A stretch of 64,000 nt of DNA from Mobula hypostoma (GCF_963921235.1 NC_086120.1:26598001-26662000); one strand, 5' to 3'; shown: positions 1 through 64,000, counted from the first letter of the stretch. Notes: a model not told the origin generated them from the sequence alone. Made by a program: numbers and translations.

Positions 1-264
1 GCGAAGGTGCTTGAAGAAGCCCCCCCCCCCCAATTCTATGTCACGTCTCACTGATACACAGGAGACCGCACTGGGAGCACTGGATACAGTAGACAACCCT
101 ATCAGACACTTCAGCTCAATTGCTGACAATCCCTTTCATGTTCAACTATAAAGAACAATATTCCACTCATTACCCTGTCCCCACCCTCTGAATCACGTTC
201 CCTCTCACTGTGCCCCGTCAGTCCCGAAGCTCACACAGTTCTATGCTCCCTCTTCTCCTTCCAG

Positions 265-405
265 GTGCGGACAAAGGATCTGCTGTTCAAAAGCATCAGC
301 CACCTGATCAACTACCACGTTGAGAGTGAAGTTCCTATCCTTGCGGCTGAGAGTGAAGTCTGTCTGAAACAGGTCATCAAGAGGGCACACTCGATGCCGA
401 TGTGA
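265..405 (+). CDS. SHC2: Last coding exon of an SHC-family adaptor (C-terminal part of the SH2 domain), SHC2-like
   Basis: Polypyrimidine tract plus CAG acceptor at 262-264. Translates [46 protein letters not shown]. LFxSISHL and AAESE match SHC2 rather than SHC1/3/4, and SHC2 neighbours TPGS1/CDC34 in mammals. Confidence 0.88.
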
Positions 406-494
406 GTGCCAGTGCCTCTGAATGTGTCATTGATAAGCAATCATAATGAGAGTGAGAAATCTCCAAAGATTCAAGTGATGGATTTATACGTAAA

Positions 495-805
495 GATAAA
501 GGCTGGCTTTATTTGTCACATGTATATCGAAACATACAGTGAAATGCGACATTTGCGTCAAAACCAACACAATCTGAAGATTATGTTGGGGGCAGCCCGC
601 AAGTGTCGCCACGCTTCTGGCGCCAACGTAGCATGCCCATAAACCCCTAATCCTAACCGTATGTCTTTCGGAATGAGGCAGGGAACGGGAACACCCGGAG
701 GAAATCCACATAGTCCTCACCAAAACTGCTTACAGACAATGGCAGGAATTGAACTGAGTGGTGAATGCTGGCGCTGAAAAGCGTTGTGCTAACTGCTTTG
801 CTGCC
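495..805 (-). mobile_element. tRNA-derived SINE with LINE-like 3' tail
   Basis: Reverse-complement similarity to the SINE at 1032-1290. Related copies near 26250-26470, 27420-27680 and 39290-39480. Confidence 0.5.
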
Positions 806-1031
806 AAGCTGCCCTGTCAGTGGGAGAAGTCGAGACAACAGAGACACCTATCGCAGTACGTCGCCTCGGGGTGGGAGTTGGGAGAGAGAGAGATTCTTCG
901 GCATTAGAAAGGTTGATGACACCAGCTGCGCAGAGCTTTGCCGGGTGGAATTTGATCCCGACGAGTGGGAGCTGATGTATTCCTGAAAGTCAAATTGGGG
1001 CGGGACATGTACAGCAAATGATAGGGCACAG

Positions 1032-1290
1032 AGCGGCACAGTAGCGTAGTGGTTAGCACAACGCTTTACTGTCCCAGCAACCGGGGTGCGATTCGCACTG
1101 CCGCCTGTACGTTCTCTCCGTGACCCTGTGGGTTCCCTCCACAGTCCAAAGATCTACCAGTTGGTGGGTTAACTGGTCATCGTAAGTTGCCCCATGATCA
1201 GGCCAGGGTTGTGTCCGGAGTTGCCAGGCAGCCGACCAGAAGGGCCAGAAGGGCCTATTCTGAGCTGTATCTCAATAAATAAATAATAAA
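1032..1290 (+). mobile_element. tRNA-derived SINE (elasmobranch HE1/V-SINE-like)
   Basis: A-box-like TAGCGTAGTGG, degenerate B box, body cgttctctccgtgaccctgtggg, and an (AATA)n tail. Confidence 0.6.
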
Positions 1291-1483
1291 TCTGATGAAA
1301 TTAAAAACCTTAAGATCCAAGTGCATAGTCCCCTGAAAGTGCAAACACAGGGATTATGGGTTCATAGCAGAGAAAGTGCAGAGGAGATTCATCAGGATAG
1401 TACTTTGATCGGAGGACTCTAGGATTTGTTAGGCTGGACTCGTCTTCCCTGGACTGAAGGAGGCTTTGGGGTGGGGGTGATGT

Positions 1484-2645
1484 GAATCAGAATCAGATTT
1501 ATTATTACTAACATATGTAGTGAAATTTTATGGTTTTGTGGCAGCAGAACAAATTACCATAAGCTGCAATCAGAAATAGAAAAAAATAAAATAAATGGTG
1601 GGAAAAAGAGCAAAATAATAAGGCAGTGTTTGTGGACCATTCAAAAATCTGATGGTTCAATGTTCAAAGTAAACTTTATTATCAGAGTACATGTATGTCA
1701 CCATATACAGCCCTAAGATTCATTTTCCTGTGGGCATAATCAGCAAATCTATAGAATAGTAACTATAACAGGATCAATGAAAGATCAACCAGAGTGCAGG
1801 AGACCAACAAATGGTCTAAATAGCAATAAATAACGAGAACATGAGATAATGAGACAAAGAGTCCTTAAAGGGAGGTCATTAGTTGTGGGAAACGTCTCAA
1901 TGATGGGGCAATAGAGTGTAGTTATCCCCTTTTGTTCAAGAGCCTGATGGTTGAAGGGTAGTAAATGTTGTTGAACCTGGTGCACAGGTCCTTGTACCTT
2001 CCACCTGTGAGACGAGAGCATGGCCTGGGTGGTGGAGATCTCTGATGATGGATGCTGCTTTCCTTCAACAGCATTCCCTGTAGATGTGCTCAATGGTTGG
2101 GAGGGCTTTACTTGTGATGTACTGAGCCAAATCCATTGCCTTTTGTAAAGGGGGAAAGAAGCTGTTTCTAAAACATCTAATGTGTGTCTTCAGACTCCTG
2201 TACCTCCTGATGGTAATCATGAGAAAAGAGCATGTCCTGGATAGTGAGAGTCCTTTAAAATGGATTCTGCCTTCTTGAAGTACTGCCTTTGAAGATGTAG
2301 ACATCTGCTAAGGTCTTTGGTGACATACCAAACTCCTAATAATGTTCCTCCTTAGTGACGGCATCAATATATTGTGCCGGGATAGATTGTCTGAGATGTT
2401 GATGCCCATTAACTTGAAGCTGCTCACCATTTCCACTGTTGACCCCTTGATGAGGACTGGTGCGTGTTCTGACTTCGCCTTCCTGGAGTCCACAATCCAG
2501 GATTATGGATGCTGAGTGCAAAGTTGTCTCTGTGACACCACTCAACCAGCTGGTCTGTCTCACTCCTGTATGCCTCCTCTCCATCATCTGAGATTCTGCC
2601 AACCACTGTCGTGTCATCAACGAACTTACGGATGGTGTTTGAGCT
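1484..2645 (-). mobile_element. Stacked L2/Rex1-type LINE 3' fragments
   Basis: ORF remnants EEAYRSETDQLVEWCHRDNFAL and VEMVSSFKLMGINISDNLS (RT thumb region), with (GAATCA)n tails. Confidence 0.65.
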
Positions 2646-3044
2646 GATACATCATGAAAGTATATATGACTGAGAAAGGCATAGGGATAGGAGTGTCAAA
2701 AACAAGTCACCATAGATTTAAGGTGAAAGCATGGGAATTTCAAGGGGGGAAATGAGGGTTGTCTTTTTACATCGAATACTTGATATCTAGAATGTGTTGT
2801 CAGAGGAGGTGCTGGAATCAGATATAATTATTAAGTTTAAGAGGCAATTAGATAGCTACTTAAATAGGTAAGGCAGAGAAGGATAAATTTCCAATGCGGG
2901 CTAAGTGTAGAGATTAGTATAGGTGGGCAAAATAAGGTTGGCATGGGTACGATGAGCCAAAAGGTCTGTTCTGTGCTGTATGACTTTCACTTTAGGCATT
3001 ACCGCCACTCCCGTTGCCACTAAGCCTGTTTCTCTTGTTCACAG

Positions 3045-4320
3045 GTGAAGCTCGATACGATCTGTGAATTGTCACCCTGAATTCGGCAGCACTGGGAAGT
3101 TTTGCTCAGGAAGCTTGGGTCTGCTGTGGATGTCTCTGAAGAGCATGGTTGCTTGTTGAATACGGTTGCGGGCAGGGATTCCAGCTCCACGCGGCCTGCT
3201 TCCCTACCGCCCTTACACCCCAGCTGCTTCACAGGGCACATTGCTTCCTGCAGACGGAGAATCGTAAATCCGAGGTCAGGCAACAGGAGTCGACAGAACT
3301 TCAAACTGATTGTTATGTAGTACAGAACCACTCGCAAATGAAGAAGTCATAGGAGATGAGGGGCTTGTGTCTGAACTGTGCAAATTGCCTGTCTCTCAGT
3401 ATACGTTTGGCATTCATGGGATAAAAGTTTTACTGTGGCCAGGATTGTACAATCTGTGTGTCTCTGTGCTTTGTGTAAATATCCATGTATCAAATTATTA
3501 CACTGATCTAACCCTGCCCCCCCAAACACACCTGATGAACAGAGCAACGAATGGGTGCGAGAGATGGGGAAACAGGTCAGCGAGATGGATGGGGAAGGAA
3601 GCAGGGATCAGCTGAGGAGCAGAGGTGTACATGGAAGGTGAGGACTGGAAGCAGGTAGAGGGGAACTTTAGCTTGATGTGGAAATGCATTGGATGAGGCT
3701 CTCCTCAAGGTGCTCACAGTGATGATGTGAAGGAGTTAGATAGCATCTGTAGATTATACCTGTGTTCTTGGAGATATATGTGTGGTTTGGAAAGTGAGGG
3801 AACCTGAGCCTGTTGGAAGAAGGGTGGGAGAAGTGGGAATTCAGTTCAACTTCAAGCTGGTGATGTTAGACGGCTCAGAATCCCATGAGAGGATCATCGA
3901 GAGGGCTTGGGTCTGCAACTCTGTGGTCAGCAGCTTGGCACCTCTTGTGAATTTGAAAGGGTTTCGAAGACTTTCCCATTTTCTCTCTCCCTGGTTCTGA
4001 GCCTGTGAATCTGGAGGACGTTGAGTGGGAGTCACAGAGGTAGGCAATGGGATTTGTAGTGGGAGAACTGGGGACCTTGCTGCTGGATGAAGCACATAAT
4101 TTTGTCTGAGTGGAGTGGAGCGGAGTGGAGTGCATCGTTTGGTGTGAATTTGAGGGTGGGAAGATGCTTGGATTGGTTTGTCTCTGTACGAGTGAACTCC
4201 GTTGGGGATGGAGGGAATCTGTCCAACACTGGTGATATTTATTCTTATGGATGTAAATCAAGCTGTGTGATTCAGATTCTTTTCTTGATCTTTGAAATAA
4301 AAGTGAAGTTTGGAAGGTGT
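3045..4320 (+). other. SHC2: Putative terminal (3' UTR) exon of SHC2
   Basis: Acceptor ctgtttctcttgttcacAG at 3043-3044, followed by apparently repeat-free sequence and AATAAA at 4296-4301. It would pair with donor GTGAGT at 402-407. Confidence 0.4.
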
Positions 4321-4515
4321 TCTGTGTTAAGATCACTTAAAATGCACACACACACACACTCACTTTTCTCTGGAGAAATAACCGTGTGGTTTGGCTGCAA
4401 TATTCTGCTGGTTGAGGTTTCCACTGAGCCTGAGAGGGTTTGCTATTGAAGCTGGGAGGGACCAGCTCTCCCACACAACTCCAAAATCACCCCCTCCATT
4501 CCTGCAGGGAGCTCC

Positions 4516-5480
4516 ATGACCATCCCCAGCATCACACCGTGACCATCCCCAGCGTCACACCGTGACCATCCCCAGCATCACACCGTGACCATCCCCAGCG
4601 TCACACCGTGACCATCCCCAGCGTCACACCGTGACATCCCCCTGTGTCGCATCGTGCCGTGACCATCCCCAGCGTCGCGCCATGACCATCCCCAGCGTCG
4701 TGCCGTGACCATCCCCCAGCATCGCACTGTGACCATCCCCCAGCGTCCCCCAGCATCGCACTGTGACCTTCCCCCAGCGTCCCCCAGCGTCGCACCGTGA
4801 CCATCCCCAGCGTCGCGCCGTGACCTTCCCCCAGCGTCGCGCCATGACCTTCCCCCAGCGTCGCATTGCGCTGTGACATCCCCCAGCATCACACCGTGAC
4901 ATCCCCCAGCGTCCCCCAGCACCGCACCGTGATCATCCCCAGCGTTGCGCCGTGACCTTCCCCCAGCGTCGCGCCATGACCATCCCCCAGCGTCGCGCCG
5001 TGACCATCCCCCAGCGTCCCCCAGCGCCGTGAATTTCCCCCAGCGTCGCGCCGTGACCATCCCCCAGCGTCGCGCCGTGATCATCCCCAGTGTCCCCCAG
5101 CGTCGCACCGTGATCATCCCCAGCGCCGCGCTGTGACCATCCCCCAGCATCCCCCAGCGCCATGACCTTCCCCCAGCGTCGCACCGTGACCTTCCCCCAG
5201 CGTCGCGCCGTGACCGTCCCTCAACGTCGCGCCGTGACCACCCCCCAGCGTCGCACCGTGACCTTCCCCAGTGTCACACCGTGACATCCCCCTGCGTCAC
5301 ACCGTGACCTTCCCCCAGCGTCGCGCCGTGACCATCCCCCAGCGTCGCGCCGTGACCATACCCAGCATCACACCGTGACCTTCCCCAGCGTCACACTGTG
5401 ACCATCGCCCAGCGTCCCGCCGTGACCATACCCAGCATCACACCGTGACCTTCCCCAGCGTCACACTGTGACCATCTCCA
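4516..5480. repeat. GC-rich minisatellite, ~23-24 bp unit (ccgtgaccatccccagcgtcrcr), roughly 40 units
   Basis: Directly visible tandem units. They generate the repetitive spurious ORFs in the track. Confidence 0.95.
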
Positions 5481-5639
5481 GTATCAATCCAGCCAGCCTG
5501 ACCCGGAGCTCCAGATTAAGTTCCACCAAGGCTGGAGGTACAAGGATGGAAAGAGAAATGGACAAAAACATTTCTGGACCTCCCCCTAGCCCCACCTGGC
5601 AATGGACACTTACCATTCAACAATACTCCTCAGATTTAT

Positions 5640-6600
5640 CCGGGGAAGATTGCATTGACTGATCATTTTGAGGAGGTGACAAAGAGGATCAGGGCAGGTA
5701 GAACATTTGATGTGGTCAATGTCAACCTTAGCCATGTACCTCTCACAGCTCCACATGGCAGCCTGGGTAAAGCAACACTCACAACACGCTGGAGGAACTC
5801 AGCAGGTTGGGCCGCATCCGCGGAAATGATGAGTCGAGTTAGTACAAGTCCATGGTACTGACAGATGGGGCAAATTAGATCCACAATCAGTTCAGTGGCA
5901 GGGAGTTGTTGGCTATTTACCAGTGCGAGGCTGCTTCTGTGAGGTTCCACAGCACTTATTACTCGGTCCCTTGACTTTTGTAATACATATTAATGAGTTA
6001 GACTTAAGCGCAGATGGCACAATAAAGGAATTTTCAGATGATACAAAAATTGATCTTGTGGTTTTCAGGCAGAAAGCTTCAGACTGCAGAGGGATATTGA
6101 TGGGCAGTAAAGCAGCAACTGGAACTCGATCCAGAGAAGTGTGATGTAATGCATTTCATAAAGTGCATCAAGGCAAAGGAATATATAATAAATTGGGGGG
6201 GGGTGGAATAGTGAATGATATGGAAGAACAAGTGGCTACAGCATCTTAAAAGTAGCCAAACAGGCCAATAAGCAAGATGCTTTCCTTTGTTAGACACAGA
6301 ATATATTAGCAGGGAGGTAGGCTCTGGTTAGACCACAGGTGGCATACTGCGTAAAGTTCTGTATTACAATAAAATGCCATGTCTGGACGGGGTGCAGAGA
6401 GAAGATTTTTCTCTCAAGTTGCAGATAGGGGGAAGCTGGCTTGTTTGAAGCAGAGGGGAAATTTAACTGTGTTTTATAAAGTCATGAGGGTCAAAGGCAG
6501 AGTCAAGATCTACTTTTCCTAACACGGGCAACGGGAAAGTTATATAATTAAGTGGGAGAAAGGTTAGAAAGAAGATGAATGTGTTTTTTTTTCACCCAGA
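5640..6600 (+). mobile_element. Old degraded CR1 LINE RT fragment
   Basis: LGPLTFVIHINELD...EFSDDTKI (RT motif, normally FADDTK), with many frameshifts. Confidence 0.6.
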
Positions 6601-6699
6601 GGAAAAAAAAATAGGAACAGAGAAGGGCATTCTCCTCTCAAACCTGTCCCACCACTCAATATGCCCATAGCTGTACTCACTGAAATTTATGAAGTACCT

Positions 6700-7385
6700 G
6701 GTTATGCCAGAATAAAAAGATGTGGGGAAGGGAAGGGAAGGGAAGGAGGCTAGCTGGAAGGTGAGAGGTGAAGCCAGGTGGGTGGGAAAGGTCACGGGCT
6801 GGGGAGGAAGGAATCTGACAGGAGAGTGGACCATAGGAGAAAGGGAAGGAGGAGGGGACCCAGGGGGCAGTAATAGGCAGGCGAAAAGAAGTAAAATGTC
6901 AGAGTGAGGATTAGAGGAAAGAGGAGGGGGGGTGGAGTTTGTTTACCAGAAGGAGAAATTGATATTCTGTTCATGCCATCAGGTTGGAGGCTACCCAGAT
7001 GGAATGTAAGGTGTTGCTCTCCCGTCCTGAGGGTGAGCTTATCATTGGCACAAGGGAGGGCCAGAGACCGACATGTTGCATTGGGAATGGGAATTAAAAT
7101 GTATGACCACCGGAAAGTTCTGCTTTCGTTGGATGGAGCGGCGGTGTTCGACGAAGCTGTCTCCCAATTTACAACGGGTCTCAGCAGTGTAGAGGAGGCC
7201 ACATTGAGAGCTCCAGACACAATAGACAACCCCAGAAGATTCAGCGGTGAAGTGTTGCCTCACCTGGAAGAACTGTTTGGGGCCATGGATGAAGGTGAGG
7301 CAGGAGGTGAATGGGCAGGTGTTCCACTTTGGCCACTTCCAGGGATAAGTGCTGGGAGGGAGATTAGTGGATAGACAAGGGAATC
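6700..7385 (-). mobile_element. Penelope-like element fragment (GIY-YIG endonuclease region)
   Basis: RQHFTAESSGVVYCVWSSQCGLLYTAETRCKLGDSFVEH resembles the VIYxIxCxxCxxxYIGETxRxLxxRxxEH GIY-YIG signature. Same family at 40300-41170. Confidence 0.75.
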
Positions 7386-7770
7386 AGTCTCCTGGTTCAG
7401 ATGGACTACACCCACAGTTCTGAAAGAGGTAGCTGAAAAGATTGTGGAGGCATTAGGAGTGATATTTCAAGAAGCACTAGATTCTGGAATGATTTTGCAG
7501 GATGGGAAGATTGCAAATGCCATGCTACTCCTTAAGGATGGAGAGAGGCAAAAGGAAAGAAATTACAGGCCAGTTCACCTGACTTCAGTGGTTGGGAAGA
7601 TTTTGCAGTCTATTATAAGGATGAAGATTCAGGGTACTTGGAGGCACATGATAAAATAGGCCAAAGTCAGCATGGTTTTCTCAAGGGAAAATCTTGTCTG
7701 ACAAATCTGTTGGAAATAATTGAAGAAATAACAGGTAGGATAGACAAAGGAGAGTCAATGGATGTTGTTT

Positions 7771-8458
7771 AGATTAGATTAGATTAGATTATGAGGACAC
7801 TCAGTCCTCGTTTATTGTCATTTAGAAATGCATGCATTAAGAAATGATACAATGTTCCTCCAGTATGATATCACAGAAACACAGGACAGACCAAGACTAA
7901 AACTGACAAAAACCACATAATTATAACATATGGTTACAACAGTGCAAAGTAATACCGTAATTTGATAAAGGGCAGACCATGGGCACGGTAAAAAAAAGTC
8001 TTAAAGTCCCAATAGCCCCATCATCTCACGCAGATGGTTGAAGGGAGAAACTCTCCCTGCCATGAGCCTCCAGCACCGCAAACTTGCCGATGCAGCATCC
8101 TGGAAGCACCCGATCACAGTCCGACTCTGAGTCCGTCCGAAAACTTTGAGCCTCCGACCAGCCCTCCGACACCAAACACCGAGCATCATCTCTGCCGGGC
8201 GCTTCGACCCTGGCCCGGCCACCGAGCAACAAGCAAAGCCGAGGATTCGGGGTCTTCCCCTCCGGAGATTCTGGATCGCACAGCAGCAGCGGCAGTGAAG
8301 CAGGCATTTCAGAAGTTTCTCCAGATGTTCCTCCGTGCTCTCACATCTGCCTCCATCAAATCAGGGTTGTGCACGGCTTCCTACTTGATAGATTACAGAT
8401 ATTCATCACCGGAGTGGCTGCTGCACGCTGCATCACACCGCCATCTTCTCCTCTCCTC
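7771..8458 (-). mobile_element. Unclassified non-autonomous retroposon with (AATCT)n tail
   Basis: Interrupts the CR1 RT between gatgttgttt and ttggactttc. Has an agattagatt microsatellite tail and a LINE-like 3' end. Confidence 0.55.
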
Positions 8459-10642
8459 TATTGGACTTTCTGAGGGTCTTTGACAGGTGCTGCATATGAA
8501 ACTGTTAACAAGGTAGGAGCCCACGGTATTACAGGAAAGATACGAGCATGGATAGAAGATTAGCTGACTGGCAGGAAGCAAAGTGTGGGAATAAAGAGGG
8601 CCTTTTCTGGTTGGCTGCCAGTGACCAGTGGTGTTCCACGGGGGTCTGTGTCAGGACTGCTTCTTTTCATGTTATATGACAATGATTTGGATGATGGAAT
8701 TGATGGCTTTGTGGCCAGGTTTGCGGGTAAGACACACACCACCAGGTTTCAGGAAAATTTATTTCACCTTAACCATCAGTCTCTTGAACCAGGGAGGGTA
8801 ACTTCACTCAATTTCACTCTCCAATCACTGAACTGTTCATAGCTCACTTTCAAGAACTCTTCATTTCATATTCTCAATATTTATTGCTTATTTATTTATT
8901 AATATTATTTTTCTCAGCTCATGCTGGTAAAACCTGAGGTATGCATACAGCCAAGCACACTCATTTCTCAATTGCTAGGAACTTTTGGACTATTCTAGTG
9001 CTGTTTGGTATTGTGGCTTTTGGAGTTATACATAGATATTGCTGTGTAGGCCTAATTGTTTAATGCTACCGTGTAGTGACTTTGGGATGATAACAGTTGT
9101 AGATATTACTATTGGGACAATGTATACCCTGTTCATGTTCCATAGTCTTTCAACTTCCTCTTTTAATTCAGCATATTTCTGGAGTTTTTTACTTATTGAT
9201 TTCTGTATGCTATGTGTGTTTGGAATGGCTATATCTATTAAATAGGTTGTTCTTGCTTTTTTTTATACTGTATTACTAAATCCAGACGGCTATTATGGAT
9301 TGTCCTATCTGTAATAACAGATCGGTCATAATATAATTTGTGGTATTCTGATTCTAAAACTGGATCAGCCTTGTGTTTATAGTAAGGCATAACTTCTTTT
9401 ATGAGTTTGTATTTTAAAGCAAGATTTTGGTGAATGATCTTTGCCACTTGATTGTGGCTGAGTAAGTAATCAGATTGAGTTAAACTACTTCAGGATCCTG
9501 TAATGCGTTGGATTGTTTCTGGTTTCTCTCGACATTTTCTGCATTTACCATCTTGAAATTGTTGGTCTTTTATTATGTATTTTTGACTTTTTTGGAGGTT
9601 TAACCACCTGGTCCTGTATTGCCGCAAGAAACCCCTCTGCTTCTGGGAAGAGGTTGCCAACTCTGAGCAGGACATTCAACGCTTCCTTGTTGACATCTAG
9701 TCTGCTTAGATCATGGGGATGTCTTCTATGGAAGGTCATGCCCTCCCATTGGTTAACTTTTTTTTCTACAGTGATAATATTATAGGATATCATAAATAAC
9801 ATGAAGTGAACCATTTTATGTTTAATGAAACCCATAACGCATTTTATCGAACTCCAAAACCTACACCACAAACACATTAAATCTCTTTACCTAATAATGT
9901 CATCACGCCAGACCAGCCTTTTAAAGTGAAACCCCAACTCACTGTCAGTGGTTGAGAATTATGTGCATTTCTCTCCAATACTTTACCCCACACAGCACTC
10001 TCCCCCCACCAGAATTGACTAAAACTCGCATTGTGAGTCTGTCTGGAGCTCAGATGACCCCGCCAGGCTTGGCTCCTGCATTCCAGGCGCGGGGGAACGG
10101 CAGGTGCTTCTGGCCCATCCAGAGATGTGTTGACACGCTCGTGGTCATGTTGCGACACCAGGGACATGGCAGTGAGATACTCCAAAACCCGAGATACGTT
10201 CAGGTTTACCCCTCTTATCTCTGGTAAAAGTGTTTTCTCCCTGTTGCAAAACGTGGAACAGGCCATCATAAGGCGGCCTTAGGGGATGTTGGTGTGCATC
10301 ATGGCAGACGAAAACCAACGAGGTGGAATGTAGATCAACAGGAACTCGAGTGCTGTACACCGTGATGGACGGTAGGAACAGGTGAAAAGAAATCTAATTT
10401 CCTGAGGAGGGTGGAACGCTATTGAGAGGCTGACTGGGTGGCTACTTTTGATGGGAGGGGTTTTGCACCTTCTGTGGAGATGTGATGGTTGAGAAAGTCG
10501 ATGGTTGACAACCCAAATTGGCATTTAGCAGGGTTAATAATCAACCCCTGTTGGCTTAAGCACATGGAAAGTTTCTGCTGCTTTTTTCAGTCCAAACAGC
10601 ATGCACAGAAACTCGAAAAAGCCAAACAGGGTTATCACAGCT

Positions 10643-10847
10643 ATCCAATCACAAACAAGAGAAAATCTGCAGATGCTGGAAATCTAAGCAACACACACAA
10701 AACACTGGGGAACTCAGCAGGCCAGGCAGCATCTATGAAAAAGAGTACAGTCGATGTTTCAGGCCGAGACCCTTCAGCAGGACTGTGCTCTTTTCCATAG
10801 ATGCTGCCTGGCCTGCTGATTTCTTCCAGCATTTTGTGTGCGGTTGC
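10643..10847. mobile_element. Hairpin (inverted pLTR-like) retroposon with a degenerate hammerhead motif
   Basis: 11-bp TSD ttatcacagct at 10632-10642 and 10848-10858. Long inverted arms cagcaggccaggcagcatctatg / catagatgctgcctggcctgctg. Confidence 0.75.
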
Positions 10848-11170
10848 TTATCACAGCTGTTTTGGAAATGTCCTCTAAGCACACAGGCACCCGATGGTAG
10901 CTGCTAACTAGATCCACTTTGGAAAAAAATTAACTTTCTGGCTAAACATGCTGACAAGTCTTGAATGTGTGGGACCTGGTAACAGTCGGGGGTGTTGGCC
11001 TTGTTAAGGGGTCGGTAATTACCACATGGGCGGCAATCACCATCCGACTTGGGAACCATATAGAGGGGTGAACCCCAGGGGCCATTCGACCAGTGTACAG
11101 TTCCGAGCCTTTCCATGTCACAAAATCAGCCTTCGCGGTTGCCAGGATTTCTGGGTCCAGTCTACGTGCG

Positions 11171-11470
11171 CGTGTGTGGTGTGTGGCCAAGTGGTTAAGG
11201 TGTTGGACTAGTGATCTGAAGGTTGTGAGTTCGAGCCCGAGCCAAGGCAGCGCGTTGTGTCCTTGAGCAAGGCACTTAACCACACAATGCTCCAGTCCAC
11301 CCAGCTGAGAATGGGTACCAGCAAAATGCTGGGGGTTAACCTTGCGATAGACTGGCGTCCTATCCGGGGGGTGGAGTCTTGTACTCTCAGTCACTTCACG
11401 CTACGGAAACCGGCATATGCACCGGCCGGATGAGCCTATAAGGCTTGGGACAGACTTTAACTAACTTAAC
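11171..11470 (+). mobile_element. tRNA-derived CORE-like SINE inserted in Gypsy pol
   Basis: A box TGGCCAAGTGG, B box GAGTTCGAGCC, and core-like gtgtccttgagcaaggcacttaacc. 10-bp TSD tctacgtgcg at 11161-11170 and 11471-11480. Removing it restores HAHARRLDPE. Confidence 0.85.
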
Positions 11471-13172
11471 TCTACGTGCGTGGGCATGGACCAGTGGGCC
11501 AGTTGTGGGAATGTGGTGCTCGACCCCATGTTTTGTGACAGTAGTGGAGAACGTGGGCTTGGGGAGGTCTGGGACTTCGCGTGTGGTGGTGCCTGCGCTT
11601 GACAGAGTCCTTGTGGAGAACTTACTGGGGAGTAAGGCAACAACCCAAAGTCCTTGACATCCACAAGCTGGCAGTCCATAACTCGACGGACAGTCATTGG
11701 GCACACAGAAAGTCTGCTCCGAGCAGAGGTCTAGCCACTTCAGCCAGGACAAAGTCCCGTGCGTACTGTCGCCCGCTGAAGCAGAGTGTCACCCGACGTA
11801 TCCTGTGAGTCTGGATCCTGCTGCCATTGGTGGTCTCCGGTGAGGTTTTGTTGCTCTTTGTCTTCTCGTCAATAGGCGATGCTGGCAGCACACTCACTTG
11901 AGCACCCGTGTCCCACATGAAACGTTGCCCTGCAGGGATGTTCGTAATGAACGGTAGACAACCCTGGCAGCTGGAACCCGTGCTGTTCACAGTTCTCTGA
12001 TGTCCCGATGCACTGGCACTGTCGGAGATGCAAGGCGGCCGGCCCTCCCTGGTGTTTGTACCAAAGTGAGCGTGGGAAAAACACAGACTCGGAGTCGTCT
12101 GCTTCACAGCCGCAGGCGTCCTTGTGTTGGGGGCCTTGCTGACTGGGCTTATTGAGGTAAAGAAAGAAGCAGGAATGGCAAATCGCTGCCCGGCTGAGCG
12201 TAGACGATCAGACATTTTAGCAAGCTCCCTATAATCCATCATGGGTGCATTAGTGAGGGCTATGCAAACTTGATCAGGGATTTGCTGCATGAAGAGTTCC
12301 TCAAAAATAGAACAAGGATGGTGATTTTCCAGGAGAGACAACACATGGTCCATTAGCTCTGAAGACCTAGCATCACCAAGGCCAGATTAGGAGAGCAACT
12401 CTTTGGTGCGCTCAAACTCCAAAAGTCCAAAAGTCTGTAAAAGCTGAGTTTTCAGTGATCGGTATTTATCGTGTTCAGGCGGATGTTCAAGCAGATTCAC
12501 CAGTCTCACAGCCGTTGAATTGCTGAGCAATGCTACCACGTAGTAGAATTTGGTATCATCTGCGGTGATTTTCCGCAGTACGAACTGAGCCTCAGCTTGT
12601 ACAAACCAAGCGATGGCATTTTGCTCCCAAAGCTCCAGCAGTTTCAAAGTGACTGCATTGGCCGACACGCTCAATAACTCTGGAATCGTCCTAGAGCGTT
12701 GGGGTGACCAATGTAGGTTTTCGCAAATAAAGCAGTGAGGTGTTTACATTTAATGAAACCCATAACACAGTTAATTGAACTCCACAACCTAAACACAAAA
12801 GCGTGCTAAAAATCTTTACGTTACAATGTCATCACGTCAGACCAGCCTCTTAAAGTGAAGCCCCAACTCAACGTCGGTTGTTGTGAATTACATACTTTTC
12901 TCCCAGTTATGTTACCCTACACTATCTTCATATTTTGGGTTGTGCTTTCTTTAAGTTTACCGGTCTGTACTTCTTATCAGAACTGGATATGCTCACTTGG
13001 AGTGCTGAATCCTGCTTTTGTTGATGAAGCTATATCCTTAGATGTTCTATCTGATGGTTGTGTAAATTTTTAATGTCTGTTATTCCTCTTCCCCCTTCCG
13101 TCCTCGGTGGTGTTAATCTAAACATGTTCGAGCATACATAGTGCTTTCTAAAATCTGTCATTTCAGTTCTTA

Positions 13173-13354
13173 AAAACGCAAACACGATGAAATAAGCAAC
13201 ACACATAAAAGTGCCTGGTGAACGCAGCAGGCCAGGCAGCATCTCTAGGAACAGGTACATTTGACAGGTCCTGACAAAGGGTCTTGGCCCGAAACGTCGA
13301 CTGTGCCTCTTCCTAGAGATGCTGCCTGGCCTGCTGCGTTCACCAGCAACTTTG
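13173..13354. mobile_element. Hairpin retroposon with a hammerhead-like motif in the loop
   Basis: 13-bp TSD atttcagttctta at 13160-13172 and 13355-13367. Near-perfect inverted arms of ~50 bp. Loop reads gtc-CTGACAA-aggg-tcttgg-ccc-GAAA-cgtc-gac. Confidence 0.8.
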
Positions 13355-13429
13355 ATTTCAGTTCTTATTTTTCTTTGTAAGTTTTACAGATCAGTTTTGG
13401 CCCAAGATAATATTTACTGGAATATTACT

Positions 13430-13880
13430 TGGGTTTCATCTCCTAAGTTACAGAGAAAGATTGAACAAGTTGGGTCTTTATTCTTTGGAGCATAGAAGGT
13501 TGAGGGGGGACTTGATAGAGGTGTTTAAAATTATGAGAGGGATAGATAGAGTTGATGTGGATAGGCTTTTTCCATTGAGAATGAGGGAGATTCAAACAAG
13601 AGGACATGAGTTGAGAGTTAAAGGGCAAAAGTTTAGGGCTAACATGAGGGGGAACTTCTTTACTCAGAGAGTGGTAGCTGTGTGGAACGAGCTTCCAGCA
13701 GAAGTGGTTGAGGCAGGTTGGATGTTGCCTTTTAAAGTTAAATTAGATAGATATATGGACAGGAAAGGAATGGAGGGTTATGGACTGAGTGCAGGTTGGT
13801 GGGACTAGGTGAGAGTAAAAATTCGGCACGGACTAGAAGGGCCGAGATGGCCTGTTTCCATGCTGTAATTGTTATATTAT
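13430..13880 (+). mobile_element. Young 5'-truncated CR1 3' end
   Basis: LGLYSLEHRRLRGDLIEVFKIM...AGWWD*, nearly identical to the 3' end of the element at 41705-45530. Confidence 0.9.
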
Positions 13881-14339
13881 GCCAGAAGAATACGTTAAGA
13901 TGGGCATAGTGAAAGTGTTTATTGCCTGTGTTATATTTTTACCTTTGAGCCCTATTGGGCAGATTTTCTTAAGACTTAAAGAAAATTCTGTCCAACATTT
14001 TCTCTGATCTACTTTCTTTGGTTATTGATATCATAAATACATGTTTCATATTCATCCATCGGTTGCATTGTAATATTATTATTATTTCTCTTTTTTAAAT
14101 TTTTTATTGGCACAGTTTGTTCTCTTTTGCACATTGGTTGTTTGTCCACCTGCTGGGCGCAGTCATTGATTCTATCGTGTTTCGTGTCCTTGCTATGAAT
14201 ACCCACAAGAAAATGAATCCTATTGTTCATGGTGACATATATGTACTTCGATAATAAGTTCACTTTGAACTTTGTTGAGGAAGCAGGGAGTCTGCAGAAG
14301 CACATAGATGGGAGAATGGGCAAACAAGTGGCAGATGGT

Positions 14340-14980
14340 GTGTTGTTGCAAGGCAAATGCAATGTTGGCATTGATTCCAAGAGGTCTACAATACAAGAGC
14401 AGGGGTGCGATGCTGAGGGTTTATAAGGCACTGGTGAGGCCTCACCCTGAGTATTGTGAACAGTTTTGGGCTCCTTATCTAAGAAAAGATGTGCTGGCAT
14501 TGGAGAGGGTTTGGAGGAGGTTCACAAGGATGATTCCGGGAATGAAAGGGTTATCATACGAGGAACATTTAATAGCTCTGGGTCTGTACTCACTGGAATT
14601 TAGGATGGGGGGGGGATCTCATTGAAGCCTTTTGAATGCTGAGTAGATGTGGGAAGGATGTTTCCCATGTTGGGGCAGTCAAGGACAAGAGGGCACAGCC
14701 TCAGGATAAAGGGGTGTCCATTTAAAACAGAAACGAGGAGAAATTTCTTTGGTGGTGAATTTGTGGAATTTATTACCACAGGCAGCTGTGGAGGCCAGGT
14801 CATTGGGTGTATTTAAGGCCGAGCTTGATAGGTTCTTGATTGGACATGGCATCAGAGGTTATGAGGAGAGGGCCTGGGAGTGGGGTTGAGGAAGGGAAAA
14901 AAGGATCAGCCACGATTGAATGGTGATGTAGACTCAATGGGCTAAAATGGCCTAATTCTGCTCCTATGTCTTATGGTCTT
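14340..14980 (+). mobile_element. 5'-truncated CR1 inserted into another CR1
   Basis: KANAMLALIPRG...LVRPHPEYCEQFWAPY plus a 3'UTR ending ctcctatgtcttatggtct. Confidence 0.75.
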
Positions 14981-15050
14981 GTGGAATATAGTGTAGGGAA
15001 GTGTATGGTCATGCACTTTGGTAGAAGGAATAAAGGTGTCAAATATTTTC

Positions 15051-16107
15051 TTTCTTTTTCAATATTTTTATTAATTACTTGCACAGACGAATACAAAATA
15101 CATAATGATATTATGGAAACAGAAACAAGATTGAATTTCCCCATAACTATGTATAGTAAATTAACCATAATATTGAAAAGGTATATTTTATTCTAATCTA
15201 AAGCAAAATCAAAACCCCATAACAAAACAAAAAAAAAGAGAAAGGGGAAAAAAACAGCTGTTTGGTCAAAAGAAAAGAAAATCTCTGACATATAGTCGTA
15301 AATTCAAACATATAATAGCCGTCATCATTGCTGAACAAATCGAAAATTGTGAAAGTAGTTCCAAAAAGGTCCCCATACTGTGAAAAAATCTTGTCTAGGT
15401 ATGGAAATAGAACACCTAATCTTCTCTAGATTTAAACATGACATAACATCAATCAACCAATGGGCACGAGTAGGCGGAGTGGCATCCTTCCATTTAAGCA
15501 ACAACTCTTCTGGCTAAAAGAGAAATAAAAGCCAAAAAATGCAAATCATTCGGCTTAAGAGTAAAATCATTTCCTCCAACAATGCCAAATAAGGCAGTCA
15601 GAGGGTTGGGTTTAAAGTTTACTTTAAAAAGTTCTGAGAAAGTTTCAAATACTTCTTTCCAAAATTTATCAAGCCGTGAGCAGGACCAAAACATATGAAT
15701 TAAAGAGGCCTCTTTGACATTACACCTATTACAGTATGGAGAAAAATCTGAGTAAAAACGAGAGAGCTTATCTTTAGTCATGTAGGCTATATGAACCACT
15801 TTAAATTGTAGAAGAGAGTGACGTGCACATGACGAAGAGGTGTGAACAAGTTTAAAAATTCCATTCCAAGTATCCTCATCAATTGAAATCTGTAGGTCTT
15901 GTTCCCAGAGGTTTTTAATTTTGTTTAACGGAATACTTCTCATTCCCAACAACATACAATAAATATTAGAAATAGATCCATTATGAAAAGGTTTCAAAGT
16001 AAAAATTGTATCAATTAAATTCTTATCTGGACGTTTAGGAAATGTATGAAGTTGACACAATAAGTCTCTAATTTGTAAATATCTAAAAAAGTGAGCTTTA
16101 CAAAGAT
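15051..16107 (-). mobile_element. L1/Tx1-clade LINE 3' fragment
   Basis: LQFKVVH...YCNRCNVKEASLIHMFWSC is the L1-type C-terminal CCHC domain. A-rich tail on the - strand. Confidence 0.8.
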
Positions 16108-16243
16108 TATATTCTAAACGGGGAGAAAATTCAAAAATCAGAAGTGCAAAGGGATTAGGGAGTCCTCATGCACGATTCTCTAAAGGTTAACTTGCAGGTT
16201 GAGTTGGTGGTACAGAAGGCAAATGCAATGTTAGCATTCTTTT

Positions 16244-17140
16244 AAATTTGCAGATGATACCACAGTGGTGGGGCTCATCAGCAAAAATGATGAAACAATG
16301 TACAGGGAGGAGGTCAAACACCTAGAGAGCTGGTGCAGGGATAATAACTTGATGCTTAATGTCTCCAAAACCAAGGAGATGATTGTCCATTTCAGACGGT
16401 CTCAGCCTGAGCACACACCCCTCAGCATCAGCGGCTCCACAGTGGAGAGAGTGGAAAACATCAAGTTCCTTGGGGTGCAGATCTCAGACAATCTCAACTG
16501 GTCCAGGAACACCACTGGGATTGTGAAATGGGCCCAGCAGAGATTGCACTTTCTGAGGAAGCTTAAAAAAGCATCACTCCCCACTAACATTCTACAGAGG
16601 CGTGGTTGAGAGTGTGCTGACCTTTTGCATCACAACCTGGTACTCCAGCTGCAGTGCTGTCGACAAAAAAGCCTTGCAGAGGGTGATTAGGGGAGCAGAG
16701 AAGGTTATTGGGGTCTCCCTACCTTTTGTCCAAGACCTCTTTCAGAGTCGATGTCTCCAGAAGACACGGTACATCATTAAAGACCCCTCACACCCTCTCC
16801 ATGAACTGTTTGTTCTTCTGCCATCAGGCAAACGTTACAGGAGCATCAAAACTAAAACCACAAGGCAACTAAACAGCTTCCTCCCACAGGCAGTCAGACT
16901 GCTAAATAGCTGCTCTACCTGACTCTGCTTTGGACACTTTTAACTTGCACTGGACACTTATAACTTGATTTTAACTGACATGTGGCTGTTGTGTTTTACT
17001 ATTTATTGTTATGTTTATTATTTAGTGTTGCGTTTGTTATGTTATGATTGCACTGCTTCTGAGAAACGTTGTCTCATTCTGCCCTGCAGAGCTGATGTAC
17101 GGTTAGAATGACAATAAAGTTTTTTGAATCTTGAATCTTT
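16244..17140 (+). mobile_element. Rex1/Babar-type LINE 3' fragment
   Basis: KFADDTTVVGLIS...WCRDNNLMLNVSKTKEMIVHFRR and DPSHPLHELFVLLPSGKRYRS, with a (TTGAATC)n tail. Confidence 0.85.
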
Positions 17141-17967
17141 TCCAGAGGATTAGAATATGGATGTGATGCTGAAGCTTTTAAGTCCTTGATCAGACTGCAC
17201 TTGGAGTAATGTGAGTAGTTTTGGGCCGCTTAACAAAGAAAAGATGTACTGGCATTGGAGAGGGTCCAGAGGAGGTACACGAGAATGATTCTGGGAACTA
17301 AAGGGTTAATGCACAAGGAGCGTTTGATGGCTCTGGGCCTGTACTCGCTGGAGTTTGGAAGAATGAGGTGGGATCTCTTTGAAACCTCATTGAATATTGA
17401 AAGGCCTAGACAGAGTGGATGTGGAAAGGCAGTTTCCTATGATGGGAGGATCTAGGACCAGAGGGCACAGCCTCAGAACAGAGGGGCATTCATTTACAAC
17501 AGAGTCAAGGAGGTATTTCTTTAGCCAGAGGGTGGTGAATCTGTGGAATTCATTGCCACAAAGGGCAGTGGTCATGGGATATATTTAAAGTGGAGGTTGA
17601 TAGGTTCTTGATTAGTCAGGGCATTAAAGGTTACAGGGAGAATGCAAGGAATGGTGTTGAGAGGGATAATTAATTAGCCATGTCCGAATGGTGGAGCAGA
17701 CTTGATGGTCCAAGTGGTCTACTTTGCTTCTGTGTTTTATGGTCTTATGATAATTATCACATAATCTGTAAAAGTGATGGGGGGGGGTGCTCAGACTTAA
17801 TTTGGGGAAGGGGGAAGGGAAGTTTCTATTCTTGATTTTTTTTTAAGTATGCCCTGGAATATTTTATCGTAACGTGACAAAGAGAAGCTAGCCTTATCTA
17901 ACAGTTCACACACAAGAAAGCACACAAAGTGCTGGAGAAATTCAGCAGGCCAGCCAGCATCTATACA

Positions 17968-18001
17968 GCCGACGTTTCGGGCCAAGACCCTTCCTCAGGA
18001 C
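17968..18001 (-). ncRNA. Minimal type-I hammerhead ribozyme-like motif within a Penelope-related repeat
   Basis: The - strand reads GUC-CUGAGGA-A-GGG-ucuugg-CCC-GAAA-CGUC-GGC: intact CUGANGA and GAAA cores, 3-bp stem II, GUC triplet, short stem I. Confidence 0.55.
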
Positions 18002-18240
18002 ATGTGGGACCTGCCACTTTTCAAATGTCAATCCCCTGCATATTTTATAAATAATTAACTTTGGACCAGAAAATAAAATAAGCTAAATAGCTTTGTAGAA
18101 GCTGTTCTGAATAAAATATCGTCACTGTCTTAAATCGTCATTACATTGTTCAAAGTGAGAGGAATCCCGGGACAAACGTCCAGCTTCTGTTTTGCGGGGA
18201 ACAAATTTTGAAGTGACACAAACCGTCGCCCCGCAGAAAG

Positions 18241-18444
18241 ATGGCGGCGGCAGCGGTTTCCGGTTGGGTACACGGTGCCGAGTTGCCTCTCCCTGATGGG
18301 CTCTCACTTACACTCCGTGAGGCGCTGCTCAAGGTTCTGGAAAATCGGCCCGAAGACCCCGTTTCCTTCCTGGGTGAATACTTCCAAAACCTAGCGGTGG
18401 CTTCCGAAGGAACAGCGGAGAAACCGGTTCCGAGGCAACAGGAG
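18241..18444 (+). CDS. TPGS1: Tubulin polyglutamylase complex subunit 1, exon 1
   Basis: Strong Kozak aagATGG. LREALLKVLENRPEDPVSFLGEYF is the RIIa/DPY30-like docking motif of TPGS1. Donor GAG|GTAACC, phase 0. Confidence 0.9.
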
Positions 18445-18540
18445 GTAACCAGGCGACGGGGTCGTGATCAGGCTAACCCTCACGCAGCAGAAGGGTCGTG
18501 TTCGATCCTCGACCCAAGAACCATCCCTCAATCTCCGTAC

Positions 18541-18660
18541 CTCCTCCCTCCCTCCCTCCCCCCTCCCCCCCGTTCTCCTCCCCTTTCCCCTCCCCCATTC
18601 CCCTCCCCCCCGTTTCCTCCCCTTTCCCCTCCCCCATTCCCCTCCCCCATTCGCCTCTAC
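18541..18660. repeat. C-rich polypyrimidine tandem repeat in the TPGS1 intron
   Basis: Repeated ctcccctttcccctcccccattcccctccccc, giving G-runs on the - strand. Confidence 0.8.
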
Positions 18661-19221
18661 CTGTCTTCCCTCCTACCCCAACCGCTCGTCACTCCATCTG
18701 AGGCCCTTCTGCTATTGACACACTCTGCGGACACCCTCTCCTTTTCAATACACCTTTCAAAACGACACTGTTTTTAAGATTCCAGAACATTATTTCCATG
18801 AAAAGAATCCCCAGTTTAAGGACTTGCAGCACAAAACTGGCCTTACCAACCAAAATGCTTATTTATACTGATCTCATATAGCCACATTTGCTCGAGAGTT
18901 TCTATTCCTTGGCAATGTAGGCACTTTCAGCACATTACAGCAACGTAGAGGTCCTTTTAACCTACTCTTAGATCAACCTAACCCTTCTCCCCTACATAGC
19001 GCACCAGTTTTCTATCATCCGTGTGCTGTTTAAATGTGAGAGTGCTTGCCTCCATGGTGCCCTCTCACAAATTCCGGCTGCGCTCTGTGTTCATTTTCAG
19101 GTTCCTTTCCTCTTCTTGAGGGAAAGCAGGTGCCTGTTGACGTCTTGGAAGAGAAGGTTGATGAATGAAAAGAGGAGAGTTGGGTAGGAGACTAACCAAG
19201 TTTGTTTTGGTCTCCCAACAG

Positions 19222-19800
19222 GAGCAGATTTCCAGTGCCCTTAAACAGCTACTGCTCTGTCACTACAGCAGACCAGCCTTCAGCAGGAATACAGCCCTGG
19301 CTTTCCAGACCCTAAGCTGCCCCACAGACAGGAGGAAAAAGCCTGGTCTCAAGGGCAGAGTTTACACTGAGCTCTTAAGGCAGATCTGTGGAAGTGCAGG
19401 CACTTCCTCCTGCTCCCTGCTCGACAAATTGCGATGCTGGGACCACGAGGCGGTTCCTTTCAGCGTCTTCCGACACGGAGTGCTCACTTGCTTTGTCTTC
19501 CTGGACTTTGTGGAGATTTCCGGGAGGCTATTTGAGGTGGTGGCAGAGTCTGGGGAGGCCAGTCGGACAGTGTGTCAGGCTCTGCTCGAGGCTCTGCAGG
19601 ACGCTCTGAGTGTTAGTGGGTCAGCCAGTGGCAATGGGTGTCTGGACGCTGCCTCAAAACTCAGCCCTGACCAGCTTGGGATGACCATGGAACAGGCAAT
19701 GAGGCTACGGAGAAATGAAACCACCCCACCGATGACACAGGAGGAGTTCACTCAGCTCACTGCTCCTCTCTTTATTCAAAGAGTGAAGCCCATGTGTTGA
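19222..19800 (+). CDS. TPGS1: Tubulin polyglutamylase complex subunit 1, exon 2 (protein ~260 aa)
   Basis: CAG acceptor at 19219-19221, in frame. RKKPGLKGRVYTELLRQIC and CWDHEAVPFSVFRHGVLTCFVFLDF match TPGS1. Stop TGA at 19798-19800. Confidence 0.92.
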   Translation, partial: EQISSALKQLLLCHYSRPAFSRNTALAFQTLSCPTDRRKKPGLKGRVYTELLRQICGSAGTSSCSLLDKLRCWDHEAVPFSVFRHGVLTCFVFLDFVEISGRLFEVVAESGEASRTVCQALLEALQDALSVSGSASGNGCLDAASKLSPDQLGMTMEQAMRLRRNETTPPMTQEEFTQLTAPLFIQRVKPMC

Positions 19801-20099
19801 CTGGATAGAAATAGGCAGCAATTTCATTCAGACATGATGGCACCAGATCCCTGCATGCTCCCCCTCAGCCAGTGCTGCATGATGCTGGCATATTGTTGCC
19901 TGGCTCGACACAGTGTATTTTCAAGGTTGTGTCCACCTTGAGGCAAACTCCACGCTCACACACCCTCTGCCATCCTCTCTCTTGTCCACTCTGTGCCTGA
20001 TTATTTCTCGCCTAGGCTGGTGCCTTATCCCCGTCCTAGTTCTTCAAGCATACCTGCCAAATTAATCTTCTGGTCGGAGTGCCTGACTTGTAAAGATGT

Positions 20100-20512
20100 G
20101 CTTCATATACCCAAAGACTTGGCCTCCACACCCGTCCATGGCAATGAATTCCACAGAATGGTCAGCCTCTGACTGAAGAAATTCCTCTTCATCTCTGATC
20201 TAAAGGGATATCTTTGCATTTTGGTCCTAGACTCCCCCACTATAGGAAACATGCTCTCCATGTCCACTCTGTTTAGGCCTTTCAATATTCAATAGGTTTC
20301 ACTGAAATCCCCAACATTCTTCTAAATTCTAATAAGTACAGGAACAAAGCCCTCAAATACTCCTCACACCTTAACCCTTTCATTCCCACAGTTATTCTCG
20401 TGAACCCTTGCCAATGCCAGCACATCCTTTCTCAGATAAAGGGCCCAAAACTGCTTGCCAAATTCCAAGTGCGGTCTGATCAATGCCTTTTAAAGCCTCA
20501 GCATAACAACCT
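20100..20512 (-). mobile_element. CR1 3' fragment
   Basis: KGLNRVDMESMFPIVGESRT...RNFFSQRL. Confidence 0.75.
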
Positions 20513-20552
20513 TGAGTGGGTCTATTTCAAGTGAGTTCCATACACACAAATA

Positions 20553-20760
20553 TGCTGGCCGGTGGTGTAGTGGCATCTGCACCGGACTTCAAGGCGAAAG
20601 GCCCCGGGTTCGAATCCGGCTGGCTCCTCGCACACTTTCCATCTGTGCTGGGTTGAGCGTCGAGCTAGCAACTCGGCCTCGTAAAAAAAAAAGTTAAGTG
20701 CTACAGAAATGGAAAAAATGCCGCCTGATGCACTATGAGGCATGAAAAGGAACGACCACA
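20553..20760 (+). mobile_element. tRNA-derived SINE
   Basis: A box TGGTGTAGTGG and B box GGTTCGAATCC. Near-perfect 13-bp TSD atacac(a/t)aaata-type at 20540-20552 and 20761-20773. Confidence 0.7.
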
Positions 20761-22033
20761 ATACACATAAATACCCCAACCCAATGCTATTGATAGGGAC
20801 CAGTTTCAAAACTGCCCCTGATCTAGTTGGACTGGATAGGGGCTGGGAGCAGGAAGCCACCTCAATGTGGGGGAACACTGGCTCATATGGTTTTCTTCCA
20901 TTCCAAGGCACGGAGTATGATTCTGCCTGTGTGGGTGCATGACAGTGATATGACAGCATAACCTTGTGAATATTACCACATGAAAGCAAGTTACTGAACT
21001 GCAGGACACACCTTGCTTGTCTGGCTGGATCTTTATATCAAGGACTGTTGATTGGTTGTAACTTGTTTTATACCAGTGTTGCATAAAGGACTCTTGCGTA
21101 TTGTGAGATTAAATTAAACAAATGTTATTGACATTTCCTGTTTACTCTCTGTTTTGGACCCATTATTTTTGACTGTTAATATAAACCTGCCCCCAAAGGT
21201 ACCACCTCCGATCGATCTGGAATTCTCAATTGCCCTTGGTTAGACAGTGAGCACGGACAGGGTGTCAGACCTTGATGTGAGGTGACGGCGTCATAGCACC
21301 ACTTTCTTTCCTCAGCCAAGTGCCAAAGTCCTCGGACATCCGTCAGGCCACCGGCCTGGCTGTCATTATTTATTCTTGGTGAAGTACACCAATGCTCTTG
21401 GACTTCCCTCATGGGGTCACTGGAACCCCTATGAGGGTTGTGGAGTGGAGGAAAGAGGCCTGAAACCTGTGAGTGTTGCCATCACAGGGACACTGGTACT
21501 TAGAGCTCTTACAGTAACTCCACTGTCAGCCTGCCACTAAAAACAATCAGTATCAAAGAAGGAATTTTGTAACAGCAGGCCATTCACCCCCTAGAGTCTT
21601 CTACCATTCAACAAGATCAGAGGCCTAACTCCATTTCCATGTTATCAAAAACCTGTCATTTAACAATGATCTGGCATGAATTATTGTTTGTGAATGAGTG
21701 TTACAAAACTCTGCGTTCCTCAGTGAGTAGAAATGTTTTCAAAGTTTAATTATGAAAGGCCTATCAATTTGGGGAAAATACCTTGTTTTGGATTCCCCAA
21801 GCAGAAGAAATAGAATCTGTCAGTTCCTCTTAATATCTTGAAAACCTTGATCAAATCACCAGTTAGCCTTCTAAATCCATGGAGGAAAACCCTTCTTTGT
21901 GGAACCTCGCTTCACATTTAACCCTTTGGAGTCCAGGGATCATTCTGATAAACCTGCTTTGCACTCTCTCCTGTCGAGTAAGAGAATTAGAAATCTTTTC
22001 TCAATCTGCAGTGAAACAATGTAAAGCAGAGAT

Positions 22034-22039
22034 TTTATT
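22034..22039 (-). terminator. Candidate poly(A) signal of the orphan gene
   Basis: AATAAA on the - strand, ~290 nt downstream of the stop at 22325. Confidence 0.45.
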
Positions 22040-22324
22040 CAGGATGGGTGAAGGCGAACAGTTTGCAAGAGGAATCCTCTTGTCAGAGTACTGACTGAAT
22101 TAGTTGCTGCTGCCAGATTGGCGGCATCTGAAGTTGCCTGCAAAGGGAGCTCAGAACTGAGGTTAATTTTTTTGAACCCAAAATTGCTTTTATATATTCA
22201 ACTTAGATATACAGGGCTCCATTGACTTGCATTCTCTATGAAATATCTTGATTTTCGTTTTCAAAACAGTGATGGAATTCTAGACCTTGTAATCAACACT
22301 GACCAAGGGTATTTGGAATAGAGT

Positions 22325-23341
22325 TTACTTCTGCTTTTCCGCCAAGACTTCAAAAAATCGTTTGAGAGACTCCTTTCCCCGCCTTGTAGGTCTCAGACGA
22401 ATGGTGCTTCCCCGTGAACGGTACCCTCTGAGGTGAATTTTCCTGGATTCAGGCCTGACTCTACCCCGAAGTGAGGTTGGTGACTTCGGAATGTCCCTGG
22501 CACGTACTCTAGAAAGGTCAGCCATTCCCACTGGGAAGTTTTGGAATGTTTGGTTATGAGCCATGTCCCTGGGATGCACTCTGGAAATGTCAGCCATTCC
22601 CACTGGGAAAATTTGCAGTGTTTGGTTGTGTAGCATATCCCTGGCATGCACTCTAGAAACATCAGCCACCGGGAAGTTCTGGAAGGATTGGTTATGAAGG
22701 TTGTCTCTGGCAGGCACTCTAGAAGCATCAGCGTTTCCCGCTGGGAAGTTTTGGAATGACTGGTTTTGAGGGTTCTCTCTCGCAGGCACTCTAGAAGCAT
22801 CAGACATTCCCCCTGGGAAGTTTTGGAATGACTGGTTTTGAGGGTTGTCCCTAGCATGCGCTCTAGAAGCATCAGCCATTCCAGGTAGGAAGTTCTGGAA
22901 TGATTGGTTGAAGGAGATGTCCCTGGGATGCACTCTAGAAACGTCAGCCATTCCCATTGGGAAGTTCTGGAATGTTTGGTTGAAGGAGATGTCCCTGGGA
23001 TGCACTCTAGAAATGTCAGCCATTCCCACCTGGAAATTTTGAAATGTTTGGTCGAGGTCATCGAATTTCATCGAAATCTCTCCTGCCATGGAGGCCCTGC
23101 GTGTTGGGTTGCGTGCCTGGACCAGGGTCGTGGCCATGATAGGATACATGTCATCATCTGAGGGTAATTCGAAGGAGGAGGAATCCATATCATACTGGTA
23201 GAAACCGTTTTCTTCATCCGCCCCTAGGCCGAATGAAGCAAGGATCCTGTCCGCAGCCCATTCAAACCCAGCCAAGAATATATTGAAAACAAATATCCTC
23301 CAGTATGGGAACAGCAGTGTTAACAGTTCCCACAAAGCCAT
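22325..23341 (-). CDS. Uncharacterised 338-aa protein: hydrophobic N-terminus, acidic linker, 8 x 24-aa tandem repeats, Arg-rich tail
   Basis: Longest non-TE ORF in the window, with strong Kozak gaaATGG. It stays open through 96 unique codons before and 52 after the array. The only indel in the array is an in-frame 6 nt, and units show synonymous variation (CAA/CAG, TCA/TCC). Confidence 0.75.
   Translation of the reverse strand: MALWELLTLLFPYWRIFVFNIFLAGFEWAADRILASFGLGADEENGFYQYDMDSSSFELPSDDDMYPIMATTLVQARNPTRRASMAGEISMKFDDLDQTFQNFQVGMADISRVHPRDISFNQTFQNFPMGMADVSRVHPRDISFNQSFQNFLPGMADASRAHARDNPQNQSFQNFPGGMSDASRVPARENPQNQSFQNFPAGNADASRVPARDNLHNQSFQNFPVADVSRVHARDMLHNQTLQIFPVGMADISRVHPRDMAHNQTFQNFPVGMADLSRVRARDIPKSPTSLRGRVRPESRKIHLRGYRSRGSTIRLRPTRRGKESLKRFFEVLAEKQK
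22484..23053 (-). repeat. Coding tandem array, 8 units of 72 nt (unit 6 is 66 nt)
   Basis: Consensus NQ(T/S)FQNFPxGMADxSRVHxRDxxx, residues 97-286. Confidence 0.95.
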
Positions 23342-24246
23342 TTCCTGTTTTCACCATCCATGCGTCTGAGGTGCCCTGGTCCACTGGACCTCTTTGAAAA
23401 ACTGAACAAGATGAATTGAAGTAACTTGAGCTTGAATGTAGATGGCTTGCTTTAGTCATAATGTTGGTGTGATGTCGTACAAGGCCAAATCATTGCGGGG
23501 GAGGGCAGCAGAAACTGTGATATCTTCATTGCAAACCTTGTGTCAGTTCAGAAATATGGTAAACAGAATGTCCAGGTTCTTATTGGAGCTGGTGACAGCA
23601 ACATGAGGACAGTGTCTCCGCAATTCCCTACATGTATTGGAATACTTTGCACTTCTTGAGGCGGATTATAAACACAGCAGAACTGACATAAGAAATTGGG
23701 CAACGAGCAAATTCACATATCAATTCCAACTTTATCTTACTCCCAGGCATCTGTTCTATATATATAAAAAAAATGCTCTAAAAGGATTTGGTTTCAGCCT
23801 GCAACTCGCGCAATTATTCCAAATATAAAGTTGCGTGGATCACTCATCAGTTAAATTCTATCCTAAAATTCAATCCATGGTATTTGAATGTTCATATTAA
23901 AAAAAACAGCCAAATGTATTTGATATTCCACTCCATAAAACCCTACATCAATCTTTTAAGGTTTGAAGATAATTTGCTTCCATTCCATATCCTTATATTC
24001 TTGAATGGTTGATGAGGCTAACCTCATTAGGATGCACAAAACTCTGTCACAATTGAAACAGGAAGTTTGCTTAGATGGTTTCCGCCTTCTGCAGTTTTCT
24101 TCTGTGCCCTCTCAATGATGAGTGCCAAGTTCTCAATACCATGCGAAGTACGTCATATCCATTTCAAGCAGTCATAGATCATGAATTGGTTGCATTTTTT
24201 GAAGAAGGCTTTAAGAACATCTTGAATTATTTTGTCCACTTGATAA

Positions 24247-25399
24247 CACTGGACGACAAAGATTTTGCTTCCTGAATACTGTTGGGTGCATCTTATGGAT
24301 TTTGGGCTGCTGATCATGAAATTTCCCTATCATGCACCTATTATTGTTATTTCAATTCATAATTCAAGTCAGAACAATGGATGCTAAGATTAACAAAGGC
24401 ATTTTTGTTGGTCCACAAATCAAACAGGTCATCAATGACAGATAATTTGAAGAACTTCTAGTGAGACTAGAGAAATCACGTAGAAGGCATTAAAGGATGT
24501 TGAAAATTTTCTTGGCAATTTTTTTTACTGCCCATTATGCTGCTGGTGTTTTGGGCAACAATGGAAGTTCTCCATCTCTGGTGGTGGTTAGAACTTCCTT
24601 CATCATGTTAGTAATTTCCTCTTGGTTTTCACTACTGTCAGTCATGCATTCCCGGGTGGAGACTCAAGAATCCCATCGTACTCAGATGTAGAAGGAATCT
24701 TCATTGCTGTTTCTGTAACAATTTTGTTTTACCAGTCAGCTGAACCCCCAAACCTGAAGGACTGGAGGATGACTGGCCTTTACCCTTTGACCTGTTTGGT
24801 CTGGGTGACTCTACGAAGTCAAAACATAAAGCCCTGACTCCAGCCAACATAGCTCTCCGCATCATTGAGTTATGCAAATCTCCAAATCCTACGATAAGGT
24901 TGAGGTCTTGGCGACTACAGAGCACCAAGCTATGTGCAGCTGGTTGACAACATGCTTCAAGAATACAAAACTATGAAGTGCAACATGTCACTAAAGGTTC
25001 ATTTTCTACATTCCCATTTAAACTTCTTCCCTGCAAATCCTGGTGCTGTCAGTGACGGGCATGGTGAAAGGTTTCACCGGGACATTGCAGTTGTAGAGAA
25101 ACTGGAATCCATTAGTGCTGGCTGAATATTGTTGGACATTTGAGCAAGAAGCCTCAGACGCTGAGTACAAACAAAAATCAATAACAAAACATTTTTAGCT
25201 TAGTTGAACCATTGCAAAGCGTCCGCAACATGATGCAAATAAATGCATATTTAATAAAAGTTAATTTCTTGTTTCTCCAAATTCCTACGTGATACAAATA
25301 CTCTGAAAGTATACTTGTGTTCAGTTCAAGTGGTCTACTATAAACAAAACAAAAACCCTGAGGAAGCAACACTTACGAAAAAATATTGTTGGTCCAGTG
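24247..25399 (+). mobile_element. Chapaev3-like (CMC superfamily) DNA transposon, internally deleted
   Basis: TIRs CACTGGAC.../...GTCCAGTG and a 3-bp TSD TAA at 24244-24246 and 25400-25402. Transposase remnants GIFVGPQIKQVI and MSLKVHFLHSHLNFFPANPGAVSDGHGERFHRDI. The family name is from motif recognition, not a database search. Confidence 0.75.
24519..24905 (-). mobile_element. Short retroposon (RTE-associated-like) inserted in the Chapaev transposase
   Basis: Flanked by duplicated tcttggc(a/g)a. Same family as 52415-52745. Confidence 0.6.
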
Positions 25400-27885
25400 T
25401 AATTTCTTGTCGGAGTAGCATGTGTCCCAGCAACTTGGCTTACCCAACAAAGCCAATTAAGTGTAATTTGGAAGGCAGTGCTTGAGACGTCTGGAAGATG
25501 ATGCTGACGTTGGCTATTCTGGCATTTGGAGGACCTTGCGGAGACAAGGTTTGTCCTATTTCTCGAATGCCTGCGGTAGGTAGTCAGGATTCTGTTCCAA
25601 TTGTGACAGAAATCGTACCTCCGACGTTTTCCATATTTACCATCCAAGAATAAGGGGTGAAAGCACATCATCCGTCAAACTCTGTGAAGACTGAAATAGG
25701 TGTGTATGAGGAGAGAAGCCAACAGGGAGGACAAGGATCACTGCTGCATTGTAGGCCACAAATTTTGTTCTTGGTTTGAAGTCAACATATTTTTGTTCAG
25801 GTGGCTAAAGGTGTGTTAATCTTATAATTAATTCTATGTTGAGATGAAGCTCTTGAGGTACGAGAAGCAGTCTATTAATTGCATTGCCTTTTTATTGTCT
25901 TTTATTCCTTGGGTTGAATTGCTGAATGAATTGTTGCATTGTGTAGCAGGGGCAAGTTGGTAGAAATCTGTTGTTTTACAGGGATTTAATATACGGCTTC
26001 GGTGAACAAATCAACGATCAGTTTCTGTGCACTAACATGGAAGCTTGTGTGATTGTGACCCTGCAGTGCCGTGCCGTTTTAATTTTGTACCCTAGTTCAG
26101 CTCAACTCTTGCAGCAAATTTGAAATTGAAGTATGGTATTAAGATAAGAAAGCTGGGTAAAGTGTAGTGATGAGTTAGACTTGCTTTTACTTTGGTCCTT
26201 GCATAAATAAGGATTATTGGAAAAAGAGGTAGGTGGAGCTGAGCAAAGATTATCTTTATTTGTCACATGTACATTGAAGCATAGAGTGAAATGCATCACT
26301 TGCACCAAATAAAATCAGGAACAATTGTGTTGGACAGCTTGTCGCCATGCCTCTGGCGCCAACATAGCATGCCAGAACTCACTAAGCTTAACCGTACATC
26401 TTTGGAATGTGGGAGGATTACAGAGTACCTGGAGAAAACCCACGTGGTCACAGGGAGAAACAGTGGCAGGAATTCATACAGCTGCATGTCATCATCTTAT
26501 TGAATGGCGGAGTTGACTCAGCAGGCCAGATGGCCTATTTCTGTTCCCATTTCTCATGTTCTTATTGACATCAGTTTGCACTGAAATTGGGTCTATATAG
26601 ATTTGTGGGTTAAGACTGTGGTTAGCAGATGTAGGATGGAGCTTACGGTAATTTCTGAGGGCGGTCATAGTTGAGCAGGATGTTTTACAGACTCATTGAA
26701 ACAGTGAGAAGCTTTTGTGAGGACAAAACAAAAGGCAATGTGTAGTGGTTAAGGCCACTCACAGCACTTAACTTGGAGCAGTTGTGCAGTAAAGATTATG
26801 TTCATTGCAGTTCTGCCTGAATAGAATCCATTCTGCAGTGTTGGAACAACACTGGACTGGCTTTCTCTGTGGTAGGCAGCAGGAAAATCTCTCTAGATAC
26901 TACAGTCAGATCTTCTCTTTTTTGAATATGATTGAAATTATGATGACTGTAAAGTCCCTTGACATGTTCCTCCTTTGAGATTCCAACCTATTACTTCTTC
27001 CCTGGTATTTTATTTATTCTGCATATAAAATGTATTTCTCAAACTTCTCCCCTTCTTGAGTTGTCATGTACACTTCATACTATAACTGACTCCTAGACAT
27101 TCGCTATTGTGTAAATTAATTCAGATCCTTTTGTTAATTTCCAGTCTACAATATACTCTCAGTTATCCCCACCCCTGAACCCTTTAACCAAATCAAATAT
27201 TTAGATTTTACTCTGATCTAATTCTGAGCATTTGCCAAGAACAATCATGGTCATGGATAGAGCAACAGCAAGACGGGGGTCTTCTCCCAGACAACAATCC
27301 CTCGCTTGGTAGACAGATGGATGACCATGATTGCCCACATCAAATGAGACAACACATGATGATGAATCTGAGTGCCTGTTTTTGTTTCTGGATTTTTATA
27401 GTTCTGACCTCTCTTAGAGGGAGAAACAGCACAAGATAGACCCTTCAGCCCACATCAACCACCGATTTACACTATTTCTACATTCCTATCAAATCCCCAG
27501 ATTCTGACACTCAGCTGCACACGAGGAGTAGTTTGCAGTGACCAATTAACCTATTAACCTGCATGTCTTTCTTGGAATGTGGGAGGAACAGTTAGAGAGA
27601 AAATATACAAATTACATAGACAGTACCTATCCCAAGTTAGGTTTGAACCTGGGACTCTGGCACTGTGTGGCAGTGGCTCTAATGGATTAAAACCCATTGA
27701 TTATAATTTCTGCCAATACTAGCTCTTGAATATTCTGTAATATAATCTCCTCCCTCCCTTAATTTAAGACAGAAATTCACTTCTGGGTATTGTTATTCTT
27801 TATAAAACCCATTTGATTAGCTTCCAGCTGGTAACTAACTGGATGTCTATCTCTGGATGAGATGATAACGTGGAACCCCTCTGTA

Positions 27886-28015
27886 AGTCCTGATGAAGGG
27901 TCTCAGCCTGAAATGTTGACTGTACTCTTTTCCAGAGATACTGCCTGGCCTGCTGAGTTCCTCCAGCATTTTGTGTGTGTTGCTTGGATTTCCAGCATCT
28001 GCACATTTTCTCGTT
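27886..28015 (+). mobile_element. Penelope pLTR-like repeat beginning with a hammerhead motif (27886-27921)
   Basis: AGTC-CTGATGA-A-GGG-tctcag-CCT-GAAA-TGTT-GACT followed by the family body ctgcctggcctgctgagttcctccagcattttgtgtg. Confidence 0.65.
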
Positions 28016-28677
28016 TCTGATTAGACTCCTGTGTATCCATTATTCGATATATGAATTCCTCAAACATTTGCCAATTAAATTCCAGCCTATAACACAATTC
28101 CAAATGTCTTTTTTCCCCCTAAATTTTACCATGACCCTGACTTCCAAAGGCCTAGAGTGGGCTGCAGCTTCTGCCCAAGATATTTCATCTAGAATCACAG
28201 CTCCACCTTTTCAATCCCTCTATCCGATTCCAGTCAATAAGATCCTTATGTAGATCTGTTAATCTATTATCTGTCTTTACTGGATTTTAAAAGCAAATTG
28301 GTAAATAAACTACGGATGTTGTAAATCTGAAACAAAACAGAAGATACTGGAAATACTCAGCAGATTATTCAGCATTTGTGGAAAGGGATTAAAGTTAATG
28401 GATTGACCTTTAACAATTTCTACTTTACAACTAAAGTTTAGCAAGATTAATGAGGAAATAGTACAGAAGTCGAACTAATTGTAGGGTTCTTTCAAAGAAC
28501 CAGTACAGTCAAATTGGTTGAGTGACCTCGGCTTATTTCCTACAGTTCTGACAAAAGATTATTGATCCAAAACATTTATTCTGTTCCTCTACTCAATTGT
28601 ACTGCCTAAATTGAGTAGACCAAATCTTCATTTCAGATTTCAAGCACCTTTTAGTAATTATTATTTACATTGCTCAC

Positions 28678-29210
28678 CGTTTAAAGAAAACTACATGTCC
28701 CAGAATAAATCACGCGCTTTCAGGCATGTTCACTCGTTGCTGATAGTTATTGGTTTCCATAGAGCCTGCCGCTATTTGATTCGCTAGGGCACTAATGGCT
28801 CTATGATTGGTCACTTTGCCCTCCGCAATCTGATAGGGTACATGGCCCTTCTGATTTGATACAGTTGTTATTCTGCGTGGTGATTGGCTCTGTGTAGTGG
28901 TAATCTCTGATTGGACATATTATGATTTGCTACTTCGTTGCTGCGTGCCGATTGGCTGCCGCAGGTCACGGGGCATTGTACCCAGGCAGCGGCCGGACAG
29001 CGGCCTCAGCGCTACTCCACAGCGGGGCTCAAAGGGCCTCAAATTCGGCCTGCAGCCACTCAACGTCGGGGCTGAAGGGCCTGTTCTACGGCCTCTCAGC
29101 AACTCTGTAGCGGTGCCGAGCGGCTCCCCATACCGACGCTCTCAGTGCCTGGTTCCGGCCTCGCGTTTACCTCCTCCCCGGCGGTGCCGGGACCCGGGCC
29201 CCGGGCGGTC
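28678..29210. promoter_or_regulatory. CDC34 CpG-island promoter with a ZNF143/THAP11 motif and five CCAAT boxes
   Basis: ACTACATGTCCCAGAAT at 28690-28706 matches ACTAYRnnnCCCR. ATTGG at 28749, 28806, 28883, 28910 and 28951. CpG-rich 5' UTR. Confidence 0.75.
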
Positions 29211-29387
29211 ATGGCTCACCAGCAGACCAGCAGCTCCCAGAAGGCGCTGATGTTGGAGCTGAAGAGCCTGCAGGAGGAGCCAGTCGAGGGTTTCCGCATT
29301 ACCCTGGTCGACGAATCTGACCTGTATAATTGGGAGGTGGCAATCTTCGGGCCGCCCAACACGCATTATGAGGGTGGCTACTTCAAG
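29211..29387 (+). CDS. CDC34: Ubiquitin-conjugating enzyme E2 R (CDC34), exon 1
   Basis: MAHQQTSSSQKALMLELKSLQEEPVEGF...EGGYFK; donor AAG|GTAAGG; 177 nt. The symbol is assigned by synteny, as the sequence is UBE2R2-like. Confidence 0.9.
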
Positions 29388-31744
29388 GTAAGGCTGCAGA
29401 CACAACATGATGGGCCCAGCTTGGGGGAAGTGCACGAACTACCGGGAGTCGGTGTTGGGGTGGAATGGGGGTTGGAGTGGTGTGGAGAAAGGGGAAAAAC
29501 CCAGGGGCGGAAAGCTCCTTTGTCCCAGTCGGCGATGGAACAGGTCTGGGAGACTGTTCCGGTAGTTTAGTTCTGATTTCATCCCAACGGATGTTGTACA
29601 AGGTAATTGGGTCGAAACATTGCCCCTTGCCGCCCTCGAAATGAAGTTAAGAATGTCCCCTCTTTCTCCTTCCCCACCCCCATGAACAGCAGACTTGTGG
29701 CTCTCGTGATCCTTACGTGGGAGTGTGTGGGGTGGGGTTCTCGAATTGTTTTGGTCCAGGATGGGTTCGTATTGACAATGGGGTGGCGAGACGTGGGATC
29801 TGTAGATTCTGTGGCTGCTTTTGCTTAGTCTCTTCAGGAGTAATCTTTCTCAATGTCCCATACATATGGGAGAAGAGGTTTAAGTAGATACAAGAGGCTG
29901 CAGGTGTTGGAAGCTGAGAGTGGATCTGGTAGAGGACAGATAATTGAGAGTATAAATATTATGAAACACGATGTGAATACAATTCGGTCACTTTAATTTT
30001 GGAGTACTGGTCTGGGGAGCAGTTCCCTGATTCTTAGTTTGTAGTACACAGTAAGTATGAGCCGCTCACTGGCCATTATTCCAGCTGTGTGATGGCGAGA
30101 AACATGCTCAAATTGTGCACTGGTGCCTTTGTGTTAAATGGCCTTTAGGTTGGTTAGCTGCACAGCTTAGCTGTTGACTGTCAATGGATTGCTTCTTAAG
30201 TCTATTTGGAGTTGCCAGCAGTGGCAGGGTGACCACTTGTTGACATACTAGTGCCTTGCTGTTTTTGTGGTTTTTTCTTTGTTAAATGCTTCTAATCTTT
30301 CCCAGCCCAAATTCTGGTTTTGAATGTCCTTGATTTTAATGTTGCTACCCACTGGCAATTTAAACCCTTTTTAAGACTTTGTCTTTGACATTGATAAGTC
30401 TTTGGCATGTGATCTGGTTTTTTAAATTCATTGAATACTTTGGTATCATGTTCTAATTGATAACGCTCCTGTGGAGAAGCAGGGTTGTTTCATTACTCTT
30501 GCTGAGTGACATTCAGAAACTGAGGTTAGTAAATGGCAGTGTGCCATTTACAAAAGGGAGTTATCTTAAATGTATCTCCATTGTGCTTGTATCAAGGGTA
30601 GGATGTGGTGATACGGTCGATAAATTGGTGCCAGTTATCACAGTTGCACAGTGGAAAATGGAAGATTGGGCCTGTGAGCTTCAGGGAGTTGATGCACTGC
30701 CACGTGTGGAGTCTGTGAGGAGTACTTGCAGTGTTCAGGTCAGCAATTGTCTTCAGACAGGTGAAGGTGGGAACAAAGAACAGTGTGTCATGGTTACTGT
30801 AGTCCTGTAGATTTAAGTCCTTGTGGCTGGAAGTAGAGGGAGTGAGTGAATATTTTCAAAGTAGGTATGTAAATTGCCCCTCTGAATTAAGCTTTAAGCG
30901 GCTGGCACTGGAAAACTTAGAAGTTCTACGGTGCATTGCACACCCTGGGTTTAGCCAGCCTGCCTGTAGTAATTCACACGAGCATCAATGTGCTGTGTGA
31001 ACAAAGTCACCAGAGAGTACTGGTATATGTCTCTGAATTCGACAAAATATCACAAAGGAGCTGACAGCCTTTGGAGCAAGGGGTCTGCCTGGCCCAACAC
31101 TATATGATACTTTGTATGCTAAAAATCAAAGGTCAATTCCATATTTACAATCCTTCTTTTGAACTACATGTAAACGTTTAAAACACCTGGATCTTCCAGC
31201 CAGCACACCTCCCTGTTTGCACCTATGTTACAGACATCAAATTACACAAAAGTACCGGATTTAAATCAGCATTGTCTGTTCTTCCAATTTAACTTGGTTC
31301 ACAGGAGCCCATTGCTCAGAGTTGCATTTTAGGCTCGATCCACAGTTCATATTTGAGTCTGAAGGCTAGTGGCTGAAGTTAGTTATTTGCTACATGTGCT
31401 AACCGCCCAAAGGTTGCTCTAACAGTGTGTAGTTTTGATCAGCTCACCAGCAAGTGGAGTTAGTCTGGAGCGCTCTTGCTGCTTTCAAGTTGGACAGCTC
31501 ATCCTCTTAGCTTCTGTAACCGTGTTTCCCTCATTGCTGCCCATACTATAGTGATGCACTCCTGCCATTTTGTGTGGTGATCTTCAATATTCTCCAGCTG
31601 AGTCATTGCACATGAACCACGGCAATACATGTGACCGATTCGGGTAAGGGTTCTCTGGGGGTGGTCAAAGTGATTAACGTGGTTCAGGGCTGAATATGAG
31701 GTTTCTGCTCTCAGCCCCTTAACAGCTTGCTTGCTCCCTGCCAG

Positions 31745-31831
31745 GCTCAGCTGATGTTCCCCATGGATTACCCCTACTCTCCACCATCGTTCCGTTTCCT
31801 TACCAAGATGTGGCATCCAAATATCTACGAG
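31745..31831 (+). CDS. CDC34: CDC34 exon 2
   Basis: AQLMFPMDYPYSPPSFRFLTKMWHPNIYE; CAG/GTAAGA; 87 nt. Confidence 0.93.
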
Positions 31832-33018
31832 GTAAGATGGGGTAGGGGAGGTGAAAGGGTGCACGCACAAATCGTTGGTATGAAGCAGGTGGACCTCGGA
31901 AATGAGAACTTGACAAACTCGTAGGCATGCAGCAGAGAAAATACCCTTTGGTTCACTATTTCTGCTAGCCGTCAAATTCCTATCTACGAAAATGGCATTT
32001 TAAATGTTTGACTCATAATCCTGTCCTTTTAAGTGCTTATTTAAATGCTTTTTAAAACGACAGTGTGTCTGTCTCTTGCCCTCCGTTGGGGAGTATATTC
32101 AGATCTAAACTTCTACCTCTCACCTTCAGATAATGACTTCTGGTCATGGACGTCTATATTAAGGGAAAGAGTTTCTTGCTATCCTTCTGAATTTTGCATT
32201 CCTGGTTCAGGTCGCCCTTCAGTCATCTCTGCTTCAAAGGAAACCTTCCTTTTGTTTTTTGTAGCTGAAATGCTGCCTTTCAGATTCCTGTTGAATTTCT
32301 TCTGCACCCCTCCAACAATACGAACACAGCATTCAGGCTGTGGCTTAACTAGGATTCACATAGTTGTACCATAACCTTCCTGCTCTTATAATCTATTAGA
32401 GCAAGTAGCACTTTGCCATCTTAACCAGCTTGTGTACCTGTGCTGAATATTTTGATGTGTATTCCAAGGTCCCTATATATGCCCTGGGGTCCAAACTTGC
32501 ATTTTTTTTCAGGTTAGGAGGATGTGTTCACATGACCCTCCTGGGGGTGTGGTTTGTGTGCTTTGATCCTTGGGGTGTAATGATTAAATGCAGAGGTTTA
32601 ACTGGTATGGTAGAGTTTTGAATGGCAGTGACACTTGCTTTGTGAGAATTGGGTTTGGTATTACATCAAATGATGCTTGGGCTGAAAGGAGGCATCCATT
32701 ATGGTTGGGTTTGAATCAACGTCAGTTATTATTATTCTTCATCAGGCTCCTGAAGCAGCGTAGATAACTTGACTCACCTCAATAGATAACTTGACTCACC
32801 TCAACTCTGAATTGATTGCACAACTTATGGAATGTATAAACTTATATTGTCAGTGTTTATTTACTCATCGTGCACCTTGGTTGTTTCCGTCTTTGTGCGC
32901 AGTTTTTCATTGATTTCTCGGCCTGCAAGAAAATGAATCGCAAGATAGTAAATGTGCATCTATAATAAATTGCTTTGAAGTATTTGAGGGGTTAATTTCA
33001 CTCCCCATTATCCTGCAG

Positions 33019-33116
33019 AATGGCGATGTGTGCATTTCGATTCTGCATCCACCTGTCGATGACCCCCAAAGCGGAGAACTGCCCTCTGAGAGATGGAATC
33101 CCACGCAGAATGTCAG
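33019..33116 (+). CDS. CDC34: CDC34 exon 3 (catalytic Cys and acidic loop)
   Basis: NGDVCISILHPPVDDPQSGELPSERWNPTQNVR; 98 nt. Confidence 0.93.
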
Positions 33117-33250
33117 GTACAGACTTCCGGGGAGCATAGAGGTTATTTTCGAGCTGTGGTGATTATTGTCTCTATTTTCTGTAATTATATGCCTAAAAGG
33201 TGTCCATGTCTCTGCTTGTTTGTAACTGTGTTCCTGGTTTCCCAATGCAG

Positions 33251-33385
33251 AACAATTCTCCTCAGTGTCATCTCCCTTTTGAATGAGCCAAACACCTTTT
33301 CTCCTGCTAATGTGGATGCTTCAGTGATGTTCCGGAAATGGCGAGACAGCAAAGGAAAGGATAGAGAATACGCAGAGATTATTAG
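33251..33385 (+). CDS. CDC34: CDC34 exon 4
   Basis: TILLSVISLLNEPNTFSPANVDASVMFRKWRDSKGKDREYAEIIR; 135 nt. Confidence 0.93.
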
Positions 33386-33484
33386 GTGAGTGCATAGTTT
33401 AAGTATCAGACGGGGAAGAAAAAGAATTGGTGGAATTATTCTGGAGAGAGCTTCCTTCACCAGAATCTTGGTTACAGTTTAAAA

Positions 33485-34140
33485 GGAATCAGGTTTAATA
33501 TCACTGGCTTATGTCGTGAAATTTGCTTTGCAACAGCAGTACAGTGTAGTACATTAAAACTGTGAATTACAGTGCATATAGTTAAAATAAGTACTGCAGT
33601 CATGTCCGTGGGTTCCAAGTCCATTCAGAAATCAGGTGGCAGAGAGGAAGAAACTGCTCCTGAATTGTTGAGCGTGTACCTTCAGACTCCTGTACCTCCT
33701 TCCTGATGGCAGCATTGAGAAGAGGACATGTCCTGGGTGTTGGAGGTCATCATTAAGGTCTTTAATGATTTGGTTCCTGAAGATGTACTGGATTCAATGG
33801 CTAGTGCCTATGATAGAGCTGACTGAGTTCACAGCTTCCTGCAGCTCTCTTTCGATCCTGTGCACCCTCCCCACTCTCCATGTACATCTGGAGAAATTTG
33901 TGTCTGTTGACATATCAAATCTTCCCAAGCTCATAATCAAATATAGCCTTCTTTGTAATTGCATCGAGATACGTTGGGTCCCAGGATAGATCCTCAGAGA
34001 TGTTCACACCCAGGAAAATTGAAATTGCTCACTCTTCTCCTCTTCTGATCCCTCTGAGAACTGTTGTGTGTTCCCTCGCCTTATCTTTATAGAGTCTACA
34101 ATCAAATCTTTAGTCTTGCTGACATTAAGTCCGAGGTTGT
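33485..34140 (-). mobile_element. L2/Rex-type LINE 3' fragment in CDC34 intron 4
   Basis: Similar to 1484-2645 (cttcagactcctgtacctcc...gagaagaggacatgtcctgg). Confidence 0.55.
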
Positions 34141-35618
34141 TGAATTTGGTGGTCAGGGATGAAGTGACTCAACTGTCTTGCGAGTGAATGCTTGGGTAAA
34201 AGTAACTATGGTATTGTGAAATTAGACTTAATATGGGATTTAAAAAAAAACAACAGGGAACAGTTATAAACTTGAGGTGGCCGTGGGCTAATCTTCATGG
34301 GACAAGAGGAAATTCAGCCAGGATGGGTGTGAATGCCTATGATGCAAATATCAGATTCGAGAACTGAAGATTAAAATATTATTGACGAAGAGAGAATGAG
34401 ACTAAATGAGCAGTTAGCAGACTCCAAGTATTTTTGACAATTTTTTTCCAAATAATTAGGTATTGAGTGGTAGATAGAATGATTTACCTGGTGTTGATGT
34501 TGTACATCCCAGGTTGCTGAGGGGAGTAGGAGTGAAAAGGCATATTCTTACATCTTACCTACGTACGCACAGGGGTACGAGACGATTAGAAAGTGACGAA
34601 TATCATTCTGATAGAGGAAGGTTTGTAAGAATATTCTGAATAGCCACAGACCAAATGACCTAACAGTGGCCTGTAGTGTGTATTGGAGGGTTGGGGGGGG
34701 GGATTTTAGGAAAGAACCAGAAAAGAAGCTGCGAAGGAGGTGGGTTGGTATCAATTATATGTATATGTGCATGTATGTGTCTACATACTCTTATGGAAAT
34801 GAATTGCAGATGAAATTTAACATGGAAAAGTTGGTGCAGAAGTTTGGAGAGTGCCAGTACAGATTTAACGGTGTAATTGTGTAACAGATTTAATCACCTC
34901 AGTGTACAAGTCAGAGGAACCTTTGATTTAATGTGCACAGATCTTTGACAATGACAAGGTATCTTGGGCTTTAAGTAGAGCAGAGATGTTATGCTGAGGG
35001 AGAACTTTCTATTTCATGAGAGATAATTACCTGCACCTTGTTACTTGTGTGGGTACTGGAGATGGTCGTTGATTCCCAAAAAAAATTGGATTGGCACTTG
35101 GGGAAAGTAAACTTTCAGTATTTAGTGGATAACAGGACTCTGTGGAGTGCTGACACTGTTGGCGATAGTTCAAATGGTCTGTGTTCTATTCAGAAATGTG
35201 TAGCTCTCTGGCTGGTGATGAAATGGGGTGGTGTGCATGAGCTGGTGCCAAGCAAGAGCACTGCACTGATCTTGCGGTTGGTGTCCTGTGATTGTTTAAT
35301 CAATAGGGATTGCTGAGTAGGCCAGGCTAACCGGAGCAGATTCAGAGACGGAGACCCAGACATCACTCTGAATCAAAGAATCTCTCTGTGTAAGTGGGCT
35401 GTATGTTGAGCTCGCTGCCTTGGTGCTTGAGACAAATACACATTTATCAGGTAACTGGGTAAAGACATGGGGAGAGAGCAGCAAAGGGATTCAGTGTAAT
35501 GGTGAGAGAAGGTTTTCCCTGTTATCGAGCTTAATCTGTAAATCCTGTACTGATCTATCATGGATTTGAATGGGAAAATGGATGACATGGACAAAATGTT
35601 TTTTTTAATCTTTCTCAG

Positions 35619-35835
35619 GAAACAGGTCTTGGCCACCAAGGCAGAGGCAGACAAGGATGGTGTGAAGGTGCCCACCACCCTGGCAGAGTATTGCGTCAAG
35701 ACGAAAGCTCCGCCACACGACAACAGCTCGGACTTGCTGTACGATGATCTGTATGACGATGACATGGATGACGAGGAAGATGGGGATGGTGATTTCTTTG
35801 ACGATGACGACGACTCAGGAAATGAGGAATCGTGA
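35619..35835 (+). CDS. CDC34: CDC34 exon 5 coding part (acidic tail); total 237 aa
   Basis: KQVLATKAEADKDGVKVPTTLAEYCVKTK...DDDDDSGNEES*. The five exons sum to 714 nt in frame. Confidence 0.93.
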
Positions 35836-38161
35836 CCAACAGCGGGAGGGGGCGACCAGCCGACCCCTGACCCCCAACCCTCTTCCTCCTTTCTGCCCCC
35901 TCCCCACCCACCTCCCCCCAACCCTTCTCCCAGGGCCAGTGGCTGCCCTGACTCTGGGACTGAACCCAATCCTGACACCCATGCTGCGACACTCGCCCGA
36001 CCCTCCCCCAGTAAATGTATTTGGGCTCTGAGTCGCAACAACGCTGCTCTTCCAGAACAAACTTTTCCTGCTGTGAGCCTGTGGCTGGGAGGGGGATGTG
36101 TGTGGGGGCGGGTGCTGTATTCCTGTCTTTGTTTCTGAAGTTGTGTCTTTTTTTTTTTTGAAAATCTGATGGTGAAACATTTATGGGGTGGTTATGGCAT
36201 TGCTCCATGTAATATGCTGATAAAGATTGTCTCTGGTGATACTTTCTAGCTAATAGCCAAACCCTTTCTTTCCCATGTACGTTGAAGGGATGGGGACAGA
36301 GTGGAAATGGCCCCAGTACTGGTGGGGTATGAAGCTCCACTGTATATCCTGGTCCTCCGACTTTGACACGTCCATAACACTGTCGAGCCGGCAGCCCAGC
36401 TGGGTTGTTTGGAGTTTCCTGGTGCCTGGGTACGCTTGTTTACCTCTGACAGCCTCTCCTGAGGAGTGAGCAGGAGATGGGGTGGGGAGGGGCATCTTTT
36501 CCATTTTTTTCCCCCCTTATTTGGCATATTCATTCATCAGAGATGGGTCTGAGAGAATTGTTAAAATTCACCCTCATTAGCTTATTCTGCCCTTGCCTTC
36601 TGGTTCCATTTGGTCTCTGCCCTCCCCACTCAGACCCATTGCTCTGGTCATTTGAAAGCTTGGGCATGTGGGTGCTCTCCCCACCTCACAGGTTGCTGGT
36701 GTAAGGATGCCTTTCCATCGCGGGTCTTGGATGTGAAATCGTTTACATTTAAGTTTTCTTTTGCAATTTACCTTTGGAGAAACTGTTTGAAATTGACTTG
36801 AATCAATTTATGCGCCCCCTTTCCCCACCTAACATCACACTCAAACTGTACTTGAACAAGATCTGGACCTGCAGGGCTACAGACCTAGAGATAGACTGGG
36901 GTGAGCAGCTCTTTCTTTGGTCTACAGGATGTGGGCCACCTGTCTACCTCCTGTGCCATTAAATTTCTATTCTTGCTGTTCAGCCTGTGGTGAAATTCTC
37001 TAAAGTATGACAGCAAGGGAGAAAAGAGATGAAAATGTCTCTGCTCTATTGTCTCGTGGTTCTTCCTCGACTAGTAAGCAGTGAGACACTTTTTGGGTGG
37101 GGTGGGGTTCTTTTATGCCTTAACACGCAGTACAAATGATTCTCCCAGCTCATCATTACTCCTGGATGGTTAATTAAATATTATGCATTTGTACAGATGC
37201 GTTAGCTCTCCTGTTAGAGACTGGTGCATCAACTTTGGGGCTTGGAGGTTGGGTGGGAAGTAAGGGAATTTCTAATGTGAGCATGAGAATTGAAGACTTA
37301 ATGATGGAACTTGCAAGCATGAGATGTGATTCTCCCCTCAAGGCATGGATAACACTTGTGTTTGTGCACAGCATGGCCAGAAACATGGTGTACCAGCTGT
37401 GCCCTGAGGAAGATGGCATTTGTACCCAAATGAATTTCTAATTATGGTTCAAGGCCTTGCCCAGTGGGGCTATGGGCCCAGACTCTGCTCTTGAAGATGA
37501 GGTTGCTGAGTCCCCCGAAATGCTGCTGGATGTCAGAGGTGGGCAGTGCGCTGGCAGAGAGGGAAGTACGGTTGACTCCATGCTGAGTGGAGAGGCTTTT
37601 AGTCTTAATCTGGAATAGCTGGAGTGTAGGCCTCTTGTCTGCACGTTCCACATCCAAACTCTGCAATTCTCAGTAGGGTGTCCAGCACCATTACCCCTGC
37701 TGGTCAGTAGGCTGCTAAGTGTGGACCGCCGTGGCAAGGAGACGACATGACGGTGGAGTGTCGGTGGTACTTGCTGTACCCCGTATGTCACCCTGCACAC
37801 AGTTGGGCGGCCAGCGGTTGTTTTCACTTGGAGTTTGGAGGTGGTTGTCGTTCACTGGTCACCTGCCACACTCAGTGAGCCCTCGCTGTCAGTGATTATC
37901 CTGATTGTACCCTCCAGTCATGGCAACTGCACCAGGTGGGGGCTGACTGTGTGGTCTCCGCTTTGCTAGCGGATGCCAGTGCTACTGATGGTGTGCGTGT
38001 GCACGCACTCCCTGCACTTAACCTGCGGAGTCTCAGGAGCCAACAGAACTCCTGTTACCAAGAGCGTGGGCCGCAGTTGCTTCGTCTGTGTTCACTGGCA
38101 GGAGCCACAAGTGATCCAGAATTTGGTTTTTAAGTCTTTTTATTTCTTTGTTTCTAAAACT

Positions 38162-38167
38162 AATAAA
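38162..38167 (+). terminator. Probable CDC34 poly(A) signal (3' UTR ~2.3 kb)
   Basis: AATAAA preceded by U-rich and followed by GU-rich sequence, at the end of an apparently repeat-free stretch. Confidence 0.6.
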
Positions 38168-40149
38168 GAACTTTTCAGGACACCGGTGAGTGTTTGTGTC
38201 ACTATGAAGCTGTTTCCAACCTCTGTCCAGTTTGAAAATGGTACTGGTTGGAGTCTGCCCCCCATTCTGATACCAGTTGAGGGTCGTGGTTATAACCCAA
38301 CTTCAGTTACTGAGAGGGAATTGATACATTTCTACTGCATTTTTCACCAGCACAGCCTCGCCAAGAGTTGGGCAAACACTGGAGGCTAATTTTTCCTTCC
38401 AAGGACTCAAAAACAGTGTTAGCATTAATTTATAGAAGATACAAAAAAGAATGAAAATTTGCAGTAATGTATTCAAATATCATATATGCAGGAAGAGAAA
38501 ACTAAAAGAATGAATTTAAAGGGCTGAAGTACCAAGAGGTTAGAGGTTATGCTGCAGCTACAGTTCTGCTCAGACTGCAGTCAGTAGTTTCAGATGGCTC
38601 ACCTAAATGATTTTCTGACCCTGGAACTTGCACACCATGAATTTATTGGGATGTTATTTGGACTCTTAATTATAAAATGATTCTGTACAAGAATTGAGTT
38701 GGATTAACTAGAGTTTAGAAGCTTGGGGAAAAAAATGTGAGGGTATAAAGGGGAACTGATAGTTTCTCTTATTCTGAGTTGGAAAATCTAAGAATAATGA
38801 GTAACTTTAGAAGTTTGGAGTTTTAATAAAAATAACTTGTATTTGTATGGTGACTTTAATTTCCCAATGATATCTGATAGCCCTTCAAAGTGTTTTTTTT
38901 TTGTGTGTTGTAATCCCACCACATACATGATTGAAAGCTTTGAATTTTTTTCTGCAGAAAGCCATTGTTTCATTCAACCTATTGGCATGTTTGATGGGGC
39001 TGAGATATGAAGAGATGGCATGATTTTCCCTGACGGCAAGAGGACATTCATCCCCCTTTACCAAAGTGCTTTTATGTAGGTTGAGGGATAAATATTAGCC
39101 TCGGAGTATTGTCAACAGCATTGTGGGATCATGTATGTAGCTCTGTGAGGTTAAAGTGAGCTTTGATATGCTATCGGGTCTTATCTGAAATCCATGGGAA
39201 AGATGTGTGCCTTCCCTAAGGGTTGAGACAGGAAGCTGAAATGGATGACAGCTTGTTGCATTGTGATGGTGAGAGTTCCACTCTGCTGGTTTCTGCACAA
39301 TGACGTGTAATACTATTACACCTGCCACCAGTCTGTTGGTACGTTCCCCCGTTTCCTCCGTGTGCTCCGGTTTCCTGCCACATTCCAAAAACATACAGGT
39401 TAGTAGGTTCATTGGTCATGCCAGTGTAATTGGGTGGCATGGGCTTGTTGGGACAGAAGGACTTGTTGGTGTGTTGCATCTACGATTAATAATAGATGAT
39501 CTGGCTGAAGCTGAAATTTGGGGGATAGAGAGAGAAAATCAACAGCTTTGGCAGATTGACTCGAGCGGCTTCACCTTGGACATTGGCACCTTTGTCAGAG
39601 AGCTTGGAGCCACTTTCTTCTCCCTGCCCCCATACCCCTCCCAAATGCAGCAGGTCTCCTTTTAATTTTGCTGTTCTGTGTCTGCCCACCTATCTCATGG
39701 GGTGCTATTCAAGGACAGTTTTCTCCCCTGGCACCTGGTGTTAGTGCAGCTGCGACTTGACAGATTTCTCAAACTGGCCAGTGGGAATGTGCTCAGTAGT
39801 GTTCACTACACCTTTGATTTGGGGTTTGGGGGATGGGATGCAGAGATAACATTCATAATTTACAGACATGGTTATCAGAATAGGCTTTCTTCCCATAGTC
39901 AACAATACTTTAAGAATATTGACCCTCTCAGTATTCTGGATTTCAGTCTCCTTACTTTTGCTGACATATGAACCTGTGTAGGAGACTTGTGAATCACAGC
40001 TAAATCACTGTGCCAAATTCTTGATGGATGATGGATTTGGAGCAAAGTTTGCAGAGGCTGGTGTTCCCCTTGGAACAAAGAAGTTTGAGAGGAATTTTGG
40101 TGAGGGGTTCTAGATCATGACAGGTTTTGAGAAGGTACAAACCATTACC

Positions 40150-41170
40150 ATTATAAACAAAAAAAAAAGTCTGCAGATGCTGGAAATCCAAAGCAACTTT
40201 CGCAAAATGCTGGAAGAACTCAGCAGGTCGGGCAGCATCTATGGAAGTGAATGGTTTTTTTTTTTTAGCTCAAACCCTTCTTCAGAACAGAAGCAGGGGG
40301 GGTGGTTGCTGGATTTAAAAAGTGACTGGGGGGGGGGTTGCCAGGGGAAGGAGGCTAGGTGGAAGGTGATAGATGAGCCAGGTGGGTGGGAAATGTCAAG
40401 GGCTGGAAAAGAAGGAAACTGATAGAGAGGAGTGGACCATAGGAGAAAGAGGAGGAAGAAGGGACCCAGTGCAAAGTGATAGACAGATGGGAAGAGGTAA
40501 AAAGCCAGTGGGAAATAGAGGGGAGGGAGGTGACATTTGTTTACCGGCAGGAGAAATCAATATTCATGCCATCAGATTGGAGGCTACCCAGACAGAATAT
40601 AAGGTGTTGCTCTTCCACCCTGAGGGTGGCCTCATCTTGGCACAAGAGGAAGCCATTAACAGAGTGCCCAAGGGATACTTTGCCAAAAGGTACATCATGA
40701 TAAATGTTTTAATACACCAGAGTAATTATAATATAGGAAATGCTACCTGACGAGTTGGTGACAAAGAGCCCTTTCAGAAAGTTTTGAGTAGTAATAATTT
40801 GGAAGGTTTTGGGAGAGGAGGGAAATTGACCTGGTATTATAATTCCAAGAGTGTTCTCTTACAAATGTTTAGATTCCAAGAATTCACCTCCCTCACGACC
40901 ATTCAGAAACCCAATGAGTCCTTCCAGCTGAGGCAACACTTCATCTGTAAGTCTGTTGGTCGTCTGCTGCCTTCGGTGTTCCCAGTGAAGCCTCCTGTAC
41001 ATTGGCGAGACCTGCCGGAGATTGGGGTGCTGTTCCATCGAGCACCTTCGTTTGGTCCACCACAACACAAGATTTCCCAGAGACTGCTCATTTCAATTTG
41101 ACTTCCCGTTTCCATTCTGACCTGCCAGGCCTTGGGCTCCTCTCCTTGAGGTTGGAGGAGCATGTTGGAA
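40150..41170. mobile_element. Penelope-like fragments in opposite orientations (40150-40650 and 40870-41170)
   Basis: Similar to 6700-7385: WRLPRQNIRCCSSTLRV and QKPNESFQLRQHFICKS. Confidence 0.65.
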
Positions 41171-41704
41171 CTCTTGTCTATCTGCTTGTTTGAATGTACT
41201 ACCAATGGGTGAGAGATCAGTGTCTACCATCTACAAAATAGGCTGCAGTTATTTACATAACCCATCCCAACAGCAGTTCCTAAACCTATCTCCCCCCACC
41301 CCCATTGCAATGACAATAGGGACAGTGGATACTTGTATGTTCCCTTCTAAGTTACACACCTACCTTATGTGGAAATAAGTTACGGGCTCTTCCTTAGATA
41401 ATACTGCAACTCTCTCCAGTAGCATGAGACTGCAGTAGGTCAACAAGGTGCCTCATCAATATCTTCTGAACAGTTGCTGCATTTCACGGCTACCTGGAAA
41501 AGATGAATTTCAGAGTTGTACTTTGATAATAAATGAACCTTTGGATGGGCAATGATGCCTGTAACAGCTAAAAATTAGATAACTTTTAAGATAGCTATCC
41601 AGAACAAGAATCTTGGCTGATTCCCTAATATTGTCTGGGCTATTGATTCAGAATTAATTAAAGGCTATACTTGTACTTAAATAATCTAAAACTGAGTAAT
41701 CTTT

Positions 41705-44700
41705 TTAACCATATAACAATTACAGCACGGAAACAGGCCATCTCGGCCCTTCTTGTCCATGCCAAACTCTTACTTCCACCTAGTCCCACCGACCTGCACT
41801 CAGCCCATAACCCTCCATTCCTTTCCTGTCCGTATATCTATCCAATTTAAATGACAACATCAAACCTGTCTCAACCACTTCTGCTGGAAGCTTGTTCCAC
41901 ACAGCTACCACTCTCTGAGTAAAGAAGTTCCCCCTCATGTTATTCCTAAACTTTTGCCCCTTAACTCTCAACTCATGTTCTCTTGTTTGAATCTCCCCCA
42001 TTCTCAATGGAAAAAGCCTATCCATGTCAACTCTATCAATCCCCCTCATAATTTTAAACACCTCTATCAAGTCCCCCCTCAACCTTCTATGCTCCAAAGA
42101 ATAAAGACCTAACTTATTCAACCTTTCTCTGTAACTTAGGAAATGAAAACCAGGCAACATTTTAGTAAACCTCCTCTGTACTCTCTCCATTTTATTGACA
42201 TTTTTCCTATAATTCAGTGACCAGAACTGTATACAATACTCCAAATTTGGCCTCACCAATGCCTTATACAATTTCAACATTACATCCCAACTCCTATTAC
42301 TCAATGCTCTGATCTATAAAGACCAGCATACCAAAAGCTTTCTTCACCATCCTATCCACATGAGATTCCACCTTCAGGGAACTATGCACCATTATTCCTG
42401 GATCCCTCTGTTCTACTGCATTCTTCAATGCCCTACCATTTACCATGTATGTCCTATTTTGATTAGTCCTACCACAATATAACACCTCACATTTATCAGC
42501 TTTAAACTTAATTTGCCATCTTTCAGCCCGCTCTTCTAAGTGGTGTAAATCTCTCTGCAAGCTTTGAAAACCTACTTCATTATCCACATCTGCATACTTA
42601 CTCATCCAATTTACCACCCCATCATCCAGATCATTAATATATATGACAAACAACATTGGACACAGTACAGATCCCTGAGGCACACCACTAGACACTGTCC
42701 TCCAATCTGACTCACAGTTATCCACCACTACCCTCTGGCGTCTCCCATCCAGCCACTGCTGAATCCATTTTACTACTTCGATATTAATGCCTAACGATTG
42801 AACCTTCCTAACTAACTTTCTGTGTGGAACCTTGTCAAAGGCCTTACTGAAGTCCATATAGATAATGTCTGCCACTTTACCCTCGTCAACTTTCCTAGTA
42901 ACCTCAACAAAGAATTTAATAAGATTTGTCAAACATGACCTTCCACGCACAAATCCATGTTGACGGTTCCTAATCAGACCCTGTCTATCCATATAATTAT
43001 ATATACCATCTCTAACAATACTTTCCATCAATTTACCCATCACTGATTCAAACTCACAGGCCAGTAATTGCTAGGTTTACTCTTAGAACCCTTTTTAAAC
43101 AATGGAACAACATGAGCAATACGCCAATCCTCCAGCACCATCCCTGTTTCTAATGACATTTGAAATATTTCTGTAGGAGCCCCTGCTATTTCCACACTAA
43201 CTTCCCTCAAAGTCCTAGGGAATATCTTGTCAGGACCCATAGACTTATCTACTTTTATATTCCTTAAAAGCGCCAGTACTTCCTCTTCCTTAATCATCAT
43301 ACTTTCTATAACTACCCTTCTTGTTTCTTTTACCTTACACAATTCAATATCCTTATCCTTAGTGAATACCGAAGAAAAGAAATTATTCAAAATCTTCCCC
43401 CATCTCTTTTGGCTCTGCACATAGCCATCCACTCTGATTCTCTAAGGGACCAATTTTATCCCTCACTATTCTTTTGCTATTAATATAACTATAGAAACCC
43501 CTTGGATTTATTTTCACCTTACTTGCCAAAGCAGCCTCATATCTTCTTTTAGCTTTTCTAATTTCTTTCTTAAGATTCTTTTTACATTCTTTATATTCCT
43601 CGAGCACCTCATTTACTCCAAGCTGCCTATATTTATTGTAGATTCTTCTCTTTTTCCGAACCAAGTTTCCAATATCCCTTGAAAACCATGGCTCTCTCAA
43701 ACTTTTAACCTTTCTTTTCAACCTAACAGGAACATAAAGATCCTGTACCCTCAAAATTTCACCTTTAAATGACCTCCATTTCTCTATTGCATCCTTCCCT
43801 TAAAACAAATTGTTCCAATCCACTCCTAAATTCTTTTGCATCTCCTCAAAGTTGGCCTTTCTCCAATCAAAAATCTCAACCCTGGGTCCAGTTCTATCCT
43901 TCTCCATAATTATATTGAAATTAATCATATCGTGATCACTGGACCCGAAGTGCTCCCCAACACATACCTCCGTCACCTGCCCAATCTCATTCCCTAACAG
44001 GAGATCTAACACTGCCCCTTCTCTAGTTGGTAACTCTATGTATTACTGCAAAAAACTATCTTGCACACATTTTACAAACTCCAAACCATCCAGCCCTTTT
44101 ACAGAATGGGCTTCCCAGTCAATGTGTGGAAAATTAAAATCTCCCACAATCACAACCTTGTGCTTACTACAAATATCTGCTATCTCCTTACAAATTTGCT
44201 CCTCCAATTCTCACTCCCCATTAGGTGGTCTATAATACACCCCTATAAGCATCACTGCACCTTTCCCATTCCTCAATTCCACCCAAATAGCTCCCTGGAC
44301 GAGTCCACTAATCGATCCTGCCAGAGCACTGCTGTTATATTTTCTCTGACAAGCAAATGCAACACCTCCCCCTCTTGCCCCTCCAATTCTATCACACCTG
44401 AAGCAACGAAATCTAGGAATATTTAGTTGCCAATCACACCCCTCCTGCAACCATGTTTCACTAATAGCTACAACATCATATTTCCAGGTATCAATCCATG
44501 ATCTAAGCTCACCCACCTTTTTTACAATGCTCCTAGCATTAAAATAGATGCATTTAAGAAACTCTCCCTCTTACTCTCTGTTTATCCTTAATGGAGCAAA
44601 CAACTTTGTTTGCAAAGATCTTTTTCTTCCTTCTCCCCTACATCTTCGGTCTGAGTGCTCCTGATCTCTGTCCCCTGCCTATCCTCCCTCACACACTGTC

Positions 44701-45530
44701 TCCTAGCTTTCTCTATTTGTGAACTAACCCCCTCTCTCCTAGTCTCTTCAATTTGATTCCCACCCCCCAACCATTCCGGTTTAAAGTCTCCTCAGCAGCC
44801 TTCGCAAATCTCCCCGCCAGGATATTGGTTCTCCGAAGATTCAAGTGCAACCCGTCCTTTTTGTACAGGTCACACCTGCGCCAAAAGAGGTCCCAATGAT
44901 CCAAAAACTTGAATCCCTTCCCCCTGCTCCAATCCCTTAGCCACGCATTTATCCTCCACCTCATTGCGTTCCTACTCTCACTGTCGCGTGGTACAGGCAG
45001 TAATCTCGAGATTACTACCTTTGCAGTCCTTCTTCTCAACTCCCTTCCTAACTCCCTATATTTTTCTTTCAGGACCTCTTTCCTTTTCCTACCTATGTCA
45101 TTGGTACCACGACCTCTGGCTCCTCTCCCTCCCACTTCAGGATACTGTATCTTAGACGCGATCAGAAACATCCCGGACCCTGGCACCAGGGAGGCAAACT
45201 ACCATCCGGGTCTCCTGACTGCGTCCACAGAATCGCCTACCTGACCCCCTAACTATCGAGTCCCCTATTATTACTGCCCTTCTCTTCCTTTCCCTACCCT
45301 TCTGAGCTACAGGGCCGGAGGCACGGCCACTGTTGCTTCCTCCAGGTAAACTGTCCACCCCCTCCCCCAACAGTACTCGAACAGGAGTACTTATTGTCAA
45401 GGTCACAACCACTGGGGTACTCTCTAGTACCTGACACTGACACTTCCCCTTCCCCCTCCCCCTCCTAACCGTGACCCACTTGTCTGCCTCCCGTGGCCCC
45501 GGTGTGACCACCTGCCTGTAATTCCTCTCT
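41705..45530 (-). mobile_element. Near-full-length CR1 LINE (ORF1 esterase + ORF2 APE/RT), frameshifted
   Basis: ORF1 SGNH motifs IGDSIVRG, GTND and DGLHLN. ORF2 motifs YDVVAISETW, GSSDH, QHGFVRGRSCLTNL, DFSKAFDKVPH, SGVPQGSVL and SKYAD. 3'UTR present. Confidence 0.93.
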
Positions 45531-46269
45531 AGAATTCTCTTTAGGAAGAATACATAATCTTTGGCAATAAAACAATCATTTACATACGCTGTATCATTAC
45601 ATTGATATCAATTATAACAGTATATTCAGATTTCAGGGTCACTATCTTCAAATGAAAAACGCCATTCTTTCAGCTGTTACAATCCTCCATACCGTTGATG
45701 CTTAATTGGATCAACGCGCCTGTGCAATAAAAATGCTCCAAAGACACGCCGGTAGATAAAATTGGCTGAGGTGAACTTTCCTTTAATTTAGATTGATTGT
45801 GAAAGGAATCAAACGGCAATTCATGAGCGTGAGATACAATAAATGGTAGGAGTACTGAAAAATAAGACCAGCGATCACTCCCGGAAGCTGGCGTGGTGCG
45901 GGTGGGATAAATGTACTTTTGCATCTGGTTAGAAGTACAGGGTGAGGACATTCAATAAGAAATGTAGGGATCTTGCCTGTGGATCCATTGCACAACACTT
46001 GGATGCTGCTTACGATACTCCGAATACACTGATGCATCATTTTTTTTCCGGTGTGTTAAAAAAACTAAACTCTCCAACCGGGAACGTCCGCGTGAAACTG
46101 AAATGACGAGAAACCTCTTTACTCAGGAGATTGTGAATCTTTCAACTTCTCTACCTTAGAGTAATTCAAAGTATTAGGGGTTGGATGGTACGTGTTTTGC
46201 AATAAAGATTAAACGTGACCTTACTGAGTAGTACGAGAGGCTCAGGGTTTGTATAGATAATTTATGTTA

Positions 46270-46570
46270 AATTTGATGCGGGATCCGGGATGCGGCAGCA
46301 AGCCGAGTCGGCTCGGTTGACTCGGTCTGAACGACTTCTCCCGTCCTCCCAGGCAAGGCCTCCTGCCAGCCGCTGACTGGAACCGTCGGCGGTGACCGGA
46401 GCCACCATCCGAACCATATCTGGGAGGTACTGGCCGGTCCTGCCTTGCGATTGGCTGGTGGGAGGCCGAGCTCGCGGAATGGTTAGATTGTTGTACCGGA
46501 AGCGGGGCGCCGCCGGGGCTGAGGAGCCGGAACCGAGAGACGGAGCGCGGGTCCCGGGCCGGAGCGGCGG
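46270..46570 (+). promoter_or_regulatory. SIN3B: SIN3B CpG-island promoter and probable non-coding exon 1 (ending 46570)
   Basis: CpG island at ~46270-47200, ATTGG at 46450, ETS-type CCGGAAG at 46496, donor CGG|GTGAGA at 46570/46571. Confidence 0.65.
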
Positions 46571-49500
46571 GTGAGAGTGGGACCTTCGGCCCGGGGTGGG
46601 TAGGGGGGTGACTGAATAGGCGGCAAGGGTGGGAGTTCAGCATGAACTTCAGGCCTCGCTGGGCGCGGGAAACTAGCACCGCCCCCTCTGCTCCCGCTTC
46701 CCACCCGTCTCCCTCCATTCACCGTCAAACCCGACAGCCGCAGTCTCCCCGCCTTCTCGCCCCCTTCTCCCCCGAAATCCATCGGGTCAATTCCCGCCTC
46801 TTCCCCCACTCCGAGGAGCCTCGTCTCTTCCCCACCCCCATCCCGTCGGCTTTCCTCATCAACCCCCCCCCCAACAACACCACCACCATGCCGTCGGCCC
46901 ATCCTCTGTCCGTTCGCACTCCCCTCATCCCCATCCTGTCGACCTCCGTCTCTTCTCCCACTCTTATCACGTCGGGCTCCGGCCTCTCTTCCCCCCCCGC
47001 ATCCCGTCAACTCCTTCGCCTCTCCGCCCCCCCCGTCCCCATCGAACCACAACTCTCCCCCCATTCCCATCCCCCAGCCCTGTCGTCGCCCCCACCCCGT
47101 CTCTCCCTCAACCTCGTGCCTGAACATCCCTGGTCTCCTCCCCGCGACCCTGTTGGCTCCCCGCATCTCCTTCCCACTTCCATCCCTTCGGCCCACACCT
47201 CTCATCTCTTGATCCTGTTGTCCCTGTTTTCTCTTCCTCCTTAGCTCTTTCTCCTCCTCAACATAACTTCAGCCTTTTCTTCTCTGCAGTGCCCTTTTCC
47301 TTGTGGTTAAACATCTGGGTTCTGCCTAGAATTCATGATATACTCGTTTTCTTAATTGAATCTGTTAATGAAATTTTTGCTTCTGAGAATCCTATTCTGT
47401 TAAGCACATGCTGACTGAAGCAAGAACATCATGCGATGTGAATTGCTGTCCTTTATTCAACTGATCATTGATTTTACAGCAATGATAAATCGATGATTAT
47501 CCGGTCAGTAAAGCTGTAGTGGAATTAGTGGGGTTGAGTTCTTGTTTCCTATTTAAAGTTTCACAGTTACTGAACTGAGTTAAAAGAACTTCTTACAGCT
47601 TGATTATGAATATCCTGTGTGTTAGATCTGATTTTAATGTCCACACCAACCAATTGCTGAGAATGAAATGAATGGTAGTATCTGAATGAGACCTGGTATA
47701 TTGTATGGCAGGATGTCATTTCATTCAATCCATAGTCCTGCTGTTGACTATAATAAATTGTTTGGAGCCAGTCTGATCTTGAAGATTCTATTTTAGATAT
47801 TCTGCTTGGTGGTGACTTGCTCTTGAACCTAGTACAGAGTTGCTTTCCTCTCAGAAATGAAAGAATAAGTTTAGGATGTTATTTTAGGTATTAGCAGTTT
47901 TAGTGGGAGGCTGAGTGGGGAACATTGAATATTTTGGACGCCTTGGTCTTGGAATTAATCAAAGCAATAATGACAGATTTTATTTATGCTTTCTCTTTCT
48001 GCTATCTGTCTTGTGACTTTATTGCTGCAGCTTTAAGTGGATAAAGGCTTGTGTTCTTACCTTCCCTAACGTAGGAATTTCTCATCACTCACTGTGTCAT
48101 CTGCACTGATCTAAGCCCATTTATTTAAGAAATTGTACTGGTTGGGTAACAGTTTCTGGTACAGTTGGACAAAATTTGTTTATAAATTAGCTGTCGTATT
48201 CCTTAATGTATTTAAGATTAGTAATGCTGCAGTTTTATTAATATACCCAAGTTCATTTGTTTTGTGAAGTGTCGTATTACGTAGACAATCATGGTCTTTC
48301 CATGACCATGGTTGTTTTTGGCAAGGTTTTCTACAGACGTAGTTTGCCATTGCTCCTTCTGGGCAGTGTCTTTACAAATTGGGTGACCCCAGCCATTATC
48401 AATGCTCTGCAGAGATTGTCTGCCTGATGTCAGTGGTCACATAACCAGAACTTGCCAGCTGCTCATATGGCCACCCACCACCCGGTCCATGGTGTCATGT
48501 GACCTTGATTGGGTGGGGGGTGAGGTTGCTAAACAGGTACGACACCTTGCCCAAGGATGACCTGCAAGCTAGCAGGGGGAAGGAGGCCTCACACCTCTAT
48601 TACGCGAGACATATCTCTACTCTGCTATCGATACCTGAGTATCGTATATATAAATACCTGTTTGAGTTGATCACCAATAGTGTTTGTACTAATAGTGACA
48701 ATTTCTTCTCATTTACAATCACCTAATGTCATAGAAAAATAATGCCATACATTTCATTAGTTCAATTTGTGTAAATTCATTTGTTTCTTAATAAGTTAAA
48801 TATGTTCGATATGCAGAGTTTTAAAAACAAATTACCTTCGGCTGTGAGAGGGAACAGGATTTGAAGAGGCTTCCCGAGGCAGCACATTTGCACCTGATGA
48901 GACTTGGTGGTTTAGTTCCTTAGTCTGATCTGGGTGAAATGAATCTCCAAATTGCTTAAATAAATTTGCAAAACTCGAGCACGTAAATGGTTTTAGGTGT
49001 GATGCTGCTTATAATCCGCAGTCAGTTTACACTCGTACTGGTAGAAACCTCACGCTGTCACAGACACCAAATACAGAGGCAAACTGTAAAACAAATGTCG
49101 TAAATGTATTTTTTATGGAAAGGTTGCTTCACAAATAGTTCATGATTGTGGAGTGAATTTGAGTTTAATTTGTCGGTATTTTTGGTTGTCTGCATGAACT
49201 CATTGTGGGGAAGTATGAGGTGGTGACATTTGGATGGACCAGTGTGGAAGGTCAGTATGCAATTAAACAAGACACCTTTGGAAAGTAGCTATGAAGAGAC
49301 ACACAAACATGGTTATCCATGCTGATTTGCAGTTAAAGAGAGAGTGATAAGGGACTGGGCTGCAACAGGACAAAAGGTTGGGTGGATCTTAAGGATGGGA
49401 GAGTGTATCACCTGTTTCAAGAAGTCATTGGGGAAATTTATTGCGTGGTCCTCCGGTCACAACCGATAGGCAGGCTGCAGGATAGAAAGATGCTCCCCAC

Positions 49501-49909
49501 TGCAAGATTATCTGCTCTGAGCTACTTAATCTCTGGAATACAAAAGGAAATTATGATTCAGTGTCTTGGTTAGGCTCCATCTAGAGCAGACAGGGAGCAT
49601 TTCTTAACAGAATGTGCCGTCTTGCAGAAACCTCTTTTGACGTTTATCTATATTTAGCCGCAGTCGTCGTTTAAACTAACTATAATTCTCAATATGGAGA
49701 CATGTTCAAATTTTAAAATCATATTCATGACTTCTAAGACTAGTGAGTTTTATAAATCATTCTGCGAACTACTGTTGTTTTCCACCTTTTGTTTCTCTTT
49801 CTTTCATCACCCTAAATATTGTTTATTTTTGTCTTTAGAAGCCATTCTGCTACCTGTCCTCTGACTCTGGACATTAACTATTGTATTTTATATGATCAAA
49901 GGTCTTTCC

Positions 49910-50150
49910 ATATAACCATATAACAATTACAGCACGAAAACAGGTCATCTCGGCCCTTCTAGTCCATGCCGAACTCTTACTCTCACCTAGTCCCACCGAC
50001 CTGCACTCAGCCCATAACCCTCCATTCCTTTCCTGTCCATATATCTGTCCAATTTAACTTTAAATGACAACATCGAACCTGCCTCAACCACTTCTGCTAG
50101 AAGCTCGTTCCACACAGTTACCACTCTCTGAGTAAAGAAGTTCCCCCTCA
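49910..50150 (-). mobile_element. Young CR1 3' end
   Basis: MRGNFFTQRVV...AGRWD*, same subfamily as 13430-13880. Confidence 0.85.
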
Positions 50151-52414
50151 TGGAAGACTTCCATGAGATTGGCCAAACGTGACCTTTACTTTTTGAAACC
50201 ATATTGTATTTCTCACAGAATTGCCATTGATTGGCCACCCTAATTATTTAAAGGGGGTGTTAGTGAGTTGGTTTGAGTCGCTCGAGTCACAGTGTTCTAT
50301 TTGGACCAAATTGCATTCACCTTTTCTTAGCTCTGATGAAGGATCTTCAACCCAAAACATTAACTGAGTTTTCTTTCCACTGATGCTGCTTAACTGGCTG
50401 GGCTGTCCCAGCATTTCTGTAATTGAGTCATTGGAACCGGTGTGGTGTGGCTGTTCTACAGAGCACTTGCCTTCAAAAACCAAGGGTTTTGACTTTGATC
50501 ATGGAATGGTTTGGAGAGCTACTGTCTAAGAAATGTTGGGAAATTGCTGTGGCACATCTTGGATACTTGGATACATGGATACTTCAGCCATTATTACAGT
50601 AATGGCCCAGTGTTAAGCAGAACGGTCTGTAAATCGATGGACTCTAGGTATAATTTTAGTTTCCTACAAGTCTTCACACTAATCTTGGAAGTGCTTGTAA
50701 ATGTGGAATCTTAGATTACGTAAAAATCCTTGGCTACCACAAGAGCAATGTCTCTCAAACATTGGGCTGCCCATGGCTGTAAGTGGGAGCATCTGAGGCT
50801 GGAAAACGGTGTTGGGATTTCGTGCCGACTCTGTATTGTACGTGGGAAATTCTTCCTCTTTGTGTGGATCTCCAGTCTTAGAAATCCGACTTGTCCAAAT
50901 CCAGATGAAGTGCAAAGTGGGTGAGACTCTGGGCCAATAATGAGGTGTTCATCTACAGAGCAGGTTTTCAATAAAAGCTAACCTTGAGTGTGAATTAAAA
51001 ATAAGCTACAATTTAAGACACTGTCCTTGATTAAAAGCTCTTTCTGGAAATCAAAATGCAGGAGGTGCAGATGCATTTATCATCTCTACTGTGCAATATT
51101 TAACAGGGTTGAATCAGTATATATGCCTGTATACTGATGGCAGTATAGGTGGAGATGGCTCTTTTGTTTAGAAGTGCAAGTATGTTACTTTAATATTTGG
51201 TTGCAGTACTGATGAGGCCATGGAGTTAAGTACTGATATGTTGGGATGGACGACTGGTCGGATTAAGTCTGTTGCTGTATAGTCATTCCTGCTTTCCTCT
51301 TCCTCTCCTTGCTTCGTGTTCTCTCTTCAACTCTGTTGTCTGAATGTTGACCCAGTTTATATCTAACCTTTCCAATGTAAAGTCATCATCTTTCCGTGAT
51401 GCTGTCTAACCTGCTGAGCACCAGAACACTCCTTACACTATTGATAGAATTTTGTAATGTCAATTTATCAAAAGATAGAGTAAAAGCAGGTGTGCTGAGC
51501 TGTAGAGGGACTGAATGCTTCCTCTGTAAATTATCCTATGTACAGAATGGCTGTCACATGATTTCCTTTAGTGCAGGATTAGGTGCTTTCTTTCTCTTGA
51601 TCTCAGATGTTTTACGGGATGTCTTCCTCAAACGCTATCTTGCTCCACCCCTGCATGCCCTCTGCCGCCCAGCTTCTTGCTGCCCTTGGTGTGGCTAGGG
51701 ATGTTCCCCACAGAGTGGGGAAGTTTCAGGTCTGATTGCTAAATTGGAACCGAGCCTGGACATTTGATTGACTGCGCACTTGGTGTCAGCGCTGAACTCT
51801 CAGGGATTATCGTGATACGTATTTGCTGAGGATTGCACATTATTTCCTCTCTGGTAACTAGGCAGACAATGCCTGGAAGCAGTATGAGCCCGACAACATT
51901 TAGGATTGGGCTAAAAACTGGCAGGTGACATTGATGCCATAGCACATGTGGTAAAAAGTAATCAAATCTAACAAGACAATATTAAAATGACCTCCACAAG
52001 GATTCAAAGTCATGGCCAAAACTAAATCCCCCACCATTAATATTCCAGCATAATGGTTGCGATCACCTTTGAACTGAAATGTTATCGGACCAGCCCGGCA
52101 AACTCTGGCTCCAAATACAGGTCAAAAGCTCTATATACTGTACCACATGATTCTGCTTACTTTCCAGATCTTTGTGTTAGCGACAAGGGAGTAGGACACG
52201 TAAGAATGCTCTCCAAGTTACTGGATGCATGCAGCGTCAACACTGAAGATGCCCATCACTGTCGAGGATAAACCAGCCCATTTCACTTGTACCTCCATCA
52301 TCCTGAGCATTCACTTCCTTTAACAATGTATACAGGAGCTTCACTGTGTACAGTGTACTAAACACACTGCAGCTATTTGATAAAGCTGCTTTGACAGTTC
52401 CTTCATCATCTATC

Positions 52415-52745
52415 TTACTTACTGCCCTTGACACCACTGGCATTTAGGGCAGCAGTGAAGATCCTCCATTTCTGTCTATCTATATGGTCGCACACAGGTA
52501 TAGTAGGATTCTTCATTGCTGTTTCTATAATTTTTTTTACCTTAAGGGTTGTTAGCCCTGAGCTGAACCCCCGAAACTGGAGGACAGGTGAACCACTGTT
52601 AGTTTGGCCTCTACCCTTTGACCTGTTTGGCATGGCCAAAGCACAAGGCCCTGACTCCAGCCAACATAGTTCTCTGGGTTCATTGAGGCACGCAAGCCTC
52701 CAAACCCAACGGTGGGGTTGTGATCCCCTTGGAGGACCTTAGTCA
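52415..52745 (-). mobile_element. Short retroposon, same family as 24519-24905
   Basis: Shared ctaccctttgacctgtttgg...gccctgactccagccaacatag. Confidence 0.6.
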
Positions 52746-52985
52746 TCACCAGGTGAAAATCATGAAACTCCCACTGTAAGAGCAATATGCAAGTTCATTC
52801 ACTTCGAAGCCACCAGCTTCTTGAGCCATTAGTAATGGACGTTTAACAACGCTCTTGTTAAGTGCCCACATCCGTGAGAAAAAGAGCAAATAAACTGGTA
52901 CTGGGTAACATCTATTTTCACCCCTTTCAGTTTGTCTCAAAGTGTTTAAAATTTATTCTTTGAAGTATAGTTGTTATTTTATGTA

Positions 52986-53138
52986 CAGGTCGACCTTCAC
53001 TAATCCGGCACCATTGGGACCTGAGGAGTGCCGGACTAGTGAAAATGCCGAATTACAGAAGGATCACATTAAGCATAATCAGTGCCGGATTATCGAAGGA
53101 ACCGGATTACAGGTAGTCAGATTAGTGAAGGTCGACTG
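52986..53138. mobile_element. Tc1/mariner (Tigger-type) MITE, 153 bp
   Basis: TIRs cag(g)tcgaccttcactaatc / gattagtgaaggtcgactg, with TA TSD on both sides. Confidence 0.85.
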
Positions 53139-53424
53139 TAATAGCAAAGCCATTAGCACAGAAAATTCTCAAATCAGCGACAGGAAAATAACCTGTTTAA
53201 AAATGTTATTTATTTGAATATTGGCTGACATGCTGTGGGGTAAAACCTTGTTCTTCAAAATGGTGCCGTGGAGCTCTTTGCATCCACTGTTTGAAAGGTA
53301 GTATCACTGACAATGGATGTCTCCTCAGAATTGTCAACCCGGATGGTGTGCTCAGGTCTGTGAAGTGGGAAAAGAACTTGGCTGTCTAGCTCAGAGGGTA
53401 GAGCATTATTACCTGCTGATTAAG

Positions 53425-54860
53425 GACTGTAAAATTGCAGATGTAACTCCACTCTTTAAGAAGTGAGAGAGTGAGAAAAAAGGAGATTATAGGTCAGTTA
53501 GCCTGACTTCAACAGTTGGGAAGACATTGGAGTCCATTATTAAGGATGAGGTTTCGGGGTCCTTGGAGAAGCATGTTAAAGTAGGCCAAAGTTAGATAGT
53601 TTCCTTAAGGAGAAATCTTGCTTGACAAATCTGTTGAAATTCTTTGAGGAAATAACAGGCAGGATAGACAAAGGAGAGTCAGTGGAAGTTGTTTACTTGG
53701 ATTTTCAGAAGGTCTTTGTCAAGGTGCAGCACATAAAGCTTCTCAACAAGATAAGAGCCCATGGTATTAGGAAAGATATTAGCATGGTTAGAGGATTGGC
53801 TGACTGGCAGGAGGCAAAGAATTGGAATAAAGGGGCCCTGTTCTGGTTGGCTGCTGGCGACAAGTGGTTTTCTGCAGGAGTTGATAATTGGGACCACTTC
53901 TTTTCACTTTATATGTCAATGATTTGGGTGATGGAATGGATGATTTTGCGGCCAAGTTTGCAGATGATACAAAGATAGGCGGAGGGGCAGGTGGTGTTGA
54001 GTAAACAGAGGTTTTAGACGGACTATGAGAATGGGCAAGGAAGTAGGCAGATGGAATACAGTGTCAGGAAGTGTGTGGTCATGCACTTTGGGGGAAGGAA
54101 TAAAGGCCTAGATTATTTTCTAAAGGAGGAGAAAATTTCAAAATCAGAAGTGCAAAGGGATTTGGGAGTCATTGTGCAGGGTTCCCGAAAGATTAACTTG
54201 CAGGTCGAGTCAGTGGTAAGGAAGGCCAATGCAATGTTAGCATTTATTTTGAGAGAACTAGAATATAAGAACAAGGGTGTGATGTTGAGGCTTTGTAAGG
54301 CGTTGGTCAGACCACACTTGGAATTTTGTGAGTAGTTTTGGGCCCCTTATCTGAGAAAAGTTGTGCTGGCATTGAAGCGGGTCCATAGTGGTTCACAAGA
54401 GTGATTCAGGGAATAAAGGAGTTAACATATGAGGAGTGCTTAATGGGTCTGGGCCTGTACTCACTGGAGTTCAGAGGAACGAGGGTGGGGGTGGGGAATC
54501 TCATTCAAACTTGTCGAATATTGAAAGGCCTGGATAGAGTGGATGTGGAGAGTATGTTTCTTATAGTGGATGAATCGAGGACCAGAGGGCATACCCTCAG
54601 AAGTAAAAGGATGTCCTTTCAGAACATTTTCTTTAGGCAGAAGGTGGTGGGTCTGTGGCATTCATTCTCACAAAAGGCTGTGGAGGCCAAGTCATTGGGT
54701 GTACTTAAAGAGGAGTTTTTAAGGTTCTTGGTTTGTTAGGGTGTCACAGTTATGAAGAGAATGGAGTTGAGAGGGATAATAAATCAGACATGATGGAATG
54801 GCAGAGCCAGACTTGATGAGCTGAATGACATAATTCTGCTCCTAATTCTTATGGTCTTAC
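53425..54860 (+). mobile_element. CR1 LINE RT and 3'UTR, decayed
   Basis: TNLLKFFEEITGRIDKGESVEVVYLDFQK, KFADDTK and LVRPHLEFC. Confidence 0.88.
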
Positions 54861-55023
54861 TATATTCCTAGTGGAAAAAAGCTGAAAACATCCTAAAGAT
54901 GTGGTATCATGACAGCAGCCTTTACTCCCCTTAACCCTAACCTTTACTCCCTATTATTCTCCTTTTCCTCCCCATCACTCTTTGAATCAAAGGCTTATTT
55001 TTTTTTAATCCTTTTGCTACCAG

Positions 55024-55200
55024 ATGCCTGGGGTGACCCAAGGCTTAGACTTGGAACCTGCACCGTCCCAGGTACATCGTCGCGGAGGGGAGACTATGGC
55101 CAAGATTCAGGCCCACCTTCAGCAGATGAACCATCAGATCCAGGCTCAGACTTTTGCAGTGCAGAAACAGACGCAGCAACAACAGTTCCAGAGGCTCAAG
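55024..55200 (+). CDS. SIN3B: SIN3 corepressor, first coding exon (ATG 55024 or stronger ATG 55096)
   Basis: Long polypyrimidine tract plus CAG. MAKIQAHLQQ...QQQFQRLK leads into PAH1. Donor AAG|GTAAGA. Confidence 0.85.
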
Positions 55201-55603
55201 GTAAGACTGATTCAAGGAACCATCTGTACACCTAACGTGATTTTGACAGAAGAGTCTCAGCCCGAAACACCGACTCTCTGTTCATTTCCGTAGATGCTGC
55301 CTGACCTGCCGAGTTCCTCCAGCATTTTGTGTATGTTGCTTTAGGTTGTATTCCAGCTGTCATTTTGAAGACTTTTGCTGCAAAATGAGCTTTGGCTCTG
55401 AACAAGCTGTACCAGTGCATTTACATCTCACCTCGAGATGTGAATAATCGCTTGCATTTTTTTTTGTTCACAAAAAGTTGGACAAATTTAACCTGGCTAA
55501 TTATCAAATCTTAATAATCAGCAAAATGATGAAAGATGTTGTTGACAGCTCTAACAAAGTATAAAGTGAATTTATTATCAAAGTACACATTTGTCACCAT
55601 ATA

Positions 55604-56511
55604 CAGCCGGCCCTCCTTATCCGCAAGGGATTGGTTCCGGGACCCCTCGCGGATACCAAAAAACGCGGATGCTCAAGTCCCTTATTCAACCTGTTTAAAT
55701 GCGGTGGACCTTAGGACCCAGCGGAACCCCAGAACTTATTTAACCTGTCTCAGTGCCGTGGACATTAGGACCCGGCGGAGGAGCTCTGAATCCGCAGTGT
55801 TTCTGTTCTCGAAAATAATCACGATGCAATTTAAAATAAAGTGAAAATAATAAAGCGATCAGAAAGAGGTGAAACACCATCGGCCATTGGAAAGTCGGTC
55901 AATGATCGGAACAATTTTAAAGGATAAAGTGAGAAAGGGCCCTGCCCCGATGAAAGCTACAATTATTACTAAGCAACGCAGTGGTTTAATTATTGGGTTT
56001 TGGAGTTTTGGGTTTTTGATCCTTCACATCAACCTGGCAGGGATGGAGAGCGTGCCCGGGAGCGGTGTGTCACTGGATCGAACTCGGGAACTTCTGTTCT
56101 CGACCCGGCACTGAAACATACGTTTCTTAAGTGTTTTATATGCATAGAAAGGTAAAATATATACTATATACTAAGACAAACGTTTGACTAGCTGATGCTA
56201 AATAATATCGGATGTACCTGTTCTGACTTACTTAGTAAGAGAACTTCGTTTTTTTTTCGATCCCGATCCACGNNNNNNNNNNNNNNNNNNNNNNNNNNNN
56301 NNNNNNNNNNNNNNNNNNNNNNNNNNNNNNNNNNNNNNNNNNNNNNNNNNNNNNNNNNNNNNNNNNNNNNNNNNNNNNNNNNNNNNNNNNNNNNNNNNNN
56401 NNNNNNNNNNNNGCTCGAACAACAAGTGCTGGAAGAACACTTCCGGGTTTTCTCGATTTGCGGTTGGTTAAATTCGCGCATGCAGAACTCGCGGATAAGG
56501 AGGGCCAACTG
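55604..56511 (+). mobile_element. Tigger/pogo-like DNA transposon derivative spanning the gap
   Basis: 21-bp TIRs cagccggccctccttatccgc / gcggataaggagggccaactg and TA TSD. Transposase N-terminal remnant GTILKDK...PMKATIITKQRSGLI. Confidence 0.8.
56273..56412. other. Assembly gap (140 N)
   Basis: Run of n. Confidence 1.
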
Positions 56512-59229
56512 TACAACCCTGAGATTCAATTTCTTGCGGGCATTCACAGTAAATAGAAGCAACACAGTAGACTCAGTGAAATACTGCACCCAACAGGATG
56601 GTCAAGCAACCACTCTGTGCAAAAGATGAAAAACTCTGCAAACAAGCAGGGCTCACTTGACAGTATCGTGCTCACTGATGCCCAATTCCCCCAGACCATG
56701 GTTCCAGACCTCACTGATACGAATGTGGACCAAAGAACTGAATTCTGGGCCTGGGCATTTAGGAACCCTGGTAAAACTGTGAAGTCTGGGGTCATCAAAG
56801 AGAAATACTTCACCTTGCAGAAAGAAAGGCATCTGTGTTTGTTAGAGGTCAATCACTGAAAACTCAGGACATTTTTGGGAGTTTGTCCTTGGCCCAACTC
56901 TCTTCTGCACCTTCACTGGTGCATTCCTTCCAGTACGGAGTCAGAAAAGGAATGTTCTTTAATGATTTCACAATGTTCAGTTCCATTCACAACTTCTTAG
57001 CAAGTGAACCAGTCCATACTAGAGGACATTCAGACTTGGGCTAAAAAGTGGCAAGTGGCATTTGCACCATAAAAGTGGTGTGCATTGCCCACTCCAATAA
57101 GAAAGGGTGTCTAACCACACCGGCCCTTGAAATTTATAGAGCAGAGAATAGTACTTCACAGGGAGGAGTGGGGGATTATGATTGACTTGTACACTGTATG
57201 GCTCAGGTTTTTGCCAGAGATTGTGTGCAATAGCCCCAGGATGTGTTGCTTACAGCAATTGACCCTTAGGAAATTACAGCTCAAGCATCTTTTGGTATTC
57301 ATTGTCACAACTAAGACTGAGCTTTAAAATTTCTGTGCTCCGTACAACATCTGGGCAATATGTCACATTCTCATGTTCAAACCATTAAAGATTTTAATTG
57401 GGTTGAGTTGTTCTCGATTTTGGCAATTTATTGGCAAATGTTTTGTCACCATGCGAGGAGACATCTTCAGTGCACTATTGTGCTTCCTCCAAATGCTTGG
57501 CCTTTATATATTTTTCAGTCAGCTGATCAGACGTCATTTCGGAAACTCAATTGTGATGTGGGGACGAAATCTTGTTGCTGATTGGCTGTGCGTTGAACTT
57601 CTTGCAAATTATTTCAGCTGAAGTTTTTGCTAGCCTTTGTCCTCCTCCACATCCTCTAACTTATTTTAGCTGATAATATGACTGAAGTTGGGTCAGGTGT
57701 ATCAGGATGGGAATCGCATGGTCAGGGCAGCCAAACTGAAGGAAAGACATGCTTGAATGGTTCAAATTAAATTTATTATCTAAGTACACACATGTCAACC
57801 CTGAGATGCATTTTCTTGCAGACTTTCTCAATAAATCTGTAATAGAATTATATCCATAATAGGATCCATGAAAGCTTGCACCAAGTTGAACATTCAACCA
57901 GTGTGCAAGCTTTGCAAGTACAAAAAAGAAAGAATTAATAATAAGCTGAGATGAAGGGTCCCTGAAAGTGAGTCCATACCTCAGACTGCTGTAGTGAGGG
58001 GTTAAAGATCTCAGTGAACACTCTAGCCAGTTGACTGGCACAGGTCTTTAGTGTAGGAGGCCGGATGCTTTTTGTGGGTTCACCCTCCTGAAGGCTGCAC
58101 GCATGTCGGCCTCAGGGACTGAAATCTCAGCATCATCGGGGGGCTGTGGGTTGTGGTTGCCTTGCCTTCTAGGTAAGCATTGATCTACCTTTGTCACTAT
58201 CTATTAATATTACTGTAAGCTGAATATTTCTCTGACAGGGTCATGTCCCTTGGGGGAGTTGGTGAGTAATATGCTGAGCGCTAGCATAAGTACAGAGGGG
58301 CCAATGTACAATATGCAAGTGCATTTCTTGCTGAAAGGGGCCTTACTGCTATTGATAGAGCAAAAGTTTAACCAGGACTATGCTTCTAAGTCTGTTCTCA
58401 GAAGATCCCTGCAGATAACATTTCATATACCTTGTCCACACAGGATTTGAAAAATTTGCATCACAGGATTGGAGTATATTTAAATGGAATGCATGCAATC
58501 GTGAACGTACATGTCTACCCACGTTTGCGTACATATTCATTTGTGAATGCATTTGGGTGTGAGGTGTGTTTAGGTTTTTAACTTTTTGCCATGCTGCAGG
58601 TTTCATGTGACCATGATTGGTAAGAAAAGACTGCCTAATTGTTTTCAAGTTATGGTTATGGTACCGACAGCATCATGACTTGTATAGCCTTAGTTGACTG
58701 AATAGTTATGTAATCTTGTAGGATCCTTAAATTGTCAGTGTAACTGGACCAAAAAGTCCAGGCCAATTAGAGGGCAAATTTTGCACAGTTGTTCTCTCAC
58801 CTCCTTGAGCTAAGATGACATCTAAACAAGCCCTTATTTCTTTTTTAAACATTTAAAATATTTTATCATTAATTTAATAATGTCTTTTTTTCCCAGCAGC
58901 AAACCTTCTGTGTGAATTCAATCTGCATTTACTGTAGAACCATGATCCACAGGAAGTTACAATATCCAGTGAAACCCTGTCCCTGTGTGACACAAATTGA
59001 AATAATCTGTCATCACCAATAGCTTGCCCAGTGTCTGCTTATTCCTACAGTATTCGGACCAGGTGTCTCATTGTAATATTTAAAGCTCAGTTTTAGCCAT
59101 TCTGTGATGGGTTGCAATTTCTAAATGTGACATTAGCAAGGGGTTTGAACAAGCAGAAAATGTTGTGCTCTGTTTTCTACAGAATAGTCCTGTTAATACA
59201 ACCTCATACGTTATTAGTGTGCTTTTCAG

Positions 59230-59336
59230 GTGGAAGATGCCTTGTCATACCTGGACCAGGTTAAGATGCAGTTCGGGAACAACCCGGCCGTTTACAATGA
59301 GTTCCTTGACATCATGAAGGAATTTAAATCTCAAAG
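59230..59336 (+). CDS. SIN3B: SIN3B exon (PAH1 first half)
   Basis: [35 protein letters not shown]; 107 nt; CAG/GTATGC. Confidence 0.93.
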
Positions 59337-60067
59337 GTATGCAGGCAACCTCAGAGCATTGCCAGCTCAAACTGATGGGCACAGTTTGAGCCACTGCTGT
59401 CTCACCTGCTCATTGTTCAACTCATTCATTTAATGTGCTGGGAATTCAGGAGATTTGAAAAAGTTACTGAGTAACAGTGTTGGCTCAATTATTAAGTCCT
59501 TTTATGATGTGTGCTATAACACAAATATGATGAATGATGTTTTTAATACAAGGGATATAGTCTTAAAATTTGAGCTAGGCTGTTCCAGTTGATGTTGGGA
59601 AGAAAAAAAGGGTGTGGAATCGAGGGTCTGGCCCCACAGAAAGCTGTGTGTTCTGGAGATCAATTGCAGCTTTCAGAACTGGTGCTGGCAGCTTCTTTTA
59701 GAATTGGGTTATCGAGAGGTATAGAATGAAAGCTACGAGAAGGAAGGAAGATAATGATCAGTTAGAAGCCACTTGAGTTATGAAACTGGGTTAAGAGACC
59801 AAAACACTGCCACTTGCTGCTGTATTGCAAATGCGGTCATTTCTTATCTTCCTAATTCCCACAGTACCATGGCTCTATTTCTCTCTCCAGTCTGGCTTGC
59901 AGTTTGATTGAATAGATTGGAGTTGAACCCCAAGTATTTAGTGTCGGGGAACAAAATCAATCATTTTGGAAAACTGATGGAGTTATTGCACTTGTACTGT
60001 GAGGGGGTTTGTGATACATTAACATGTGAGTTTTTCATTACCAAATATTTCTTGTTCTGGATTGCAG

Positions 60068-60227
60068 CATCGACACGCCTGGTGTAATTAACAGGGTTTC
60101 CCGGCTCTTCCAAGGACATCCCGACCTAATTCTAGGATTCAATGCCTTCCTGCCACCTGGATATAGAATAGAGATTCAGAAGAACAAGGCAGTGAGTGTG
60201 CATGGACCCACCCCAGCCGAGACTCAG
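60068..60227 (+). CDS. SIN3B: SIN3B exon (PAH1 second half)
   Basis: (S)[37 protein letters not shown]...ETQ; phases are consistent; CAG|GTGTGT. Confidence 0.92.
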
Positions 60228-60396
60228 GTGTGTGCATTGGTCATTGCCTGTGGTCCCCAGCAGAGCTGTCTGTGTCCACAGTAACATTTTGTAATTAAAT
60301 CAGTTAAATAGAGGTAGGGGTTGGAACCAGAGGCTTTTGCTGTTTGCGTTTTCATTGTTGGCCTCTTGTGGCTGCTTCTGCCGAAAAGGTTGTAAT

Positions 60397-62140
60397 CACG
60401 ATTTGCTCTAATTTGTAATATGTGCCAGCAGTCATAGACCACAGACACAGATTTTAATGTTAAACAAATATATTTTCAATACCGACCCAAAATATAGACA
60501 ATTAAAACAATTGCTCCCCTAAACAAAAATTAACAGTGCAATGCATCTCAGCTCACACAACTGTGGAGGTCTGGAGACGGTTCCTCCCAAGTCTTACTCA
60601 AACAGAGTCCTAAGATGGCAATCCAGAAGGTTCCGGAATCCACGGGAACAGGTACAGGTGTCTGTGAGGAAGGGTTCATAAATCCACTTTAAGATGACAC
60701 AAGGTGATGATCACAGAAAATTCCAGAGGACAAGTGATCGTCACGTAACACACTGGATCCACGCAGGGATAACGAGGTGACAGTCACAGAAGTTTCCAGA
60801 AGTCGAGTGGTCGTCACTTAAATACTAGAGTCCACTCAGGGATAACAAAGTGATGCAGTTCCAAAGTCTATGTAGGGATATCGCAAGGTGACGGTCACGG
60901 AATATTCCTTAACACGAGTGGTCGCCACGGAACACACCCGAATCCATGTATGGATTAACAAAAAGTGGTCGCTACAGAATACTCCAGAAATCCGAGTATG
61001 GATCATACAAAGTGACAGTCACGTATCCAATATGCACTGTGTGCTGCAAATTATCACAATCTTCTGGTCACGGAGAAATATTGGGAACACCCACTGCTGT
61101 AGTGAACTCTTAACTAACTCAACTCACTCTTGCTGGTAACTCACAGTCTGTTGCATTGCTTAGCTGCAGAAATTTTTAGAACCCCCCCCCCCAAATTCAA
61201 TAGAAAAAGCCTACCCTCGTTTGTTATATGACGCCATCCCCACGCCTCGTCCTAGCGCACCTAAATGACAACATCCCACACCCCGTTGACATGTAACAGT
61301 AATGACCAGTATGTGCAAGAAGCTTGTGCTGTGCCATCTTTTGCCCAGTGACAACAACATGTGCGCACTGAATTTTTAAGTGAAATTAAGCCTAAAGCTA
61401 TTCTAAGATAATAAACTCCCAAGTCCAGTTTGTAGTTTATTGCTTATTAGAAATAAAATAACTGTCAATAAGAACTATGATCTCCTCTGAGTTTGATTAA
61501 TTTCGCTCTCGTTCATCGGCACTCTGGCAGAACATAGGTAGTAGACCTGCAGTGGGTAATGAAGGATTTTCTTGCCGGAGCTTTTGCACACCATCCATAT
61601 GTGAATTGCTTGCTAAATGATGCTTTAAAAAGTCAAGTTTCCAAATATCATTCCACTTCTTCCCACTTGCAAATTCTCCAGCAATTTTTGCATCACGACA
61701 GTACACGCAGGTAACACCGGTTTCTGTATTGTACATTAACGTTTCTCGTAGCTGCATGTTCCTGGCCTCATGAGCTGTCGGTGTTGCAGTTGCTACTGTT
61801 TCATTAGGCCGTTCCACCTTAAATGAACTAGTAATTATTTTGCGCTTCTCTCTCCTTGCTTCTTTGGAATTCAACATAGTAAATCAATAATTTCTTCAAT
61901 AAAACAGTAAAAAATAACCTAATTCTAAAATCTGCAAACAAATCATTGCAAATTCCACATTGTCAATACTGTCTGCATCAAACACCATAAAAGGAAATGT
62001 GATTGTGTGTGATCTTGAAATATACTTAACATGCCAATGAGGTAGAGTGTAATCAACTTCTGTGTCCAGTTTAAATTCCTTTGTGTGCTAATAGCAAAAG
62101 GTGTGTGTGCGCGCACGCGCCCACCTTAGAGGGAACATCG
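60397..62140 (-). mobile_element. hAT-superfamily transposon derivative (TTF zinc-finger remnant)
   Basis: 8-bp TSD gttgtaat/gttataat. Right end cttagagggaacatcg and a degenerate left TIR. CVYCRDAK...WKLDFLKHHLASNSH. Confidence 0.7.
60420..61298. mobile_element. Probable solo LTR nested in the hAT element, with an internal ~73-bp imperfect tandem repeat
   Basis: (a)TG...GTAACA ends, flanking gtaat duplication, repeated aggtgac..tcac.gaa...gagtggtcgtcac units at 60700-61025. Confidence 0.55.
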
Positions 62141-62281
62141 GTTATAATCTCCCATAGCTGAGTCTGTATTAGTGCTGTGTTGTATGCTATATCTAGATAG
62201 TCCTGGGCTTAATCTGGCTGTGTATCTAATTTGACTCTGTAATGGCCCCCGACTCAGTATTCTGATTCCACCCTTCCACAG

Positions 62282-62593
62282 GTGCTGTCTGAGGCAGCAC
62301 ATGAGCGTGCAACTGCCGCTCCCACCACTGCCGCCGTAGCTCCCGCTGCCCGTGCCGATCCTTCTCCAACCCAGAGCCCTCTGGTGGGCCACAAGGATGA
62401 GCACACAGACCGCCGTTCAATCCGCGAAGACTCCACTCCACGTTTGCTGGATCACCACGACGAGCTAACATCCAATGATCCGCACCCTGTGGAGTTTGAC
62501 AACGCAATTAGTTATGTAAATAAAATCAAAAACCGTTACTTGGAACGTCCAGAGGTTTACAAGTCCTTTTTGGAGATTCTCCACACCTACCAG
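62282..62593 (+). CDS. SIN3B: SIN3B exon (PAH1-PAH2 linker and PAH2 start); the gene continues beyond the window
   Basis: [36 protein letters not shown]; NAISYVNK and SFLEILH are SIN3B-type; 312 nt, phase 0/0. Confidence 0.9.
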
Positions 62594-64000
62594 GTAAAAC
62601 CATGTTATCTAACTCGGGGATTCTTCAGTGCAGCTTTTATTTGTATATCCCCTTTAGATATTAAAAATCTGAATGTTCACAAGAAAGTTATCAAGGATCA
62701 AGTTATCAAGTTATGAAAGGATATTGGGATAGATGATAAAAAAAATCTTGACAGATTGTTGATTTGAGACAATCGTAATCAAGGAAAGAGGTAAGCAGGG
62801 TGAAGGAGAGAATTACAAACCTTTTGATCTTGATAGCAGAAAGCATTGAAAGTGGTGGTTCAATTAAATTGAATGATATTTAAGAGGGCAGAATTGGAGG
62901 AAGGAATGGATATTTCAGAAGGTTATGGACAGAAGGAAGAGGAAATTGTAGAGATGAGGGGAGACCAGAGTGGGATCTGAAAACAAAGTTGGGGATTAAA
63001 AAAAAAATGAATTGTTATTTAAATAATGGCTATTATAAGTTAGCCAGCACAGGCACAAGCTGGGACATGGGCAGCAGAGTTTTTGACGACTTTGTGTTCA
63101 TTTAGCAAGAAAACTAAGCACATGCCTTGGATTTCCTGCAGACCCTATCCTTTCTGCAATTATCAGTGTCTAAGATGTTCTGTAAGTAGGTAGGTGTTGT
63201 GTACGTGCGGTGATGGGCAACACCTCAGTCAGCCCAGAGCTTCCAAAGAGAAGTTAGCAGGTGTAGAAATGAGGCTTATCTTATTGAAACTACATGAAGC
63301 AGAAGGAGTGAGCCGTTGAGGAGTGGCAGATGGAAAGGATGAGCAAGTGATATTAATATTTGTTAGATTATACGTGCTTGGAACTGATAGAAAGATTGAG
63401 CAAATCTTGGAATCCTGGAGATTATTCTGAGCACAAATCATTCCATGGCAAGAAGCCTATTTTAGCTGTATCTTGTTTTCATAAGGGAAACCAATCAACC
63501 ATGTTTCTGATGTTTTTAAAAAAAAAATCTGAAATCTGGTTTAGTATTTTAATGAAAATAGCAATTGATTTTTCTCCTCCAGAAACATCACACATGATTA
63601 CATTTATTCAAATAAATGTGGCATGTTCTGTATGGATAAGTTTAATTTTAAGTTTTAACTGAAGATATTTAAAATCTTTGGAACCTCAGTATGAAGCTAA
63701 CGCTGGCACTGGAGTTGTAAGTGAAGATCAGAACTAAATGTGGGTTCTTACCTACTGTTGTAAATACCATGTCAGATGTTTGTTTAATGTCGCATGTAGC
63801 TGTAGGTATTGGATGATACACCAACTCATTTCCATCCTTTCTGTGGTACGTATCAATATTTAGGGTAAAAATAGGGAATATAATTAAATTTGCATACGAT
63901 ATTAGAATTAGCAGTGTGCTTGAGTGAGGAAGAAAGTTGTACATTGGTCGAAGAATTAAGTGGGTAATTAAGAATTAATTGTTACAAAGCGAGCACAAGG

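Follow-up and report, generated by a model that had tools for sequence, protein, structure and literature searches.

Does the interval between TPGS1 and CDC34 in the devil ray Mobula hypostoma hold a protein-coding gene and, if so, what kind of protein would it make? The window analysed here, a 64,000-nucleotide stretch of DNA (GCF_963921235.1 NC_086120.1:26598001-26662000), had been read, from its letters alone, as carrying an intact, intronless ORF for a 338-aa tandem-repeat protein between these two genes. An intact ORF of that length was found on the minus strand, at 22325-23341, and profile matches to TPGS1_C (19228-19797 on the plus strand, E=3e-60) and to UQ_con place both flanking genes where the original prediction had put them.

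18241..19800, plus strand: TPGS1, two coding exons; the upstream neighbour, on the opposite strand to the ORF
22325..23341, minus strand: complete CDS, with an ATG start and 338 codons plus stop; the coding part is a single exon
29211..29399, plus strand: CDC34 exon 1, the flanking gene, with the UQ_con match

The gene order in sharks and rays is SHC2, TPGS1, the gene of the 338-aa ORF (on the opposite strand) and CDC34. The window's TPGS1 shares 99.6% identity with the TPGS1 of Mobula hypostoma, as expected of devil-ray DNA. In the window a TGA stands in frame 12 nt before the ORF's ATG, and the two out-of-frame upstream ATGs given as a caveat in the original prediction are present, at -20 and -16, the one at -20 recurring in four of the five species examined. 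No second copy of the ORF was found in the window, and each orthologous locus holds one copy.

The gene tables of seven annotated elasmobranch assemblies (M. birostris, Hypanus, Hemitrygon, Pristis, Rhinoraja, Narcine and Chiloscyllium) list no protein gene at this spot, an absence that could reflect low or narrow expression. Pfam scans of the window protein (E<=10) and of five family members (E<=1) returned sub-threshold noise only, a PDB profile search gave no relative of the 338-aa protein, and Atlas searches reached scores of at most 0.68, with low recognition. The sub-threshold profile noise consisted of EAP30, Glyco_transf_7C and 11S globulin, and SUN1/MRP recurred in the Atlas searches at about 0.55, far under a useful level. 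The exact window, Chiloscyllium and Narcine proteins were absent from the assembly collection records; metagenome scans with peptide patterns, and with a 25-nt upstream block described below, gave no match; and a literature search on TPGS1 and CDC34 in elasmobranchs gave no useful result. The repeat had gone unrecognised in the first reading, and it matched nothing in Pfam or the PDB and no transposable element. An origin as a transposable element or a TE-derived ORF was rejected on the single syntenic copy per locus in all species and the absence of any Pfam domain.

Orthologues in sharks and rays

An exhaustive phmmer search with the 338-aa protein found a single N-terminal relative, P0002 (E=6e-35), a skate protein of 165 aa encoded by a pair of 1485-bp Logan contigs that are almost identical. 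Its N-terminus and C-terminal ending are the same as in the window protein, and it has the RRAS sequence and one copy of the repeat motif; with P0002 as the query no protein beyond P0002 itself was retrieved. The contigs are 83% identical to the skate Rhinoraja and differ from each other by four SNPs, two of them in the CDS and both of these at third positions. Because they are colinear with the window across the 5' flank, CDS and 3' flank, extend beyond the poly(A) site and terminate in repeats, they look genomic. The other orthologues were fetched as DNA neighbouring relatives of TPGS1, which served as the anchor.

Rhinoraja longicauda (skate), L003:15166-15672: orthologue of 169 aa, one motif copy
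Narcine bancroftii (electric ray), L004:17679-18161: orthologue of 161 aa, one motif copy
Chiloscyllium punctatum (bamboo shark), L005:17277-17765: orthologue of 163 aa, one motif copy
Pristis pectinata (sawfish), L006:14091-15026: orthologue of 312 aa, seven motif copies

At these TPGS1-anchored loci the ORF is intact, keeps the same orientation and lies 2-4 kb downstream of TPGS1, before CDC34. Six species were thus compared (Mobula, the P0002 skate, Rhinoraja, Narcine, Chiloscyllium and Pristis), from five orders; all six sequences begin MA[LF]W and end [RK]QK-stop. The orthologous ORFs at L001 and at L003-L006 share their start and end, and with the coding part a single exon this agrees with the intronless structure first proposed. 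The sense frame is the only one of the six frames that is open across all five species tested. A purine at -3 and a G at +4 occur in six of six species, so that the strong Kozak context claimed for Mobula is common to the family. Stops or frameshifts in relatives had been named as evidence that would count against the gene, and none is present in the five other elasmobranch orthologues.

The decisive evidence is that of intact orthologues, in the same place and orientation, in five other elasmobranchs, and on this comparative ground the ORF is confirmed as a real protein-coding gene and not a chance ORF. That the gene would be lineage-specific did not hold: it is found in one shark and in four batoid orders, and so is at least elasmobranch-wide. 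We consider it likely that the locus represents an unannotated protein-coding gene with no known relatives, compact and probably intronless, whose position is conserved in sharks and rays. Its ancestral product, as the alignment indicates, is a protein of about 160-170 aa with one motif copy of the form NQ[ST]F...G[MI]AD[IV][ST]R...RD, laid out as a hydrophobic N-terminal helix-Pro-helix, an acidic linker, RRAS, the single motif, an Arg/Lys-rich stretch and an amphipathic C-terminal helix ending in QK.

The 72-nt repeat array

The window protein carries the motif as a tandem array, and the eight 24-aa units claimed for it were recovered in protein register.

22484..23053, minus strand: repeat array of eight in-frame 72-nt units, aa 97-286, consensus NQTFQNFPVGMADVSRVHARDIPH

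TRF reports one array, at 22491-23052, with a period of 72, 7.9 copies and 81% matches. The units start at aa 97, 121, 145, 169, 193, 217, 239 and 263, and the sole indel is the expected one of 6 nt, an in-frame deletion that leaves unit 6 (22628-22693) with 22 aa. The seven positions listed as invariant (Q2, Q5, F7, D13, S15, R16 and R20) do not vary among the eight units. Pairs of Mobula units differ by 8-23 of 72 nt, with a diversity by codon position of 0.17/0.18/0.32; variable columns make up 17 of 24 third positions versus 19 of 48 first and second positions (Fisher p=0.023). That synonymous changes separate the units is borne out by these variable third positions and by a dN/dS among units of 0.33 in the ORF frame, versus 1.77 and 1.13 in the other frames. 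The openness of the array alone is weak evidence for coding, because a stop-less unit passes its openness on to its copies: among simulated arrays given the same number of random substitutions, 19% remained stop-free, and a second frame is open for 222 aa and other frames are partly open. The substitution pattern is the stronger evidence.

The Pristis array, in the same place, has seven units with 93% identity and a dN/dS among units of 0.48 in frame, the other frames of Mobula and Pristis giving 0.73-1.77. Both arrays open with a DQTFQNFQ unit. The first units of the two species (Mob1-Pri1) differ by 9 nt, Mob2-Pri2 and Mob8-Pri3 by 8 each and Mob7-Pri6 by 10, as against up to 23 for pairs within Mobula. 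Since several Mobula units are nearer to Pristis units than to their Mobula neighbours, the multi-unit array predates the split of Myliobatiformes and Rhinopristiformes; judged from these distances it is shared with Pristis, and so is old and not private to Mobula. The history read from these unit comparisons is an in-frame duplication of the 72-nt motif segment in the common ancestor of devil ray and sawfish, followed by turnover in each lineage, with a derived block in Mobula (units 3-5) and a recent homogenisation in Pristis (units 3-7). Copied seven to eight times in this clade, the motif doubled the length of the protein. Among the species with a single unit, Rhinoraja has the full 24-residue form, and the units of the P0002 skate and Narcine are 3 residues shorter.

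Predicted architecture and mode of action

All four parts originally described (an aromatic/hydrophobic N-terminus, an acidic linker, the repeats and an Arg-rich tail) were found, and those outside the array are as follows.

23225..23341, minus strand: aa 1-39, the most conserved segment, a hydrophobic/aromatic helix-Pro12-helix and predicted membrane anchor
23090..23101, minus strand: R-R-A-S, aa 81-84, invariant in six of six species
22385..22483, minus strand: Arg/Lys-rich segment, aa 287-319; the last 60 residues of the protein have a net charge of +15
22328..22384, minus strand: amphipathic C-terminal helix, aa 320-338, ending in an invariant Q-K

In the first segment 19 of 39 positions are invariant in the six species, and AF2 with the family alignment predicts helices at 2-10 and 14-36 (pLDDT ~80). 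With a hydrophobic moment of 0.03-0.12 this N-terminal helix is not amphipathic, and it is a probable membrane anchor on these predictions, one that is marginal for a transmembrane helix by hydropathy (maximum 19-residue Kyte-Doolittle 1.42-1.72) and contains Pro, Arg and Asn. The acidic linker (aa 40-80, net charge -8) precedes RRAS, a sequence that fits the consensus of basophilic kinases or else a dibasic processing site. The array (aa 97-286) is predicted to be disordered, with AF2 pLDDT of 33-49 and no secondary structure. A final helix is predicted at 320-337 (pLDDT ~79), with a hydrophobic moment of 0.37-0.52 in the five species computed, and R320, K323, Q337 and K338 are invariant across the six. 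Outside the N- and C-terminal helices all of the AF2 model is below pLDDT 50, and the protein has no cysteines.

As a tentative mechanism we suggest that the N-terminal helix would anchor the protein in a membrane and that the remainder would form a disordered, cytosol-facing chain, which phosphorylation at RRAS might regulate. The central motif would be a short linear binding or modification motif, amplification of which would multiply valency; selection could then act mainly on keeping the array and the frame and not on the exact flanking sequence. The mechanism as a whole, that of a membrane-anchored, disordered, phospho-regulated protein with a motif multiplied for valency, we hold to be plausible while still short of an even chance.

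The same features can be arranged into a secretory protein. The N-terminal segment would then serve either as a long signal peptide or as a signal anchor (N-in, C-out) that stays uncleaved. The main part of the protein would lie in the lumen or outside the cell, N-glycosylated at NQ[ST], and RR|AS would be a convertase site at which cleavage would free a basic C-terminal product from an acidic pro-piece. By the charge-difference rule an acidic C-flank favours translocation of the C-terminal side, and here the residues that follow the hydrophobic segment carry a strong negative charge (net -4 to -8). Every batoid orthologue has an NQ[ST] sequon, which occurs in seven of the eight Mobula units and six of the seven in Pristis, and the fast evolution described below (omega ~1) is common in secreted proteins. 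The order of hydrophobic N-terminus, acidic stretch, RR and basic C-terminal half also resembles the layout of pro-peptide precursors, both antimicrobial and hormone. Unlike in such precursors, however, the N-terminus is highly conserved and charged in its core; its 39 residues are the best conserved part of the protein, which is unusual for a signal peptide, and at the most obvious site for cleavage a Trp occupies -3. The repeat units are not separated by dibasic sites, cysteines and a family match are lacking, and the sequon is not conserved family-wide, being NQT or NQS in batoids and QQA in the shark, which has no other sequon. We regard a secretory route, the strongest of the competing readings, and with it the release of a basic product at RR|AS, as unlikely, and keep the membrane-anchored, cytosol-facing protein as the preferred reading.

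Flanking elements and the extent of the gene

Conservation extends beyond the CDS on both sides.

22034..22324, minus strand: probable 3' UTR, ending at AATAAA (22034-22039)
23342..23806, minus strand: conserved upstream region, the predicted promoter and 5' leader, colinear in batoids
23454..23478, minus strand: 25-nt block ACGACATCACACYAACATTRTGACT, kept in six of six species and unique in the window

The AATAAA expected about 290 nt downstream was measured at 286 nt past the stop, and each of the six species has the poly(A) motif CATCMTRAATAAA, 257-299 nt past the stop, with conserved blocks along the 3' flank. Over about 460 nt the upstream region matches skate and Narcine at 71-75% identity. 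Within it the 25-nt block lies at -137 from the ATG in five species and at -129 in Narcine; it showed no Rfam match, no RNA structure and no covariation, which points to a DNA-level regulatory or leader element. Two other readings of this conserved 5' block were rejected. A structured RNA was set aside on a consensus energy of -8.6 kcal/mol with no compensatory pairs or Rfam match, and a plus-strand exon or conserved uORF, an idea that arose from period-3 substitutions between the window and one skate, was set aside on a plus-frame stop in the skate and on the shark, which keeps neither frame. Colinear conservation upstream ends at about 23806, none being found between there and the CDC34 promoter, where conservation resumes, and this favours a compact gene with its own putative promoter.

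A spliced transcript would extend the gene further, if one or more non-coding leader exons, for example on the divergent side of the CDC34 CpG promoter some 5.5 kb upstream, were spliced to an acceptor some 50 nt ahead of the ATG. At about that distance the window does have a pyrimidine-rich tract and then an AG, batoids have an AG at the same alignment column, and the CDC34 promoter region is itself conserved (28846-29095). Against this, the 25-nt block at -137 and the roughly 460 nt of colinear upstream conservation would then be intronic, a less likely role for them than promoter or leader, and no conserved candidate exon was found between 23806 and 28846. Such a leader seems to us improbable, and the compact gene with its own promoter is the reading we retain.

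Selection on the coding sequence

The original prediction held the protein to be under purifying selection. This is true of the family as a whole, with omega 0.47, and of the array units, at 0.33, but not of the window's own branch, where omega is 1.01. Pairwise Nei-Gojobori dN/dS values range over 0.22-0.62, and the GY94+F3x4 model puts omega at 0.40 for five taxa (p=3.6e-13) and at 0.47 for six (LRT p=4.5e-11 versus neutrality), the window-Pristis pair being an outlier at 0.86. A two-ratio branch model was applied to six taxa and 164 codons, its one-ratio M0 fit reproducing the iqtree likelihood exactly. For the non-repeat parts it gives omega 1.01 in the array clade (window, Pristis and their stem) versus 0.36 elsewhere (p=2e-4), and again 1.01 for the window branch alone (p=0.003). 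The window-Pristis differences in the non-repeat CDS are spread over the codon positions as 29/33/31. With omega near 1 and so even a spread, constraint at the amino-acid level is not visible on the window's lineage outside the array.

These values raise the possibility that skates, electric rays and sharks have a working gene that is decaying in the array clade, the Mobula ORF being a neutrally evolving relic not yet broken. Its case consists of the omega of 1.01 on the window branch and across the whole array clade, the even spread over codon positions, a window-Pristis p-distance that is slightly greater in the CDS (0.189) than in the flanks (0.160), and the alteration in the window of residues that are otherwise invariant (D13Y, W25G, W26F, G30A and W87M). 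The frames are nonetheless full length in both Mobula and Pristis. The probability of no stop arising from 93 random substitutions in the non-repeat CDS is 0.0285; at the flank rate about six indels would be expected, and eight of the nine flank indels are not multiples of 3. The sole indel in the non-repeat alignment is one of 12 nt, in frame, and all alignment indels are multiples of 3. Taken together, the absence of a stop (0.0285) and of a frameshifting indel (~e^-5.3) has a chance of about 1e-4 for the non-repeat part alone. The low dN/dS of the array units (0.33 and 0.48) appears in frame only, and neither the Kozak context nor the -137 block nor the poly(A) motif has been lost. A relic is thus very unlikely. 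Maintenance in the array clade, as read from the alignments, is seen as an intact frame, in-frame indels and array-unit dN/dS and not as conservation of amino acids, and the Mobula protein reads as fast-evolving but maintained.

The remaining possibility, a chance ORF from a stop-less non-coding minisatellite (suggested by the simulated openness of the array and by the second open frame) or an LRR-like solenoid of 24-residue repeats (suggested by phmmer matches, down to E=1e-43, to LRR and other repeat proteins of 24-aa period), is refuted by comparison and structure prediction and retains next to no probability: the 151 codons outside the repeats are open and conserved in all six species, a single unit, which is all that four of them have, could not form a solenoid, no Pfam LRR model matches any of the five members scanned, the LxxLxL hydrophobic positions are missing from units 3-5, and the array is modelled at the low pLDDT given above with no secondary structure. 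All of the phmmer matches except P0002 start no earlier than residue 95, in the array or at most two residues away from it, and those to LRR and other repeat proteins were rejected as period-24 coincidences summed over many stretches. The likeness to LRR proteins (LRR_1, LRR_8) comprises the 24-residue period and a few aligned positions, D-[IV]-S...N...F, and it fails on profile match, unit number and predicted fold, so that the protein is not a member.

Implications and comparison with known systems

The motif amplification and the switch to omega ~1 fall at the same node, the ancestor of sawfish and devil rays. We may be looking at the founding member of an unseen vertebrate family, in which the two changes mark a reproductive, immune or other co-evolutionary conflict; we think this doubtful. 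Were it true, the copy number of the 24-residue motif would be a selected trait, and directly testable as such. The coincidence also raises the question of why, at that node, selection on the remaining sequence was relaxed or became positive. The species compared form a natural series, with one unit in skates, electric ray and shark, seven in sawfish and eight in devil ray, in which the effect on a disordered protein of multiplying a linear motif in frame can be studied. As the family has no structural or functional precedent, any function assigned to it would be new information. The locus adds a conserved protein-coding gene to the well-studied SHC2-TPGS1-CDC34 syntenic block, and indicates that short single-exon genes without homologues still escape annotation.

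Two known systems offer partial likenesses. Phospholamban (PF04272) is a small single-pass regulator with a cytosolic R-R-A-S kinase site. The ancestral form of the present protein is likewise small and has a single hydrophobic helix, and RRAS, which is invariant, lies in a flexible segment. It differs in that its helix is N-terminal (residues 1-39) and not C-terminal, in that the protein is three to six times longer, and in having no Pfam or PDB similarity; RRAS is all that is shared, and the likeness concerns a possible working mode only. The closest analogy, and an analogy only, is with genes of the involucrin type, in which a single coding exon has undergone a lineage-specific, in-frame tandem-repeat expansion within an older coding segment. 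Here too there is one coding exon, an ancestral non-repeat protein gained an internal array in multiples of a codon, the number and homogeneity of the units vary by lineage, and the flanks evolve fast. Unlike involucrin, to which it has no sequence relationship, the present protein has a 24-codon unit, a hydrophobic N-terminal helix and an Arg-rich tail.

Upstream ATG and antisense frame of the orphan gene

The main start of the orphan gene, an unannotated open reading frame of 338 codons between TPGS1 and CDC34, has a strong initiation context in all six species. An out-of-frame ATG at -20 (window 23322-23324) was seen in the window, in the second skate (contig L001), in Narcine bancroftii and in Chiloscyllium punctatum, and the fifth species compared, the skate Rhinoraja longicauda, has GTG in its place. 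This upstream ATG overlaps the main start. It may damp translation by leaky scanning, provided that the leader includes it.

In both skates (Rhinoraja locus, 15092-15700 (+), and the same interval of L001) an antisense frame is stop-free across the whole orphan gene, giving in Rhinoraja an open reading frame of 202 aa. In the other three species compared (the window, Narcine and the shark) the same frame is interrupted by 2-7 stops. The open antisense frame of the skates probably arises incidentally from codon usage rather than marking a second gene.

Flanking genes

Exon 1 of TPGS1 (window 18241-18444 (+)) contains an RIIa/Dpy-30-like docking motif that scores 21.9 and 21.7 bits, slightly below the Pfam thresholds, and that is noteworthy only because the adjacent orphan protein ends in a conserved, predicted amphipathic helix. 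In the CDC34 promoter region (window 28937-29013 (-)) there is a weak match to mir-4599 with E=0.086. It reaches 23 bits, where the gathering score is 100, and is almost certainly due to chance.

Repeats and sequence gap

Two reverse-transcriptase remnants of retrotransposons were identified in the window.

Reverse-transcriptase remnants of retrotransposons in the window
41780-43754 (-), reverse-transcriptase remnant; RVT_1, E=1.4e-24 for 42297-43043
15494-16060 (-), reverse-transcriptase remnant; zf-RVT, E=3e-6

A further fragment lies at 21850-21975 (-), immediately 3' of the poly(A) signal of the orphan gene. Compared by eye, it looks similar to the C-terminal tail encoded by the LINE-type open reading frames at 13461-13808 (+) and 41780-42304 (-), and part of it aligns with the Rhinoraja locus (window 21642-21947).

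The L001 contig, a 1485-bp Logan assembly product, carries inverted copies of a short element at its two ends (1-28 and 1458-1485), and the Rhinoraja locus has eight or more copies of this element within 21 kb. The element is an interspersed repeat of skates, and its presence at the contig ends explains why the contig stops where it does. A run of N at approximately 56260-56510 of the window appears as runs of X in the open reading frames.
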